In this document: piece after piece, positions 1-64,000 of the stretch
How the letters are laid out: the number at the start of each line of letters is the position of its first letter
How positions within the stretch are numbered: position 1 is the stretch's first letter
Assembly (NCBI GenBank): GCA_963704165.1
Contig: CAVPHD010000003.1
Coordinates: forward strand, 128,001 to 192,000
Reading direction: 5' to 3'
Source of the DNA: an uncultured delta proteobacterium
GTDB lineage: Bacteria; Myxococcota_A; UBA9160; SZUA-336
Length of the DNA: 64,000 nucleotides
The notes under the pieces: model-generated
The model's input: only the letters and a program-made list of their open reading frames with translations
Database searches by the model: none
What the model was told of the DNA's origin: nothing
Translations under genes and position numbers: made by a program

Positions 1-2
1 GC

Positions 3-3000
3 TCCGGGATCGTGACCAGCCCGAACGAGTTCAGCGGCAACGAGACCGTGATCGACTTCGACGGCCTGTCTACACCCACCGGCCTCTTTCTCACGACCGA
101 ACTCCAGGCCCAGTACGGCATCGTGTTCAGTCTCGATACCGACACTGGTCCGCGTATCTTCCTCGACGGTCCCGCCAGGCTCTTCGGGCCAGGCGGAGTG
201 AGAATTCTCACCAACTACACGACGGCCAACTGTTCACCCACCGGAAACACGGGCTGCGGCAACATCACACTCACCTTCGACAGTCCGATTAATCGGATCG
301 CCTTCGAGATCCGCAGCGGTAACCCCGCGGACGACCTGATTCTGACGGTCTCGAACAATGGCACGACCGTCGGCAGCAGCACCTATGACACAGACTCCAG
401 CTACCGCGTCTTCGGCGTGCAGAGCTCGCAAGTTTTCGATCAGGTGACGATCGACGTGACGAACGTCGCCTCGGGAGTGCTGTTCCTCGACAATCTCCGC
501 TTCGAGCTGGACCTGACCGACAGTGACGTGGATGGCCTGATCGACATAGCCGACAACTGCCCTGACGAGCCCAATCCCCTTCAGGAGGACAGCGACAGCG
601 ACGGCTTCGGAGACGCCTGCTACGGACCCGTGATCTATGACAACGGGCTCTCGTACCTGGGCTACGGCGACGGTCGCTGGGAGTCCTACCAGTCGACGGT
701 GTTGGCGGGATCGTTCTTCCCCGAAGTACCGCTCCGGGCCATCCTCGCCGACGACTTCATCCTGCCTTCGGGCCAGCAATGGGAGGTCGGGGGCGCGCGC
801 TGGATCGGCTCCGACGAGAATCGGGCCACGGGCGCACTCCTGCCACGGGTCGGCGAGACCCGGACCTTCCTCATCCACTTCTACCACCACGCGCCCGGCG
901 AGCAGCCGGGCGGGTATCCCTTCTCGGACGGCGACGCCTTCGCGACCCGAGCGGTCAGCGTGACGGGCGGCCAGGGGCACCCGGCCGGCGGGGCGCTTTC
1001 ACCTCTATACCAGGCGAACTTCGATACGCCGGTGACTCTGGAGGGTGGTGACCGCTACTGGGTGGCGATGATCGCGCTCGATGACTTCACCCAGAGATAC
1101 GGCTTCGATGGAACGTCGTACGGTCATTGGGCCAAGAGCGGCATACCGGGCGCCAATGCCAAGCAGGCCTCGACCGAGCTCGGGTCTTCGGAATGGTTCG
1201 ACCGCAACACGACCATGGCGTTCTCGCTGCTCGGCGCCGGCATGTCGGTGCCGCCGCCCAACCTGCCGCCGATCTGCGATGCGGGCGGACCGTACGCGCT
1301 CGTCTGCGGGAACGGGCCGCTGAGCCTGCAGATCGATGGATCGGCCTCGTCCGATCCCGAAGCGCAGGCGCTCTCCTACGCCTGGCAGGTGTCCTGTGAC
1401 GGCGCGTCCTCGCAGCTGGTCGATCCGACCAGCGCCACGCCGACTCTGACGATCGCGGAGCCGCTGTGTGAACAGGATAGCTGCAGCCTCGATTTGTCCG
1501 TGAGCGACGGCTCGCTCCAGGCCGGCTGCTCAGTTCAGGTGCCGGTGCGCGCGAAGGAGTCGGTGGAAGATCTGGTCTTCTCCCCGACGCTGGGACCGAT
1601 CCAGGTTTCCCCAAACACTGTTCAGACGGTGGTGGTCGAGCTTCAGAACGCCGGCACCTGCCCGAACAACGCGCGGTTCCCCGATCTGGACGCGCCGCCC
1701 GGACCTTCCCCGATCGTAAACATCGTCAGCATGGGTCCGGCTTCGACCGGGCCGGGAGCGACCTGTCCTGTCGGCTACGAGGTCGAGCTGTCCATCGATA
1801 CGAACGGTCTCCCAGACGGGTCGTACCAGCAGGTCCTGCGGCTCCGCGGTTCCGACGGCTCGTCCGTCGCGACGACGCTCACGATCGTGGTGGGAGCGCT
1901 GTCGCCGGATCTGACGCCGATCTCCTCGACCTCGTCGAGCGTGGTCGTGACCGGTGATCTCGGTGCGCCGCCTCTGGACGCCGGCGAGGGGGCCACGGTC
2001 CAGGTCAACGTCCGCAACATCGGTGCGGCGACGGCGGCTGCCTACGAGGTGAACTTCTTCGTCGATGGCCAGTACCGCGGAACGGTCGGCGGCGCAGCCG
2101 GGCTCGCTCCGGGTGGCTCGGCGCCGGCGCAGCTCGCCATCGCGGGCGGAACACTGGCCGCCGGAACCCACGTCATCAGCGTCGCGGTCGCCAGCTCCGG
2201 CGAGAGCAATGTCTCGAACAACGGAACCAGCGGCTTCTTGCAGGTTGGGGCACCCACGCCCGGCGAGGGCGCACTCATCGACGTGAGAGCCCATGCCTCG
2301 GGTTCGTGCGAGGCTGGCACCGTCCGGATCTCGGGCGATTCCAACTATCGATTCGTACCGAGCAACCTGACATTCCCGGTGAAGGGCGGCCCGGCCAGCG
2401 TTTCGATCTATCCCGTGGGGAGCGCGCTCCCGGTCGTGTCCGCCTTCCTGGAGCACACCGACACGACCGGACACTTCAGCGTCGAGCTGAACGCTCCGCC
2501 CGTCGGGGACTACGTCGCGGTCGTCAAGGTGACGGACCTGACCCTCGAGGGAGAAGACGAGGCGGACCTGAGGATCCTGCCGGCGGCGAGCTGTACGCCG
2601 CCACCTCCGCCCCCACCGTCCGGCACCACCCTCTCCCTGGGTATGAACTCCTGCGAGGCGAACGCCGCGGGCGCGGCGATCGATTTCGGCGACAGGATCT
2701 TCACGATCGACGGCGGGCAGTGTGCGGACCCTGGCCAGCTGAAGGGCCGAGACATCACGGTTCGCGGATCGGGTACGTTCAGTCCAGCTCCCCTCGGCCT
2801 TCGGGCGACCCTGCACACGCCGGGTGCCGCGGGCTTCAGTGCCCAGATCCTCGAGAGCGGTCTTCTGGGCACGCTGGCGATTCCGTTCGTAGGTCCGTTC
2901 ACTGGATCCGACGGCGCGGCCTGCGTACAACCACCGGCAGCAGACACGGTGTTTCGACTCGAGCCCTTCGACGGGGGCTCGCCCTACGACCTTCGCATCC

Positions 3001-6000
3001 AGCCGGCGACCCAGATCTTCCGCGGGTCCGCGACCCCCGGCGACGTGGTGCTCGAAGGCGAGGATCTCCATGCAGAGAGGGAATGCAATGTCGACTTCGG
3101 CGTCTTCGGTCGTGTGCGCTATGTGACGGGATCCGTCCCCTTCGACCATGGGCTGCCGATCTCGTGCGGGACGGTTCGGGCGCGCCTCTTCACTCCGACC
3201 GGTGGAGCCATCCTCGGGAACGAAGTTGTGTCCACGACGGATGCACAAGGAAACCTGGCGCTCACCGGGTTCGGCTACACGCTCGAGCGGGACGTGGAGT
3301 ACTCGGTCGAGGTCGCGGTCAGCGACGGCGTGATCACGCAGACCCTCCCCCGGATTCCCGCCGGGTGTTCCCAGAGCCAGGGCGTGGGACCGGGTGGCGC
3401 GCCGGCACCGGCGCCGACCGCCGCAGCCCAAGACCTGTTCGTCTTCGCCGAGGACGTGACCTTCCTCGGTGACGGGACCTGCAGCGTCGGTCTGATCGGG
3501 ACTCCAGAGCCCGGCGACGAGGTCGGCATTGCAGCGACCATCCATCTCGATGGCGCGGACACCCCGATCCAGAATCAGACGATCACGTTGAAGGAACACC
3601 TACCTGTGAACGGCGCGCTGGCGGAGAGCGTCGTCGCGTCGCCAACGGTGGACTTCCCGTCAGGGGCCCGAGAAGCGGACGTCTGCGTGAGCTGGACGCC
3701 GCAGACCCGCGGCTACCGGATCATCGAGGTCGCGATCGACTCGAACCACATCACGCAGAGTTCGATCTCGAACGACGCCGCCACTCGCGCCATCAGCATC
3801 GGGCGCAGCGTGTGCAAGCTCGAGCTGTCCGAGCGATCGCTGACCATCGCGCGCGGTGCGTCCTCGAGCATCCGGCTGAGGAATGCCCATGACGAAGGCA
3901 TCACGCCGGTCCTCGATCTGTCGGTCCAGCCGCTCTCCGCAGGCACGCTGCCGGAGGGCCTCACGGCAACGTTCAGCTCTCTGAAGCTGGTGGACGCCGA
4001 GACGGTGGAGCTCGTCTTCGGGTCGACCGCGCAGACCCCGCCGGGTCGCTACCCCGTGGCGCTGGTTGCCGACGGACTCGACTGCACGCCCGTGGCCACA
4101 TTCACAGTCGTAGTCCTGGGCCACAATCCAGAGCTCGCCTCGATCGCCGACCAGACACTCCAATGCGGCACGCGTTCGGTCGGTCTCTCGGCCAGCGATC
4201 CCGACGGCGACGCGGTGACCCTGAGCGCGAGCGGACTGCCGCCCTTCGCAAGCCTGGTCGATGTGGGAGACGGGACCGGAAGCGTCGAGATCACGGCCGG
4301 TGCCGGCGAGCAGGGGACCTACCCCGGCGCGACGATTACCGCGACGGACGATTTCGGCTTCTCCGACGGCAAGAGCTTCCAGATCAGCGTCACCGATCAC
4401 GCTCCTCTGGTCGCCTCGATCGCCGACGGTGCCCTCACCTGTCTGGGCGGCGCGATCCATGTGTCGGCCTCTGATCCGGATGGCGATGCGCTGCGGCTGA
4501 CGCTGAGCTCTCCGACCCCCGCGACGATCCTGCTAGACAACGCAGGATGGCTCGGGATCCATCGCGGTCGGAGAGGGCATCGCTGCGGGCAGCTATGCGC
4601 TCGAAGTCACGGCGACCGATCAGACCTGCGGTGCGACGTCCAGCGAGAGCTTCGTCCTCACCGTGGCGCCCAACCTGCCGCCGCAGACGACGCCCGTCGA
4701 CCCCCAAGAGATGGTTGCGGGGGAGACGCTCTCTTCGACCTGAGTTCGATCGACCCCGAGGCGGGCCCGGTGAGTTTCCACGCAAGTGGACTGCCGGCCT
4801 TCGCCGAGCTCGAGACGACAGTCGGCGTCGGCACGGCGCTCGTCCTGATGCCGGGCGCTGCCGACGTCGGTGCCCACGTGATCGAAATCGTGGCAATCGA
4901 TGCGTGTGGCGGGAGTTCGCTCACGCAGATCGATGTCAACGTGCTGCCAGAGAACCAGTTCCCGAGCGCGGATGCGGGACCCGATCAGAGCGTGAACGAG
5001 GGAACGCCCACAGTCCTCCTCGATGGAACGGGCAGTAGCGATCCCGACAGCGACGTGCTCGCCTTCAGGTGGACGCAGGTGGCCGGGCCCGCGGTGCTGC
5101 TTGCCAATCCGTCGAGCGCGCAGCCCGGCTTCAGTGCCCCGTTCGTGAGCAGCGACATCACGCTGACCTTCGAGCTCGTCGTCGATGACGGGGCCGTGTC
5201 CAGCGCTCCGGACACAGTCAACGTCACGATCGTCAACTCGAACAACCCACCCGTCGCGGATGCCGGCGACGCGAGCACGATCAAGGAGGGAGCGGTCGCG
5301 ACTCTCGATGCGAGCAGCAGCTACGATCCGGAGGGGCAAGAGCCTCTCGAGTTCAGCTGGACCCAGCTCGCGGGGCCCGTCGTCGCGCTCGATCCGAGCA
5401 ACTCGGTCGCAAGCCCCACCTTCGTCGCTCCGCTCGACGTCGGCGCCCAGCTGGTCTTCGAGGTCGTCGTGGGCGACGGGCAGGAGTGGAGTGATCCCGA
5501 TGACGTCACGGTGACCATCGTGGAGAACAGCGCGCCCGAGGCCAACGCCGGTCCGGATCAAACTCGCGACGAGTTCACCCTCGTCACGCTGGCCGGTGCC
5601 GGTAGCAGCGATCCCGACGGAGACGCCCTGAGCTTCGCCTGGACGCAGGTGGCGGGACCGCCCGTCTCCTTGAGCGACCCGAGCGCGTCCGCGCCGACCT
5701 TCGTCGCACCGCTGGTGGCGCCCGGCGGCGTGGACGTGGTTCTCGAGCTCGTGGTCACCGACGACGACCCGGTGCACCCCAAGGTCTCCCAACCCGACCT
5801 CGTCAGCGTGGCGGTCGTGAACACGAACGATCCGCCCCGCTGCGATCTCGGCCGGTCGGTCTGCCCCGACACCACCTTCAAGTCGAAGCAGAGCGTCGAT
5901 GCGTGCGTGATGTGGCCGCCGAATCACACCATGCTCCCGGTCAGCATCACCGGAGTCACCGACGAGGATCCAGGTTCGAGCGAGGTGACAGTGCGCATTA

Positions 6001-6266
6001 CCGGCGTCACCCAGGACGAGCCGATCAATGGCACGGGTGACGGCGACACGAGCCCGGATGCGGTCATCCAGGCCGGAGATCCGAGCGACGCGGTCCTGCT
6101 GCGTTCGGAGCGCTCGGGTGGAGGCGACGGCCGCGTCTACGTCGTGAGCTTCACGGCGGACGACGGCATGGAGAGCTGCAGCGGTTCGGTCACGGCGGGC
6201 GTGCCGCACAACCGCAAGGCCATCCCGATCGACGACGGTCAGCTCTACGACTCGACTCAGCCATAG
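3..6266 (+). CDS. Giant secreted multidomain surface protein (TSP3-like Ca-binding repeat, CARDB-like, Ig/PKD-like repeats, C-terminal WPPNH domain); 5'-truncated by the window edge
   Basis: Frame is open back to the window edge. DSDVDGLIDIADNCPDEPNPLQEDSDSDGFGDAC (TSP3-like); CARDB-like block VNVRNIG...ESNVSNN; repeated ADAGPDQ..LDG..S.DPD...W.Q.AGP PKD-like units; terminal MWPPNH...LRSERSGGGDGRVY. A compensated frameshift pair lies at about 4545 and 4730. Confidence 0.85.
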   Translation, partial: SGIVTSPNEFSGNETVIDFDGLSTPTGLFLTTELQAQYGIVFSLDTDTGPRIFLDGPARLFGPGGVRILTNYTTANCSPTGNTGCGNITLTFDSPINRIAFEIRSGNPADDLILTVSNNGTTVGSSTYDTDSSYRVFGVQSSQVFDQVTIDVTNVASGVLFLDNLRFELDLTDSDVDGLIDIADNCPDEPNPLQEDSDSDGFGDACYGPVIYDNGLSYLGYGDGRWESYQSTVLAGSFFPEVPLRAILADDFILPSGQQWEVGGARWIGSDENRATGALLPRVGETRTFLIHFYHHAPGEQPGGYPFSDGDAFATRAVSVTGGQGHPAGGALSPLYQANFDTPVTLEGGDRYWVAMIALDDFTQRYGFDGTSYGHWAKSGIPGANAKQASTELGSSEWFDRNTTMAFSLLGAGMSVPPPNLPPICDAGGPYALVCGNGPLSLQIDGSASSDPEAQALSYAWQVSCDGASSQLVDPTSATPTLTIAEPLCEQDSCSLDLSVSDGSLQAGCSVQVPVRAKESVEDLVFSPTLGPIQVSPNTVQTVVVELQNAGTCPNNARFPDLDAPPGPSPIVNIVSMGPASTGPGATCPVGYEVELSIDTNGLPDGSYQQVLRLRGSDGSSVATTLTIVVGALSPDLTPISSTSSSVVVTGDLGAPPLDAGEGATVQVNVRNIGAATAAAYEVNFFVDGQYRGTVGGAAGLAPGGSAPAQLAIAGGTLAAGTHVISVAVASSGESNVSNNGTSGFLQVGAPTPGEGALIDVRAHASGSCEAGTVRISGDSNYRFVPSNLTFPVKGGPASVSIYPVGSALPVVSAFLEHTDTTGHFSVELNAPPVGDYVAVVKVTDLTLEGEDEADLRILPAASCTPPPPPPPSGTTLSLGMNSCEANAAGAAIDFGDRIFTIDGGQCADPGQLKGRDITVRGSGTFSPAPLGLRATLHTPGAAGFSAQILESGLLGTLAIPFVGPFTGSDGAACVQPPAADTVFRLEPFDGGSPYDLRIQPATQIFRGSATPGDVVLEGEDLHAERECNVDFGVFGRVRYVTGSVPFDHGLPISCGTVRARLFTPTGGAILGNEVVSTTDAQGNLALTGFGYTLERDVEYSVEVAVSDGVITQTLPRIPAGCSQSQGVGPGGAPAPAPTAAAQDLFVFAEDVTFLGDGTCSVGLIGTPEPGDEVGIAATIHLDGADTPIQNQTITLKEHLPVNGALAESVVASPTVDFPSGAREADVCVSWTPQTRGYRIIEVAIDSNHITQSSISNDAATRAISIGRSVCKLELSERSLTIARGASSSIRLRNAHDEGITPVLDLSVQPLSAGTLPEGLTATFSSLKLVDAETVELVFGSTAQTPPGRYPVALVADGLDCTPVATFTVVVLGHNPELASIADQTLQCGTRSVGLSASDPDGDAVTLSASGLPPFASLVDVGDGTGSVEITAGAGEQGTYPGATITATDDFGFSDGKSFQISVTDHAPLVASIADGALTCLGGAIHVSASDPDGDALRLTLSSPTPATILLDNAGWLGIHRGRRGHRCGQLCARSHGDRSDLRCDVQRELRPHRGAQPAAADDARRPPRDGCGGDALFDLSSIDPEAGPVSFHASGLPAFAELETTVGVGTALVLMPGAADVGAHVIEIVAIDACGGSSLTQIDVNVLPENQFPSADAGPDQSVNEGTPTVLLDGTGSSDPDSDVLAFRWTQVAGPAVLLANPSSAQPGFSAPFVSSDITLTFELVVDDGAVSSAPDTVNVTIVNSNNPPVADAGDASTIKEGAVATLDASSSYDPEGQEPLEFSWTQLAGPVVALDPSNSVASPTFVAPLDVGAQLVFEVVVGDGQEWSDPDDVTVTIVENSAPEANAGPDQTRDEFTLVTLAGAGSSDPDGDALSFAWTQVAGPPVSLSDPSASAPTFVAPLVAPGGVDVVLELVVTDDDPVHPKVSQPDLVSVAVVNTNDPPRCDLGRSVCPDTTFKSKQSVDACVMWPPNHTMLPVSITGVTDEDPGSSEVTVRITGVTQDEPINGTGDGDTSPDAVIQAGDPSDAVLLRSERSGGGDGRVYVVSFTADDGMESCSGSVTAGVPHNRKAIPIDDGQLYDSTQP

Positions 6267-6309
6267 AGCCGGAAATACCAGCGCGATTCCACCCCCGGAG
6301 TTCCGGCTC
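6266..6309. terminator. Possible hairpin between convergent genes
   Basis: GAGCCGGAA (6266-6274) and TTCCGGCTC (6301-6309) form a perfect 9-bp inverted repeat right at the stop codon; long loop and no U-tract, so weak. Confidence 0.25.
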
Positions 6310-6568
6310 GCGGCGGTCTGTATTGGCTCGAGCCACGGGAGCCGGCGCTCGTGCGGCGGAGCTGGTAGGGGCGAATCTGCAGCGGAGACGAACGGCTCGG
6401 TATCGCGACCGCCACAGGGGTGTGAGGAGTTCCACGATGGGTGCGCTGTGCGACGCGCGGCCGTGTCGTTCGAGCTGAACCGGCTCCGCTTCCGCGGAGC
6501 ACGCACTTCGGTGTGGGCGCGTCACAGCGACGACGTGGAGAGTTCGGGCTCGAGGGGGTCGCGGCGGG

Positions 6569-10071
<3,503 letters not shown>

Positions 10072-10138
10072 GGCGGGACTCCGACACAACTATCCGATCC
10101 GGCGTGGGTTTCTGTCAACCACCCGACACGCGCGCGAA

Positions 10139-11203
10139 ATGCTCGGGGCGGTTAGACTCGCGCGCATCGCTCAAACGCTGTCGCCGAATGTGGATCTCTC
10201 GCACGCGGAACGCCCCGCGGACGCCGGCGTCGTGGCTCGCCCGCCCGCATTCTCGGAGCTCGTGGCGGAGCTCCGCGCGCTCGGCTGCTTCCGGCCGGCG
10301 CCGTTCGGGCCGCTCGTCGACGCCGCACTGACGTTCGTCTCGGCGGTGGCGCTCTTCGTGCTCGCGTCGCAGGCGCCGCTCTGGGCCGCGGTCCCGCTCT
10401 TCGCGCTGGCGTCTCTGCTCCACGCGCGGATCGGGTGGGCGATGCACGACGCGGCGCACGGCAACCTCTTCGAGCGGAAGTGGACCGACGAGATCCTGAC
10501 GTGGGTCTTCTGCTTCCTCTTGGGCGAGTTCCCTTCCGGCTGGCGGCACGGGCACGACGCGCACCATCGCGCGACGAACATCCGCAGCGTCGACCGCGAC
10601 AAGCGCGAGCGCTGGGAGCCCGGCCGGCGCTACCGCTCGCGTGTGTGGGCCGCGATCGACGTGCTCGTCTTGGTGCGACGCTACGGCCTGACGCTGCCCC
10701 GGCTGCTCGCGTTCCTGGGCATACGCGACGGCGTGTACGCGGCGCGCACCCGGCCCGATCGATTCCCCGCCGAGCTCGTCGCTGCGGTCGCGGGCACCAT
10801 CGGGATCCTGGCCTTCTTCGTGTACCTGTACGGTGGTTGGGGGATCGCGCTCTACGTTCCCTACAGCTGGATCGCGGGCGTCTATCTGAATTTGATCTTC
10901 GCCGGAAACCACTACGACCGGCCGGCCTGGGACGAGCCACCGGCGCTCGATTTCGCGGCGCGGCAGATCCTGACGACGACCAACTACTCCGGCGGTGCCT
11001 TGGTGCGCGCACTCTGCGGCGGCCTCGAGAGCCACATCGAGCACCACCTGTTCCCGAAAATGCCGCGAAGCCACCTGCGTCGCGCTTCGCCCGCGGTGCG
11101 GCGGTACTGCGAGGCCCGCGGAATGACGTACGTGGAGCGCTCGTTCGGCGATGCGGTCCGCAGCGTCATCGACTACCACGTGGATCCAGCGGCACGCGCC
11201 TGA
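10139..11203 (+). CDS. Membrane fatty acid desaturase
   Basis: Three His boxes HDAAH, HGHDAHH and HIEHHLFP plus transmembrane segments. Start uncertain (ATG 10139 or GTG near 10190). Confidence 0.9.
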   Translation: MLGAVRLARIAQTLSPNVDLSHAERPADAGVVARPPAFSELVAELRALGCFRPAPFGPLVDAALTFVSAVALFVLASQAPLWAAVPLFALASLLHARIGWAMHDAAHGNLFERKWTDEILTWVFCFLLGEFPSGWRHGHDAHHRATNIRSVDRDKRERWEPGRRYRSRVWAAIDVLVLVRRYGLTLPRLLAFLGIRDGVYAARTRPDRFPAELVAAVAGTIGILAFFVYLYGGWGIALYVPYSWIAGVYLNLIFAGNHYDRPAWDEPPALDFAARQILTTTNYSGGALVRALCGGLESHIEHHLFPKMPRSHLRRASPAVRRYCEARGMTYVERSFGDAVRSVIDYHVDPAARA

Positions 11204-11229
11204 GCGCAGGCGAGCGCCCGCCCGGGCGC

Positions 11230-11257
11230 TCAACTTCCCGCGCCGGAACACCGACAG
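11230..11257 (+). promoter_or_regulatory. Putative sigma28-like promoter (TCAA-N16-ACCGACAG)
   Basis: Ends 7 nt upstream of ATG 11265; same geometry as the motifs at 34646, 45388 and 56622. Confidence 0.45.
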
Positions 11258-11264
11258 CCCGGAC

Positions 11265-11852
11265 ATGGCGCGGTACTCCGCGGCGTTGCTCATCGGCTTG
11301 TGGATCGCGTATTCGTTCTGGAGCTCGCGACCCGTCTCGCGGCCGCCGGGCGTGATCGCCCCGAACGCGCCGGTGCAGGAGAACCTCGCCGACGGGCCTC
11401 GCTGGGAGATCGCCGGCTACGACGTTCACGCGCTCGCGCGCTTCGAGATCGAGGCACGCGTGCTCTCGGCGGAGCGCTACCGATTCGACCGAGAGGCCGA
11501 TCTCGCGCCGCTCGATCTCGCACTCGGCTGGGGCCCGATGTCGGCCAACGCCGTGCTCGACACGCTCCAGATCTCGCAGGGCGGGCGATTCTTCCACTGG
11601 TCGAGCCGCGAGCCGATGATCGATCCGGGCGAGATCACCCGGCACAGCGCGAACATGCACTTGGTTCCGATCGACTCGGAGATCCGCGCGACGCTTCTCG
11701 ACGCGCGAAGTGGCCATCTCGTTCACCTGCAGGGCTGGCTGATCGAAGCGCACGCCCAGGACGGATGGAAGTGGCGAAGCTCCCTGACCCGCGGTGACAC
11801 GGGCCACGGCGCGTGCGAACTCGTACTCGTGGAGCGCGCGTCGCTCGAGTGA
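11265..11852 (+). CDS. Conserved hypothetical protein with N-terminal membrane anchor
   Basis: N-terminal TM YSAALLIGLWIAYSFW; conserved-looking motifs LAPLDLALGWGPMS, HSANMHLVP, WRSSLTRGDTGHGACE. Confidence 0.75.
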   Translation: MARYSAALLIGLWIAYSFWSSRPVSRPPGVIAPNAPVQENLADGPRWEIAGYDVHALARFEIEARVLSAERYRFDREADLAPLDLALGWGPMSANAVLDTLQISQGGRFFHWSSREPMIDPGEITRHSANMHLVPIDSEIRATLLDARSGHLVHLQGWLIEAHAQDGWKWRSSLTRGDTGHGACELVLVERASLE

Positions 11853-11880
11853 CCGGGGTCGGCCGCCCTTCGACGCCGCG

Positions 11881-13369
11881 TCATTCGCCACGCTGCGCCG
11901 CGCGCGCGATTCCGCGGAGCATGCCGCGGAAGACGAGCGCGTGCAGCGGGTAGATCCCGTACCAGTAGGCCAGCCCGCGGAGCCCGACCGGGTCGAAGAT
12001 CGCCGTCTGCCGGATACGGGCGCCGCCGCGCCTCGCGGCTCGACCTCGAACTGCGAGCCAGGCGCGCCCGGGCAGCTTCATCTCGGCGGCGAGCCGCAGG
12101 CAGCGGTCCGGCTCGATCGCCTCGACGCGCCAGAAGTCGAGCGTGTCGCCGACGCGAAGCCGCTCGGGGTCGCGGCGTCCGCGGCGCATGCCGACGCCGC
12201 CGACGAGCAGGTCGAGCAGCCGCGCAGACGCCAGAGCCAGGTCGTCCGCAGTACCAGCCGGTCTCGCCGCCGATGCGCCGGATCGGCGCGAACGCGCGCT
12301 CGGCGGACACCGCGACCGTGGACGCTGCGCGCATCGACGAGGCGGTTGCCGAAGCGCACGCCCGCCCGAAGGGCGGCGGCTCGCGCGCCGCCGACAGCGC
12401 GTCCGACCAGCGCGTCTCGGCGAACGCCGCGGTCCTCGTCGCGCAGCGCGCGCGGCGATCGCCTCGCGCACGCCGCTCGGGCGGATCGCGAAGTCTGCGA
12501 GCGCCGACTCGTCGCGGACCACGGTCGGGTGGCGGATGCTCTCGATCAGCTTGCGGCCGACTGCGCGCGTAGAGCGGCGTGACCAGGCCGAGCCAGAGGC
12601 TCGAGAGCCGCGGCGTCAGCACCGGCACCGGAATCATCCAGCGCGCGCAGCCCGCGCTGGCGCGCGTACTCGCGCATGAGTCCCGCGTAGGAGACACGGT
12701 CGGCGCCGCCGATCTCGAACACGCGGCTCTCCGCGCAGCGGGACGTCGAGCGCGGCCACGAGGTACGCGAGCACGTCCTCGATCGCGATCGGCTGCGCCG
12801 AGCACGTCGACCCAGCGCGGCGTGATCATCACCGGCAGGCGCTCGACGAGCGCGCGGATCATCTCGAACGAGAGGCTGCCCGAGCCGATCACGATCGAGG
12901 CGCGGAACTCGATCGCGGGCACGCCGGACCCGCGCAGGATGCGCCCGACCTCCTGCCGGCTGCGCAGGTGCGCGGAGAGATCGCTCGCGCGCGTCGCCGA
13001 GCCCGCCGAGGTAGACGATGCGCCGCACGCCCGCGGCGCGCGGCGGCGCTCGCGAAGTTCTCGCGCGGCGCAGCGATCGCGCTCCTCGAAGTCCGCGCGC
13101 GCGCCCATCGAGTGGACCAGGTAGTAGGCCGCGTCGACGCCGGCGAGCGCGCGGTCGAGCGAACGTCGGATCGAGACGTCCCCCGCGACGACCTCGGTCG
13201 TCGCCGCGACGCTCGCGCGCAGCGACTCGGGACGGCGCGCCAGGCAACGGACGATTCGGCCGTCGGTCTCGAGCCGGTGCAGCAGTCGACCGCCGACGTA
13301 CCCCGTCGCACCGGTCACGAGGATCAACCCACGCACCTCGCGAAGCGCCTGCTCGCGATCCGCTGCCAT
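11881..13369 (-). CDS. SDR/NAD(P)-binding oxidoreductase with C-terminal DUF2867 domain (YbjT-like); multiply frameshifted
   Basis: ILVTGATGYVGGRL Rossmann motif, AYYLVHSM, RASIVIGSGSLSFEMIRALVERLP; C-terminal GDTLDFWRVE...LRLAAEMKLPGRAWL and YWYGIYPLHALVFRGML occur in different frames (about 6-7 indels). Confidence 0.85.
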
Positions 13370-13468
13370 ACGCTCCGCTCCGCCATCTCTCCCGCGAGCA
13401 TGCCGAAACCGTGCGTGGCCGTCGCGCGGGTCGCGTGCGCCGGTCACCGATCCCGCTAGCTTGCGGAT

Positions 13469-14632
13469 GTGAAACGGATCGCGCTGGGAATCGTCGCGAT
13501 CGTGCTGCTGTTCGCACGTGGAGGCTCGCCCGTCGCGGCGGAGCTCCACGTCGCGACGACCGGCGACGACCGCTTCTCGGGAAGCGAAGCGACGCCGTAC
13601 CGGACGATCCGACGAGCTCTCGACGTCGCGAGCCGCGGCGACACGATCCTTCTGCACGCCGGCACGTACGAGGAGCGCATCAGCACGCAGGACGGCCCCA
13701 TCCGCGGCGGCCAGTCCTGGGCGGACGCGCTGACGATCGCCGCGATCCCCGGCGAGGCCGTCGTGCTCCAGCCGCCGGCGGGCTCGACCCGCGTCGTCAT
13801 GCTCGCCGACCCGATCGCGAGCTTCATCGTCTTCCGCGGACTCGTGCTCGATGCGAGCCGGGTTTCGCACGAGGCCGTGAAGATCACCTGGACGACATTC
13901 GGACCGAGCAACGGCTCGCATCACATCCGCATCGAGGACTCCGAGGTGATGAACGCCCCCGGGCAGGGTCTGCTGGTCGGCGGACACCACAACGAGTTCG
14001 TGCGGTTGCGCGTGCACGACAACGGGCGCACCGACCTCGAGCACGGTCTGTACATCACCGGCCCCGACAACCTCGTGGACGGCTGCGAGGTATACCGCAA
14101 TGCCGGCTGGGGGGTACATCTCTACAACGGAGATGCGAACGACGTCGATCGCAACGTCATTCGCAACAACCGCATTCGCGACAACGCGCGCGTCGGCCGG
14201 CGCGGCGCGGGGATCGTCCTCTCGAGCGGCAGGGACAACATCGCCTTCAACAACGTGATCTTCGGGAACCAACTCGGCATCCAGGTCGCGGCCAAGGGCG
14301 TGCGATCGCGCGTGTACAACAACACGATCTTCGCCCAGACGAGCGCGGGCATCGAGGTGGACGACGGCGCCGTGGACTCCGACATCCGAAACAATTTGGT
14401 GTTCGGAAATGCGTCGGGCATCAAGGACGCGGGCAAGGGCACCGCGATCTCGTCGAACCTGGTGAACGTCGACCCCGGCGTGGTCGATGCCTCTGGATTC
14501 GACGTGCGGCTCACGTCCACGAGCGCGGCGGTCGACAAGGGCGAATCGCTCGATGCGGTCGCGACCGATCACGATCGCCGGCCGCGACCCCAGGGCGCGG
14601 GCTACGACATCGGCGCGTACGAGGCGCGCTGA
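13469..14632 (+). CDS. Secreted right-handed parallel beta-helix protein (DUF1565-like N-terminus, DIGAYE-type C-terminal motif)
   Basis: Signal peptide; HVATTGDDRFSGSEATPYRTI; Asn/Ile ladder repeats; terminal RPQGAGYDIGAYE. Confidence 0.85.
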   Translation: MKRIALGIVAIVLLFARGGSPVAAELHVATTGDDRFSGSEATPYRTIRRALDVASRGDTILLHAGTYEERISTQDGPIRGGQSWADALTIAAIPGEAVVLQPPAGSTRVVMLADPIASFIVFRGLVLDASRVSHEAVKITWTTFGPSNGSHHIRIEDSEVMNAPGQGLLVGGHHNEFVRLRVHDNGRTDLEHGLYITGPDNLVDGCEVYRNAGWGVHLYNGDANDVDRNVIRNNRIRDNARVGRRGAGIVLSSGRDNIAFNNVIFGNQLGIQVAAKGVRSRVYNNTIFAQTSAGIEVDDGAVDSDIRNNLVFGNASGIKDAGKGTAISSNLVNVDPGVVDASGFDVRLTSTSAAVDKGESLDAVATDHDRRPRPQGAGYDIGAYEAR

Positions 14633-14636
14633 ACGG

Positions 14637-15461
14637 TCACTTCGGAGCTCCTCGGCGGCGCACGCCGATCACGTTCGGAATCGGCCACGCGGAGGCCTTG
14701 GTCCTGCTCGCCGACGACCCCTCCGCTCCCTCGAAGAGCTCGAGCTCGACGTCGCCGGCCTTCAGGTAGAGCTGCGCGAGGCGTCCGCCCTCGAGGTGCT
14801 GCGCGGCGACGATTCCGATCCCGGACGAGAGCAGCACGCGCACGAAGTCCTGCATCGAGGTCGGAGTTCCCGCGTAGATGAACAGGATCCGACCGGCCTC
14901 GTCTTCGCCGAGCGCCGCCTCGCTCCATCGCTCGTTCTTCGCGCTCCAGCGGTTCAACCCGGGACGCTTGATCAGCCGGAGATTCTGAACGAGCGAGGCG
15001 TACTCCTCTCGGAGGCTCGCGATCGTGACGCCGGACTCGTCGAGGTCGAAGATCCGGAACGGCGGACGTTTCGCGCCTTCGCGCGGGTCGAAGGCCGCCA
15101 CCGACTGGTACGAGTTGATTCGGCGGCTCTCGACCTTGCCTCGGAACTCGGTGTATCCGACGTGCGTTTTGTAGTCCTCGCCGAACATCCCCGCGTTGAT
15201 CGCGAGCGCGAGGTCGTGACCCTCGGCCCATTCCCGCGCCGTGAGTCCCGTCGATTCGCCCGTGCTGCTCTGGCCGACGAGCGCGAGCTCGAAGGACTCC
15301 GGATCGACGCGCACGACGACGATCCGAGCGGCTTCGGGCTCGGCCGACTGCGCAGGAGCGACCCGCGTCAGCTCCACTCCGGGCGCGATCGGTTTCCATT
15401 CGGCGGGGGTTCCGCTCGCGTCGCCCGCGACGAGCCCGAGAAGAACGGCAAAGAGCAACAT
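14637..15461 (-). CDS. Phosphodiester glycosidase (NAGPA/DUF2233-like) family exported protein
   Basis: Signal peptide MLLFAVLLGLVAG; AINAGMF, HLEGG and terminal WPIPNVIGV motifs. Confidence 0.7.
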   Translation of the reverse strand: MLLFAVLLGLVAGDASGTPAEWKPIAPGVELTRVAPAQSAEPEAARIVVVRVDPESFELALVGQSSTGESTGLTAREWAEGHDLALAINAGMFGEDYKTHVGYTEFRGKVESRRINSYQSVAAFDPREGAKRPPFRIFDLDESGVTIASLREEYASLVQNLRLIKRPGLNRWSAKNERWSEAALGEDEAGRILFIYAGTPTSMQDFVRVLLSSGIGIVAAQHLEGGRLAQLYLKAGDVELELFEGAEGSSASRTKASAWPIPNVIGVRRRGAPK

Positions 15462-15493
15462 CGGCGCTTCCTCTCGCGTCGTCGGAGCGGAAT

Positions 15494-16435
15494 TCAGAGG
15501 TAGCGCCCGCTCGAGACCGGAAGCCTTCCGGTCGCCTTCTTGAAGCGATCGACCTCGGCCAGCAGGTCCTCCGTCGTCACCACGCCGGGCTTGTCGTCGG
15601 CCGCTTCGCAACGCGCTTTGCGGCGCAGCACCGCGTGCACCAGACGCACCCAGTTCCCGATCGACGATTCGCGGTTCTGCTCGACCACGCGGATCCAGTC
15701 GATGCTCTCGAAGAGCGTGCGTCCCGCGCGCTTCTCCGCCGCCGTCGCGTGGAGACCGACCGCCGCGATCACATCGCCTGGCACGGTCGGAATCACCGAG
15801 ACGATGCGCTCGAAGCGACCCGGCTCGAAGTAGATCGGAGAGAGCGTGTCGGGCCGACTGGTCGAAGCGAGCATCAGCGTGGACGTGACGCCGATCGTCA
15901 CGTCGATCAGCTCGAGCAGGAAATCACCGAGCAGCGTCGCCGGAAGGTCCGGGCGCGGCCCGCCGAGCGACGGGTCGTGCGCGAAGTCGAGCTCGTCGAA
16001 GTAGACGGTGATGCGCTTGATCTCGCCGAGTGTGTCCTGCCACGCCTGCAAGAGGTCCCCGACCTTCCCGCCCGCGTGCAGGATCTGCAGCGCGAGACGC
16101 GGGCTGCGAATGGCCAGAAACGGGGTCTCCGTGCGCGTGGCGAGCGCTTCTGCGAGCAGCGTCTTGCCCGAGCCGTTCGGACCGATCAGGAGCAGGCCCG
16201 AGGGCGGGAACGTGCCCCAGCGCTCGTAGACATCGGGGTCGGTCGCAGCGCACGCGTAGGTGAGCAGCTCGTCCTTCGCCTCGTCGAGTCCGCCGATGTC
16301 GCCAAAGTCGATCGCCGGCGACGGACTGAAGTCGCACGACTTCGCGACCGGCGGAAACTTCCGCACGAATGGCTCCCACAAGTTGGCGGCTCGCTTTCGC
16401 TCGATCTCGTTCATCTCTCTCGTCACCTCGCCCAT
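15494..16435 (-). CDS. Single-module AAA+ ATPase (classical clade, divergent)
   Basis: FGDIGGLDEAKDEL, Walker A GPNGSGKT, Walker B VYFDELD, SRH-like STSRPDTLSPIYFEPGRFER. Confidence 0.85.
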   Translation of the reverse strand: MGEVTREMNEIERKRAANLWEPFVRKFPPVAKSCDFSPSPAIDFGDIGGLDEAKDELLTYACAATDPDVYERWGTFPPSGLLLIGPNGSGKTLLAEALATRTETPFLAIRSPRLALQILHAGGKVGDLLQAWQDTLGEIKRITVYFDELDFAHDPSLGGPRPDLPATLLGDFLLELIDVTIGVTSTLMLASTSRPDTLSPIYFEPGRFERIVSVIPTVPGDVIAAVGLHATAAEKRAGRTLFESIDWIRVVEQNRESSIGNWVRLVHAVLRRKARCEAADDKPGVVTTEDLLAEVDRFKKATGRLPVSSGRYL

Positions 16436-16495
16436 CCATTCTAGGCTTTGCCGGCCAGGCTTGTGCCTCCGATCCGCGTGGGGCACGGTGAACGA

Positions 16496-17737
16496 ATGAC
16501 GGACACCTCACCGGCTCTGGCGTTGCTCGTCGGCGGCGGCCCGGCACCCGGGATCAACGGCGTGATCTCGGCCGCCACGATCGAGGCGCGAAATCGCGGC
16601 GTGCGCGTGGTCGGCGTGCTCGACGGCTTCCAGCACCTCGCCGAGGGCGATACCTCGAAGATCATGCCGCTCGAGATCCGCGACGTCTCGCGGATCCACT
16701 TCCGCGGCGGCTCGATCCTGCGGACCTCGCGCGCCAACCCGACCAAGGAGGCGCGAAAGCTCGAGAACGTGGTCGCCGCGCTGCGCGCGCTGAACGTCCG
16801 ACGGCTCATCACGATCGGCGGCGACGACACCGCGTTCTCCGCCAGCCGCGTCGCCGAGCAGGCGGGTGGCGCTCTCTCGGTCGTGCACGTCCCGAAGACG
16901 ATCGACAACGACCTGCCGCTCCCGGGCGGGATCGTCACGTTCGGCTTCGAAACGGCGCGACACGTCGGTGTGTCGCTGGTCGAGACGATCATGGAGGACG
17001 CGCGCGCGACGAGCCGCTGGTACCTGCTCGTCGCGATGGGCCGCAAGGCCGGCCACCTCGCGCTCGGCATCGGCAAGGCCGCCGGGGCGACGCTGACGCT
17101 GATTCCCGAGGAGTTCGCGGGCGAACGGCTCAAGCTCGCCCGCCTCGCGGACGTGATCGAGGGCTCGATCATCAAACGCCGCGCGCTCGGAGACGAGAAC
17201 GGGACGGTCGTCCTCGCCGAGGGCATCGCGGAGCTGCTCGACCCCGCCGACCTCGCGGGCATCGAGACCGCGGAGCGCGACGACCACGGCCACGTGCGGC
17301 TCTCCGAGCTGCCGCTCGGCAACGTGCTCAAGAACGAGCTCCGCAACCGCTTCGCCGCGCGCGGCATCTCGGTCAAGCTCGTCGCGAAGGACATCGGCTA
17401 CGAGCTGCGCTGCGCGGATCCGATCCCCTTCGACAGCGAGTACACGCGCGACCTCGGCTACGGAGCCGCGCGCACGATTCTCGAAGGCGGCGGCTCCTGC
17501 ATGATCACGCGGCAGAACGGCAAGATCGTCGCGATGCCGTTCGCCGACCTGATGGACGCGAAGAGCGGCCGCACGCGCGTGCGCCTGGTCGACATGCACT
17601 CCGAGTCCTACGCCGTCGCGCGCCAGTACATGATCCGGCTCGGCCCCGCGGACGTCGGCGACCCGCTCTGGCTGCAGACGCTCGCCGACGCGGGCCGGAC
17701 CACGCCCGCCGATCTGCGCGCGCGCTTCGGGCGATGA
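16496..17737 (+). CDS. pfp: Pyrophosphate-dependent 6-phosphofructokinase
   Basis: GGGPAPGING, TIGGDDT, HVPKTIDND, MGR and GYELR motifs; the GGDD Asp with PKTIDND Lys is the PPi-type signature. Confidence 0.9.
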   Translation: MTDTSPALALLVGGGPAPGINGVISAATIEARNRGVRVVGVLDGFQHLAEGDTSKIMPLEIRDVSRIHFRGGSILRTSRANPTKEARKLENVVAALRALNVRRLITIGGDDTAFSASRVAEQAGGALSVVHVPKTIDNDLPLPGGIVTFGFETARHVGVSLVETIMEDARATSRWYLLVAMGRKAGHLALGIGKAAGATLTLIPEEFAGERLKLARLADVIEGSIIKRRALGDENGTVVLAEGIAELLDPADLAGIETAERDDHGHVRLSELPLGNVLKNELRNRFAARGISVKLVAKDIGYELRCADPIPFDSEYTRDLGYGAARTILEGGGSCMITRQNGKIVAMPFADLMDAKSGRTRVRLVDMHSESYAVARQYMIRLGPADVGDPLWLQTLADAGRTTPADLRARFGR

Positions 17738-17753
17738 CGGACCGGATTCGGCT

Positions 17754-18614
17754 CTAGCGGGTGGCGATCGCTGCCCGCAGCCGCTGCCACTCCTCGAGGT
17801 AGCGCGCGAGGTGCGGCTTCCCGCCGCTCGTGCTCTCGTGCTCGATCAGCGCCTGCACGTGACCCTGCTCTCGCTCGTACGCGGCCGCCGAGAAGAAGCC
17901 CGCGAAGTGGGCCATGCGCAGCCAGACGAGATAGGTCGTGAGCGCGTCGAACTCGTTGTACGCGACGATCTCGGCGAGCCGCCCGCGGAGCCACAGGTCC
18001 GCGACGTCGTTGCCATCGATGCCGAGCTTTCCGGGGATGCCGGACTGGACGGCGAGCTCGTTCAGGGACGGGACGGACTTGCCCCAGCCGCCGAGGATCT
18101 CCTTCAAGTCGACGTTCCACTCGCTGCCGCGCGCGAAATAGTCGATCCCCTCCCAGGGCTTGTCGGGACGGCGCGCAAAGCCCGCGGCCTGCACGCCGAG
18201 GATGACACCGCGCTGGATCAGGATCTTGAGATCGGCGTCCTGCGAGTTGAAGCCGACCAGCTGCGGCCGGTGCTTCCCGACCGCTTCGAGAAACGTCCCG
18301 ACCAGGTTCGCCTCGCGCGCCTCGTCCTCGCTGCGCGGGTCTCTCGGCAGCGAGAGCAGCCGGAGCGTCGGCGCCTCGTCGTCGTTCTTCGCGTGCCGCT
18401 CTACGACGGCAATCGATACGATCCGGCACAGCACGGTCTTCAGGAACGGCGTCGGGTCGTCGTCGCTTCCCCCGCCGGCGCGCCACATCACTTCCATGAT
18501 CTCGCGCGGTGACTCGGTCTCCGGGGGAACACCGTGAAGGAGGCGCCCGGCGAGCGGATCGGGAATCCACTCCAGGTCGAATGCCCAGACGCGTTCCTTC
18601 ACGCTCTTGATCAC
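17754..18614 (-). CDS. PolB-related 3'-5' exonuclease (DnaQ-like superfamily)
   Basis: WAFDLEWIPD (ExoI), LVGFNSQDADL (ExoII), YNEFDALTTY (ExoIII); the GTG start overlaps the upstream stop. Confidence 0.85.
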   Translation of the reverse strand: MIKSVKERVWAFDLEWIPDPLAGRLLHGVPPETESPREIMEVMWRAGGGSDDDPTPFLKTVLCRIVSIAVVERHAKNDDEAPTLRLLSLPRDPRSEDEAREANLVGTFLEAVGKHRPQLVGFNSQDADLKILIQRGVILGVQAAGFARRPDKPWEGIDYFARGSEWNVDLKEILGGWGKSVPSLNELAVQSGIPGKLGIDGNDVADLWLRGRLAEIVAYNEFDALTTYLVWLRMAHFAGFFSAAAYEREQGHVQALIEHESTSGGKPHLARYLEEWQRLRAAIATR

Positions 18615-19171
18615 TTCAGGATGCCCTCGATCCGATCGAGCATCTCCTGCTCGTCCTTCGTCACGCGGTTCAGGCCGAGAAAGCCTCCCGCGGCGCGCGC
18701 GACCTTGCGCGTGCGATCGAGGATGTCCGTGCGCAGGGCGGCGTAGGCGGACTCCGACAGATTCCCGCGGAGCGCCTCGACGTAGCCGGTCCACGCGCCG
18801 ATCAGCTCGTCCCCGGGACGTTCGTCCAGCCACTTCTCGAGCAGCTCGTAGGCGGTGCTCCCCGGCGCCACGCCCTGCTCGTCGGCAGCGCGGAGAATCG
18901 CGCCGCGTTCGCGGTCCTGGAGCACGCCGTCGCGCCACGCCAGCAGGATCAGCGGCGCGAGCGCCAGGGCCGCCAGCGTCTCGGCCTCGACGCCCGCGGC
19001 GAGAAGGTTGTCGAGAACCTGCTCGTCCGAGATTCCGGTCTTGGACGCCAGACCTCGCTTCAGCTTCTCTGCCGCTTCCTTGGCGCGCAACTTGGCGAGC
19101 AGCTGATCGTTGTACTTGTTGAAGAACGCTTCTTCGAGCGCTCGCCGGCGCCGCTCCAGCTCATCGGACAT
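18611..19171 (-). CDS. Conserved helical protein, TerB-like C-terminal region
   Basis: MSDELERRRRALEEAFF...; TerB-like LAWRDGVLQDRERGAIL and VARAAGGFLGLNRVTKDEQEML; RBS AAGGAG upstream. Confidence 0.7.
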   Translation of the reverse strand: MSDELERRRRALEEAFFNKYNDQLLAKLRAKEAAEKLKRGLASKTGISDEQVLDNLLAAGVEAETLAALALAPLILLAWRDGVLQDRERGAILRAADEQGVAPGSTAYELLEKWLDERPGDELIGAWTGYVEALRGNLSESAYAALRTDILDRTRKVARAAGGFLGLNRVTKDEQEMLDRIEGILK

Positions 19172-19249
19172 GCAGGGATCTCCTTCGGTTCGCCCAACCA
19201 TGCCACGGGATCTCGCGACGGGCACCCCTCCTCGACGTAACCTATCGTC

Positions 19250-20107
19250 GTGAGTCGGACGATGAAGAAATCCGTGCGAATCCTTGGTTCGAGATCGCGG
19301 CGCGAGCGCGACCCGCTTGCGGAACGCCGCAGTCGGCTGGAGGGGCGTGTGCCCTATCTGGCGACCGTGCGCGCGCCGAACGAGCCACGCGAGAGTGTGG
19401 GCCCGAACGGCGTGCTCGAGGTCGCGACCTACAACGTCCACCGCTGGACCGGCCCGAGGGGCGGAACGGCCTGGGCTCCGGAGATGGCCGCGGAGGTGAT
19501 CGCAGAGCTCGACGCCGACGTGATCGCGCTCCAGGAGGTTCTGCGCCCGTTCGAGTCCGAGGATCCGCTCCTGGCGCTGGCCGACTCGTTGGGCCTCTAC
19601 CTGGCCTCGGTTTCGACCCGGGTGCACCGCCGCGGTGAGCTGGGAAACGCGATCCTCTCGCGCTGGCCGCTGACCTCGGTCTTCACGCTCGATCTCTCCG
19701 GCTCGCGCCTGGAACGCCGTTCCGCGATCGCTGCGCAGTTCGCGCGCGACGAGAATCACGTCTCGATCGTGGCCACCCACCTCGCGCTCGTCGATCGGAC
19801 ACGCGAGCGGCAGGTGCACCAGCTGCTCGACCACCCACAGCTGCAGGGGCCGACGGTCCTGCTCGGCGACATGAATGCCTGGCGCCGCTGCCCCGCGACG
19901 CGAAGGCTCGAGGACGAGCTGACGCAGCTGCACCACAACGAAGCCTGGCCTCCGACCTGGCCCGCGACACGGCCGGTTCTCGCGCTCGACCGCGTCTACG
20001 CCCGCGGCGTCCGGGTCGCGAAGGTTCGCACCCACCAGAGCACCGCGGCCCGTCGCGCCTCGGACCATCTTCCGGTGGTCGCGACGGTCGAGATCAAGTC
20101 GGAGTAG
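19250..20107 (+). CDS. Endonuclease/exonuclease/phosphatase (EEP) family protein
   Basis: VATYNVH, DVIALQEV, GNAILSRWP, ATHL, LLGDMN, LDRVY, ASDHLPV. Confidence 0.9.
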   Translation: MSRTMKKSVRILGSRSRRERDPLAERRSRLEGRVPYLATVRAPNEPRESVGPNGVLEVATYNVHRWTGPRGGTAWAPEMAAEVIAELDADVIALQEVLRPFESEDPLLALADSLGLYLASVSTRVHRRGELGNAILSRWPLTSVFTLDLSGSRLERRSAIAAQFARDENHVSIVATHLALVDRTRERQVHQLLDHPQLQGPTVLLGDMNAWRRCPATRRLEDELTQLHHNEAWPPTWPATRPVLALDRVYARGVRVAKVRTHQSTAARRASDHLPVVATVEIKSE

Positions 20108-20194
20108 ACCGGTTCCGCAGTTCGCATGTGGCTGATCGCCCCTCTCGCAGGCGCGAGCCAGTCCGCTACAACGCTCGACCAGGGGGAGATAGAC

Positions 20195-21373
20195 ATGTCG
20201 AGGTGCGTCGCTTCACTGATCCTCGCACTCGGGATTGCGGTCGCGCCGGGCGCATTCGCCGCCGCGGACGCCGATGCCCAAGAAGCGAATCGCCTGCGCG
20301 AGAGCATGCAGCAGGTCTTCGAGGCGCTCGCGCAGCTGCTTCCCGCGAGCCTCGATGACGATCGGTTCGCCTCGCCCGCCGAGCGGCCGAGGATCGAGGC
20401 CTGGCTGGCCACGCTGGCGGCGGCTTCGAGCGACATCGAGCGGCACACGGGAGCGCGCGACCCCGGCTTCGGCCAGATCTCCCGATCTCTCAACCGGGAC
20501 GTCGCCGAGATCCGCCAGCGCTATGCGCTCGGACGCACGGTCGAGGCGCAGTTCTACGTCTCGCAGCTGACCGAGAATTGTGTCGCCTGCCACTCCCGGC
20601 TGCCGAAGGCCCGCGACTTCCCGCTCGCGCAGAAGCTGACGAACGACGCCGTGGTGAAGACGCTCGAGCCGCGCCAGCTCGCCCGGCTCTACGTCGCGAC
20701 GCGGCAGTTCGACCCGGCGCTCGCGCTCTGGGAGAAGCGCTTCGCCGATCCGTCGCTGAAACCGGCCGAGCTCGACCTCGACGGCGAGGTTCTCTCGTAT
20801 CTGATCGTGAGCATCCGCGTGCAGCGCGACTTCGCCCGGGCGCGAAGCACGCTGCAGAAGCTGGCGACGCGGCCGGACATGCCGCGCTACCTGGCGACGG
20901 ACGTGCGGGCCTGGATCGCGCAGCTCGCCGAGGTCGAGGCATCGCCAAAGGACGACGCGACGCTCGCGAACGCCCGGGCGCAGCTCGAGAAGGGCCGCGC
21001 GCTCTCCGAGTTCCCCGCGGACCGCGCCGCGCTCGTCTACGACCTCTCGGCGTCGAGCGACCTGCACCGCCTGGTCGCACGCCACCCGACCTCGCGCGCG
21101 GAGCTGGCCGAGGCCTATTACCTGCTCGGCGCGATCGAAGCGCGGCTGGAACAGGGCAGCTGGGTCTCCGAGACCGAGCAGCACCTCGAGAGCTCGATCC
21201 GCACCGATCCCGGCGGGCCGTTCGCGGAGAAGGCCTACGTCGTGCTCGAGCAGTACACGGTGCTGGCCTTCGGCGGGGCGTCGGGCGCGACGGTGCCCGC
21301 CGACGTCGAGCAGCGCCTCGACGAGCTGCGAAAGCTCGTCGATTCGAGCCAGGCCGGAAAGGCCGGGCCGTGA
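20195..21373 (+). CDS. Periplasmic monoheme c-type cytochrome with helical/TPR-like C-terminal region
   Basis: RBS GGGGAG; signal peptide; single CVACH motif at the end of a helical N-terminal domain; TPR-like AEAYYLLGAIE. Confidence 0.75.
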   Translation: MSRCVASLILALGIAVAPGAFAAADADAQEANRLRESMQQVFEALAQLLPASLDDDRFASPAERPRIEAWLATLAAASSDIERHTGARDPGFGQISRSLNRDVAEIRQRYALGRTVEAQFYVSQLTENCVACHSRLPKARDFPLAQKLTNDAVVKTLEPRQLARLYVATRQFDPALALWEKRFADPSLKPAELDLDGEVLSYLIVSIRVQRDFARARSTLQKLATRPDMPRYLATDVRAWIAQLAEVEASPKDDATLANARAQLEKGRALSEFPADRAALVYDLSASSDLHRLVARHPTSRAELAEAYYLLGAIEARLEQGSWVSETEQHLESSIRTDPGGPFAEKAYVVLEQYTVLAFGGASGATVPADVEQRLDELRKLVDSSQAGKAGP

Positions 21374-22251
21374 GCACGCTCCTCGTCGCCACCGACTTCT
21401 CGAAGCACGCCGACCGAGCCCTCGAGCACGCGTGCGCACTCGCGAAGATCCTCGGGGCGAACGTCGAGCTCTTCACGTCGGCCTACATCCCCCCGTTCCT
21501 GATCGCGGCGGTCGCGACCGGGATGACGCCGAACTGGCTTCAGGAGGCGCGCGACCAGGCGTCGAAGCAGCTTGCTACCCTGGCTGCACGGCTCGGCACG
21601 GAGGGCGTGTCGGTTTCGACCTCGAGCTCGACGGACGAGCCGTCGATCGCGATCTGCGCGCGCGCCGACGAGATCGGCGCCGATCTGATCGCGACCGGAA
21701 CGCAGGGGCATACGGGCATCGCGCACGCGGTCTTCGGCAGCGTCGCGGAGCGGGTCGCGCGATTCGCACACAGCCCGGTGTTGACGGCACACGCGGACTC
21801 GCCCTCGCCGGGCGCGTACCGGCGGGTGCTGGTGCCGACCGATTTCTCGCAGGACGCGGACCTCGCGCTCGCATGGGCGCGACTCCTGGTGGAGCGGACC
21901 GGCGGCACGCTGATCGTCCAGCACAGCTGCGAAATGCCGCCGCTGCTCGCGAGCAGCGCGGAGCTCGCGCGCGCCTCGATCGAGACGTCGCTCGAGAGCG
22001 CCGCGCGGGAGAAGCTCGAGGGGATCCGCCGCTCGCTCGGGGAATGCGACTCCGAGACGATCGTCTCGCACGGACGCGCGGGTGCGGCGATTCTCGACGC
22101 CGCCGAGACCGCGAAGGCGGATCTGATCGTGATGGGCACGCGCGGCCGAACCGGGCTCGCGCACGTGCTGCTCGGCAGCACGGCCTCGGGTGTGCTGCGG
22201 CGATCGCGCCTGCCGGTCGTGACGCTGAAGACGCGACCGGATCCCGCCTAG
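21370..22251 (+). CDS. Tandem universal stress protein
   Basis: Two USP domains (LLVATDFS...DLIATGTQGHTG..GSVAERV; VLVPTDFS...DLIVMGTRGRTG..GSTA); GTGA overlap with the upstream gene. Confidence 0.92.
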   Translation: MSTLLVATDFSKHADRALEHACALAKILGANVELFTSAYIPPFLIAAVATGMTPNWLQEARDQASKQLATLAARLGTEGVSVSTSSSTDEPSIAICARADEIGADLIATGTQGHTGIAHAVFGSVAERVARFAHSPVLTAHADSPSPGAYRRVLVPTDFSQDADLALAWARLLVERTGGTLIVQHSCEMPPLLASSAELARASIETSLESAAREKLEGIRRSLGECDSETIVSHGRAGAAILDAAETAKADLIVMGTRGRTGLAHVLLGSTASGVLRRSRLPVVTLKTRPDPA

Positions 22252-22252
22252 A

Positions 22253-23125
22253 TCAGCCGAGCGCCACGGCCCACGCGAGCGCGACCACTGCGAGCGCGCA
22301 GAAGGCGAGCGCGGCCTGCGCGGGAGCGGGTGGACGGATCGACATCCCCCGCGCGGCGAGAAAGCCGAGCGCACTCCCTGCGACAAGACCCAGGACGTGC
22401 GCCATGAGATCGCTCCCGGCGCCCGTGCCGAGCATCGCGAGCAACCCGAGTCCGCCGGCGATCGGCAGCCAGGCCCGGTTCCAGCCGAGCTGCTGGCGTC
22501 GGCGACGCACGAACTCGGTGGCGGCGAGCGCACCGATCGCGCCAAAGAGCGCCGTGGACGCGCCCACCGAATGGTGTTGGGAGCCGTGCCAGTACGCGGT
22601 CAGAAGATTGCCCAGCGTTCCTGAGCCGAGCAGGATCCACACGCCCACGCCCAGGCCGAAGCGGCGCAGAAGAAGCGTTCCGAAGATCCCACACGAAAAT
22701 GCGTTGCCCAGAACGTGCGCGGCGTCGGAGTGCAGCGTGAGCGCGGTGACGGCGCGCCAGAACTCGCCATGGACGATCCTCCTCGCATCGGCCGTGCCGC
22801 GCTCGAAGTACGAGCTCGTCTCGCTCCACGGTCCGGTGAAGAGGAAGAACGCGGCGAGGGCGAGCCCGATCCAGATGCCCGCGTTCGTCGGCTCGTCGGG
22901 CTGAAGCGAGGGCGGCGATGGCTGCGGCTTCGCGTTCTCGCGCACCCAGCTCGCGAGCAACGCCTCGGCGCGGACGCGGTCGCTCTCGTCGATGGCGACC
23001 CAGAACGCGCCCTCGCTCGCGACGAGACCGTGAGGGATGCCCTCCGCTGCGAGCACGAGAGACCAGGATTCCGCCTGGGCGCGGCTGGATGCCGCGAGCC
23101 GGGCGTCGCGCCCGCTAGCCTCCAC
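22253..23125 (-). CDS. Rhomboid family intramembrane serine protease
   Basis: WRAVTALTLH..HVLGN, catalytic GAS (SVGASTALFG) and AHVLG His. Confidence 0.9.
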   Translation of the reverse strand: MEASGRDARLAASSRAQAESWSLVLAAEGIPHGLVASEGAFWVAIDESDRVRAEALLASWVRENAKPQPSPPSLQPDEPTNAGIWIGLALAAFFLFTGPWSETSSYFERGTADARRIVHGEFWRAVTALTLHSDAAHVLGNAFSCGIFGTLLLRRFGLGVGVWILLGSGTLGNLLTAYWHGSQHHSVGASTALFGAIGALAATEFVRRRRQQLGWNRAWLPIAGGLGLLAMLGTGAGSDLMAHVLGLVAGSALGFLAARGMSIRPPAPAQAALAFCALAVVALAWAVALG

Positions 23126-23684
23126 CGGCTTCGCTCGATCCGGCCGCGAACTCCGAGCGCAGCACGGCCATCGCCACCATGTCGATCGGCTCGCCGTAGC
23201 GCAGCCGGTGCTCGCGCAGCCGTCCCTCGTGGCGGAATCCGGACTTCTCGTAGCAGCGGATGCCGCGCGCGTTGTCCGCGTCGGCGATCAAGGTCACGCG
23301 CCGAAGCCCGAGGTCCGTGAAGGCGAAGCCGAGCAGACACCGGATCGCGTCGGTTCCGTGACCGAGCGACCAACAGGCACGTTCGCCGATCAGGATCGAG
23401 AGCTCCGCGCGCCGGTGTGGATGAAGGCCGAGCAGGCCGATGTCGCCGATCGGCATGCCCTCGCGCGTCTCGATCAGGAAGCGCAGCTCCGAGGGATCGG
23501 CGAGAACCTCCGCGATCTTCCGCGCGACCGCGCCCCGCGTCCGGTACTCCGGACCGTCCTCGGACCGGTGCAGCCAGTGACGCACTTCTGCGTCGGAGTG
23601 CCAGCGCGCCTCGAGCTCGGCGTGCTCGAGGCGGAGCGGAATCAGACGGACCGCCCGGCCCTCGAGGCTGCGCGGGGCGATCAC
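23115..23684 (-). CDS. GNAT acetyltransferase (RimJ/RimL type)
   Basis: AELSILIGE..WSLGHGTDA, NARGIRCYEKSGFRHEG. Confidence 0.9.
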   Translation of the reverse strand: MIAPRSLEGRAVRLIPLRLEHAELEARWHSDAEVRHWLHRSEDGPEYRTRGAVARKIAEVLADPSELRFLIETREGMPIGDIGLLGLHPHRRAELSILIGERACWSLGHGTDAIRCLLGFAFTDLGLRRVTLIADADNARGIRCYEKSGFRHEGRLREHRLRYGEPIDMVAMAVLRSEFAAGSSEAGGG

Positions 23685-23691
23685 GCGGATC

Positions 23692-24432
23692 TCACTTCCA
23701 GCCGCTCGTCGCGCCCTTCACCATCGCGAACGGACCGACCGGCCAGCGGAAGCAGTCGACCATCAACTGGTTCACCTGCTCGCGCGTGGCCACGCCGTCG
23801 CCCACCACGCGCTCCGCCTCGCGGATCATCGCGAAGTAGACGCGGTTGGCGACGAACCCCCACGCCATGGCGTCGTCCTTCACGACGACCGGGTTCTTGC
23901 CGCAGGCCCGAGCGACCTCGACGACGGTCTCGATCGTGGTTTCGCTCGTGTGCTCGGCCGCCACGATCTCCGCGAACTTCATCACCGGCGGCGGCGACGC
24001 CCAGTGCCAGCCGACGACGCGCTCGGGCCGATCGGTGGCCGCTGCGAGCGCTGCGATCGAGAAGCCCGACGTGTTCGAAGCCAGGATCGCCGTCGGCTTG
24101 GCGAGCCGATCGAGCTCGCGGAAGACCCGGATCTTCAGCTCGAGGCGCTCCGGAACGCACTCGATGATCAGGTCCGCGACCGCCGCCATCGCGAGCGAGT
24201 CACTCCAGGAGAGACGCGCGAGCGCCTCGCCCATCGCGTCGCGCGTCAGCTTGCCGCGCTCGATCGCGGTTTCCATTCCGAATCGGCCCGACACGACGTC
24301 GCGCTTCGCTCGCTCGAGCGCGCTCGGCGCCAGGTCGCAGCAGACCGTCTCGTAGCCCGCGATCGCGAGGGTCTGCGCGATGCCGCTCCCCATCACGCCC
24401 GCTCCGATCACGCCGACGCGCAGCTCCGTCAT
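23692..24432 (-). CDS. 3-hydroxyacyl-CoA dehydrogenase family protein
   Basis: VIGAGVMGSGIA, ECVPERLELK, ASNTS, HW..PPP, GFVANR. Confidence 0.92.
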   Translation of the reverse strand: MTELRVGVIGAGVMGSGIAQTLAIAGYETVCCDLAPSALERAKRDVVSGRFGMETAIERGKLTRDAMGEALARLSWSDSLAMAAVADLIIECVPERLELKIRVFRELDRLAKPTAILASNTSGFSIAALAAATDRPERVVGWHWASPPPVMKFAEIVAAEHTSETTIETVVEVARACGKNPVVVKDDAMAWGFVANRVYFAMIREAERVVGDGVATREQVNQLMVDCFRWPVGPFAMVKGATSGWK

Positions 24433-24482
24433 GTTTCGTCCTCCGCTCCCGCCGGTTCGGATGGAGCATACCGGAGCGGGCC

Positions 24483-25703
24483 ATGTACCGCGCTAAGCTG
24501 CGTCTCGTGAATCCACAGCTCACGTCGGCACAGGCGCGAACGCTCTTCCTCGACGCGCAGGGCCTGCTCGACGACCCCGCGCGACCCGCGACCTCTCGGG
24601 CCCTCGAGCGCCTGGTCGCAAAGCTCGGCTTCGTGCAGATCGACTCGATCTCGCGCGTCGAACGCGCACACCACCTGACTCTCGGCGCGCGACTCGACGC
24701 CTATCGCCCGGAGATGCTCGATCGCCTGACGTTCGAGAAGCGCGCGCTCTTCGAGCACTGGACGCACGATGCTTCACTGATTCCGATCGCCCTCTTCCCG
24801 CACTGGAAGCCACGCTTCACCCACTATGCGGAGCGCGCGCGCCGTTCCCGCTGGTACGTCGCGCGACTCGGCGCGGATGCCACGCGCACGATCGAGCGCG
24901 TGCACCGGCGCGTCGCGCGCGAGGGGCCCCTGCGCGCGCGCGACTTCGAACGCGGCCCGGCCCGGCCCGCGACGGGCTGGTGGGACTGGACGCCCGAGAA
25001 GACCGCCCTCGAGTTCCTCTGGTGGTGCGGCCGACTCGCGATTGCCGACCGCGAGAACTTCCACAAGGTCTACGATCTGACCGAGCGCGTACTGCCCGAG
25101 GCGCAGCGCGCGCCCGAGCCGAGCCACGCGGTGCACGTCGAGTGGGCCTGCCGCTCGGCGCTCGAGCGGCTGGGCGCCGCGACCCCTGCCGAGATCGCCG
25201 CGTTCTGGGCCGCGATCCCGATCGCGCGCGTCGCCGTCTGGTGTCGCGAATCGGCCCTGGCCGGACGCATCGTTCCCGTTTCGATCGAATCCGTCGACGG
25301 AGCGAAGCCCCGCGCCGCGTTCGCGCTGCCCGATTGGGAGCGACGCCTGCGCCGTGCACCCACCGTCCCTGAACGCATCCGGCTGCTCTCACCCTTCGAT
25401 CCCGTGCTCCGCGATCGAAAACGCGTCTCTCGTCTGTTCGGATTCGACTACCGATTCGAGGCGTTCGTGCCGGCGACGAAACGCCGCCACGGCTACTACG
25501 TGCTGCCGATTCTCGAGGGTGAGCGCCTGATCGGCCGCCTCGATCCCCGCCACGACCGCGAGCGCGGGGTGTTGGTGATCGAGAAGCTCTACTGGGAGCC
25601 CGACGTCCGCGCGACCCGCGCGCGACGCCGCGCCCTCGACGACGCGCTCGCGGAACTCGCGACGCGGATCGGCGCGCGCGACGTCGAGCTGCGCGCTCGC
25701 TAG
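24483..25703 (+). CDS. ycaQ: YcaQ/AlkZ-family (HTH_42) interstrand-crosslink DNA glycosylase
   Basis: GFVQIDSI (QxD catalytic motif), FEHWTHDAS, LLSPFDP, KRRHGYYVLPILEGERLIGRLD. Confidence 0.88.
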   Translation: MYRAKLRLVNPQLTSAQARTLFLDAQGLLDDPARPATSRALERLVAKLGFVQIDSISRVERAHHLTLGARLDAYRPEMLDRLTFEKRALFEHWTHDASLIPIALFPHWKPRFTHYAERARRSRWYVARLGADATRTIERVHRRVAREGPLRARDFERGPARPATGWWDWTPEKTALEFLWWCGRLAIADRENFHKVYDLTERVLPEAQRAPEPSHAVHVEWACRSALERLGAATPAEIAAFWAAIPIARVAVWCRESALAGRIVPVSIESVDGAKPRAAFALPDWERRLRRAPTVPERIRLLSPFDPVLRDRKRVSRLFGFDYRFEAFVPATKRRHGYYVLPILEGERLIGRLDPRHDRERGVLVIEKLYWEPDVRATRARRRALDDALAELATRIGARDVELRAR

Positions 25704-26155
25704 CCGGGCGGCACGCGCCGCGTCATCAGGAAGCGCTCGTGATCGATGTAGCCGGCACGCCGGTACAGGTTCCTCGCGCGTTCGTTCACGTGATCGACTT
25801 CGAGGTGAAGCGCCTGCACACCGAGCGCGGGACACGCGGCGAGAACGGTCGCGAGCAGGTGCGCACCGTGACCGTGATTGCGGTAGGCGGGATCGACGTA
25901 CAGCTCGTCGATGAATGCGTCGCGGCCGAAGTACTCGAGGCTGTAGCCGAAGCAGAGCGCGAGATAGCCGATCGCCCGGCCCGCATCCTCGGAGATCCAG
26001 ACCCGGCCGAGACTCTCGTCCCCGAGCAGCCGCGCGAGCGCGTCGGGCGTGCGCGTCTCGTGGAATTCCATCCGCTCGTGCTTCCAGAGCTCGCGCACGA
26101 GCGGAATCAGCGCGGAGAGATCCGCGCGGGCGGCGATGCGCGCGCTGAACGACAT
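25700..26155 (-). CDS. GNAT N-acetyltransferase
   Basis: FIDELYVDPAYRNHGHG, LEVDHVNERARNLYRRAGY. Confidence 0.88.
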   Translation of the reverse strand: MSFSARIAARADLSALIPLVRELWKHERMEFHETRTPDALARLLGDESLGRVWISEDAGRAIGYLALCFGYSLEYFGRDAFIDELYVDPAYRNHGHGAHLLATVLAACPALGVQALHLEVDHVNERARNLYRRAGYIDHERFLMTRRVPPG

Positions 26156-26200
26156 GGCCGATCGTGGCATGATGGTGCCGCACCGACAAGGAGGGCCCCG

Positions 26201-27025
26201 ATGAATCGCTTGCAGGGAAAGGTCGCGCTGATCACCGGCGCGGCGCGCGGTATCGGACTCGCGATCGCCAAGCGCTTCGTCGAGGAGGGCGCGAGCGTCG
26301 TCATCAACGACCTCGATCCGGTCTCGGCCGAGAAGGCCGCCGCTCCGCTCGGCGGGATCGCGATCGCCACCGACGTCTCGAACTCGGCGGCGGTCGCGCG
26401 CATGTTCGAGCAAGTGGCGAAGCGCTGCGGCCGGCTCGACGTGCTCGTCAACAACGCGGGCATCAACGGCGTCGACGGCAACCCCGCGCTCGCCTCGCTC
26501 TTCCGCGATCGACAGCTCGCGCAGGCGCGCGAAATGGCGGCCGGCGGGCCGATCGTCACGCACCTCGACGCGACGGTCGGCACGTCCGACGAGGACTGGC
26601 GCCGCATGCTCGCCGTTCACCTCGACGGCACGTTCTACTGCTCGCGCGAGGCGCTTAGGATCATGAATCCCCAGCTCTCCGGCGCGATCATCAACATGGG
26701 TTCGATCATGGGCACGGCGGGGGGCGCGGGCGCCGCATCGTACTGCGCGGCGAAGGCGGGGATCTTCGGCTTCACGCGCTCGCTCGCGCGCGAGGTCGTG
26801 ACGCGGAACATCCGCGTGAACGCGATCGCGCCGGGTTGGATCGACACCGACCTGACCTCGTTCCTGGGCGACATGAAGCATCTGATCGCGATGCAGACGC
26901 CGATGCACCGGCTGGGCGAATCGGACGACATCGCCTGGGCCGCCGTCTATCTGGCGAGCGAAGAGGCCAAGTTCGTGACCGGCCAGGTGCTCTCGCCGAA
27001 CGGCGGCTGGCACATGAGCCAGTGA
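26201..27025 (+). CDS. Classical SDR oxidoreductase (FabG-like)
   Basis: RBS AAGGAGG; TGAARGIG, NNAG, YCAAK, NAIAPG. Confidence 0.92.
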   Translation: MNRLQGKVALITGAARGIGLAIAKRFVEEGASVVINDLDPVSAEKAAAPLGGIAIATDVSNSAAVARMFEQVAKRCGRLDVLVNNAGINGVDGNPALASLFRDRQLAQAREMAAGGPIVTHLDATVGTSDEDWRRMLAVHLDGTFYCSREALRIMNPQLSGAIINMGSIMGTAGGAGAASYCAAKAGIFGFTRSLAREVVTRNIRVNAIAPGWIDTDLTSFLGDMKHLIAMQTPMHRLGESDDIAWAAVYLASEEAKFVTGQVLSPNGGWHMSQ

Positions 27026-27076
27026 ATCGTTCGAGCAGCCGCGCCGATCAGCACCACGCCCGGCGAGCTCGCCCGA

Positions 27077-28942
27077 TTACTCCGGAGGGGTCTGCGCGCG
27101 GAGCTGCGCGAGCGCACCTCGCGCGGCTTCGAGCGACGGGTCGAGCACGATCGCGCGGCGCAGCTCGTGCAAGGCCTCGTCCACCCGGCCCAGCCGCGCG
27201 AGCGCGACGCCACGCCGAAACCGCGCGAGCGCGTAATCGGGGCGCGACTCGATCGCGCGGTCGAAGTACGCGAGCGCGCGAGGATCGTCGCCCGCATCGG
27301 CGAGTAGCACGCCGAGATTGAAGCACGCCCCCGCGTGCCCCGGCCGTGAAGCCAGCAGCGATTCCAGCTCCTCGATGGCCGCCTCACGGTCCCCCTGCTG
27401 CGCGTGTGCGAGCGCAAGGTTGATGCGCGCGCGGGTCGGATCCCCGCGCCTCTCGAGCGCGGCCTCGAATTCCGCTTCGGCCGCCTCGGGCTCGCCGCGC
27501 GCGAGATACAGCACGCCGAGGTTGTTGCGCGCGGCGCCGCTCGCCGGATCGAGCTCGATCGCGCGCTCGAACTCCGCCTTCGCGAGATCCGCCCGGCCGA
27601 GCGCCTCGTGCGCGAGGCCGAGCCCGTTGTGGACGTCGGCGAGCTCGGGCGCGCGGGCGTGCGCGGCCTCGAAGTGAGCGAGCGAACCCGACCAGTCCCC
27701 ATCGCGCGCGGCGAGCTTGCCGAGCGAGATGTGCGGCTGCGCGCGCTCCGGATCGCTCGCGATCCAACGCGCGAGGAAGGTCGCGTCGTCGCTGAAGAAC
27801 TGCGCTCGCCCGATGCTCGTCGCCGTCGCGATCGCGATCGACGCGACGAGCGCACAGGCAGCGAGCGCACGCGGGGTCCGTTCGCGCCAGAACGGTTCGA
27901 GCGCCGTCAGCGCGAGCGCAATCCCTCCGAGCGACGAGAAGAACACGTAGCGCTCGTCGAAGCGCGCGTCCTGGTTCAGCAGATTGGCGGTCGGAAGGAG
28001 GCCGAACGCGAACCAGGCGAGCCAGAAGAGCGCGCGCCGTCGAGCGCTCGCGTCGCACAGAGTGATTCCCCAGGCGATCGCAGCGCCCGCGGCGACGGCG
28101 AGCGCGAGGCGCACGGGCGAGAACCAGATCGAGAAGATCGGCTCGTAGACCAGGTCGCGCGTCGGTGCGAAGAGGACCTGAATCGCGTAGGCGAGCGAGA
28201 GCAGCGGTCCGGACGGCTGCCCGAGGACGGCAAGCGCCGGCGTCTCCTCGCCCGCGAAGATCATCTGGCGCACGGCGGCGTAGCCGAGCAGAACCAGCGC
28301 GAGCGGAGCGTACCGGCGCAGCTCGCTCGACACGGAGCGAGGCGGGGTGGCGGTGAGACGGAGCAGATCCGCCGTCACGAAGAGGACCGGAAGGATCACG
28401 GCGTGCTCCTTCGAGAGCAGCGCGGCCGCCGTTGCGACGACGCAGAGTCCGAGCGCGCGGCCGCCCGGATGCAGCCACGCGATCACGGCCAGGATCTCGA
28501 AGAGCGTCGGCCAGAGCGTCTCGCGGCCCGAGGCGATCGGATACACGCACGACGAAGCGAGCGGATGGAGCGCGAAGAGCGCCGCGCCCGCGAGCGCGAG
28601 CGGCCAGGGCAACGCGAGCGCGCCGGTCCGGAGCAGCGCGAAGGCCGCGAGCGCGATCGACGCGAGGAGCGCCACGTTCAGCGCGTGATACGGCGCGGGA
28701 TCGTTTCCGTGCAGCGCCTTCTGCACCCGCATGCTGGCGCGCGCGATCGGCCGGTAGTACGGGAGCGTCGGCCAGTGCCGCTCCGCGAAGACGCGCGCGA
28801 TCTCCCTGGCGTCGCTCGGAGCCTCGCGATCGACGATCAGCTCGTGATCGTCGTAGATGAAGCCGAGGCGCGACGCCGGCGCGTACGAAGCCGCCACCAG
28901 CGCAACGAGCGCCGCGACGCCGAGCACGCCCTGCCATCGCAT
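27077..28942 (-). CDS. TMTC-like polytopic membrane glycosyltransferase with C-terminal TPR repeats
   Basis: FIYDD luminal DD motif, YYRP, LFALHP, LLSKE, ERYVF, followed by about 6 TPRs (VHNGLGLA, ARNNLGVL, ACFNLGVL). Confidence 0.8.
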   Translation of the reverse strand: MRWQGVLGVAALVALVAASYAPASRLGFIYDDHELIVDREAPSDAREIARVFAERHWPTLPYYRPIARASMRVQKALHGNDPAPYHALNVALLASIALAAFALLRTGALALPWPLALAGAALFALHPLASSCVYPIASGRETLWPTLFEILAVIAWLHPGGRALGLCVVATAAALLSKEHAVILPVLFVTADLLRLTATPPRSVSSELRRYAPLALVLLGYAAVRQMIFAGEETPALAVLGQPSGPLLSLAYAIQVLFAPTRDLVYEPIFSIWFSPVRLALAVAAGAAIAWGITLCDASARRRALFWLAWFAFGLLPTANLLNQDARFDERYVFFSSLGGIALALTALEPFWRERTPRALAACALVASIAIATATSIGRAQFFSDDATFLARWIASDPERAQPHISLGKLAARDGDWSGSLAHFEAAHARAPELADVHNGLGLAHEALGRADLAKAEFERAIELDPASGAARNNLGVLYLARGEPEAAEAEFEAALERRGDPTRARINLALAHAQQGDREAAIEELESLLASRPGHAGACFNLGVLLADAGDDPRALAYFDRAIESRPDYALARFRRGVALARLGRVDEALHELRRAIVLDPSLEAARGALAQLRAQTPPE

Positions 28943-29054
28943 CGCAGGCAGGGTATCCGCGCGGGACCGCTTCGCGCTATCCTGCCGGCACCCCTGGCGA
29001 ACGGTCCCGTGAGCGGGGTGAGGTGCGCGTGGAATTCGGGACCGTTCCGCTCCA

Positions 29055-32000
29055 ATGACGATCGCGGTCGTCGCAGAGAAGCCCTCGGTGGCGCGCGACA
29101 TCGCGCGCGTCCTCGGTGCGAGCTCGCGTGGCGACGGCTGTCTGCGCGGGAACGGCTACGTCGTCACCTGGGCGATCGGCCACCTGGCGTCGCTCGCGCA
29201 GCCTCACGAGATCCGCCCGGAATGGCGCGCGTGGCGGCAGACGCTCCTGCCGATGATCCCCGAGCGCTGGCCGCTCGTCGTCTACGAGAAGACGCGCAGC
29301 CAGTTCGAGATCGTCTCGCGGATCCTGAACGACCGCGACGTCGAACGCGTGATCTGCGCGACCGACGCGGGGCGCGAGGGCGAGCTGATCTTCCGCTACA
29401 TCTGGGAAGCCGCGGGACTCGAGGGTGCGGGCGCGCGAAAGCCGGTCGAACGGCTCTGGATCTCGTCGCTCACGCCCGACGCGATCCGCGCCGGGCTCGC
29501 GAATCTGCGCAGCCAGACGGAGGTCGATGGCCTGGCCGATGCGGCCCGCGGACGCAGCCGGGCGGATTGGCTGGTCGGCATGAATCTTTCGCGCGCCTAC
29601 ACGCTCTCGCGTCGCTCGTCCTCGCGCAACGACTTGCTCTCGGTGGGACGCGTGCAGACACCGACGCTGGCGATCCTGGTCGAGCGCGAGCTCGCGATTC
29701 GGTCCTTCGTTCCCGAGGACTACTTCGAGGTGCAGGCCGACTTCCGCGCGAAGGGTGCGCCGGAGGATGCACCGAGCCTACCGCGGAACCTGGTTCCGGC
29801 CGACCGCGAAGGGCGCGGACGGCGAAGCGCAGGAACTCGCGCGTCGGCTTCCGGCCGACGGTGAAGACGGCGGAGAAGATCGTCGCTCGCGCACGCACCG
29901 GGCAGGCGTCGATCGAATCGGTCGAGGCGCAAACGCGCCGACTCGCGCCGCCGCAGCTCTACGACCTGACGGAGCTTCAGCGCGCGGCGAACCGCATCTT
30001 CGGCTGGAGCGCGACGCGCACGCTCGAGGTCGCCCAGAGCCTGTACGAGTCGAAGAAGGTGCTCTCCTATCCGCGCACGGACAGCCGCCACCTCTCGACG
30101 TCGGTCGCGGCCACGCTGCCGAAGATCGTGCGCGCGATCTCGGGGCCGTATCTCGAGAAGCTCGCGGCCGGAACCGGCGAGCGCCCGCTCGGCGCGCGGT
30201 TCGTCGACGACGCGAAGGTCAGCGACCACCACGCGATCATCCCGACCGGGCATGCCCCCGCGAAGGCCGGGCTCTCCGCGGACGAGGCGCGTCTCTTCGA
30301 CCTGGTCGCACGACGTCTGCTCGCGGCCTGGCACGCGGATCACGTCTACGCGACGACGACCGTCGTCACCGCGATCGCGAACGTGACGCCCGAGCCGATC
30401 ACCGACCGCTATCGCAGCCAGGGCAGCTCGGTCGTCGCGATCGGCTGGCGCGCGCTCGAAGGCGCGGCGACCGGCGACGGCGAGGCGCTGCTGCCGTCGG
30501 GCCTCGCGCGTGGACAGGCCCAGGACGTCGTCGACGCCCGGGCCGAGCGCAAGCGCACGCGCCCGCCGCGGCGCCTGACGGAAGCGACGCTGCTCACGGC
30601 CATGGAGACGGCAGGACGGACGCTCGAGGACCGCGAGCTCTCCGAGGCCATGCGCGAGACGGGGCTCGGAACGCCGGCGACGCGCGCCTCGATCATCGAG
30701 ACGCTGCTCGAGCGCAAGTACATCACGCGGGACGGGAAGGCGCTCGCGGCGACGGACAAGGGCGTGGAGCTGATCGAGATCGTCCATCCCGACGTGAAGA
30801 GCCCGCTGATGACCGGCCAGTGGGAGGCGCGGCTCGCGCAGATCCAGCGCGGCTCCGGAGAGCTCGAGAGCTTCATGCGCGACATCGAGACGTACGTCTG
30901 CGACGTCGTGAAGCGCGTCCGAACGGAGCCGCCGAGCGCGCACGCCGCTCCACCACGCGACGACGCTCCGCCGCTGCCCTTCGCCTTCGAGCGCGAACGC
31001 GCCGAGCCGCAAGCGCCGACCCCGCCCGGCGAGCTTCTCGGTCTCTTGCGGCGCCGATTCCGATTCGAGAGCTTCCGCCCGTTCCAGGAAGAGGTCTGCC
31101 GCTCGCTGACGAGCGGCTCGGATGCGCTTCTCGTGATGCCGACCGGAGCGGGCAAGTCGCTCTGCTATCAGCTTCCCGGTCTCGCGCGCGCCGGTACGAC
31201 GCTCGTCGTTTCGCCGCTGATCGCGCTGATGGACGACCAGGTCGCGAAGCTCCAGGCGCAAGGCCTTCGCGCGGAGCGCATCCACTCCGGGCCGCGCGCG
31301 CGCGGAATCCCAGGCCGTGCTCCGCGCGTATCTGGACGGGAGGCTCGACTACCTGTTCATCGCCCCCGAGCGGCTCGCCGTGCCGGGCTTTCCCGAGAAG
31401 CTCGCGCAGCGAACGCCGGCGCTGGTCGCGGTCGACGAGGCGCACTGCATCTCGCAGTGGGGGCACGACTTCCGGCCCGAGTACCGCATGCTGCGCGAAC
31501 GCCTGCCGGCGCTCCGCCCCGCGCCGATCATCGCGCTGACCGCGACGGCGACTCCGATGGTCCAGCGCGACATCGTCGCGCAGCTCGGCATCGACAAGGC
31601 GAAGCGCTTCATCCACGGCTTCCGGCGCACGAACATCGCGATCGAGCTGGTCGAGGCCAAGCCGTCGGCGCGCGACACCGCGACCGAGCGCCTGCTTGCG
31701 CGCGCCCGGGCGCCGTCCCGCCATCGTCTACGCCCCGACGCGCAAGAAGGCCGAAGCGCTCGCGTCCCGGCTCGACCGATCGTTCCGGGCGGCCGCGTAT
31801 CACGCCGGCATGCCGCCGCGCGATCGCGACGAGGTGCAGCGGGCCTTCATGGACGGCGCGCTGGAGGTGATCGTCGCGACGATCGCGTTCGGCATGGGCA
31901 TCGACAAAGCCGACGTCCGCACCGTCGTGCACACGGCCCTGCCGAGCAGCGTCGAGGGCTACTACCAGGAGATCGGACGCGCGGGACGCGACGGCGCCCT

Positions 32001-33052
32001 CTCGCGCGCGGTGCTCTTCCACGGCTACGTCGATCTCCGCACGCACGAGTACTTCCTCGCGCGCGACTATCCCGACATCGAGGTGCTCGAGCGGGTCTAC
32101 CGGACGCTCGGCGCGAAGCCCGAGCCGCGCGCCGAGCTTCAGCGCGACCTGCGCATGGATCCCGACGAGCTCGAGCGCGTGCTCGAGAAGCTCTGGATCC
32201 ACGGCGGCGCGATCGTCGATCCCGACGAGAACTCGGCCCGCGGACACGACCGTTGGCGCGAGCCGTACCAGGCGCAGCTCCGGCACAAGAAGACGCAGCT
32301 CGACCAGATCCGCCGCTACGCCGAGAGCAACGCCTGCCGCATGCTGCAGCTCGTCCGGCACTTCGGCGACGAGGCGGACTCGGGCGCGGAGTGCGGAATC
32401 TGCGACATCTGCGACGCCGGCAGCGCCGAGGCGCTCGGATTCGTCGCGCTCGACGCTGCGCAGGAATCCGCGCTGGAGCGGATCGTCGGCGCGCTTCGCG
32501 CCCGCAACGGCCAACCCTCCGGAAAGCTACACCGCGAGGTGTTCGGTGACGCGCTCGAACGGCGCGAGTTCGGGCGGCTCGTCTCGGGGCTCGTGCGCGC
32601 CGGCCTCGCGGTCGAGGAGAGCGAATCGTTCGAGCGCGATCTCGAGACGATCGCGTTCTCGCGGCTTCGCCTGACGCGGTCCGGGCTCGAAGCCGACGCC
32701 GCGGCGCTCGCCTCCGTGCGGATCGAGCGCGAGAGCGAGCCGGAGCGTGCACCGCGCAAGCCGCGCGCGCGGGCAGGACCGCACACGCACACGCGCACGC
32801 ACGAAGGTCCCGGCTGCGGACGCCGATCCGAGCATCGACGGCGCGCTGCTCGGCGCGCTGATGCGCTGGCGCGGCGCCGAAGCGAAGCGTCGGCGCATTC
32901 CCGCGTTCCGCGTCATGACCAACGCCGCGCTCCAGGGCATCGCCTCGTCCCGGCCGAGCGACGAACGCGAGCTGCTCGCGGTGAAGGGCATCGGCCCCGC
33001 GCTCGCAGCCAAGTACGGTCCCGCCCTGCTCGACCTCGTGCGAGGCCGGTAG
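29055..33052 (+). CDS. topB-recQ: DNA topoisomerase III - RecQ helicase - HRDC fusion protein (~1330 aa; about 5 frameshifts)
   Basis: TOPRIM VVAEKPSVA, ATDAGREGELIF, SVGRVQTPTL, active site SYPRTDS, DHHAIIPT, GLGTPATRA; then in the same frame FRPFQEE and MPTGAGKSLCYQLP; later DEAHCISQWGHDFRPEY, ATIAFGMGIDK, QEIGRAGRDG, CR...CGICDIC, and HRDC LMRWR..EAKRRRIPAFRV...GIGP. Confidence 0.9.
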
Positions 33053-33069
33053 TCCGGCCGGAAGGCCCG

Positions 33070-33972
33070 TCAGCGTGAGCCGCGCGCGACCGCCGCCTTG
33101 TGCGTGTGGCTCGAGATCGCATCGACGAGCTGCGGAAAGATCGGCCGCGGCATGTCGTGGCCCATGCCGGGAATCAGCAGCAGCTCCGCGCCCGGGATTG
33201 CGGCCGCGGTGTCGTGCCCTCCCTCGACGGGAACGAGCGGGTCGTCGCTGCCGTGGATGACGAGCGTCGGCGCGCGGACGCTGGCGAGTTTGGGAGCGCG
33301 ATTGCCGTGGGCGAGGATCGCGGCGAGCTGACGCGCCTGCCCTTCGGGGTGATTCGAGCGATCGTAGAGCGTCGCGCTGCGCGTGCGGATCAGCGCCTCG
33401 TCGAACGGGAAGCCGGGGCTGCCGATCTGCCGCCAGGTATTCACCGCCGCGTCGATGCTCGCCTCGCGGCCGACCGGCGGCGGCGTCATGAGCAACGCGA
33501 GGATCTCGGGTCGTGCGGGCGGGAGCGCGGGATTTCCGGTCGTGGACATGATCGAGACCAGGCTGCGCACCCGCGCGGGATGCCGGATCGCGACGGTCTG
33601 CACGATCATCCCGCCCATCGAGGCGCCGACGAAGTGGGCGTCGTCGAGGCCGAGCGCGTCGCAGAGTCCGATCGCGTCGTCGGCCATGTCGTCGAGCGTG
33701 TAGGGGACCGAGACGGCTTCTCCGCTCGCGGCCGCGGTCATCAGCGCGATCGGGTTGGGGACCCCGTGCGAGTCGAAATGCGACGAGAGGCCGATGTCGC
33801 GGTTGTCGAAGCGCACCACGAAGTGACCGCGGGCGGCGAGCGCTTCGCAGAACAGCTCGTCCCAGAGCAGCATCTGCCCGCCGAGCCCCATCACCAGGAG
33901 CAGCGGCTCGGCGCCGCGATCCCCGAAACTGTCGTACTCGATCCGGATCCCGTTCGCGTCGATGTTTGGCAT
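33070..33972 (-). CDS. Alpha/beta hydrolase
   Basis: FDNRDIGLS, nucleophile [20 protein letters not shown]. Confidence 0.92.
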
Positions 33973-34017
33973 GCGCGAAGTGTCCGCTCGCGCGCACCTC
34001 GGGGTCAAGCGGCAGTG

Positions 34018-34539
34018 CTAGAAGTCGCGCTCCATCACCGTGCGGCGTCCCTCGCGCATCGCGCTCTCGATCGCGTCGTCGCAGAGCCCGCGCAGCTTGT
34101 CGGAGAGGACCTCCATGACGGCGTCGGAGGTGCTCATGCCCGAGCGCTCGCGCACGTAGGATTTCAGCTTCGAGACCACGACCAGGACCTCGCGCTTCGG
34201 CTTGCTCGTGGCCGGTCGCGACGAGGGCACGATCCGGCGCTGCGGCTCGCGCACCGGCGCGGCTCCGGGCGCCGATGCCGGTGCCGACGCGCCCGCGGCC
34301 TCCTCCGCCTGCTCGCGGAGCCAGGCCTCGCGCGTCGGCGCGCGCCGCTCCTCGGCCCAGGCTTCGCGGTGGTTCATCAGCGGCAGATGGACGTCCCAAC
34401 ACGACGTCGAGCAGAACACGAGTCCCGTGCGCTTGCGGTTGCAGGTCGAGACGTTGCACACCCAGAAGGTCCTCGTGAAGCCGATCTCCTTCTTGCAACT
34501 GCTGCAGCGCCGCCAGAAGCTCGTACCCGCCTCACTCAT
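34018..34539 (-). CDS. Bacterial histone with N-terminal ZZ-type zinc finger (ZZ histone)
   Basis: C12/C15/C28/C33/C43/C47/H51/H57 zinc ligands; Ala/Pro/Ser-rich linker; C-terminal [57 protein letters not shown] closely resembles the Bdellovibrio histone Bd0055 and contains the RxTxxxxD signature; RBS GGAGG. Confidence 0.88.
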
Positions 34540-34645
34540 GCGTTCCCTCCGAAGTCCGCGCGATCCCGAGATGCCAGCATACTGCGATCGGCAGCACGCA
34601 CGCAGATCCGGCGCAGCTCTGGGTCATTCGTGCACGGGCGCGCGA

Positions 34646-34673
34646 TCAAGTGCCATCCGCGGCGTTCCGATAC
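34646..34673 (+). promoter_or_regulatory. Putative sigma28-like promoter (TCAA-N16-TCCGATAC)
   Basis: Ends 10 nt upstream of the kinase ATG 34684; recurrent motif in this window. Confidence 0.5.
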
Positions 34674-34683
34674 CACTCGCGAC

Positions 34684-36000
34684 ATGATCGGGATCACCAT
34701 CGGAAGTTACGAGATCGCCGAGAAGATCGGCTCGGGTGGCGTCGCCGACGTCTACCGCGCCAGCGATCAGCTGCTCGGACGGAACGTCGCGATCAAATTC
34801 CTGCGCGAGGGTCTCGGCGATCGGCCCGAGGTCGTCGGGCGCTTCCAGACCGAAGCGCGGACGCTCGCCCAACTGATCCACCCCAACGTCGCGCTCTTGT
34901 ACTGCCTGCTTCGCGAAGGACCGCACCTGGGCATGGTGATGGAGTACGTCGAGGGACGGACGTTCGCGCAGCTGCTCGCAGCCTCCGGGCGCCTCGCGCC
35001 CGAACGCGCGCTGCCGCTCGTGCAGCAGGCGCTCGCGGGAATCGGTCATGCGCACGCGGCCGGCATCGTGCACCGCGACATCAAGACGTCCAACCTGATG
35101 CTCGCGACGAACGGCACGGTGAAGGTGATGGACTTCGGGATCGCGCGCTGTCTCGGCACGGATCGCGCGACGCGCCACGGTCACATGGTGGGGACGATGC
35201 AGTACATGTCGCCCGAGCAGGTACGCGGCGAGGAAACGGACGCACGCTCGGACGTGTACGCGCTCGGCGTCCTGCTCTACGAGCTGCTGAGCGGCGAGCT
35301 TCCCTTCGATTCGGACAACGACTACCAGCTCTGCCGGGCACAGATCGAGGAGCCGCCGCGGCCGCTGCGAATGCTCGTTCCGGACCTACCGGACTCGCTC
35401 GAAGCGGTGGTGGCGCGAGCGCTCGCGAAGGATCCGGCCGATCGGTTCGCCAGCGTGCACGAACTCGGCGATGCGCTTCAGAGCTCTTCTCGCCGCACCG
35501 CGGAGGCCCGCCTCACCGTCGATCGCGAAGCTCCCGTCACGCGCGAGCTCGCACTCGAGCAGGCCGAGCAGATCGCGCTCGCGGGCACGCGCTCCTTCAC
35601 GCCCACGGGCTCTTCACCCGCTCCGCGCAAGTCGACGGTCCGTGGCGCCGCAAACGTCCCCACCGATGTGGCGCCCGTCGAGGCCGAAACGGTCGTCGTG
35701 CCCGCGCCGCGCGCGTCTCGCCGCGGCAGGCTCGCCATCGTCGCCTGCGCGCTGATCGCGCTCGCGGTCGTGATCGGGGTGAATCTCGTGGGGCTCGAGG
35801 AGCGATCCGAGCCCACGCCGTCGATCGAGATTCGCGCTTCCGAGGCTGCGCCGGTGGGGCCGCCGATCGCGGTGCCACCGGCACTTCAGTCGGCAACGCC
35901 GAAGGCCGCTAGGTCTCTAGCTCCCAAGCCGACGGCCGCGGCCACGCAGACGCAGGAAGAGCCGCCAGGAGAAGCCAGTTGGGTCATCCGAAGGCGCTGA
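34684..36000 (+). CDS. Hanks-type Ser/Thr protein kinase with one TM helix
   Basis: [63 protein letters not shown]; short Pro/Ala-rich external tail. Confidence 0.93.
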
Positions 36001-36479
36001 TCTCGGTTCTGGTCGCGCTCTCGTGCGCGGCCTGCGCGTCCCTCCCCGCTCCGCTCGACCGTCCGTTCCGCGCACCGGGCCAGAAGCTCGCCGACTTTCC
36101 CGAATCGGTGGCAGAGGAGTTCCTCTGCGCCGAGCAGACGCTTCCCTGGTTCAAGCTCGAGAAGGTCGAGATCTGGCCCAAGCGCGTGCGACCGGGCGGC
36201 GAAGTGGGTCACCGAATGGTGTACGTGCTCTGCACCGCCGGTCCGACCGAGGTCGTGACCGGCCGCCTCGAGATGAGAATCCTGTACCGGGGGAAACCGA
36301 TCGGCGGTGTCCCGGAGCCGACCTACGATCTGCGGCCGGGGCGCTGGGTCGTCGACGTGTTCGTCGCCGTTCCGCCCGAGGCGATCGACGGGCTCTACGC
36401 GCTCGAACTCGACTTCGAGAGCAGCGCCGTGAAATTCGCCGAGAGCGAGACTTTTGCCGTCGAGGCGGCCGCCAAGTAG
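35979..36479 (+). CDS. Hypothetical lipoprotein (beta-rich)
   Basis: Lipoprotein-like signal [14 protein letters not shown]; overlaps the kinase 3' end; TTG start uncertain. Confidence 0.65.
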
Positions 36480-36492
36480 CCGCCGCGCGCGC

Positions 36493-37230
36493 TCAGAGCT
36501 TCTCGGGCAGTTCGAAGGTCGCGTGCATGTGCTCGGTGAAGGTCGTGAACAGTGCCCGCCGGGGCAGGCCGAGCACCCGCAGCTCGTTCGCCAGTGGGTG
36601 ACTGCCGAGCACGAGCTCCGCTCCGCCGAGCCGCATCGCGAATCCCTCGCCACCCATCCTCGCGCGTGTGCGATGCGGCACGCCGTGCAGGTAGGTGTAC
36701 GAGATCAGCTCGCGCTCGGGCATACGGCCGGTTCCGCCGCGCGGAAAGCCGATCGTCAGCGCGTGCTCGCCGTCGACGTCGAGCCGGCAGGAATAGCGCT
36801 CGGCGCTCGCTTCGATCGCGATCCGCTCGACCGTCTTCGGAAAGCCCCAGATCGCCTTGCCGGCCTCGCAGGTGAAGCTCTGATTCACCGGCAGACGGTG
36901 GATGTACGTTCCGAGCTTTCCGCGCAGGAATTCGACGAGCGTGGAGACGACGGGCCAGCCGGGTCCGGCACCTCGCGGCCGGACGAAGAACGCGATCGAG
37001 ACCTCGTCGTAGTCGCCGAGGTCGTTGTCCCGGTAGTCGATCGCGGCGATCGAGAGCAGCGCGCGCCCCGGCAGAAGCTCTGCGACCTCGAATGCGCCAT
37101 CGGGGATCAGACGCCGGGCCGCCGCGCTCGAGACCAGAAACGTGGCCGATGCATTGGTGGCGTCGCGCACGACGACCGGGAGCGTCACGGCTCGGCCCCC
37201 GATCTCGAAGCGCGCGGCTTCCGGAGTCAA
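36493..37230 (-). CDS. Acetoacetate decarboxylase (ADC-like) family protein
   Basis: IDYRDNDLGDYDEV, LPVNQSFTCEAGKAIWGFPK (Schiff-base Lys motif). Confidence 0.85.
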   Translation of the reverse strand: MTPEAARFEIGGRAVTLPVVVRDATNASATFLVSSAAARRLIPDGAFEVAELLPGRALLSIAAIDYRDNDLGDYDEVSIAFFVRPRGAGPGWPVVSTLVEFLRGKLGTYIHRLPVNQSFTCEAGKAIWGFPKTVERIAIEASAERYSCRLDVDGEHALTIGFPRGGTGRMPERELISYTYLHGVPHRTRARMGGEGFAMRLGGAELVLGSHPLANELRVLGLPRRALFTTFTEHMHATFELPEKL

Positions 37231-38691
37231 CCGGCCGACTTCTGCGCGCCGTTGCGATCCCCGGCGACGACGAGCGTCGGACGGGCGACGGCCAGGCTCA
37301 TGAGTTCGTCGAACGACGCCTCGATCGCGCCTACGAATTCACGCAGATCGGGCACGAGATCGTAGTCGGCGTTGAAGCCCCAGCAGAGCTTTCCGTTGTA
37401 GCTCATCAGCGCGATGCCGAGGCCGAGCCGATCGGTGAGCGGAACGTTCGGGAAGCACTCGAGCATCTCGGCTCCGAGCATGTACATCGGCGCCTGTGGA
37501 CCCGGGACGTTGGTGACCACGAGATTGAAGGGCAAGAGCCGCGTCATGTTGCGTGCGCCGAGCGCGAGCAGCGTCGATGGCGTGTATTCGGCCGCCTGCG
37601 TGAGCACCTCTGCGCCGACCGCGCTCTTGGACTCCTTGAGCCAGGTGGTGCGCTCGGAGATCTGCTCGAGCTGAACCCGCCGGTCCACCTGCCCGACGGG
37701 CAGCGGCACGATCCACGCCGATACGCGATTGCCCAGCGCCCCGTGCTCATTCTCGGTTCGCACCGAGACGGGCGCCATCACCCGGAAGTCGAGCTTGTCG
37801 GGGTTCACGTGCCGCGCGCGCAGGAAGTTGCGCACCGCGCCGGTCACGATCGTCAGCACGATGTCGTTCAACGAACCACCGAGCGCCTTGCGAAGCTTCT
37901 TGATGTCCGCGAGATCCATCGTCAGCCAGTCGAAGCGGCGATGCGGACCGATCTCGCGATTGAACGGCGTTTCGGACGGCAGCCGCAGGCTCCCGCCCAT
38001 CGCCTCGGTGAGCGCGCGAATTCGCGTCAGCAGGTCGAATCGAATGCTCTGCGCCGTGCGGATCGCGCTCGTCGCACCGCGCAGGATCTCGAACGGCAGA
38101 CGTGCGCGGCGCAGAAGCTCGTGACGCATGAGCTCGAAGCCCGAGGGCGCCGGGCGCGGAACCCAGCTCGGCTCGTCGGGCGTGCGCGTGTCGGGCTCGG
38201 GAGACATCAGGACGCGCATGATGTCGACGCCCGATGCGCCGTCGATCATGCAGTGGTGCGTCTTCGAGATGATCGCGAAGCGGTCGTCCTCGAGTCCCTC
38301 GACGATCCACATTTCCCAGAGCGGGCGACTGCGGTCGAGATGCTGTTGGAGGATGCGCGCGGACAGGCGCTTCAGCTGCTCGTCGGTGCCCGGGCGCGGA
38401 AGTCCCGGTGTGACGCAGGTGGAAGTCGAGATTGAAGTTGTCGTCGTCGACCCAGACCGGCTGGTTCTCGAACGGGATCCAGGCGAGCTTCTGCCGGTAG
38501 CGGGGAATTCTGTGCAGGAGCGAAGCGAGCAGCTTGCGAATCCGCGCGGCATCGACACCGCCGCCCTCGGTGCGCAGAGGCCCGGTCTTGTGGATCTGCG
38601 TCGCACCCACGTGCATGTACGAGCTGGGCTTCTCGAGCAGCAGGAACGAGTTGTCGAGGGCGGTGAGTCGATCGTAGGCGTAACGGGGCAT
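37227..38691 (-). CDS. Wax ester/triacylglycerol synthase (WS/DGAT); one frameshift near 38405
   Basis: LTALDNSFL..E...MHVG, LDRSRPLWE, catalytic HHCMIDG, SLNDIVL, TNVPGP. Confidence 0.92.
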
Positions 38692-38727
38692 TCGGGGAGC
38701 TCGCTTTCGTCGGTTGTCTCGGCCCCT

Positions 38728-38756
38728 CGAATAGTCGGCAGGCCGCGGCTTGTCAA
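38728..38756 (-). promoter_or_regulatory. Sigma70-like promoter of WS/DGAT
   Basis: Minus strand TTGACA-N17-TATTCG, about 37 nt upstream of the ATG. Confidence 0.5.
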
Positions 38757-38770
38757 TGAATTCCGCGCGT

Positions 38771-41700
38771 TCAGGCGTCGGGTGCCGATTCCTCGAGCCG
38801 GTCGAGCAAGAGACGCGCGGCGCGTCCCGCGTAGTGGTCGAGGCCGAGCGGACGCAAGCGCGCGATCGCAAGCTTCGCGTGCGCGACTTTGGCCCCCTCG
38901 TCGCCCCGCATTCGGGCGACCTCGGCCAGGCCGAGGTGCGCGCGCCCTTCCACCTGGGCGAGGCCGCAGGACTTCGCGCGCGCGGCCGCGTCCGCGAAAT
39001 GACGCTCGGCGGTATCGAGATGTTGCAGACCGGACGCGAGCGCGACCAACCCGAGCGACAACGCGGCCTTCGCCTCGCGGAGCCGTCCGCCCGCTCGAGC
39101 CACGCGCGCCTCGGCCAGACGGCGAGCGCGCGCGACCTCGGAGTGCTCGAGGAGCGCTTCGACGATCGCCTCGGAGCCGGAGCCGAGATCCCCGTTCGAG
39201 AGCAACCCGCGCTCGAGCCGATCGATCTCGGCGCTGCTGACGCCCGTCGGGCCCCGCTGCGCGCGAACCAGGAGAAGAGTCGCCGCGGCGGATCTCCGAG
39301 AGGCGAGGCTCTCGATCGCCTCGGCGATCGGCAAGGCGACCTTCGCCCAGCGCTCCGCTTCGTCGTACGCGCCGCGAGCGAATGCGATCGACGCGAGCAT
39401 CGAAGCCGACGCGGCCTTCACCGTGCGGTTCGCGAAGCGGTCCGCGAGCGCGAACGATTCCGCGATCCACGACGCGGCGGTCTCGTAATCGCCGCTGTCG
39501 AGGAGCAGCCGGGCGCGGAAGAAACGTGCACCCATGTACGGCTCGGTTCCGCGCGATGCGTCGCCGTTGCGCTCGAACTCCGCGAGGATGCCGTCGACCA
39601 GGCGGCCCGCCTCTTCGAAGCGCGCGTCGAGGACGTAGGCGAAGACCAGCCCGCGCACCGCGCGCACGATCGAGAGCGCCGAGCCCGAGCGACGCGCGAT
39701 CTCGACGCTCTCCTCGACCATGGCGATCCCCTCGGCGAAGTGCTCCTGAGGGCCGTTCAAGGTCAGCAGGCCATAGGCCGCCAGCAGGTTCGAGTGCAGC
39801 TCGAGATCGCCGACCTCCTCGGCGAGTTCGATGCCGCGCTGCGCCGCGCGTCGATCCGCGTCGGACTCCGAGTCCCCGTAGACCGCTGCCGCGGTACAGA
39901 TCCCCACCGCAGCTTCGAGAGCGATGCGCTTCAGCGTCTGCGCCGGAGTCCGCGTCTCGTCGAGCACTCCCTCCGCGAGAAGCCACGCCTCGCGATAGAG
40001 CCGCATCGCGTCGCCGTACGAAGGGAGCGCCTGTGCCTGCTGAGCGGCCGCCAAGAGCGCGCGGATCCCCCGCGTGCGGTCGTCGCCTCGGGCGAGATGG
40101 TGAGCGGCGAGCGCGAGCCGACCCCGAGCGTCACCGAACTGCGTCGAGTCGCGACTCTCCGCTTCGAGCACTTCCGCAGCGCGATCGTGGAGCGACCGGC
40201 GTTCGCGCAGGAGCAGGCCCTCGTACGCGACCTCCTGCGTCAGGCTCTCGCCGAAGCGAAGCTCGTCCTCGGCCATGCCCCCGCTGCGGTGCAGCACGCC
40301 GCGCCGCTCGAGCTCTTCGAGCTCGGAATCGACGTCGATCGGCTCCTCCGCGAGGAGCACCGCGAGATGTCGTCGCCTGAACTGCCGGCCGAGCACGGCG
40401 GCGACCTGCGCGACGCGCTTCGCGCCCGGCCGGAGCCGATCGATCCGCGCGCCGAGGACCTCCCCGATCGTATCGGGAATGCGGATCTCCTCGGAGCTCC
40501 GCGTCGCCAGGACCCGCCCGTCGCTCGCGACGAGCGTGCCGTCCTCGACCAAGGTGCGCGTCAGCTCCTCGAGATAGAAGGGATTCCCGTCGGCCTTGCG
40601 CAGGATGCGCTCCTCGACCTCGCGGGGGGCGGGGCCGCCGGCACGCGCGCGCACGATGCGAAGCGCATCCGCCTCACCGAGCGGGCGAAGCCGCAGCTGC
40701 GTGAACGCGCCGTTCGGCTGCCAGCTCGGTTGGTGGTCGGGGCGGTAGGTCGTCACGATCATCAAGCGCGCGCTGCCGGTGCGCGCGACGGCCATCTCCA
40801 GGATGCGGCGAGACGCGTCGTCGAGCCAGTGGAGATCTTCGATGATCATCACCACCGGTGCGCGGAGCGAGGTGCGCGCGATCAACCGCGAGACCGCGTC
40901 GAATCCGCGCAGCTGCGCAGGATCGCTCTCGTCGGCCTGCCTTTCCTCGACGGGGATCGAGAGCAACCAGCACAGGTCGCTGTAGCCCTCGTCCCGAGTC
41001 CCGTCCTCGCCGCTCAATCGCTTCGAGATCTTCTCGCAGGCGCAGCGCTCGTCGTCGGCCGGAGTCACGTCGAACCAGCGCCTCAGCATCGCCGCCCACG
41101 GCGCGTACGGCACCGAGCGCGTCAGCGACGAACAACGCGTTTCGAGCAGCTCGAGCTCCCTTCCCTCGAGCCGCTTCCTGAACTCGTGCACGAGGCGCGA
41201 TTTTCCGATTCCGGCGTCGCCCACGATGGAGACGACCTGCGCGAGCCCGCCTTCGAGGCGATCGAAGCACGCCTCGAGCTGCGCGAGCTCCGCCTCGCGG
41301 CCGACGAACGGGGTCAGCTCGCCGCGCTCGCCGCTGAAAGAGGGGGCCCGCTCGGCCAGGCCATCGACCTGGTGCGCGGTCACGGGCTCGCTCCTTCCCT
41401 TCACGTCGAAGGGCCCGACCGGCGAGGTGCCGAACCGGCCGTGCAGGAGCGCACGCGTCGCGTCCGAGATCACGATCGTGCCGGGCGCGGCAATCGACTG
41501 AAGTCGCGCGGCGAGGTTGGTCGTGTCCCCGATCGCGGTGTAGTCCATCTTCAGGTCGTTGCCGACGGTACCCGCGACGACGATCCCGGTGTGGATGCCG
41601 ATGCGCGCGCGCAGCGCGACGCCGCGTTCCGCGAGCAGCCGCTTCGAGAGCTCGCCGAGCGACGATTGGATCGCGAGCGCCGCGCGCACGGCGCGCTCCG

Positions 41701-42193
41701 GAGCGTCCTCGTGCGCGATCGGCGCGCCGAACAGCGCCATGAACCCATCGCCTGCGAGCTGATTGACGATTCCCTCGAAGCGGTAGATCTCGGCGAGGAC
41801 GAGCTCGAGATAGCGATCGAGCAGCTCGCGGTAGACCTCGGGATCGAGGTTCTCGGCGATCGCGGTCGAGCCGACCAGATCACAGAAGAAGACCGTCGCT
41901 CGCTTTCGCTCCCCCGCCACCGCACCCGACGACCGGATTCTCGACGCGAGCGTCTCTGGAATGTGTCGCGCGATTCGCGCGAGCTGCTCGTCGATCGGAG
42001 CCGTCGGCTCGCTCGTGTTCGGGCTCGAAGGTACGGACGCGTCGCCCTGCGCGCGCCCGCACTCGGGGCAGAACCGCCAGGTGGGCTCCAGCCGGGTGCC
42101 GCACTCCGAGCACGCGGCTGGGACCGGCGCTCCGCAGGCGTGACAGAACTTCTTTCCGGGCAGGAGCTCGGTCCCGCACTGCGCACAGGGCAT
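38771..42193 (-). CDS. Double zinc ribbon - class III nucleotide cyclase - AAA/STAND ATPase - TPR-like protein
   Basis: Four CxxC pairs; FCDLVGST, AGDG, DYTAIGDTTNLAARLQ; FVGREAEL, GDAGIGKS, IEDLHW, GNPFYLEEL; helical C-terminus. Confidence 0.92.
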   Translation of the reverse strand: MPCAQCGTELLPGKKFCHACGAPVPAACSECGTRLEPTWRFCPECGRAQGDASVPSSPNTSEPTAPIDEQLARIARHIPETLASRIRSSGAVAGERKRATVFFCDLVGSTAIAENLDPEVYRELLDRYLELVLAEIYRFEGIVNQLAGDGFMALFGAPIAHEDAPERAVRAALAIQSSLGELSKRLLAERGVALRARIGIHTGIVVAGTVGNDLKMDYTAIGDTTNLAARLQSIAAPGTIVISDATRALLHGRFGTSPVGPFDVKGRSEPVTAHQVDGLAERAPSFSGERGELTPFVGREAELAQLEACFDRLEGGLAQVVSIVGDAGIGKSRLVHEFRKRLEGRELELLETRCSSLTRSVPYAPWAAMLRRWFDVTPADDERCACEKISKRLSGEDGTRDEGYSDLCWLLSIPVEERQADESDPAQLRGFDAVSRLIARTSLRAPVVMIIEDLHWLDDASRRILEMAVARTGSARLMIVTTYRPDHQPSWQPNGAFTQLRLRPLGEADALRIVRARAGGPAPREVEERILRKADGNPFYLEELTRTLVEDGTLVASDGRVLATRSSEEIRIPDTIGEVLGARIDRLRPGAKRVAQVAAVLGRQFRRRHLAVLLAEEPIDVDSELEELERRGVLHRSGGMAEDELRFGESLTQEVAYEGLLLRERRSLHDRAAEVLEAESRDSTQFGDARGRLALAAHHLARGDDRTRGIRALLAAAQQAQALPSYGDAMRLYREAWLLAEGVLDETRTPAQTLKRIALEAAVGICTAAAVYGDSESDADRRAAQRGIELAEEVGDLELHSNLLAAYGLLTLNGPQEHFAEGIAMVEESVEIARRSGSALSIVRAVRGLVFAYVLDARFEEAGRLVDGILAEFERNGDASRGTEPYMGARFFRARLLLDSGDYETAASWIAESFALADRFANRTVKAASASMLASIAFARGAYDEAERWAKVALPIAEAIESLASRRSAAATLLLVRAQRGPTGVSSAEIDRLERGLLSNGDLGSGSEAIVEALLEHSEVARARRLAEARVARAGGRLREAKAALSLGLVALASGLQHLDTAERHFADAAARAKSCGLAQVEGRAHLGLAEVARMRGDEGAKVAHAKLAIARLRPLGLDHYAGRAARLLLDRLEESAPDA

Positions 42194-42258
42194 CCACTCA
42201 CCTTCGGCCGGTCGTCCCGACCCGTCAAGCAACGTTCTTGGCTACGATGCCGGGCACC

Positions 42259-43026
42259 GTGAAGCTGGTTACCTGGAACGTGAACTCGATCCGGCAGCGC
42301 TTCGAGCGGCTCGTCACGCTGCTCGAGCGCCACTCACCCGACGTGGTGTGTCTGCAGGAGACGAAGGTGACCGACACCGACTTCCCGGCCGATGCTCTGC
42401 GCAAAGCGGGCTACGCGAGCGTCTTCGCGGGACAGAAATCGTACAACGGGGTGGCGATCCTCGCGAAGAGCGCGCCGGCCGACGTCCGCTCGGGCTTTCG
42501 CGACGGCGGCGACGACGAGCAGGCTCGCTTGATCGCGGCGACGATCTCCGACGTGCGCGTGATCTGCGCCTACGTGCCCAACGGCCAGGCGGTGGGAACC
42601 GAGAAGTACGCCTACAAGCTCGAGTGGCTCGAGCGCCTGAGAAAGCTGCTCGAACGCGAGGCCGACCCCGCGCGACCGCTCGCGGTGGTCGGCGACTTCA
42701 ACGTCGCGCCGACCGACGCGGACGTGCACGATCCCGAGGCCTGGCGTGGACAGGTGCTCTGCTCGGAGCCCGAACGTGCGGCCTTGGCGCGCCTGCTCGA
42801 CTGGGGGCTCGTCGATGCGTTCCGCGAGCGCTACCCCGAGCGTGTCGCCTTCACCTGGTGGGACTACCGTCAGCTGGGGTTTCCGAAGAACCGCGGTCTG
42901 CGCATCGATCACGTCTTGATCACGCGACCGCTCGTGACCCGATTGGAGGACATCGTGATCGATCGAGAGGAACGAAAGGGCAAGGGCGCGAGCGACCACG
43001 CTCCTGTGCTGGCGGTGCTGCGATGA
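42259..43026 (+). CDS. xth: Exodeoxyribonuclease III
   Basis: TWNVNSIR, LQETK, YNGVAIL, YVPNG, GDFN, FTWWDYR, GLRIDH, SDHAP. Confidence 0.95.
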   Translation: MKLVTWNVNSIRQRFERLVTLLERHSPDVVCLQETKVTDTDFPADALRKAGYASVFAGQKSYNGVAILAKSAPADVRSGFRDGGDDEQARLIAATISDVRVICAYVPNGQAVGTEKYAYKLEWLERLRKLLEREADPARPLAVVGDFNVAPTDADVHDPEAWRGQVLCSEPERAALARLLDWGLVDAFRERYPERVAFTWWDYRQLGFPKNRGLRIDHVLITRPLVTRLEDIVIDREERKGKGASDHAPVLAVLR

Positions 43027-44094
43027 GGTCGTTCTCCGCGCTCACGGCCGGGCTGCTCTGCTGTGCATGCTCGACCCCGCTCGATCCGATCGTGGACTGC
43101 GCGCCGTCCGCAGACGCTCGGCCGATCTGCGGCTTCCAGAACCCCGAGGATCTCGCGCTGCTTCCCGGCGGAACGAGCCTCGTCGTCAGCCAGATGGGAG
43201 AGATGGACGGCTCCGAGCCGGGGAGCCTGGTCTTCTTCGAGCTCGCGAGCGACGCGATCACGCCGGCTTTTTCTGGCGCGCCCGCGGAGCGCAGCCCGGC
43301 GACGCCGGGCTGGGGCGATCCCGACTGTCGCGAGGCTCCCGACGCCGACTTCAGCCCGCACGGTCTCGCGCTCTCGCGACGGCCCGACGGCGCGCATCAG
43401 CTTCTCGTCGTCAATCACGGCGGCCGCGAGTCGATCGAGTTCTTCGAAGTCGGTGACTCCGGAAACGGGCCTTCGCTGGCGTGGCGCGGCTGCGCGATCC
43501 CACCGGCGGATTCGTTCCTGAACGACGTTGCCGCGCTGCCGGACGGCGGCTTCGTGACCACGCACATGTTCCCGAAGGGCGGAGCTGTCTTCGCGATGCT
43601 CAAGGGAATTCTCGGGCTGTCGACGGGCTGGGTCTACGAATGGCATCCCGGCGCCGGCTTCTCGAAAGTGCCCGGCAGCGACGGTCCGATGCCGAACGGC
43701 ATCGAGGCCGCGGCGGACGGCGAGACGCTGTACGTCGATCTCTATCTCGGAAGCGAAGTCCGGAGAGATCTCGCGAACGACCGGCGAGACCCTCGCCTCG
43801 GTCGAGATCTCCAATCCCGACAACGTCCTGTGGAGCCCCGACGGAAGCCTGCTCGTCGCCTCGCACGATGCGTCGCTGAACGAGATGCGAGCCTGCGGCG
43901 AGATCGAGCGCGGCGCCTGCCCGTTTCGTTTCTCGATCGTGCAGCTCGACCCCGAGTCCCTCACGCCGCGCTCGCTCTACGAGAACGTGGGCCCGCCGAT
44001 GGGCGCCGGCACGGCCGCCCTGCGAATCGGCGACGAGCTCGTGATCGGCAGCTTCCGGGGCGACCGGATCGTGCGCGTGACGCTGCCGAACTGA
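43023..44094 (+). CDS. Paraoxonase/SMP-30-like six-bladed beta-propeller lipoprotein; frameshift near 43765
   Basis: Lipobox LLCCAC; NPEDL, FSPHGL, LLVVNH, LNDV, PNGI, then PDNV in another frame. Confidence 0.8.
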
Positions 44095-44102
44095 CGCGCG
44101 GC

Positions 44103-45356
44103 TCAACCGCCTTCGGCGCGGAGCGGCGCGGGCTTTCCGAAGAGCCAGCCCTGTCCGAACGGAATTCCCATCTCGCCGAGCGTCCGGAGCTCCTCGAGCG
44201 TGTCGAGGCCCTCGCCGACGATGCGCGAATTCATGTCGCGTGCGATCGCCTGGAATGCGCGGACCATGTTCTGACGCGCGGAGTCCTGATCGATCCCGCG
44301 CACGAACGAGCGATCGACCTTGATGAATTCGGGGGAGAGCTCCATGACCGCTTCGAGACTCGCGTACCCCGCACCGGTGTCGTCGAGCGCGAACTGGAAG
44401 CCGAGCTTTCCGTAGTTGTCGCGCGCCTCGCGGAAGATCTCGTAGTTCTCGATCGACTCCTGCTCGGAGATCTCGAAGACCACGTCCGATGGTGAGAGCC
44501 CGCAGCGCTCGAGCGTCCGCGTGAGCGCGTCCGGCTGGAAGTTCGGGTCGTGGATCGCCGTCGGGCGGATGTTCATGAAGAGCTTCGCCCCTTCCGGGAA
44601 TCCGATCGCGCCCTCGACCGCGGCGCGGCGGCACTGGCAATCGAGTTCGAAGAGCAGGTCTTCCTCGGCGGCGACACCGAAGAGCTCCAGAGGCGAAGCG
44701 AAGAGCCCGCCATCGGTGCCGCGAATCAGGGCCTCGTAGCCGAAGACCGTCAGCGACTTCGCATCGACGACCGGTTCGTACACGGAGTGCAGCTTGCCGC
44801 GGATGAGCACGTCGAGGAAGTCGCGTCTGCGCGTCCGGCGCGCGAGCTGCGCATTGAGCCGAGCGTCGTCGCGCGCTTCGTCCATGCCGCGGCGCAGCTG
44901 GGAGAGCGGCGAGATGATCGGATTGCGCTGCACGAACGCGATGCCGATCGGCAGCATCGGCAGCTTGCGCAGATACGGATAGGCGACACGCTGGGCGTTT
45001 CGCGTCAGGCGCTCGCGGACGGCCTTCTCGAGCGCGGGCAGGCCCTTGGCGTTGAAGTCGATGTCGGTGGGCGGACGAGCGACGAAACAGAGCACCTCAC
45101 CTCGGCCGGCTTCGCCTCGCGCGAGCGACTCGCGACGTCCGAGCACCTCCTGACAGGCGCCGCCGACGAGTTCCGCCACCGCCGCCAGGGCGCCCGCGTG
45201 CGCTCCCTCGCCATACACCCGCTCCACCTCGTCGAGCGCCGCGCAATCGACGTAGAGGACCCCGAGGGCTCCCTGGCGGGAGAACTCCGCGCAGATCTCC
45301 GCGTAGAGGTCACCAATGGGTGCCAGCAAGTTCTTCGGGTTCGTGCTCTCGTCCAT
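44103..45356 (-). CDS. EAL-domain c-di-GMP phosphodiesterase with a degenerate GGDEF-like N-terminal region
   Basis: YEALIR, LFMN, FEISE, ALDDTGAGYASL, IKVD, GEG, QGW. Confidence 0.9.
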   Translation of the reverse strand: MDESTNPKNLLAPIGDLYAEICAEFSRQGALGVLYVDCAALDEVERVYGEGAHAGALAAVAELVGGACQEVLGRRESLARGEAGRGEVLCFVARPPTDIDFNAKGLPALEKAVRERLTRNAQRVAYPYLRKLPMLPIGIAFVQRNPIISPLSQLRRGMDEARDDARLNAQLARRTRRRDFLDVLIRGKLHSVYEPVVDAKSLTVFGYEALIRGTDGGLFASPLELFGVAAEEDLLFELDCQCRRAAVEGAIGFPEGAKLFMNIRPTAIHDPNFQPDALTRTLERCGLSPSDVVFEISEQESIENYEIFREARDNYGKLGFQFALDDTGAGYASLEAVMELSPEFIKVDRSFVRGIDQDSARQNMVRAFQAIARDMNSRIVGEGLDTLEELRTLGEMGIPFGQGWLFGKPAPLRAEGG

Positions 45357-45387
45357 GCGCGATTCGACCTCGTGCGTATCCAGAGCC

Positions 45388-45415
45388 GAATCGGCAGGAG
45401 CGCCTCGCGCGTTGA
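45388..45415 (-). promoter_or_regulatory. Putative sigma28-like promoter (TCAA-N16-GCCGATTC)
   Basis: Minus-strand motif about 31 nt upstream of the EAL gene ATG; near-consensus GCCGAT -10 element. Confidence 0.55.
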
Positions 45416-45645
45416 GGGGTACGCCGCGCCCATGGCCCTCGATCGTCGGTACGAGCGCAAGCTGCGAAGCGTCTTCCGAGTGAGCTCGGCGGGAACCGCA
45501 CCCTGCCAGGTCCAGTTCGGCTCGCAGGCGCCGTCCCGGACGGCTGCCCGATCTCCCGGTCGGGATTCGAGTTCACGCTTCGGTGTAGCCCGCTCGCGGA
45601 GCACGTCGAGCACGGCGGATCGCCGGGGCGGAAGGCTTCACCCGC

Positions 45646-46739
45646 TCAGCGATAGACGATCACGCCGCGCGCGTTCACTCCCTTCTCGAGATCCTGGATC
45701 GCCCGCGCCGCGTCTTCGATCGAGTACGTGGCGCTGACCATGTCGTCGAGGTTCAGCTTCCCGCCGGTGTACAGGTCGAGGAGCATCGGGAAGTCGGCGC
45801 GGAAGTTCGTGTCGCCGTAGAAGCTGCCCTTGATGGTCTTGCCCTCCATCGAGAGCATCAGCGCCGTTGAAGGGCACCTGCTCGGTGAGCTTGCCGACGC
45901 CGACGATGGTCGTCGTCGCGCCGCGGCGTCCCGCGGCATGCGCCTCGACCATGAGCTGCGGGAATCCCGACCGCCTCGAAGGTGAAGTCGGGTCCCTGCC
46001 CGCCGGTGAACTCCTTGCACTTCATGACCGAGCTCTCCTTGGCGCCGTTCACGGTGTGCGTCGCGCCGAAGTGACGCGCCATCTCGAGCTTCTTGTCCGC
46101 CACGTCGACCGCGATGATCTTCGCAGCGCCGGCGAGGCGCGCGCCCTGGATGATCGAGAGACCGACGCCTCCGCAGCCGAAGACCGCGACCGACGAGCCC
46201 GGCGTCACCTTCGCGGTGTTGATCGCCGCGCCGACGCCCGTCATCACACCGCAGCCGACCAGCGCCGCCTTGTCGAGCGGGATCGACTTGTCGATCACGC
46301 AGGCGCTGATCGCCGGCACGATCACTTCCTCGGCCATGCAGCCGAGGAACTGCATCACCCCGAGATCCGCGCCGCTCTTGTCGTGCATCCGCGCGGTGCC
46401 GTCGAGCATGCGCCCATGGGGTCCACCGATGCTGCAGAACTGCGGCTGATGGTTCTTGCAGTACGAACAGACGCCGCACGCGGGTGCGAACGACAGCACC
46501 ACGTGATCGCCGACGGTGAAGCCGGTCACGCCCGCGCCGATCTCGGCGACGACGCCCGCGCCCTCGTGTCCGAGCACCATCGGCTTGGGCAGCGGCAGCG
46601 TGCCGTTGATCACGGAGAGGTCCGAGTGGCAGACGCCGGTGGCGCCCATCTTGATGCGCAGTTCGCCGGCCTTGGGCGGATCGAGCGTCACGTCCTCGAC
46701 GGCGTACTGGTTCAGCTCTCGGGTCACGACGGCTTTCAT
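45646..46739 (-). CDS. Zn-dependent alcohol dehydrogenase; two frameshifts (about 45958 and 45865)
   Basis: GVCHSD, GHEGAG, CGVCSYC...C structural Zn site, GCGGVG; RBS AAGGAGAG. Confidence 0.92.
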
Positions 46740-46766
46740 CTCTTCTCTCCTTGGGTTGGCGCGATG

Positions 46767-46796
46767 GTTATACGCGTCGGCCGGGTCGCGGATCAA
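46767..46796 (-). promoter_or_regulatory. Sigma70-like promoter of the ADH gene
   Basis: Minus strand TTGATC-N18-TATAAC. Confidence 0.4.
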
Positions 46797-46833
46797 GCGA
46801 GCCCCGTGCTCTAATCCGCGGCTTGGAGGAGCC

Positions 46834-47493
46834 ATGGACCTGAAGACCACCGACGAGCTTCTGACCCGGACGCGCTCTGTGAGAAAACGCCTCGATCTGT
46901 CGCGCCCGGTGCCCCGGGAGCTGATCGAGGAGTGCATCGAGATCGCGCTGCAGGCGCCGACCGGCTCGAACGCGCAGGGCTGGCACTTCGTCGTGGTCAC
47001 CGACGCCGCGAAGCGCGCCGAGATCGCGCGCTGCTACAAGGAGACGCTTGCCGGCTACCTGAAGATGCAGGAGGCCGGAGGACCGCGCTGGACGAAGCCC
47101 GGCGACCCGCGCAAGGCGCAGGAGGAGCGCGTGCGCGACTCCGCTCTCTACCTCGCCGAGCACCTGCACGAAGTTCCCGTGCACGTGATCCCGTGCATCG
47201 AGGGGCGCGTCGAGAACGCCGGAGCGATGGCGCAGGCCAGCGCTTACGGCTCGATTCTGCCCGCCGCCTGGTCGTTCATGCTCGCCGGACGCGCGCGCGG
47301 GCTCGGCATGGCGTGGACGACGCTCCACCTCGCGCACGAGGCTGCGATCTCGAAGCTGCTCGGGATCCCGGCGACGGTCACGCAGACCGCGCTCCTGCCG
47401 GTCGCCTTCTACAAGGGCAAGGACTTCAAGCGCGCCGCACGAATCCCCGCGCGCGACCTCACGAGCTGGGACCGCTGGGGCGAACGCGGCTAG
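46834..47493 (+). CDS. Nitroreductase family protein
   Basis: RBS GGAGGAG; TRSVRKRL, QAPTGSNAQGWHFVVV, LAGRARGLG..WTT. Confidence 0.9.
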   Translation: MDLKTTDELLTRTRSVRKRLDLSRPVPRELIEECIEIALQAPTGSNAQGWHFVVVTDAAKRAEIARCYKETLAGYLKMQEAGGPRWTKPGDPRKAQEERVRDSALYLAEHLHEVPVHVIPCIEGRVENAGAMAQASAYGSILPAAWSFMLAGRARGLGMAWTTLHLAHEAAISKLLGIPATVTQTALLPVAFYKGKDFKRAARIPARDLTSWDRWGERG

Positions 47494-48900
47494 CGGCTCG
47501 GGACCCGGATCTCCGCCAGCGCGAAATACAGGCGGAGGGCGGAGCGCGCGGCCTTTCGGAAGTCGTCGAGGTTCAGGCTCTCGTTCTCGCCGTGGGCATT
47601 GCAGATCGGGTCTTCGAGCCCGAGCAGGAGCGCGGGCACGCCGCCGAGCACCTCGGCGAACGGCCCGACGAACGGGATCGATCCGCCGCAGCCGATCCGC
47701 GCGAGATCGCAGCCGTAGCCCGCTTCGAGCGCGGTCTGCGCGGCATCGAAGGCGGAACCGACCGGTGTCGTCTCCCAGCCGCCCGCGGCGCTGTCGAGCT
47801 CGAGCTCGACGACGACACCGTTCGGTGGATCCCGGCGCAGGAACTCGAGCAGGAGCCTCGAAGCGCGCTCCGCGTCCTGACTCGGCGCGAGCCGCAGGCC
47901 GACGCGCGCCGACGCCTCGTCCATCAGCCGATTCGCGGCGCCGGCGAGCGGCACGCCCTCGAGCGCCGTGAACGCGAGGCTCGGTCGAAACCAGAGCCTT
48001 TCCCAGGGCGTGAACTCGGGCTCGCCCGCGAGCTCGCCGCGCGTGAGGAGCCCCGCCTGCGCTCGGAAGCGGGTCTCGTCGAACGGCAGCCGCGCGAGGC
48101 GTGCGCGTTCGTCGGCCGAGAGCTCGCGCACGTCGTCGTAGAGACCCGGGATCTGGATCACGCCGCGATCGTCGACGAGTCGCGCGAGCAGCCGCACGAG
48201 CGCGCTCGCGGCGTCGGCGACCGGGCCTCCCCACATCCCGCTGTGCAGCGGATGGTCGAGCGCGCGCACGCGCACGTCGACGGTCACGAGTCCGCGCAGG
48301 CTCGTCGTGAGCGACGGGATTCCGGCGTCGAGATTCGCGGTGTCGGAGAGGACGATCACGTCCGCGTCGAGCCGCTCGCGATGGCTGCGCAGGAACGCTT
48401 CGAGATGCGGCGAGCCGATCTCCTCCTCTCCCTCGACGACGAACTTCACGTTCAGCGGCGGCACGCCGCCCGCCGCGAAGCACGCGCGCAGCGCCGCCAG
48501 GTGCACCAGGAGGCCGGCCTTGTCGTCGACCACGCCGCGGCCGTAGAGGCGGCCGTCCGCGCGCAGCGTCGGCTCGAAGGCCGGCGTCTCCCAGCGCTCG
48601 GCCCGACCCGGCGGCTGCACGTCGTGGTGCGCGTAGATCAGCAGCGTCGGCGCCGCGTTCCCGGCGTGCAGCCAATCACCGACGACGTACGGGTGCGCGC
48701 CGGCAACGCGCAGGATCTCGACGTGCTCGAGGCCCGACTCGCGCATCGCTCGCGCGACGGCGTCGGCGGAACGCTCGAGCTCCGTGGCCGGAAAGCCCTC
48801 GGCCGAAATCCCCGGCACGCGGGCGAGGACGACGAGCGCCTCGAGAACTGGAAGCGAACTCCCCTTCCAGTGCACGCAATGCCGACTCGATCGCGCTCAT
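47490..48900 (-). CDS. M20 family metallo-dipeptidase; frameshift near 48850
   Basis: YAHHDVQP, GRGVVDDK, EGEEEIGS, LHSGMWGG, GGSIP, AHGENE. Confidence 0.92.
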
Positions 48901-49022
48901 CACGCCCTCCCCTCCCGCGCGAATCCTCGTCGCGGCCCCGGTCGGAGTTTGCTTCGCGGCGTCTCGGCGATCCAGCCCGGGCGGGACCCAGACGAGGGTG
49001 TCCGCCGAGATAGACTGCGAAG

Positions 49023-50584
49023 ATGAGCTGGCAGGACGAGGTCGACGGCATCGAGGCGCGAAGACGCGCCGCGCTCGCGCTCGGCGGCGAAGCGGCGATC
49101 GCGGCGCAGCACGCCAAAGGTCGCCTCACCGTCCGAGAGCGCATCGACGCCTTGGTCGACCCCGGTTCCTTCCGGGAGCAGGGACCGATCGCCGGACACG
49201 CGGAGAAGGCCGAGGACGGGCGTCTCGAATCCTTCTCGCCCGCGAACTACGTGCTCGGGGTGGCGAAGCTCGACGGACGGCCCTGTGTCGTCGGTGGCGA
49301 GGACTTCACGCAGGCGGGCGGCTCGCCGTCGCCGGCCGGGCTGCGCAAGTCGGTGCTCGCCGAGGATCTGGCGGTCCGGCTCCGGCTGCCGCTGCTGCGA
49401 TTGCTCGAAGGCGGCGGGGGCAGCGTGGCACCGCGGGCCAGCCGCGGCGCGGCCCCGATCGTGGTCGATTCCGCGAACGCCCCGCCGAGATTCCTCTCGT
49501 TCGCGCAGGCCATGGCGCAGGGTCCGGTCGTCTCCGCCGCGCTCGGAGCGGTCGCCGGGTTGCCGGCCGCGCGCCTCGTCGCGTCGCACCTCTCGCTGAT
49601 GGCCCGCGAGAGCGCGCAGGTGCTGATCGCGGGTCCGGCCCTGGTCGAGCGCGCGCGCGGGATTTCGGCGACGAAGGAGGAGCTCGGCGGCGCACGCGTG
49701 CACCTGCGCAGCGGCGTCGTCGACAATGCGGCCGACGACGAGCGCGGCGTCTTCGCGCTCGTGCGGCGATTCCTCTCGTATCTGCCGACGAATGTCTGGG
49801 AGTCCGCGCCGGTCCTCGGCTGCGACGATCCCGCGGATCGCGCCGAGGAGGAGCTGATCTCGCTCGTGCCGCGGGAACGCCGGAAGTCGTACAAGATGCG
49901 CCGCGCGCTCGAGCTCGTGCTCGATCGCGGGAGCTTCTTCGAAGTCGCACCCGAGTTCGGCCGCTCGCTGATCTGTGGCCTCGCGCGGCTGCGTGGCCAG
50001 CCGATCGGCGTGATCGCGAACGACCCGAACTTCTACGCCGGCGCGATGACGGCGGCCGCGCGCGCAGAAGCTGCGCCGACACGTCGATCTCTGCGACACG
50101 TTCCATCTGCCGATCGCGAGCTTCGTCGACGAGCCCGGACTTCCTGATCGGTCCCGAGGCGGAGCGCGACGCCACGATCCGGCACGGAACGGCCGCGATC
50201 TTCGCCGTGATGCAATCGAGCGTTCCCTGGGCGACGGTGCACGTCCGCAAGGCGTTCGGAGTCGCGGCCGCGGCCCACTTCGGGCCCGGCGGACACGTGA
50301 TCGCCTGGCCCTCGGCCGAGTCCGGCGCGCTGCCGCTCGAAGGCGGCGTCGCGGTCGCATTCCGCCGCGAGATCGAGTCCGCACCCGATCCCGAGGCGAA
50401 GCGCCGCGAGCTCGAGGAGCGCCTCGCCGCGCGGCGCGACCCGTTCGCACGCGCCGAGAGCTTCGGGGTGGCGGACCTCGTCGATCCGCGCCGCACCCGC
50501 GGGGCGCTCTGCGCCTGGGTCGAGTGGATCCAGCCCGCGCTCGCCCAACACCTCGGACCGCGCAGCTACTCCATCCGGCCCTGA
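49023..50584 (+). CDS. Acyl-CoA carboxylase carboxyltransferase subunit; two frameshifts (about 50065 and 50138)
   Basis: KGRLTVRERI, DFTQAGGS, EELGG..VH..SGVVD, GLARL.G.PIGVIAND, DTFHLPI..FVDEPG/FLIG, RKAFG. Confidence 0.9.
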
Positions 50585-51850
50585 CCCGATCCGCCCGGCG
50601 CGCGCACTCGCGAAATCAGAAAGGCCGCGCACGCCGCGACCAACGCCAGTCCCTCGAACGCGTGCACGTACCCGCCGAACCCATCGTAGGCGACCCCGAC
50701 CGCGTACGGACCGAGCCCGCTCGCGAGCTGCGTGCCGAGCGCGAGCGCGCCGAAGACCCGGCCGAACGAGGCCGCCCCGAAGAAATCACCGACGAGGAGG
50801 GGCTGCATCATGAAGATGTTCCCCATCGTGAGTCCGAACACGAACGACGCCGCGATCGCGCTGGTCGCGTCCGGCGCGTGCGCGAAGAACAGCGTCGCGA
50901 GAGCCTGGACGAGGAAGAGACCGACCGCGATCGAGCTCTTTCGAAAACGATCTGCGATCGGCCCGACGAGAAGGCGTCCGACGACGCTCCCGACCGCGGT
51001 CGCGCTGACCGCGATCGCCGCCTCGCTCGGCCCGATCCGCTCGCGCAGCCACGCGATCTGATGCGCGAGGAATCCGACCTGACCGAAGAGGCCGAGCCCG
51101 AACGCGAGCATGAGTCCCCAGAACGCGGACTGTCGCAGCGCGTCGCGCGTTCTCGGGGTGTGCGGGCTCACGCGATGAGCGTGTCCGGGCATCGGGACGA
51201 GACCATCGGGGAAGAGCCCGTATCTGGCCGGATCGCTGCGCAGGACGAACGATCACCACGGGCAGAGCGACCCCGAGGACGATCACGGCGAGCGACGTCA
51301 TCGCGGCGGGAAGACCGTGCGCGGCGATCATCCAGATCGCGAGCGGCACGGCGACGATTCCGCCGAGCGAGACGCCTGTTTGCGACAGGGTCATCGCGCG
51401 CGCTCGGAGCGAGACGAACCAACGCGTGACGAGCGATGAGGTCGGAATCGGTCCACTCATCGACATGCCGACGGCCATCAGCGGAATCCAGACGTAGAGC
51501 ATGCCGACGGACTGCACGCGTCCCACCGCGACGAGCGATGCCGCGAGCAGGCACGCACCGGCCGCGATGAATCCGCGCTCGCCGAAACGGTCGATGCCGC
51601 GCCCGACGACGAGACCCGCGAAGCCGGAGGCGACGAAATAGAGTCCCGTCGCACCGGAGACCATCGAGCGCGACCAACCGCGTTCGTTGCAGAGCGCGTC
51701 GAGCAGGACACCCTGCGTGTAGAAGCCGATTCCCGCGCACGCGAACGAGAGCAGGCACGCACCGAGCGCCACCCACCAGCCGTAGAAGATCCCGGGCGAG
51801 ATCCGGTGGATCGCGGGGAGCGGAGTCGGCGCGTCGCGACTCGACTCCAT
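50566..51850 (-). CDS. MFS transporter; frameshift near 51250
   Basis: FYGWWVA start, motif A GRGIDRFGER, multiple TMs, GPIADRFRK, GPYAVGVAYD..GGY. Confidence 0.88.
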
Positions 51851-51927
51851 GCAGACGCACTCCTCGGTTTGTCGCCCGGCGACGCGCGAGACTATCATGC
51901 GCTCCAGCGATCTCGCGGGAGTGTTCC

Positions 51928-52723
51928 ATGTCCGAGCCCGTTCTCCGGATCGAGCGCGACGCCGGCGTCGTCACGCGTGACGCTCAATCGTCCCCAGGCG
52001 ATGAACGCGCTCTCGCGCGACCTCCGCGTCGCGCTCGTCGACGCCTTCACGACGTTCGAGTTCGACCCCGACGCGCGCATCGTGATCCTCACCGGTGCCG
52101 GGCGCGCATTCTGCGCGGGCCTCGACCTGAAGGAGCTCGGCCGAGGCGCGGGACCGGTCGGCGCGGGTCGCGGCGGGGAGCCGAACGTGATGAAGGCGAT
52201 CTCGAGCTTCGCGGGGCCGATCATCGGCGCGATCAACGGCGTCGCCGTCACGGGCGGATTCGAGCTCGCACTCGCGTGCGACGTGCTGATCGCGTCGACC
52301 CAAGCTCGCTTCGCCGATACACATGCGCGTGTCGGCATCATGCCGGGCTGGGGCCTTTCCCAGAAGCTCTCGCGCGCGATCGGGATCTCTCGCGCGAAGG
52401 AGCTCTCGCTGACCGGAAACTACCTGGACGCCGAGCGAGCCAACGCGTGGGGACTGGTGAACCGCGTGGTCGCACCCGACGAGCTCCTGCCGACTTGCCG
52501 CGCGCTCGCGCAGGACATGCTCTCGGTTCCGAACGATGGGCTGCGCACCTACAAGCGCATCATCGATCAAGGCTTCGCCCTGGCGTTCGGCGAGGCGATG
52601 AACCTCGAACGAGAGCTCTCGCGCGAGGCGAACTCGAAGGTCGCGCCGCAGGCCGTCGAAGAAGCGCGCGTGCTCGTGCGCGCCCGCGGCCGGTCCCAGA
52701 CGCACGGCGACGATCGCGAGTGA
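51928..52723 (+). CDS. Enoyl-CoA hydratase; frameshift near 51975
   Basis: VTLNRPQAMNALS, AFCAGLDL, AINGVAVTGGFELALACD, FADTHARVG. Confidence 0.92.
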
Positions 52724-52735
52724 CGGCTCGACGCG

Positions 52736-53835
52736 ATGCTGAACAAGCTCGACGACTATCCGATCCACCAGACGCCCGAACCGATCGCGCAACCCCTGAC
52801 CGGCGATCGAAACGTCTACGACCGCTACTGGTTCAACGGCTTCACTCGCGAAGCGGATCTGTTCTTCGCCGTCGCTCTCGGCGTGTACCCGAATCGGCGC
52901 GTGATGGACGCGGCGGTGTCGGTCGTGCGCGGGGGCGTGCAGTACGTCGTGCGCGGTTCACGGCTCGCGCCGGACGAGCGCACCGACACGCGTGCCGGGC
53001 CGATCTCGATCGAAGTGCAGGAGCCGATGCGAACGCTGCGCATCCGCATCGCACCGAATCCACACGGGCTCGTCGGCGAGCTGACCTTTCGAGCACGCAC
53101 GGAGGCGCTGGAAGAGCCGCGCTTCACGCTGCGACGACGGCAGCCGCATCTTCCTCGACTCGACGCGCTTCACGCAGTTCGGCACGTGGGAGGGGTGGCT
53201 CGAGGTCGGTTCGGAACGGATCAAGCTCGATCCGAGTCACGTGCTCGCCACGCGCGATCGCTCCTGGGGTACGCGTCCGGTCGGAGAGCGCGAGACGACG
53301 GGCGCGCCGGGTCCGCTGCCGCAGTTCTATCTGGATCTGGGCGCCGCTTCAGTTCGAAGACCGCTGCATGCACTTCCAGGTCAATGAAGACGCTTCGGGC
53401 CGCGCCCTGAGCTCGCACGGCGTCTTCGTGCCGCTGCTCGCGTCGGGCCGAACGCTCGAGGAGATGGCTTCGGTACACCATTCGGTGACGTGGGAGAAGG
53501 GGACGCGCCGCGCGCGCGCGGCGGAGCTCACGCTCGTCCCTCGACACGGGGATCCCCACCGGATCGAGCTCGAGCCGCTGCTCACCTTCCAGATGCGCGG
53601 CATCGGCTACACCGACCCCGAATGGGGTCACGGAATGTGGAAGGGAGAGGACGTGACGAGCGGCGCCCTGTGGCGGCTCTCGGAGATCGACCCGATGGAG
53701 CCCTGGCACCTGCACACCCAGCAGCTCTGCCGGGTGCGCATGGGTGAGCGCGTGGGCTACGGCGCGCTCGAGCAGCTCGTGATCGGACCGCACGCCCCGT
53801 CGGGCTTCAAGTCGCTGATCGATCCTTCGGAGTGA
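52736..53835 (+). CDS. Conserved hypothetical protein (tocopherol-cyclase/AttH-like beta fold suspected); two frameshifts
   Basis: LDDYPIHQTPEP, YDRYWFNG, then RDRSWGTRP and WGHGMWKG in other frames. Confidence 0.7.
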
Positions 53836-54754
53836 ACCGGCGTCCGAGCGCGAAGCCGTTCGCGTTCCAGTGGTCCGCGAGGGTCGCGATCGCATCCGGC
53901 ATCACGTCGCCCGCGACGACGACCCCGCGGCCGGGAAGGAACTGCGCCCGGCACTTCGGCAGTCGGGCGACCAGCCAGTGCGCCATCGCGATCGGGCTCG
54001 CGCCGTCCTCCTCGCCGTGCCAGAGCCAGACGGGCGTGTCGATCTGATCGATCGCGAAACCCCAGTCGCTCGCGAGCAGTCGCTGCTCCCGAACCACGCC
54101 GTCGATCCCGGAGCGGAACGACTCGTAGGCGGCGTCCATGAACACTTCCGCGATCTCCGGCGAGCTGATCGCCCGCCGCTCCGAGCTCGGCATCGTGTCG
54201 GCGATCAGGCGCAGCAATCCGACGGGATCGCTGTCGGAGAGCCGGGCCATTCGCCTCCAGATCGGTCCGAGCAGCCACGGCGCGAACCGCGGCAGCCAGA
54301 CGAGAATCGCCCGCGAGCGGATGTCCATTCCGACCAGGGTCGACGATTCGTTGTACGGCGCTGGGCTGCTGATCAGCGAGAGCGCACGCACGCGTTCGGG
54401 CAATTTCGCGGCCGTGGCGAGCGCGAACGGACCGCCCGTCGATACGCCCACGAGCGAGAAGTGCTCCAGGCCGAGCGCGTCCGCGACGAGCGCGACATCG
54501 TCGGCGACGTCGGAGATGCGATGACCGGGTTGCAGATCGGTGAGCCCGAAGCCGGGGCGATCGAGCGCCACGATGCAGACGTTCCGCCGCAGACCCACCG
54601 CGTGCGCGAGCGCCCCCTCGAGCCGTGAGCTGGTCAACCCGTGGAAGTAGACGACGGGCACGCCCTCGGGATCGCCGTAGGTGGCGAAACCGATCTGGCG
54701 CCCGTCTCGGGCGCGCAGGGTCCGATCCACGGCGGCGGAATGGCGCTCAGTCAC
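53807..54754 (-). CDS. Alpha/beta hydrolase
   Basis: DGRQIGFATYGDPEG, FHG, DRPGFG, GVSTGG, WHGEED. The C-terminal end lacks the usual GH motif, possibly because of an indel. Confidence 0.85.
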   Translation of the reverse strand: MTERHSAAVDRTLRARDGRQIGFATYGDPEGVPVVYFHGLTSSRLEGALAHAVGLRRNVCIVALDRPGFGLTDLQPGHRISDVADDVALVADALGLEHFSLVGVSTGGPFALATAAKLPERVRALSLISSPAPYNESSTLVGMDIRSRAILVWLPRFAPWLLGPIWRRMARLSDSDPVGLLRLIADTMPSSERRAISSPEIAEVFMDAAYESFRSGIDGVVREQRLLASDWGFAIDQIDTPVWLWHGEEDGASPIAMAHWLVARLPKCRAQFLPGRGVVVAGDVMPDAIATLADHWNANGFALGRRFTPKDRSAT

Positions 54755-54957
54755 ATTTTCCCCTCTCCGCGCCGTCCACGGGCGCGGCCTCACCCTTGAT
54801 AGTGTCCGGGCACACCCGAAAAAGGGGCGCGCACGCTCCGCGATCGGCAACTTTATCTCCTTCGAGGCCGCTCCGACAGCGTTCCCGGCTTCCGTCCAGC
54901 GTCGGAGCCTGAGGCTCGGGCCGAAAGAACCGGCCCGGAGGCTCCGATCCGTCTCTC

Positions 54958-56598
54958 GTGCCGGAGAGCGATGTCGCGGAGCGACTCGAAGTGGAGCTGC
55001 ACTGCCCGGAGTGCGGTGCCGCGGTCGTGGTCGGAGTCTGGGATCAGTCGGCGGCCTGTGCGTACTGCGCGTCCCTCCTGGTCTGCGGGCGGCTCTTCGG
55101 CGAAGAGGTCTTCGTCGTCTCGAACGCGAGCTCCGGGGCGCTCGACGCAGCCGAGCTCTTGATCCGCTACGAGACCGAGAGCTACCGCAACATCCTGATC
55201 GGTCGGGCACGAAGCCAGGAAGGGGTGAGCCTCGATTTCCCCGGCGTGATCGAGGCACGCGTGGCGGCCTTCCGTGCGCGGCTCGAGGGCGAGCTCGAGC
55301 GGGTCGAGACGATCGACTTCCTCGTTCCCTACGAGCTGCACGAGCGAACGATCGTGCAGGCCGTGCTCGGTCGCCGCGGTGCCGCCAAGGAAAGCTTCCT
55401 GCAGTGCTTCCGAACCGAAGACCTGCGTCGGCGCTACGACGGAACCCGACTCAACCTTCGCGACCGCGGATTGAAGATCCGGGGCTCCCGGCTCGAGCTG
55501 CTGTCGGAAACGCATCGCGACCATGCGAGCGGTCGCCATCTCGAGCGCATAACGGCAGCACCGGGCCGGAAGACGATCGACCGATCCGGCCTTCGCCTCG
55601 ACGAGCAGGTGCAGGTGATCGCGCAGTTCGATGGCGTGGTGAGCGAACGCAATCTGCAAGTCTGGAAGCACATGAGCGTCGCGCGGATCCGCCGGCTCGG
55701 CGTGATCGAGAGCTATCTCGTCGACCGCCAGTTCGACACGATCGCGGGCAAGCTCACGCTGGCCGAGTCCAGCGTGTATCGCTCGCTCCCCGAGCGCCCG
55801 CTCGCCGAGGTGTTCGCGAAGCCGAGCCTGCGCGCGATCGCGTCGGAGTGCCCGAACTGCAGTGCGCACTTGGATCTTCCGGCGCGCGCGAAGATCGCGT
55901 TCTGCCCGACCTGCGCGCTCGGCATTCGCATCACGCCCGAGAGACTCGAGCCCTGCGCCTACGCATGGGGCGAGCCGCCCCGAGCGTCCGGCGCCGACGG
56001 CACGATCGGATTTCCGTTCTGGTCTCTGCCCTTCCGGCTGCGCGCGGGCGGGCGTGAATTCACCCGCATCTGGGACTGGCTCGAAGCGGTATCGCCACAG
56101 CCCGCGGCCGTGAGCTTTCGTGAGAACGATCCGGAGCAGAGCCGCCTCTTCATTCCAGCGCGCGCGAGCTTCGGAACCCGTGAGCTCGACGACGCGTTCG
56201 CCGCGCTCGCGGCGACCGCGACCTGGCGGCAGCCGAGCGTCCGCGTCGAGCGCGCCGAGCCCGCGGCCGAGATCCGGCTGCTCGACGTCGAACTCGAAGC
56301 CGACGAGGCCACCGCACTCGCGCGCTACGCGCTCGTGGCGCTCCATGACGCCCAGAGCACCCGGAGCCTGACCGGGCTTGGCTTCCGCGAGCTCGTCGCG
56401 AAGGCCGAGTTCGTGCCCGGGGAGCCCTCGCTGGCCGTGCTCCCGCTGCCCTTGCACGGCGGAAGCTGGATTCCGTGCCCCCCGAACGCCCCGGGCGAGC
56501 CCGCGCGGATGCCTCCGGGCATGCGGCCGGTGCCGCGCGAGCTGCTCGAGGACGATGGACGCATCTCGCGCTCCGCTCGTGCCTTCTCGCTGTCCTGA
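54958..56598 (+). CDS. Hypothetical protein with two zinc ribbons
   Basis: CPECG..CAYC at the N-terminus and CPNC..CPTC in the middle, followed by FPFW. Confidence 0.75.
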   Translation: MPESDVAERLEVELHCPECGAAVVVGVWDQSAACAYCASLLVCGRLFGEEVFVVSNASSGALDAAELLIRYETESYRNILIGRARSQEGVSLDFPGVIEARVAAFRARLEGELERVETIDFLVPYELHERTIVQAVLGRRGAAKESFLQCFRTEDLRRRYDGTRLNLRDRGLKIRGSRLELLSETHRDHASGRHLERITAAPGRKTIDRSGLRLDEQVQVIAQFDGVVSERNLQVWKHMSVARIRRLGVIESYLVDRQFDTIAGKLTLAESSVYRSLPERPLAEVFAKPSLRAIASECPNCSAHLDLPARAKIAFCPTCALGIRITPERLEPCAYAWGEPPRASGADGTIGFPFWSLPFRLRAGGREFTRIWDWLEAVSPQPAAVSFRENDPEQSRLFIPARASFGTRELDDAFAALAATATWRQPSVRVERAEPAAEIRLLDVELEADEATALARYALVALHDAQSTRSLTGLGFRELVAKAEFVPGEPSLAVLPLPLHGGSWIPCPPNAPGEPARMPPGMRPVPRELLEDDGRISRSARAFSLS

Positions 56599-56621
56599 CC
56601 GGACTCGCGGGGCCGCGGCGC

Positions 56622-56649
56622 TCAAGCGCGTTCGAGCCCGCGCCGAAGC
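56622..56649 (+). promoter_or_regulatory. Putative sigma28-like promoter (TCAA-N16-GCCGAAGC)
   Basis: Located in the intergenic gap upstream of ATG 56707; same spacing as the other copies. Confidence 0.5.
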
Positions 56650-56706
56650 ACCGGAGAGCGCGCGCGTCTGAACAACGCTGGCGCATGGGTGCACGGGAGG
56701 CCGGAG

Positions 56707-57195
56707 ATGACGAGAGTTCGCGAGACGATCCGAGAGCAGCGCAATGTGCTCGAGCGCCTGGTGGCGAGAATCCCCGGATTCCGTGGCTATCAGGACCGCG
56801 AGGCGCGGCGCGAGGCCGACAAGCTCCTGCGCGAATACGGCGCGGCGCGGCTCGAGCGCGTGCTTCGCGATCTGCACGAGGTCGCCGCGCGATCCGCGCT
56901 CGACGAGCTCGAGGGCCTGCACGAGCTCTCGAACGAGGTGGACAAGCTTCGCGCGGAGCTGCGCTTCGCCGATCGCGGCTACTCCGGGTTCTTCGACGAG
57001 GTGAAGCTCGACTCGATGTCGGCGCTCGACGCGGTCTACGAACGGGACGAGCGAATCGTCGAGCAGATCGAGCAGCTCTGCAGGGACGTGACGGATGTCG
57101 AATTCCAGGCCGCGTCGATGCGCGCGGTCGTAAAGAGGCTCGGGTTGGCGGTCGCCGATCGGCGCACCGCGATCCTGGGTCTCGGGTCGAGGTGA
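56707..57195 (+). CDS. Conserved all-helical hypothetical protein
   Basis: LERLVARIPGFRGYQDREARREADKLLRE, ADRGYSGFFD; GGAG-type RBS upstream. Confidence 0.8.
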   Translation: MTRVRETIREQRNVLERLVARIPGFRGYQDREARREADKLLREYGAARLERVLRDLHEVAARSALDELEGLHELSNEVDKLRAELRFADRGYSGFFDEVKLDSMSALDAVYERDERIVEQIEQLCRDVTDVEFQAASMRAVVKRLGLAVADRRTAILGLGSR

Positions 57196-57198
57196 GTG

Positions 57199-58256
57199 AT
57201 GTCGCAGTTCATCGAAGTCATCGAGTGTCTCGATAAGTCCCCCGAAACGATCGTGTCGAGATTCCCGGAACAGGGTTCGGGCGAGATCAAGGTCGGGGCA
57301 CAGCTGATCGTTCGCGAGAGTCAGGCCGCGGTCTTCTTCCGCGACGGCCGCGCCCTCGACACGTTCGGACCCGGACGCCACACCCTCAGCACGCTGAACG
57401 TTCCCCTGCTCACCAAGGCATTGTCCCTTCCGCTCGGCGGGAAGAGCCCCTTCCGGGCCGAGGTCTGCTTCACGAACCTGAAGACGTTCGTGAACCAGAA
57501 GTGGGGCACGATGGAGCCGATCCTGTTCCGCGACAGCGAGCTCCAGATGGTGCGTCTGCGCGCGTTCGGCATGTACTCGTTCCGGATCTCGAACCCGCAG
57601 GTCTTCTTGAACACGGTCGTCGGCACGCTGCCCGAGCTGCGCAGCCAGGCCGTCGAGGACTTCTTCCGAGGCTTCATCGTCACGGAGCTCGCGGACTACC
57701 TCGGTACGCATCTCTCGACGGTGCTCGACCTCGCCCAGTACTACGTCGAGCTCTCCGCGGGGGTCCAGGCGCGGCTGATCACGGACTTCGAGCGCTACGG
57801 CGTGACGCTCGCGGACTTCAAGATCATGTCGATCTCGCCACCGGATCACGTGCAGGAGATGATCGACAAGCGTGGAGGCATGGCGGCCGTCGGTTCGCTC
57901 GACGCGTTCGTTCGCTACCAGGCGGCCAATGCGCTCGAGAGAGCGTCGGGTGCGGGGGGCGGCGGCGGCGTGGACTCGCGGCCGCTGGCGTCGGTGCCGG
58001 CGCCGGCCTCGGTCTCGGTGCCGGAATGGCGGGCGTCGTCACGAACGCGCTCGGCGGCGGATCGACGGCGTCGACGACGCCTTGCGCGGCCTGCGGATCC
58101 GCAGTCGCCGCCGGTGCGAACTTCTGCTCACGCTGCGGCGTGCGGCAGGGCGCAGCCGCCTCGAGCTGTCCGAGCTGCCTCACGCAGAACGAAGCGGGCG
58201 CGCGGTTCTGCGCCGGCTGTGGAACGTCGCTCTCGGGCTCGACCGGCGGTACGTAG
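57199..58256 (+). CDS. SPFH/Band-7 (YdjI-like) protein with C-terminal double zinc ribbon; frameshift near 57975
   Basis: GAQLIVRESQAAVFFRDG, GPGRHTL.T.N.P, KWGT..PI.FRD, LRAFG.Y; Gly-rich GAGAGLGLGAGM then four CxxC in the second frame. Confidence 0.88.
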
Positions 58257-58274
58257 CCGCGCGACGAAGATCGC

Positions 58275-60866
58275 TCAGTGCGGGCTGCGGGCCTGAGGGC
58301 CGACGCCGCTCTCCGCATCGAAGAGCATGCGGACGATCCCCGCGTGCCCATGGGCGCTCGCCAGCGTCGCCGCGGTCATGCCGTTGGACGTTCGCGCGTT
58401 CGGCGCGGCGCCGTTCTGCAGCAGGTACTGGACGATCTCGTCGTGGCCAGCGGCGGACGCATGGATCAGCGGGGTCCAGCCGTTCTCGTCGCGGGTGTCG
58501 GGTGCCGCGCCTTTCGCGAGCAGCGAGCGCAGATACGACACGTGGCCGTCTCGCGCGGCCTTCACGAGCGCCTTGTTCGAATCGTCTCGGCGGCGGCCCG
58601 CGGGGTCGGTGTCGGTCGGCAGCAGCGCGGCGAGCATGAGCGGCGTCCGTCCGTCGAGCCCTGCCGCGTTCGCATCCGCGCCCTTCTCGAGCAGCAGCAG
58701 TGCGAGCTGGCCATGACCGGCGGCGGTGGCGTAGAGAAGCGGAGACCAGCCTTGGCGATCCGAGAGGTTCGGATCCGCTCCGCTCTTGAGTAGAGCGCGG
58801 GCGGCATCGATGTGGCCCTCACGAACGGACCGGATCAGCGCCGTCTGGCCGTCGTCCGCTACGTCGTTCAGGTTCGCGCCCGCGGCCTGCAGCGTGAAGA
58901 TCGCGCGCACACGGCCCTTCCAAGCCGCGTACATCAGCGCCGTCTGACCGGTCAGGCTGCGATCGTTCACGTTGGCGCCCGCCTTGATCAGCGCGTTCAC
59001 CGCTGCAGCACGACCGTTCATCGCCGCGAACATCAGCGGGGTCTGTCCGTTGCGCGTGCGGCCGTTGGGGTCGGCTCCCGTGCGCAGGAGTTCGGCCATC
59101 ACCTCGATGTGACCCTCGCGTGCGGCGAGGACGAGCGCAGGCAAGCTCTTTCGATCCTTGGCGTTTGGATCGGCACCCGATCTCAGAAGCGAACTCAGGG
59201 TATCGAGCTGACCCATCTGCGCGGCGCGCGTCAGCGCGAGATCGCCCTGGGCGCCTCGAATGCTCTGGCTCGGGTCGCGCTCTAGAAGCAGCTCGACGAT
59301 CGACGTGTGACCCTCGCGGGCCGCGCGCGCGAGTGCACTCTGGCCGGTCTCGACGCCCGTGCGCGGGTCGGCGCCGGCCTCGAGCAGCATCCGGACGATC
59401 GGCTCGACTCCGTTCGCGGCGGCGGTCATCAGCGGCGTCGTGCCTGCATTCGTCGGTCGGTTGACGTCGGCGCCCGCGATGATCAGCTCCCGGACAACGT
59501 CGGTGCGGCCTTCGCTGACCGCACGGAAGAGCGGCGTCTGTCCGGCGTTGGTCGACTCGTCGATGGTGGCACCCGCGTTGATCAGCGCGGTCACGATCGC
59601 GACCTCTCCGGCGCGCGCAGCTTCGCCGAGCGCCGTGTGGCCACCATGGCTGACGGCGTCGAGATCGACGCCCTTCTCGATCATCTGCCGCAGCAGCTTC
59701 AGGTCGCCTCTGCGCGAAGCCTCGACGAAGAGATCGCTCGCGGCTTGCAACTCCGGAATCAGGACCGCGGGATCGGTCTGTGAGACGTCCGCACCCGCCT
59801 GGCGGAGAACCGACACGATCTCGCGGTGTCCTTCGCGCGCGGCGCGCTCGACGGCGGTCTGCCCGGCAGCGTCGGCTGCGTCGACTTCCGCACCGCTCTC
59901 GAGGAGCTTGCTCACGGTCTCGCTTCGCCCGCGCTCGGCGGCGAGCAGGAGAGCCGTCTTTCCTTCGGCCGATCGGGCATTGACGTCGGCGCCCTTGGCC
60001 AGCAGCGCCGAGATCAGCGTGGACGTCGTCGGCTTTCCGATCACGATCAGGTCGGGCTGAGCCATCGCGACCAGCGTCGTACTCGGCTCCGGCCGCGGCA
60101 GCGCTTCGAGCGCCCCGAGCAGGCTGGCGATGTCGTTGTGTTTCCTGCGCGATGCGTGGTCGCGCGCAGTCCGTCCCTCGTCGTCGATCGCGTTCGCATC
60201 GGCCCCGGCTGCGAGAAGCGCGCCAACGGTGTAGGTGCGTCCGGAGCCGGCGGCTCTCATCAGCGCCGTCACTCCCTCCTCGGAGCGTTCGTCCACGCGA
60301 GCGCCGGCCTTGACCAACACCTCGACGATGCGCGTCTTCCCGCTCTCCGCGGCGCTCGCGAGCGGCGTCTCGCCGCGCTCGCTCCGCAAATTGGGGTCGG
60401 CATTCGATTCGAGGAGAAGCCGGGCCAGCGGCAGGCGGCCCTCCGATGCGGCGAGATGAAGCGCGCCGATTCCCTCGGTGTTCTGCGCGTTGACCCCGAC
60501 GCCCCTGGCGAGGAGTTGCCGGGCGACCTCGAGATGCCCCCGCTCGCTCGAACGCATCAGCGCCGTGAAGCCCTGAACGTCCGCCGCGTGCGGGTCGGCT
60601 CCGGCATCGAGCAAGAGCCGGACGATCTCGTTGGACCCGGCTCGCGAAGCGATGATGAGCGCCGTCGCACCATCGGCGCCGCACGATTCGGTTGGAGCCC
60701 CGTCGGCAAGGGCCTTCCCGACACCGAGCACGTTGCGGACCCGCGCGGCCTCGAGCAGGTGCGCAGCCGGCACCGATGCGCTCGCCGTCCCCTCGGTTCC
60801 GGCCGCCTCGGCATCGGGCGCCGACAGGACGCCGATCAGCACGAATGTCAGGAGCAGTCGAACCAT
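58275..60866 (-). CDS. Secreted ankyrin-repeat protein (~25 repeats)
   Basis: Signal peptide MVRLLLTFVLIGVLSAPDAEA; repeated GxTPL..AA..G....V..LL..GAD.N units. Confidence 0.92.
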   Translation of the reverse strand: MVRLLLTFVLIGVLSAPDAEAAGTEGTASASVPAAHLLEAARVRNVLGVGKALADGAPTESCGADGATALIIASRAGSNEIVRLLLDAGADPHAADVQGFTALMRSSERGHLEVARQLLARGVGVNAQNTEGIGALHLAASEGRLPLARLLLESNADPNLRSERGETPLASAAESGKTRIVEVLVKAGARVDERSEEGVTALMRAAGSGRTYTVGALLAAGADANAIDDEGRTARDHASRRKHNDIASLLGALEALPRPEPSTTLVAMAQPDLIVIGKPTTSTLISALLAKGADVNARSAEGKTALLLAAERGRSETVSKLLESGAEVDAADAAGQTAVERAAREGHREIVSVLRQAGADVSQTDPAVLIPELQAASDLFVEASRRGDLKLLRQMIEKGVDLDAVSHGGHTALGEAARAGEVAIVTALINAGATIDESTNAGQTPLFRAVSEGRTDVVRELIIAGADVNRPTNAGTTPLMTAAANGVEPIVRMLLEAGADPRTGVETGQSALARAAREGHTSIVELLLERDPSQSIRGAQGDLALTRAAQMGQLDTLSSLLRSGADPNAKDRKSLPALVLAAREGHIEVMAELLRTGADPNGRTRNGQTPLMFAAMNGRAAAVNALIKAGANVNDRSLTGQTALMYAAWKGRVRAIFTLQAAGANLNDVADDGQTALIRSVREGHIDAARALLKSGADPNLSDRQGWSPLLYATAAGHGQLALLLLEKGADANAAGLDGRTPLMLAALLPTDTDPAGRRRDDSNKALVKAARDGHVSYLRSLLAKGAAPDTRDENGWTPLIHASAAGHDEIVQYLLQNGAAPNARTSNGMTAATLASAHGHAGIVRMLFDAESGVGPQARSPH

Positions 60867-61245
60867 GTACCTACCCGCTCTCGAGGCGCCAGGATGCCGA
60901 GCGTACCCGCAGCGATCGATCCTGCCGATCATGGGATTGCTCGGGCGCAGCGACATCGTCTTGGAATTGCTCAGGAAACGCATACCTCGCGGCCAGCCAC
61001 CCGGCGCCGCTTCCCGACGATCGCGGCGCCATTCTATCTCGCGTAGGTCGAAGCCCACAATCCCCCAGATCCCACCGTTCTCTCGACTAGAGTGACCGAA
61101 CCGAGAGTTCGGTGGCGATGCGCCGTCGCAGCGACCTTCCGAATCCCGCCTGGCGCTCGGGATCTTCGACCCGACCTGCCTACCCGCTGCGCACGGCCGG
61201 GACCCGGGACTTGTCCGATGCCCTGGTCTCGGCGAGCCTGCCGGG

Positions 61246-61470
61246 ATGAAGAAGATCTCGATCCAGTACTGCGTACGCTGAAACTACCTGCCACGGGCCA
61301 CCAGTCTGGCGGCCGAGATCGAGCAGAAACACGGCATCCAGCCGACCCTGATCAAGGGCGACGGTGGCGTCTTCGAGGTCGTCGTCGATGGGCGTCTGGT
61401 CTTCTCGAAGAAGGAAGCCGGCCGCTTCCCGACGCACGAGGAGATCCTCGCGGCACTCGCCCAGTGCTGA
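61246..61470 (+). CDS. SelW/SelT/SelH (Rdx family) selenoprotein, 74 aa, Sec encoded by TGA 61279-61281
   Basis: Read manually: MKKISIQYCVR-U-NYLPRATSLAAEIEQKHGIQPTLIKGDGGVFEVVVDGRLVFSKKEAGRFPTHEEILAALAQC. Rdx motifs I.YCxxU, GxFEV, FSK..GRFP. Confidence 0.9.
61296..61314 (+). promoter_or_regulatory. Putative bacterial SECIS hairpin
   Basis: GGCC-A-CCA-[GTC]-TGG-C-GGCC stem-loop; the apical loop starts with G after a 22-nt spacer from the UGA. Confidence 0.65.
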
Positions 61471-61476
61471 ACCCGG

Positions 61477-61584
61477 CTAGTCGCGTTCGCGAAGGACGGC
61501 GACGAGGCCGAAAATCACGGGGATGAAGAGCACGCCGCAAGTCGCGGCGAACATGTACATCAGGTGAAAGGCGTTCTGCTCCAT
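61477..61584 (-). CDS. 35-aa single-pass membrane micro-protein
   Basis: MEQNAFHLMYMFAATCGVLFIPVIFGLVAVLRERD; purine-rich RBS AAGGAAGAGG; starts 20 nt after the OFOR beta stop. Confidence 0.6.
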   Translation of the reverse strand: MEQNAFHLMYMFAATCGVLFIPVIFGLVAVLRERD

Positions 61585-61604
61585 CGAGATCCTCTTCCTT
61601 CGTC

Positions 61605-62642
61605 CTATACGTCCCAGCGATCGCCGGAGTAGAGCAACTGTTCGAGTGAACCCTCCCCGCGCGACGCCAGCTCCGCAGTTCTCTGCGCAAGGGCCTGATC
61701 CTCGAACGTCGGCTCCGACACCGCGCGCAGCACACCGATCGGTGTCGGGAACTCGGGAGGCGTGCAGCGCGCGAGCAGCATCGCGAGTCCGGGGTCCGGA
61801 TTCGCCTCGTCGTGCACCACCTCGACGCCCCCGTCCTTCTCGCCGAGCTTGCCGACGTAGAGTCGCATCCGCGCGGTGTCGAGCTTCACGCACTTCTCGC
61901 CATCCTTGCCGAACACGAGCGGCTTGCCGTCCTCGAGCTCGAGCAGGTGCTCCGATTTCGTGTCGCGGTCCTTCAGGCTCTCGTAGGCGCCGTCGTTGAA
62001 GACCGGGCAGTTCTGGTAGATCTCGAGGAAGGCGCTGCCCTTGTGGGCCGCCATGCGCGCGATCATCTCCTGCAGGTGCTGGAGCTCCGTATCGACCGCG
62101 CGCGCGACGAAGGTCGCCTCGGCCCCGAGCGCGAGCGAGAGCGTGCGGAACGGCCGTGCGATCGAGCCCCCCGGCGAGGACTTGGTCTTCATGCCGATCT
62201 CGGAGGTCGGCGAGAACTGACCCTTGGTGAGCCCGTAGACCTTGTTGTTGAAGAGCAGGATCTTCAGATCCACGTTTCGCCGCAGCGTGTGGATGATGTG
62301 GTTTCCGCCGATCGAGAGCGCGTCTCCGTCCCCGGTCACGACCCAGATCGAGAGATCGGGTCGCGCGAGCCTGAGCCCGGTCGCAATCGCCGGCGCGCGC
62401 CCGTGAATCGTGTGAAACCCGTACGTGTCCATGTAGTACGGGAAGCGCGAGCTGCAGCCGATTCCGGAGATGAAGACGATCTTCTCCTTCGGGATGCCGA
62501 GCTGCGCCATCACTTTCTGCATCTGCGAGAGGATCGCGTAGTCACCGCAACCCGGGCACCAACGAACGCCTTGGTCGCTCTCGAAATCCCGCTTGCTCAG
62601 CTTCGCGGGAGCCTGGCCAAGATCGTTCTGCGCGACACTCAT
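61605..62642 (-). CDS. korB: 2-oxoacid:ferredoxin oxidoreductase beta subunit
   Basis: WCPGCGD, SGIGCSSR, HGRA, GDGD...NN TPP motif, YGLTKGQ.SPT, QNCPVFN. Substrate specificity not determined. Confidence 0.93.
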   Translation of the reverse strand: MSVAQNDLGQAPAKLSKRDFESDQGVRWCPGCGDYAILSQMQKVMAQLGIPKEKIVFISGIGCSSRFPYYMDTYGFHTIHGRAPAIATGLRLARPDLSIWVVTGDGDALSIGGNHIIHTLRRNVDLKILLFNNKVYGLTKGQFSPTSEIGMKTKSSPGGSIARPFRTLSLALGAEATFVARAVDTELQHLQEMIARMAAHKGSAFLEIYQNCPVFNDGAYESLKDRDTKSEHLLELEDGKPLVFGKDGEKCVKLDTARMRLYVGKLGEKDGGVEVVHDEANPDPGLAMLLARCTPPEFPTPIGVLRAVSEPTFEDQALAQRTAELASRGEGSLEQLLYSGDRWDV

Positions 62643-64000
62643 GCGTGCAACTCCCTCGAGGCCGCGGCGGGAAGGAGATCCCGGACGGCCGCGACCACTT
62701 CGCGCACCTTGAACGGCTTGCCCTGGACCTTGTTCAATCCGTGCGCATCGACGAGGAACTTGTCGCGCAGGATCGAGCGGAGCTGGCCGCTGTTGAGCTC
62801 CGCGACGAGCACGTGGCGATAACGCGCGAGCAGCGCTCCGACGTTCACCTGGAGCGGGCTCAGATAGCGGATGTGGAGATGGCCGACCGCGTGCCCCTCG
62901 GCCTGAAGCTGGAGCGCCGCCTGGCGCAGCGAACCGTACGTGCCGCCCCAGCCGACGATCAGCACGTCGCCCGCGGGCGGGCCATCGATCTGCGCGGGCG
63001 GCAGACGCTCCGCGATCTTGTCGATCTTCGTCTGGCGCATCCGGGTCATGTGCTCGTGGTTCTCGGCCTCGTAGGAGATGTCGCCGGTGACGTCTTCCTT
63101 CTCGATGCCACCGATTCGATGCTCGAGACCGGGCGTGCCCGGGACCGCCCAGGGACGAACGAGCCGCGCATCGCGACGGAAGGGCTCGAAGCCCTCGGGG
63201 TCGGTTCGGAAGGCCGTCTTGATCGGGACGAGCTCGTCGAGCGCGGGCAAACGCCAGGGCTCCGCTCCGTTCGCGAGCGAGCCGTCGGACAGATAGGCGA
63301 CCGGGCACATGTGCTCGATGGCGATCCGCACGGCCTGCACCGCAAGGTCGAAGCAGTCCGCGGGCGTCGCGGGAGCGACCACCGCGATCGGGCTCTCGCC
63401 ATTGCGCCCGACGATCGCCTGGAGAAGATCCGCCTGCTCGGTCTTCGTCGGCATGCCGGTCGAGGGTCCGGCACGCTGAACGTTCAGGACCACGAGGGGA
63501 AGCTCGACCGAGACTGCGAGGCCGATCGCCTCCTGCTTCAGCGCAAATCCCGGACCCGAGGTGCCGGTCACGCCGATCGAGCCACCGAACGAAGCGCCGA
63601 TCGCCGCCGCGACCGCTGCGATCTCGTCCTCGGCCTGAAACGTCGAGACTCCGTAGCGCCCGTATGCCGCCAGGTTGTGAAGCACGTCCGAGGCGGGCGT
63701 GATCGGATAGCTCGCGTACAGGATCGGCAGGTTCGCGAGCTTGCCCGCCGTGACGAGCCCGAGCGAGGTGGCCTCGTTCCCGGTGATGTTCCGATAGTGC
63801 CCGGGGCCGAGGCTCGCGGGCGGAATGGTGTAGGTGGAGTCGAAGAGCTCGAGCGTCTCGCCGAGGTTGTAGCCGGTCTCGAAGACCTTCACGTTCGCGG
63901 TGCCGAACTCGGGGTTCTTCGCGAACTTCTTCTGGATCGATTCGATCTCGCGCGCGGGCTCGCGACCGTAGAGCCAGAACAGCAGGCCGAGCGCGAAGAA
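62639..64000 (-). CDS. korA: 2-oxoacid:ferredoxin oxidoreductase alpha subunit (5'-truncated by the window edge)
   Basis: ITGNEA, YPITPASD, QAEDEIAA, TSGPG, QRAGPSTGMPTK.EQ.D, HRIGG.EK, ELN.GQL. Confidence 0.93.
   Translation of the reverse strand, partial: FFALGLLFWLYGREPAREIESIQKKFAKNPEFGTANVKVFETGYNLGETLELFDSTYTIPPASLGPGHYRNITGNEATSLGLVTAGKLANLPILYASYPITPASDVLHNLAAYGRYGVSTFQAEDEIAAVAAAIGASFGGSIGVTGTSGPGFALKQEAIGLAVSVELPLVVLNVQRAGPSTGMPTKTEQADLLQAIVGRNGESPIAVVAPATPADCFDLAVQAVRIAIEHMCPVAYLSDGSLANGAEPWRLPALDELVPIKTAFRTDPEGFEPFRRDARLVRPWAVPGTPGLEHRIGGIEKEDVTGDISYEAENHEHMTRMRQTKIDKIAERLPPAQIDGPPAGDVLIVGWGGTYGSLRQAALQLQAEGHAVGHLHIRYLSPLQVNVGALLARYRHVLVAELNSGQLRSILRDKFLVDAHGLNKVQGKPFKVREVVAAVRDLLPAAASRELHA

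Follow-up and report, generated by a model that had tools for sequence, protein, structure and literature searches.

The locus at 29055 to 33052 of the window (the whole stretch of 64,000 nucleotides that was analysed) raises the question whether a bacterial topoisomerase III and a RecQ helicase are encoded here as one polypeptide, and what such a protein would do. The initial annotation had proposed a single-chain Topo III-RecQ fusion that is not a product of indels, and both proposals held. Three-frame translation and a tblastn search in which the intact relative P0001 was the query identified a frame without stops from 29864 to 31303, which corresponds to P0001 residues 265-747 at 86% identity and contains SYPRT, GLGTPATR, the linker RTEPPSAHAAPPRDDAPPLPF... 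and RecQ motifs 0 (at 31058), I (PTGAGKS, at 31139) and Ia. Pfam placed Topoisom_bac (E 7.7e-81) and DEAD (E 9.1e-12) both within this junction frame, and Toprim, the remainder of DEAD, Helicase_C, RecQ_Zn_bind and HRDC in neighbouring frames. No stop followed by a restart was found between 30920 and 31050 in the window sequence. The further claim of a complete topoisomerase core in one frame stood only in part: the junction is unbroken, but the Toprim domain and the early topoisomerase lie elsewhere and two breaks split the core. The gene extends from an ATG at 29055 to a TAG at 33050-33052 (Table 1). Since intact fused relatives exist, a chance association is excluded, and the fusion is real and conserved.

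Table 1. Features of the Topo III-RecQ locus (positions in the window).
Feature	Position	Strand	Details
Candidate -10 element TATCCT	28978..28983	+	TAnnnT kept in the genus; putative function
Leader motif CACCCCTGGCG-nn-CGGTCCCGT...G(A/G)GGTG	28989..29025	+	Genus-level; invariant core in an alignment of 10 same-genus upstream regions
Topo III-RecQ fusion gene	29055..33052	+	1330 aa if read through five +1 breaks; intact relatives 1293-1458 aa
Toprim domain (AEKP Glu; DAGREGE)	29067..29465	+	PF01751, E 4.2e-11
Topo III core	29526..30910	+	PF01131; catalytic Tyr codon 30068-30070; +1 breaks at 29778 and 29868
Decatenation-loop segment	30605..30661	+	19 aa; aligned to E. coli TopB 501-520 (20 aa)
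Pro/Ala-rich inter-module linker	30911..31033	+	41 residues; in frame with both halves
RecQ helicase core	31034..32055	+	Motifs 0, I, Ia, II DEAH (31434), aromatic loop, III-VI; +1 breaks at 31289 and 31696
Inserted small winged helix	32074..32268	+	Between two helices preceding the Zn site; AlphaFold model of relative L090, residues 350-404
RecQ Zn-binding module	32269..32412	+	PF16124; Cys codons 32335, 32392, 32401, 32410
RQC-type winged helix with beta-wing	32452..32730	+	Model residues 476-566; bacterial RecQ cores align up to model ~568
Basic disordered linker	32731..32842	+	Fifth +1 break inside; pLDDT < 50 at model 586-608
HRDC domain	32843..33040	+	PF00570, E 1e-18

The gene is interrupted by five frame breaks, each a net gain of one base, the last of which, in the basic linker before HRDC, was localised to ~32750-32810 and not to one base. 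Five breaks in 4.0 kb, compared to 0.72 expected at the background rate (Poisson p 0.0009), would be explained if the family were functional and the copy of this strain a recent pseudogene with real frameshifts. This is very unlikely, because all five breaks have the same direction as the bias of the assembly. Isolated 1-bp extra versus missing bases numbered 28:8, 10:3 and 11:1 when the host assembly was compared with three relatives, and 2:3 and 0:0 when relative was compared with relative, and the five +1 breaks fit this assembly-wide surplus of single-base insertions. In three of the four insertions that could be placed, a neighbouring base is duplicated, and frame switches occur in 21 of 118 genes tested, some three times, including the second topB; the host ruvC is likewise frame-switched. 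Moreover, the fusion gene contains 0 stops, invariant residues are changed at 1 of 289 positions (against 1 and 0 in the two intact relatives compared), and amino-acid and silent codon changes stand in a normal ratio. The fusion gene thus shows no signs of decay, and its breaks match the insertion excess of the assembly.

By active-site and profile tests, the topoisomerase half is assigned to bacterial topoisomerase III (TopB). The catalytic residues Y333 and R335 are each present in 110/110 full-length relatives and also in the window, and the Toprim acidic residues E8 and D104 in 109 and 110 of these 110 relatives, respectively. The alignment with Topo III of E. coli (E 5e-95) includes the decatenation-loop segment. 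The intact relative P0006 scored above the TopB cut-offs (TIGR01056, 568 > 515.75; NF005829, 660 > 597) and below the TopA cut-off (TIGR01051, 188 < 456). The segment matching E. coli TopB 501-520, which we take to be the decatenation loop, measures 19 aa in each of the 106 full-length relatives that matched the pattern. According to the available text of PMC4191389 and PMC13244152, the decatenation loop is essential for decatenation and is the counterpart of the loop of Rmi1.

Motifs 0-VI, the aromatic-rich loop and the four-Cys Zn module, all near-invariant, class the helicase half with the RecQ family. The GKS of motif I, DEAH, the aromatic loop, motif VI and the four Zn Cys are each found in 110/110 full-length relatives. 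The helicase core aligns to E. coli RecQ (E 1e-89), an intact relative exceeds the RecQ family cut-off (TIGR00614, 392 > 219.8), and the predicted fold aligns with RecQ cores at Z scores of 30-40. The cut-off of the canonical RecQ equivalog TIGR01389 was missed (479 < 640.2, the best stretch ending at profile position 349), but canonical RecQs of the host class also score below it, and the non-canonical assignment therefore rests on the insert and the tree. The spacing from motif VI to the first Cys is 104-118 in 45 fusions versus 48-53 in 11 canonical RecQs, and we classify the fused helicase as a separate RecQ subfamily, a clade with an insert of ~60 aa. Inserts at the same position were also seen in other stand-alone bacterial RecQ-like proteins of fusion-bearing phyla.

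The linker between the two halves measured 27-124 aa in 110 relatives (20% Pro, 18% Ala) and 28-208 aa in 88 locus proteins by an offset measure, and it is predicted to be disordered in the model of a relative (pLDDT < 50). A two-module model reached pLDDT 88 and pTM 0.57, and the RecQ half alone pTM 0.80. Complex prediction for the Topo half and the helicase core returned 'no answer' (score 0.00) and was counted neither way.

Within the genus, the fusion was found in 11/11 genomes and as one open reading frame in 9 of them; outside the genus its occurrence was patchy (4/29 genomes). About 3,000 protein clusters from Myxococcota, Acidobacteriota and some Pseudomonadota match a full-length relative, and most of these clusters bear the database name 'DNA topoisomerase 3', which conceals the fusion. 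Among 71 loci holding both motifs, the junction lies within one stop-free frame in 66. A natural split form was considered for the 5/71 loci with a frame change in or near the linker and rejected, four of them having no convincing stop-start; these four look like probable indel errors, one inside the first helicase helix. At the locus L009 a TGATG overlap coincides with the frame change, and this case is ambiguous between split and indel.

The trees point to one old fusion, followed by later losses of either half. Three stand-alone fusion-type RecQs are nested within the fusion clade, five Topo III representatives retain just the winged helix or HRDC of the helicase half, and in Telmatobacter bradus (L080) Topo III is intact and the helicase degenerate and truncated. 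Related stand-alone Topo IIIs carry Cys-rich tails at the position of the helicase. An origin from the host's own genes was rejected, as the fusion is sister neither to the host class's long Topo III nor to the host's stand-alone RecQ. So was a mobile origin: of 724 plasmid matches, 0 span 80% of the junction query, and genomes of the genus are collinear at this locus.

The fusion nearly excludes canonical RecQ, an effect that is weaker in wider samples. Neither this near-exclusion nor the inserted winged helix figured in the initial annotation. Counting related genomes, which are not independent in any of these statistics, canonical RecQ was present in 1/16 carriers versus 23/25 non-carriers among 41 relatives, and in 1/5 carrier versus 22/24 non-carrier genera (Fisher p 0.003). 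In a phylum sample that overlaps the 41 relatives the numbers were 1/17 versus 34/104 (p 0.02), and in Acidobacteriota, whose carriers were identified via long open frames alone, 0/5 versus 28/96 (p 0.32, not significant). All 16 carriers own another type IA topoisomerase, which is a long Topo III in 15 and TopA in G040; TopA above cut-off was found in 0/25 host-family genomes. Besides RuvC and RecG, the host retains a second Topo III and a second member of the GyrA/ParC family.

When 10 upstream regions from the genus were aligned, the T, A and final T of the candidate -10 element proved invariant, and a sigma-70 scan that also required a -35 match detected no promoter upstream of the fusion gene. 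Eighteen of 23 metagenome matches of the leader motif lie upstream of the N-terminus of the fusion gene, and genome G000 holds one exact copy. A structured leader RNA is unsupported, since Rfam gave no hit for the element up to E 5 and compensatory changes occurred in 0/11 predicted pairs. SOS control was likewise rejected: the host has lexA, but lexA and the fusion gene share no upstream word of at least 10 bases. Inspection by eye of the regions upstream of five lexA and five recA genes revealed no common box.

From the architecture, conservation and distribution of the family we infer its activity, coupling and substrates, and we consider it rather likely that the fusion is a tethered, ATP-driven strand-passage machine which joins Topo III and RecQ and takes the place of canonical RecQ. 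The helicase would unwind linked DNA into single strands, and Topo III would cut and pass strands, the likely substrates being late replication intermediates, converging forks, hemicatenanes and recombination joints. As the helicase sits where stand-alone Topo IIIs have Cys-rich tails, the tether would replace SSB- or RMI-type bridging of separate proteins. The fusion would assume the job of canonical RecQ, with the other type IA enzyme responsible for routine supercoiling. Counted against such a coupled machine that replaces RecQ were the survival of the halves apart, the patchy spread, the RuvC, RecG and second GyrA/ParC-family gene of the host, and the non-significant RecQ exclusion in Acidobacteriota. 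A more specific reading, possible but tentative, is that of a single-chain dissolvasome, an old family with thousands of members that would unlink converging forks, would dissolve double Holliday junctions with no need for RMI or SSB as a bridge, would have displaced canonical RecQ, and would represent a second helicase-type IA fusion, independent of reverse gyrase. The initial annotation went too far in its inference of a self-contained dissolvasome, considering the host's further Topo III and its RuvC, RecG and additional GyrA/ParC-family gene.

Alternatively, the fusion might only co-express or co-localise two working enzymes without catalytic coupling, RecQ acting in RecQ/RecJ-type end processing and Topo III using winged helix and HRDC as a DNA-binding tail. 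This would agree with the long, unconserved linker, the repeated loss of either half, the existence of derivatives of Topo III with the winged helix only, and the sufficiency of the helicase half alone for displacing canonical RecQ; furthermore, an in vivo link between RecQ and Topo III is absent in E. coli according to the available text of PMC13244152. We nevertheless regard uncoupled enzymes as unlikely, because several phyla have retained the fusion and its two active sites hardly vary, and because the attached Topo III was kept although carriers own another type IA enzyme, which suggests a joint task. The absence of TopA above cut-off from the host-family genomes would fit the clearing of R-loops and negative supercoils in lineages lacking Topo I, an enzyme that normally prevents R-loops (available text of PMC13244152); in this case the helicase would remove RNA or invading strands, leaving the exposed region to be relaxed by Topo III. 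Such a role is improbable, as relatives without TopA mostly lack the fusion too and depend on the long Topo III, and as TopA is present in the carrier G040. A tightly coupled, reverse-gyrase-like enzyme that changes supercoiling in one direction at the expense of ATP might be expected from the fact that no helicase-type IA fusion other than reverse gyrase has been described and that separate RecQ and Topo III give negatively supercoiled plasmid in vitro (PMC7245102). However, the domain order is opposite, the score stays far below the reverse gyrase cut-off (TIGR01054, 103 < 471.7), the linker is variable and disordered, and the RecQ accessory domains are complete, which makes this activity highly improbable.

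A literature search found no paper describing a Topo III-RecQ fusion, and the main text of PMC9369019, which surveys C-terminal domains of type IA enzymes, contains 0 occurrences of the terms RecQ, helicase, fusion, fused and HRDC. The cooperation of RecQ and Topo III, initially regarded as established, is so in vitro for E. coli but is disputed in vivo: the available text of PMC13244152 states that no physical interaction was observed and that earlier genetic evidence was unsubstantiated, and in the assays of this 2026 study RecG, not RecQ, acts with Topo III. In vitro, E. coli RecQ and Topo III catenate duplex circles, for which the RecQ ATPase is needed (available text of PMC13760219). A multi-phylum fusion with both active sites conserved constitutes natural evidence for a RecQ-Topo III partnership in some bacteria and makes their disputed cooperation in cells testable. 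Moreover, the hand-off from helicase to topoisomerase, the reaction behind BLM-TOP3A, could be studied with it by structural and single-molecule methods, in an enzyme that has a fixed stoichiometry and is encoded by one gene.

Compared to known systems, the fusion combines the same two enzyme families as E. coli RecQ and TopB (with SSB), which are separate proteins there and covalently joined here; E. coli RecQ is canonical, whereas the fused helicase, with its inserted winged helix and its score under the canonical recQ cut-off, is placed in a subfamily of its own. As in BLM-TOP3A-RMI1/2 and Sgs1-Top3-Rmi1, a RecQ with Zn module, winged helix and HRDC is physically tied to Topo III, but those are multi-protein assemblies and the fusion is one bacterial chain. 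The loop lent by RMI1 in the BLM-TOP3A system is built into bacterial Topo III (available text of PMC4191389). No RMI OB-fold Pfam domain was found in the window pieces or in 120 listed relatives, and the bacterial decatenation loop may stand in for it. Reverse gyrase likewise carries a superfamily 2 helicase module and a type IA topoisomerase on one chain, with the helicase preceding the topoisomerase, whereas in the fusion a Topo III-type core precedes the helicase across a variable, disordered tether. Hyperthermophiles were stated to have 'uniquely' fused helicase and type IA units (PMC7245102), a claim with which the fusion conflicts. In human RECQL4 (R4ZBD, PDB 5LST) a winged-helix unit is inserted between the two bridging helices that follow the second RecA domain; aligned with the whole model, RECQL4 covered 433 residues (model 1-448, rmsd 3.8, Z 32.7), which puts the predicted insert of the fusion at a matching position. 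Unlike RECQL4, the fusion keeps the four-Cys Zn site, the RQC winged helix and HRDC after the insert of ~60 aa.

The Topo III-RecQ gene is interrupted by five frame breaks, and its junction is free of stops. In the window, a single stop-free frame aligns at 86% identity with an intact relative of 1335 aa, over residues 265-747 of the latter. Encoded in it are the catalytic Tyr and the last part of the topoisomerase, then 41 residues of Pro/Ala linker, and after these motifs 0, I and Ia of RecQ. Pfam searches placed Toprim, the remaining helicase core, the Zn module and HRDC in adjoining frames with their order kept. As this frame reaches into both halves, the proposal of the initial annotation that the two enzymes are joined in one frame, independently of the indels, was borne out.

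Coordinates of the fusion gene and of features around it
Feature	Window position	Strand	Basis or content
Conserved leader	28978-29054	+	genus-level: TAnnnT box, then CACCCCTGGCG-nn-CGGTCCCGT, then G(A/G)GGTG
Topo III-RecQ gene	ATG 29055 to TAG 33052	+	translation and comparison with intact relative
173-aa Cys-rich ORF	34018-34539	+	conserved next to the fusion within the genus
AlkZ-like DNA glycosylase gene	24483-25703	+	PF06224, E 6.6e-70

Compared to three same-genus genes, four of the breaks are single extra bases (29778, 29868, 31289 and 31696), three of which copy the neighbouring base, while the fifth, a net +1, lies within the low-complexity linker ahead of HRDC. When partly overlapping loci of three relatives were aligned to the host assembly, isolated 1-bp extra and missing bases numbered 28:8, 10:3 and 11:1, versus 2:3 and 0:0 between relatives, so the excess of single extra bases is a general bias of this assembly. 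Frame switches affected 21 of the 118 genes compared (30 switches in 148 kb, fusion gene counted in), and ruvC is likewise split. The gene holds more breaks, five in 4 kb, than the 0.72 expected (p 0.0009), as a true pseudogene, dead in this strain only, would predict; however, errors cluster in other genes too, no stops were found, only one of 289 invariant residues is altered, and the ratio of amino-acid to silent codon changes is 0.62-0.65 compared to 0.57-0.81 between intact relatives. The gene thus shows no decay, and we regard a pseudogene as very improbable.

An intact relative scored above the cut-offs of the TopB (Topo III) and RecQ-family profiles and below those of TopA (Topo I), reverse gyrase and canonical recQ. 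In all 110 full-length relatives the catalytic residues of the two halves are conserved, as are the four Zn cysteines; the decatenation-loop segment measures 19 aa (20 aa in E. coli). In a model of the RecQ half (pLDDT 90.9, pTM 0.80) the motor core is followed by a small winged helix, inserted between the two helices ahead of the Zn site, and by the Zn site itself; a winged helix of RQC type comes next, and a disordered basic linker leads to HRDC. Structural alignment with RECQL4 covered 433 of the model's first 448 residues, whereas with WRN and BLM it covered about 385-390 residues in a similar range. PMC5490261 places the Zn-binding domain of RECQL4 (R4ZBD) between the same bridging helices. 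The insert is not unique to fusions, since other stand-alone RecQ-like proteins of these phyla carry inserts there. A two-module model (pLDDT 88.3, pTM 0.57) with a disordered linker is consistent with independently folded halves, the underlying 57-row alignment being weak evidence on docking.

Topoisomerase and helicase domains were both detected in all 120 junction matches listed, 110 of them 1293-1458 aa long. A query with a full-length copy from Archangium reached E 1e-250 or better in 2963 of the 7999 clusters scored; we infer that these are mostly fusions, and motifs of both halves occur in 120/120 of those listed. Hosts, where named, belong to Myxococcota and Acidobacteriota, with a few in Gammaproteobacteria, e.g. 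Contendobacter; the closest named relatives of the window fusion come from metagenome-assembled genomes of Myxococcota/Deltaproteobacteria. Database names, where given, are nearly always 'DNA topoisomerase 3/III'. One stop-free frame crosses the junction in 66 of the 71 loci holding both motifs; in the remaining five the frame shifts close to the linker, which in four resembles an indel error and in one, L009, is ambiguous. In L009 (~7100-7200) the TGA of the topoisomerase frame overlaps the ATG of the RecQ frame (TGATG), which may reflect either an indel error or a naturally split gene. All 11 same-genus genomes carry the fusion (nine as a single ORF, one truncated at contig ends, one with a frameshift) at a collinear locus, compared to only 4 of the 29 relatives further removed, and no plasmid match covering the junction was found. 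Architecture, conservation and distribution of the fusion are directly observed.

In midpoint-rooted trees of a chosen subset of loci, 32 fusions formed one side of a support-100 branch (quick tree, 61 helicase cores), and all 54 fusions among 93 cores, together with three stand-alone RecQs of the fusion-type subfamily, were split from the other 36 (support 99); two of these three nest well inside the fusion clade and the third is less resolved. In a FastTree of 153 topoisomerase cores, likewise from chosen loci and midpoint-rooted, 47 of 48 fusions share a group (support 99) that also holds short-tailed forms and forms with the winged helix only; P0140 is the one fusion outside. The simplest reading of these sequences is a single old fusion, after which one half or the other was repeatedly lost. 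Telmatobacter bradus (L080 6600-7830, NZ_CP184532.1) encodes an intact Topo III with a degenerate, truncated first RecQ domain altered in motifs I and II, a loss of the helicase half under way. Six proteins (P0134, P0139, P0150, P0155, P0202, P0129), some of which may be truncated or mis-assembled, consist of a Topo III tailed only by the fusion's winged helix or HRDC, with no helicase core. The stand-alone fusion-type RecQs L202, L203 and L205 (Acidobacteriota genomes G239, G227 and G197), two with tandem HRDC, have no topoisomerase beside them in the fetched flanks.

The leader motif precedes the gene in 18 of 23 metagenome matches; it has no Rfam match and no covariation in predicted pairs, and could be either an operator or a leader RNA. 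No LexA-like box shared between the regions upstream of lexA and of the fusion gene was found. By eye, many Acidobacteriota copies have a TAAACT box ~7 bases 5' of a TTG codon (e.g. upstream of the match in Bryobacterales L022, L028, L029, L032, L037 and L038), which looks like a leaderless transcript. The gene at Archangium locus L073 is preceded by CTGAAC...TCAG, which resembles the Myxococcus LexA box; none of this type was seen in the window. The C-terminus of the Cys-rich ORF is reminiscent of a bacterial histone fold preceded by a zinc finger, but the ORF has no Pfam match and no PDB match by phmmer at E 0.01. The AlkZ-like gene, ~3.3 kb upstream of the fusion, is collinear in the closest relatives only.

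Besides the fusion, the host assembly (G000, 84% complete) encodes another Topo III, of the long kind, as well as a stand-alone RecQ of the insert type, two GyrA/ParC-family proteins, RuvC, RecG, LexA and RecA. Beyond the fusion, this Topo III (L082, G000:C1:83041-85780), which has a Cys-rich tail and ends in a Lys/Ala-rich stretch, is the sole type IA enzyme found there. Over 41 relatives, long Topo III and TopA look mutually exclusive. Since TopA exceeded the cut-off in none of 25 genomes of the host family and all 16 carriers of the fusion keep another type IA enzyme, the fusion is an additional topoisomerase. Canonical RecQ, scored where the profile was covered to position 470 or further, occurred in 1/16 carriers versus 23/25 non-carriers and, by genus, in 1/5 versus 22/24 (p 0.003), kin not being independent in any of these RecQ comparisons. 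Among 121 genomes of the phylum, overlapping the 41 relatives, it occurred in 1/17 versus 34/104 (p 0.02), and in 101 Acidobacteriota canonical RecQ exceeded the cut-off in 0/5 versus 28/96 (p 0.32), carrier counts in both wide samples being floors.

As to activity, coupling and substrates, we infer as the probable mechanism that the helicase half would unwind duplex DNA that is linked, and that the Topo III, tethered to it, would then pass the freed single strands, whereby intermediates of late replication and of recombination would be unlinked. The tether would stand in for bridging partners, and the fusion would cover the role of canonical RecQ. As separate proteins, RecQ and Topo III of E. 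coli act likewise in vitro (PMC13760219, PMC4191389). Co-localisation of two uncoupled enzymes on one chain is an unlikely alternative to this coupled unlinking; an R-loop clearing enzyme is considerably less probable still, and a directional supercoiling enzyme slightly more remote again.

Bennett and Wang reportedly engineered a yeast Top3-Sgs1 fusion in 2001. No description of a natural single-chain Topo III-RecQ fusion was found in the mainly open-access literature searched, and some table or review may mention one. According to PMC7245102, the reverse-gyrase fusion is exclusive to hyperthermophiles, and PMC13244152 reports no interaction between RecQ and Topo III in E. coli. Altogether, neither the component enzymes nor the chemistry proposed for them is new; what is new, within the literature searched, is their single-chain form.

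Follow-up and report, generated by a model that had tools for sequence, protein, structure and literature searches.

A gene of 173 codons on the minus strand of the analysed stretch of DNA (64,000 nucleotides, referred to here as the window) combines a basic, ZZ-like zinc finger with a C-terminal bacterial histone fold, and it almost certainly belongs to the ZZ histones that Schwab et al. 2024 defined (PMC11390915). ZZ histones are a class of the α3 histone family that has been described computationally, with D0LYE7 of Haliangium ochraceum as an example, in agreement with the original prediction, which had placed the protein in a class that is catalogued from sequence and functionally obscure. 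The protein shares with this class the N-terminal C4 + C2H2 finger, the C-terminal bacterial-dimer-like fold, and a eukaryotic ZZ pocket that is not conserved, and nothing that defines the class differs between the two. The gene itself is thus an ordinary member of a published class, for which no experimental study was found in the open-access literature.

The feature is real and conserved. The open reading frame extends from 34539 to 34018 with an ATG start, and the finger and the histone fold lie in one frame with a biased codon composition (GC3 0.93 versus GC2 0.56), distinguishing the gene from a single-fold histone without added domains. From 2314 candidate proteins, 1900 homologues were retained at E ≤ 0.001; those carrying a taxon in their name belong to Myxococcota, and the ZZ-histone profile matches 92 of the 301 sampled genomes of the phylum. 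Since no Pfam or NCBIfam family was matched above its own cut-off and most of the named homologues are called hypothetical, the danger of misannotation, which had been anticipated, is a real one. No ZZ-histone match was obtained in phage and plasmid records, and a search for promoter- or terminator-like sites at the gene returned none. No RNA record was listed for the gene, which has no bearing on its expression. The features of the gene, with the evidence for each, are as follows.

34018-34539, minus strand: ZZ-histone gene, 173 aa (P0002); open reading frame, homologues, codon bias
34546-34550, minus strand: GGAGG 6 nt upstream of the start codon, likely the ribosome-binding site; inspection of the upstream sequence
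34336-34515, minus strand: zinc finger, residues 9-68, basic and ZZ-like in fold, lacking the acidic cage for N-termini; ligands, model, alignments
34297-34332, minus strand: variable helix behind the finger, residues 70-81, which some relatives lack; models, locus comparison
34195-34296, minus strand: low-confidence Ala/Pro/Ser/Arg linker, residues 82-115; model, mean identity of 25% over 33 relatives
34228-34239, minus strand: conserved short linker motif RR[IV][VLIAM], residues 101-104; shuffle comparison in two sets
34021-34194, minus strand: α3-truncated HBb/Bd0055-like histone fold, residues 116-173; alignment, model, DNA contacts

The neighbourhood of the gene is common to only 3 of the 21 loci compared, all of one genus, and a conserved operon was rejected on this ground. 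An alpha/beta hydrolase gene lies directly downstream (33070-34008, minus strand) and a divergently oriented Ser/Thr kinase gene upstream (34684-36000, plus strand), an arrangement confined to the genus. Further along, positions 29055-33078 (plus strand) hold an apparent topoisomerase-RecQ helicase fusion split over several frames, in which the RecQ part was identified by Pfam and the other part is presumably a topoisomerase; two congeners have the corresponding gene in one uninterrupted frame of about 1350 codons, and the split frames are likely assembly indels. Positions 38771-42232 (minus strand) encode a protein of 1153 aa with double zinc ribbon, adenylate/guanylate cyclase, AAA_16, and TPR domains.

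The histone fold and the linker

The C-terminal part of the protein has HBb/Bd0055 of Bdellovibrio bacteriovorus as its best match in both sequence and structure. By alignment, residues 116-172 match the HBb chains 8cmp (E 1.4e-9) and 8fvx (E 1.7e-9), while in the full-length model the same block (pLDDT 83-92) is composed of two helices, 123-133 and 139-162, and a short third one. In Foldseek searches with the histone fold, HBb ranks first (E 1.8e-4, TMt 0.72, 48% identity), followed by HLp and HTkC. The three-helix histone fold of about 57 residues that had been proposed for the C-terminus, together with its likeness to Bd0055-type histones, is confirmed by these results.

HBb/Bd0055 (8cmp, 8fvx, 9ezz) is an abundant, apparently essential singlet of 64 aa, and its short-α2, truncated-α3 fold is common to both proteins (PMC10627809, PMC11317129), as are the Ser-Lys motif and the RD clamp. 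The window protein differs from it in 115 extra N-terminal residues and in a fold that is near neutral (11 K/R, 11 D/E). When the main DNA contacts listed for HBb in PMC11317129 are followed through the alignment, 8 of 10 are kept or conservatively changed. Six are identical (S123=S9, K124=K10, K126=K12, S138=S24, T167=T53, and R171=R57), and two show a conservative exchange of Lys for Arg (K16 to R130, K52 to R166). The two changed contacts are T8, replaced by V122, and N22, replaced by S136, a position at which 58 of 74 relatives have Asn. The residues of the Arg-Thr and Arg-Asp clamps, R165, T167, R171, and D172, are invariant in all 74 sequences. By analogy with HBb, homodimerisation as well as DNA binding and bending without sequence preference are likely.

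An α3-type fold is also shared with the face-to-face histones (HLp 9qt0, HTkC 9f2c), with an E value of 3.8e-6 to HLp. The Arg and Asn of the tetramer interface, described as a feature of these histones in PMC11390915, are not present at the aligned places of the window protein in the HLp alignment, where our mapping would put S159 and E163.

The linker had been described as a disordered stretch of Ala, Pro, Ser, Thr, and Arg; the model does assign it low confidence, but it is not featureless, carrying a short motif at residues 101-104. This motif, RR[IV][VLIAM], occurs in 30 of 48 linkers, compared with a mean of 0.5 and a maximum of 4 in shuffled sequences, and in 22 of 59 single-fold proteins of a second, partly overlapping set, compared with 0.39 in shuffles. 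A contact across the dimer is one possible role. The motif is missing from tandem two-fold forms (0 of 5 loci and 0 of 8 representatives, with two shared between these sets and the forms possibly related to one another). Such forms, in which one finger is followed by two tandem histone folds, giving one finger per pseudo-dimer (L041-L045; P0092, P0238, P0298, P0300, P0346, P0371), make up 8 of the 150 cluster representatives. An internal start producing a short, finger-less histone was also considered. At residue 96 of the window gene, a GTG is preceded by a weak GGAG at a distance of 8 nt; the internal start was rejected for the window lineage because none of the four congeners has a start codon at that position and no start position is common to the 39 loci.

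The zinc finger and the absent N-terminus cage

Eight putative zinc ligands, C12, C15, C28, C33, C43, C47, H51, and H57, show no variation among 65 homologues and are kept in 99-100% of 149 diverse sequences, in accordance with the Cys6-His2 finger that had been read at residues 12-57. As domain borders, these positions hold for the ligands only, since the folded finger, with its strand 62-66, ends only near residue 68, and the helix at 70-81 comes after it. A finger model based on the 149-sequence alignment reached a pLDDT of 89.5, compared with 35-49 for the finger in the earlier full-length model, and consists of strands 8-11, 18-20, 24-28, and 62-66 and helices 45-55 and 70-81. The ligands named for D0LYE7 in the Fig. 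4 legend of PMC11390915 map onto the window protein at a constant offset in 7 of 8 positions; the sixth, C53, lies two residues off a C-x3-C spacing. This spacing of the fifth and sixth ligands (finger at window 34336-34515) is found in 99% of the 149 sequences, and C53 in the legend is possibly a numbering slip.

In a Foldseek search with the finger, ZZ domains from p62 and BIG fill the first seven rows (best E 0.22, probability 0.85, TMt 0.63). A VIA-align comparison with 48,161 chains gave a best Z of 4.4 and none of 5 or above, with many ZZ entries at Z 3.4-4.0 interspersed with U-box/RING, LIM, TRASH, and B-box fingers. The VIA-align list is headed by chains from the SAGA HAT module and from RSC (its top two rows); we take these to be the ZZ domains of Ada2 and Rsc8, which are of the scaffold type. 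Given these values and the mixture of finger types, ZZ is the nearest fold of the modelled finger through a link that is remote and statistically weak, and the ZZ-type label of the original prediction can be retained in this sense. An assignment to MYND, HIT, or TRASH instead was rejected, as the model has an extra C-terminal strand and ZZ domains rank first. Weak profile matches were obtained to zf-FCS (9 of 41 fingers), zf-FLZ (7), and zf-MYND (5), as well as to 2das and L24e, and the Pfam ZZ family (PF00569) is absent from the 23 families matched by these 41 fingers at E ≤ 5; in a search of the genome with PF00569, the window gene was not matched. Searched against 1.84 billion proteins, the finger profile retrieves no more than 302 clusters, which identifies the finger as a tight family.

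The finger is the best-conserved part of the protein, with a mean identity of 68% over 33 genome loci, compared with 60% for the histone fold and 25% for the linker. One of its loops is nearly fixed (V30 100%, S31 97%, and T32 96% of the 149 sequences), and K16, which follows the second Cys, and R58 are occupied by K/R in 99%. Basic residues are conserved at positions 10, 16, 35, 37, and 58 and aromatic ones at 9, 26, 48, and 61, and 144 of the 149 fingers carry a net positive charge. Stand-alone finger proteins were observed at six loci of families f37 and f39 (L035-L040), in genomes that all match a ZZ histone as well; as the finger also occurs without a histone, it is a module able to function by itself.

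The original prediction had interpreted the finger as a reader domain built into the protein. Two aspartates of p62 grip the N-terminal amine, D129 immediately following the first Cys and D149 two residues ahead of the fifth (PMC6098011), and ZZZ3 loses binding when D824 or D848 is mutated (PMC6138639). The cage columns were mapped by ligand position from PMC6098011, with a presumed equivalence to the ZZZ3 numbering. The first column (p62 D129) corresponds to S13, where Ser accounts for 81%, Asn for 11%, and Asp or Glu for 0% of the 149 sequences, and the second (p62 D149, ZZZ3 D848) corresponds to V41, where Val, Ala, Tyr, or Phe is found and Asp or Glu again reaches 0%. The eukaryotic ZZ domains of p62/SQSTM1, ZZZ3, p300, HERC2, BIG, and Nbr1 share with the window finger the eight ligands and the strand after the last His; the finger differs from them in the ligand spacing of its second half, in the lack of a Pfam ZZ match, in the replacement of the acidic cage by Ser, Val, and Lys, and in its net positive charge. 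Schwab et al. likewise state that the eukaryotic ZZ pocket is not conserved in ZZ histones (PMC11390915). With both cage aspartates missing and a basic finger, the reader assignment is unsupported, and judging from these residues, reading of N-termini or histone tails in the eukaryotic manner is unlikely. The absence of the pocket of its eukaryotic relatives suggests that the finger would tether some other partner to DNA.

A second histone and its distribution in the class

A search for a stand-alone Bd0055-like partner, which had been suggested along with the original prediction, found none in the genome (84% complete), and no Bd0055-like singlet is among the matches listed for the 31 other genomes of the family that were searched. 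DUF1931 was likewise not found in the genome. A second histone of 70 aa was found with PF00808 on a separate contig, C4.

G000:C4:271336-271548 (L075:1498-1710), plus strand: second histone P0122, a tail-less, archaeal-length singlet; PF00808 search

The best solved match of P0122 is archaeal HPhA (E 1.1e-5), with α2 aligned ungapped. It keeps arginines and an RKT motif aligned with what we take to be archaeal DNA contacts, and it lacks the His that presumably belongs to the four-helix bundle. Matches to PF00808 occur in 38 of the 301 genomes of the phylum, all in the window's class. Across 80 GTDB loci and its own, the P0122-type locus is fixed, with a gene that we take to be larC-like in 70 and one that we take to be groEL in 57, and P0122 is therefore regarded as inherited and not as a contaminant. 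The role of the 'sprocket' Arg is given in PMC10627809, where a short α2 is held to be diagnostic of bacterial singlets, and nucleosomal-type histones have been held to be exclusively archaeal (PMC12701072); the archaeal-length singlets of the window's class stand in contrast with both statements. The names of the window's class and phylum are both absent from the searched files of the PMC10627809 supplement. In other classes of the phylum, more distant α3-type singlets were observed (L066-L074), some of which have short, lysine-rich N-terminal tails.

The co-occurrence of these proteins was followed in 121 genomes of the window's class, many of which are incomplete and which, being kin, are not independent. 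Finger-covering matches are present in at least 96 of them. The archaeal-length singlet is found in 77 genomes, distributed over every family except f5 (0/37) and f9 (0/1), and a separate Bd0055-like fold in 37, namely 36 of 37 in f5 and 1 of 1 in f9, among the matches listed. Ten of these 37 Bd0055-like calls were confirmed by sequence and the others derive from match range and contig; a fold-only match in G312 was not counted, as it was taken to be one half of a ZZ gene split at the end of a contig. Among the matches listed, no genome (0 of 121) has both types of singlet, 93 of the 96 finger-bearing genomes also have a singlet histone, and 21 genomes have a singlet with the finger unmatched. 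A second histone has been reported in only 50% of ZZ-histone proteomes overall (PMC11390915), a figure that does not describe this lineage, and the near-complete co-occurrence may therefore be special to the class. Because of the incompleteness and kinship of the genomes, the either/or pattern may reflect as few as one or two swaps.

Two further ideas on the singlets were examined and rejected. An in-place swap of one singlet for the other was discarded because the Bd0055-like singlets (10 loci, L055-L064, with flanks of about 1.5 kb) and the 80 archaeal-length loci have no common neighbour family. A recent origin of the f5 singlets from the ZZ gene was discarded because they form a group of their own (support 98) apart from most ZZ folds, in a tree that was built by a quick method from 58 columns and is suggestive only.

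Possible roles of the ZZ histone

The reading that we favour, at a probability a little short of even, is that of an accessory, DNA-anchored adaptor. The C-terminal folds would pair as in HBb, and this homodimer would bind DNA regardless of sequence and bend it. On flexible tethers, the two fingers would dock onto a conserved, negatively charged partner, most likely a protein component of the chromosomal or transcriptional machinery, and not onto protein N-termini. The ZZ histone would then be a low-abundance accessory on chromatin whose main builder would be a separate histone with a single domain. The strict conservation of the finger, including its fixed loop and fixed basic residues, would suit a specific partner, and the SAGA HAT and RSC chains at the head of the VIA-align rows, the occurrence of the finger without a histone, and the singlet found in nearly all finger-bearing genomes, and in further ones without a finger among the matches listed, are consistent with an accessory adaptor. 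In Bdellovibrio, from which all evidence on abundance comes, the ZZ histone is weakly expressed (PMC11390915). The protein Bd3044, which should be this ZZ histone because the Bdellovibrio genome has two histones, is apparently unable to replace Bd0055 (PMC10627809), and both histone genes peak in the late growth phase (bioRxiv 10.1101/2025.09.24.678257); these three observations would fit an accessory adaptor. Against it stand a neighbourhood that gives no clue to a partner, the weak likeness to ZZ domains, and the second histone in just half of ZZ-histone proteomes (PMC11390915). Judged from sequence, the basic finger surface would fit direct binding to nucleic acids equally well.

In that case, the finger and the arginine motif of the linker would bind DNA or RNA, and the dimer would bridge or clamp nucleic acids with no protein partner, which we consider somewhat unlikely. 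The positive charge of nearly all fingers, the conserved basic and aromatic positions, and the di-arginine motif in the linker all speak for such arms, and RNA-associated fingers (eL24/TRASH type, Bcd1, and the CPEB1 ZZ) turn up as weak matches in the structural and profile searches, although such matches do not rise above background. Moreover, the stand-alone fingers, of about 60-70 aa, would be expected to bind weakly alone, and a nearly invariant Val-Ser-Thr loop is seldom needed by non-specific nucleic-acid binders.

Pairing of the ZZ histone with the bulk singlet, placing one finger per dimer in ordinary chromatin, is decidedly unlikely. It would account for the natural finger-histone-histone fusions with exactly one finger per pseudo-dimer, for the near-complete co-occurrence with a singlet in the class among the matches listed, and for the joint peak of the two Bdellovibrio histone genes (bioRxiv 10.1101/2025.09.24.678257), but the sole singlet found here and in most families of the class is archaeal-length, and the geometric match would be poor because the archaeal-length α2 is several residues longer than that of α3 histones. 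In addition, the ZZ gene persists across the change of singlet type, and the tandem fusions use two α3-type folds. Recognition of free N-termini or histone tails, as by the ZZ domains of p300, ZZZ3, HERC2, and p62, is very improbable, for although the nearest folds are ZZ domains (p62, BIG, ZZZ3, p300, and HERC2 among them) and the Asn found at position 13 in 11% of sequences is also present at the first cage position of p300/CBP (PMC6138639), the finger lacks both aspartates that ZZZ3 requires (PMC6138639) on a basic surface, belongs to a tight family without PF00569 matches, and coexists in this genome with a second histone that starts directly at the fold and has no tail.

This analysis adds three points to the published class: the residues of the finger allow the eukaryote-style reader model to be put aside, the linker carries a conserved motif, and two kinds of singlet histone accompany the ZZ histone as alternatives. 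The consulted passages of PMC11390915 make no mention of this motif, of the forms with two histone folds in tandem, or of a pairing with either singlet type throughout the class. Specific mutational handles can now be named, namely K16, V30-S31-T32, R58, and the motif at 101-104, and Bd3044 of Bdellovibrio offers a culturable system for the function of ZZ histones. Returning to the accessory adaptor, it is possible, though doubtful, that it forms part of a two-tier system in which the ZZ histone acts as an accessory tether beside a bulk slot filled by either an archaeal-length, HMf-like singlet (77/121) or a Bd0055-like one (37/121), never both. The strict alternation of singlets beside a constant ZZ histone constitutes a natural experiment on bacterial histone function. 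If the two-tier system is true, two structurally different types of histone would be functionally exchangeable in bacteria, and bacteria would have evolved their own division of labour between core and variant histones.

Follow-up and report, generated by a model that had tools for sequence, protein, structure and literature searches.

The window – the whole 64,000-nucleotide stretch of DNA analysed here – carries a real SelW-like gene whose internal TGA is very likely read as selenocysteine (Sec) with the aid of a conserved RNA hairpin. We are highly confident in assigning this gene to 61246-61470 (+) and in attributing the decoding of its UGA as Sec to SelB acting on the hairpin at 61296-61314. 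The elements of the gene are as follows.

61246-61470 (+): SelW-like (Rdx family) selenoprotein gene of 74 codons plus stop; ATG at 61246-61248, TGA at 61468-61470
61270-61281 (+): redox motif C-V-R-U (Cys9, Sec12), which in the predicted fold links strand 1 (residues 4-9) with helix 1 (residues 15-29)
61279-61281 (+): in-frame UGA, predicted selenocysteine codon (codon 12), second position of C-V-R-U
61296-61314 (+): SECIS-like hairpin of 4 bp, an A.C mismatch and 3 bp; loop GUC at 61304-61306

Read through its internal TGA, the frame yields a product of 74 residues, MKKISIQYCVRU NYLPRATSLAAEIEQKHGIQPTLIKGDGGVFEVVVDGRLVFSKKEAGRFPTHEEILAALAQC, from a start that is common to three congeners. 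The earlier note had drawn attention to this gene as one missing from the track of open reading frames and indeed, nothing in that frame is listed at a minimum length of 40 aa. Its placing of TGA 61279-61281 on the second redox position of C-V-R-U is confirmed in the sequence and kept across orthologues. A scan of 61000-61700 for promoters and terminators returned no promoter-like sites and one weak terminator-like site on the minus strand within the SelW-like gene.

With Sec entered as Cys, the read-through product exceeds the curated score cut-offs set for three family profiles: PF10262 (Pfam Rdx; E 9.4e-21, 74.2 bits versus a cut-off of 22.6), NCBIfam NF041051 ('SelT/SelW/SelH family (seleno)protein'; 95.9 versus 88 bits) and NCBIfam TIGR02174 (61.6 versus 34.2 bits). 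PF10262 was formerly numbered PF05169, and TIGR02174 and NF041051 are the models named CXXU_selWTH and SelTWH_Campy, respectively. The best sequence match in the PDB is Atu0228 from Agrobacterium (2fa8; E 1.1e-10), followed by proteins from Streptomyces (3dex), Bordetella (2ojl), Pseudomonas (2oka, 2obk) and Vibrio (2p0g) and by human MIEN1 (2ljk). An AlphaFold model, computed from an alignment of 30 sequences, has a pLDDT of 89.4 and the order strand-helix-strand-strand-strand-helix; all 30 aligned rows are invariant in the CxxU column (C, or U read as C). When this model was used as a Foldseek query, TMq reached 0.91-0.92 with 2fa8 and 2ojl, and thioredoxins and glutaredoxins ranked far below the SelW-related proteins. 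The model thus predicts a SelW-related thioredoxin-like fold for the product, and the Rdx/SelW membership proposed in the earlier note stands by family profile as well as by SelW-related PDB matches in both sequence and fold. The bacterial structures among these matches are Cys-type Rdx proteins which share the fold (TMq 0.81-0.92) and the position of the redox motif with our candidate but differ from it in having CxxC, about 100-108 residues with extensions, 27-39% identity and no need for a SECIS. The stop-free paralogues of selA-less congeners (see below) are of this Cys-type Rdx kind. Mouse SelW (2npb) and MIEN1 likewise have the thioredoxin-like Rdx fold, their CxxU or CxxC being placed where strand 1 meets helix 1; in contrast to mouse SelW, for which TMq is lower (0.67), the hairpin in the window is placed inside the open reading frame just past the UGA.

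Orthologues occur in 25 of 40 related genomes, at identities of 51-82% and with exactly one TGA each; together with the sequence from the window, the CxxU column is TGA in 26 of 26, and amino-acid conservation extends to both sides of the TGA in all of them, down to 51% identity, these related genomes not being independent samples. Cys forms do exist in the same column, since stop-free paralogues in four congeneric or family genomes read CxRC there, and the database proteins P0003 and P0012 read CxxC. So the expectation in the earlier note that Rdx homologues would have either Sec or Cys at this site is borne out by the alignment, with TGA in the orthologues and Cys in the CxRC paralogues. A wider scan – one genome per species, 112 relatives returned and 80 kept, from Myxococcota, Eisenbacteria, Planctomycetota, Acidobacteriota, SAR324, Binatia, Desulfobacterota and others – placed TGA at the CxxU position in 80 of 80 loci, a figure that is, along with the conservation of the motif, biased to Sec forms by peptide patterns that included the hairpin-encoded stretch (NYLPRATS).

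Among relatives with a name, the closest are MAGs assigned to Myxococcota and Myxococcales. Most database relatives are fragments of 44-62 residues that start past the TGA, and in six the Sec column is recorded as W. Among such public calls, which either start past the TGA or show W at the Sec position, are P0002, P0006, P0004, P0005, P0010, P0013, P0019 and P0029; a 62-residue 'Rdx family protein' from a Myxococcales MAG is an example of a start past the TGA. Selenoprotein genes commonly end up in one of these two ways when they are annotated automatically. A search for sequencing runs returned none that contains the stretch, the best share being 0.06 of sampled words, and among 72 contigs of relatives from four environmental runs (likeness of at least 80%) no other letter was found at 61279-61281 (10% threshold). 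These contigs are from relatives at 80-95% likeness and many of the alignments start exactly at the TGA and stop after the hairpin; as the runs were found using the SelW stretch, the UGA and the hairpin are covered by choice and the depth says nothing on habitat or expression, nor does the one RNA run among the four (X23) amount to proof of transcription. Taken at the level of sequence, the comparison indicates that TGA 61279-61281 is neither an error nor the sign of a pseudogene.

The hairpin past the UGA has the stem GGCC-A-CCA / UGG-C-GGCC and starts 14 nt past this codon. The GC-rich stem with a G-initiated apical loop that the earlier note had described is found as claimed, with the loop G 22 nt past the last base of the UGA and a helix that is conserved and covarying. 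On its own, the stability of the hairpin is unremarkable in GC-rich DNA and not significant: the 67-nt fold reaches -21.3 kcal/mol (z -1.36; matched by 22 of 200 shuffles) and the 29-nt fold -11.5 kcal/mol (z -1.71; matched by 6 of 200). As a consequence of this non-significant folding of the single sequence, the SECIS claim rests on comparison only. Among the 26 orthologues, 89.4% of hairpin cells are paired as opposed to 23-48% with a shifted partner, four of the eight hairpin pairs have changed on both sides, none of 500 shuffles reaches any of five measures and RNAalifold gives the same helix. When 81 sequences are compared, 45 hairpin cells have changed on both sides and covariation is 0.221 versus 0.064 in shuffled alignments, a value as high in none of 500. 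Pair 21-33, for example, which joins the third positions of two Ala codons, is C-G in 54 of these 81 sequences, G-C in 14, U-A in 6 and A-U in 4, and pair 18-36 is G-C in 50, A-U in 6, C-G in 6 and G-U in 4. Position 22-32 mostly keeps the A.C mismatch and is G-C, A-U or U-A in 14 of 80.

Two of the compensations are non-synonymous, with Glu in place of Ala where the facing Ser codon has U as its first base. Synonymous variation is suppressed in the six hairpin codons (6-11): their third-position entropy is 0.24-0.62, as against 1.15-1.90 for invariant four-fold codons in other parts of the gene and 1.48-1.62 for the two spacer codons, Leu3 and Pro4. Despite high GC, 25 of 26 sequences use the GC-poor codon AGT for Ser8, which preserves GU in the loop, and in the set of 81 the loop never varies at G26 and keeps U27 in at least 90%. 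An Rfam search of 61150-61600 with E up to 10 gave only two chance snoRNA matches (E 4.4-4.5). To our minds, the comparative support for the predicted hairpin is strong and convincing.

Decoding of the UGA would require the Sec machinery, which the earlier note had predicted to be complete (selA, selB, selC and selD). This prediction stands for selA (508.6 bits), selD (334.3 bits, on the contig of the window) and a tRNA-Sec(UCA) (72.9 bits; called tRNA-SeC with anticodon tca by ARAGORN); selB is also present but comes split over two frames. Listed below are the selD locus, which lies outside the window, and further frames with in-frame TGA in the same genome; in these coordinates the window itself is G000:C3:128001-192000.

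L010:1393-2436, TGA at 2392-2394 (G000 contig C3:421287-422210, outside the window) (-): selD, by profile match
TGA at C7:167372, C9:338700, C1:384254, C5:23912 and C2:119981: AhpC/TSA-family (Prx-like or Trx-like) TGA frames

The selB match (281.8 bits) is above the TIGR00475 cut-off and has all of the domains GTP_EFTU, Beta-barrel_SelB and SelB-wing_3. Compared to congeners G007 and G010, there is a 1-base insertion near L002:2940 (L002:2929-2949; contig C1 at about 287,240-287,260), due to which GTP_EFTU and Beta-barrel_SelB are in one frame and the SECIS-binding SelB-wing_3 is in the +1 frame. If this frameshift were real, Sec could not be inserted. We consider the insertion to be probably an assembly indel, because the assembly is only 84% complete despite its 12 contigs, because a second rpoB-rpoC locus, on contig C5, is in frameshifted pieces and because the other Sec genes are undamaged. 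As for the rpoB-rpoC genes, there are two loci: the one at C9:121758-129896 is intact and the one at C5:300885-308814 is in five (rpoB) plus three (rpoC) pieces in different frames. Either this contig is rich in errors or it comes from a second organism in the bin.

The selD match has one in-frame TGA of its own (PGGG-U-ARK), followed by a strong SECIS-like hairpin with a fold of -31.9 kcal/mol (z -3.14) and the loop GUU; selD is itself a selenoprotein gene. Both it and the SelW-like gene have a UGA followed by a GC-rich hairpin whose 3-nt loop begins with GU (GUU and GUC, respectively), and the two hairpins, sharing this loop, would be read by the same SelB. They differ in that selD has the longer stem (an upper helix of 9 bp), the more distant loop (27 as opposed to 22 nt past the UGA) and a much stronger fold. 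Moreover, 5 of 17 AhpC/TSA matches each have one in-frame TGA at a UxxC- or TxxU-type position (W-U-P-P-C, TPG-U-T, W-U-P-F-C, W-U-G-C and G-U-I-F-C) and then a hairpin, which in one case shares the CCAGUUUGG apex with many of the SelW orthologues. These five frames are candidates for further selenoproteins. A molybdopterin (formate-dehydrogenase-type) match with a TGA at C9:60890 was rejected as a selenoprotein, its translation near the stop being of low complexity and out of character.

Consistent with dependence on this machinery, the distribution of the TGA form among genomes goes along with that of selA. Above its cut-off, selA is found in 30 of the 40 other genomes, and TGA-form SelW in 25 of these 30 and in none of the 10 without selA; this is to be taken as consistency rather than as a statistical test, kin not being independent. 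The ten selA-less genomes are 73-99% complete and four of them carry only the CxRC paralogue, and the search for the TGA form gave none in five genomes that do have selA. Within the genus of the window the Sec trait is patchy: selA and TGA-form SelW occur together in 4 of the 11 other genomes (G001-G011), and neither was found in the remaining seven (completeness 74-96%), three of which carry only the CxRC paralogue.

Can the TGA be accounted for in other ways? Standard gene callers read it as an ordinary stop and the predominance of post-TGA fragments among database relatives is in keeping with this, in which case we would be looking at a dead gene or a chance frame with an untranslated downstream part. 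We find this hardly credible, given that conservation flanks the TGA on both sides in every one of the 26 orthologues and that the TGA falls between the redox Cys, on its upstream side, and the rest of the modelled fold, downstream; no pseudogene would retain a single TGA, always in the same column, in different phyla. An error of sequencing or assembly in what is really a TGC or TGT Cys codon might be suspected from the indel problems elsewhere in the assembly. Such an error would, however, have to be a substitution, in an assembly whose visible errors are indels, and it would have to recur, as TGA is present in all orthologues from independent assemblies and the 72 environmental contigs have no other letter at these positions; we regard its probability as negligible. 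Equally, there is next to no room for a UGA read as Trp, Gly or Cys via a deviant code or near-cognate read-through. The six database relatives in which the TGA was called as Trp would fit with it, but the gene has TGA as its own stop, at a length that matches its relatives, the genome has a dedicated tRNA-Sec as well as selA and selD, and the TGA form is seen only in selA-bearing genomes. Besides, a conserved and covarying hairpin past the codon would be needless for a reassigned codon, and it is Cys, not Trp, that the family profile and the paralogues have in this column.

Another scenario takes the selB frameshift at face value: the genome would have just lost Sec decoding, UGA would terminate and the SelW-like gene, like selD, would be a relic that is not expressed at full length. 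The 1-base insertion relative to two congeners, which leaves the SelB domains in two frames, speaks for it, as does the patchiness of the Sec trait in the genus (selA in 4 of 11 other congeners), which fits with the repeated losses described in the part of PMC1794560 that is concerned with the Sec trait. On the other hand, no other damage is seen in selA, selD, tRNA-Sec, the SelW-like gene or the five Prx-like TGA genes, and with frameshifted essential genes elsewhere in the assembly (rpoB-rpoC on C5; 12 contigs, 84% complete) indel errors are the simpler reading. We therefore judge such a recent loss to be very unlikely and favour SelB-dependent Sec insertion at the UGA.

Sec insertion at this UGA may be envisaged to proceed along the bacterial route. 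SelD would make selenophosphate, with which SelA would turn Ser-tRNA-Sec into Sec-tRNA-Sec, and SelB-GTP loaded with Sec-tRNA-Sec would bind the apical GU-containing loop through its C-terminal winged-helix domain and hand over the tRNA once the ribosome meets the UGA, which precedes the stem by 14 nt. Translation to the end of the frame would yield a thioredoxin-fold protein of 74 residues with Cys9-x-x-Sec12 at the N-terminal end of helix 1. Cys9 and Sec12 may form a pair that cycles between the selenol/thiol and the selenenylsulfide states, and the protein is predicted to be a small thiol-dependent oxidoreductase.

In the sections that deal with this family, the Sargasso Sea survey by Zhang, Gladyshev and co-workers (PMC1088965) ranks SelW-like first in abundance among the selenoprotein families of its data set, with 48 genes, and calls its function unclear. 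The same sections describe the bacterial SECIS feature as a stem-loop directly 3' of the UGA whose small apical loop has a G, and, by way of background, the eukaryotic SECIS as one that is located in the 3' UTR and acts with SBP2 and eEFSec. In the corresponding part of their work on complete genomes (PMC1794560), Zhang, Gladyshev and co-workers found SelW-like in ten bacterial genomes including Geobacter, Desulfotalea and Symbiobacterium, and few Cys homologues in Sec-using organisms; the table given there lists Anaeromyxobacter dehalogenans, its sole myxobacterium, without SelW-like. As far as these parts of the two papers (PMC1088965, PMC1794560) describe bacterial SelW-like selenoproteins, our candidate is like them in its length (about 70-80 residues), its CxxU motif, its in-ORF SECIS with G in a small apical loop and in having Cys homologues that are rarer than the Sec forms. 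It differs only in its host, an uncultured Myxococcota-like genome. The gene thus adds a member to an established family, one familiar from bacteria for twenty years, and is nothing different in kind; correct but ordinary, it holds little surprise and raises no new question in selenoprotein biology. Its main value is one of annotation, as gene callers miss the SelW-like gene, truncate it past the UGA or read the UGA as Trp, and the predicted proteome then lacks the redox motif. Along with the Sec-containing selD and the five Prx-like TGA genes, the SelW-like gene marks this uncultured Myxococcota-like organism as an active selenocysteine user.

Finally, the earlier note had thought a redox-protective link to the convergent korAB genes conceivable. 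The genes next to the SelW-like gene on that side are the following.

61477-61584 (-): small hydrophobic ORF of 35 codons, conserved and convergent; tblastn matches of 50-92% identity in 9 of 25 loci from relatives
61605-62642 (-): korB (2-oxoacid:ferredoxin oxidoreductase beta subunit, TPP-binding domain), convergent; PF02775, E 8e-29
62639-63892 or beyond (-): korA, upstream of korB, from the list of open reading frames

The names korA and korB are those of the earlier note and are backed here only by the TPP domain and the gene order. In its most developed form, the idea would make the SelW-like selenoprotein a redox protector dedicated to the oxygen-sensitive 2-oxoacid:ferredoxin oxidoreductase in this Myxococcota family: korA-korB, the 35-residue membrane peptide and the SelW-like gene would be kept tail-to-tail, with overlapping 3' ends through which both transcripts might be co-regulated. 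We think this very doubtful. Being on opposite strands, the SelW-like gene and korAB are not co-transcribed, and their adjacency is confined to the family of the window itself: korB is found within 1.5 kb of SelW in 8 of 25 relatives' loci, all from that family, and the arrangement recurs in 2 of the 80 cross-phylum loci, the two closest. The proposed link was not upheld, and from the tblastn comparison of korB and the small ORF with the relatives' loci we rejected adjacency as evidence of function, taking it for local synteny only. The small ORF, whose stop is 6 nt from that of SelW and which lies 20 nt downstream of korB, is context outside the selenoprotein system; a Pfam search with its 35 codons gave no family, and a purine-rich, Shine-Dalgarno-like stretch precedes its ATG. 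On the other side, upstream of and divergent from the SelW-like gene, 58275-61058 (-) encodes a protein of 927 residues, composed of ankyrin repeats nearly throughout (Ank_2, 563.7 bits), that has about 70% identity in three congeners.
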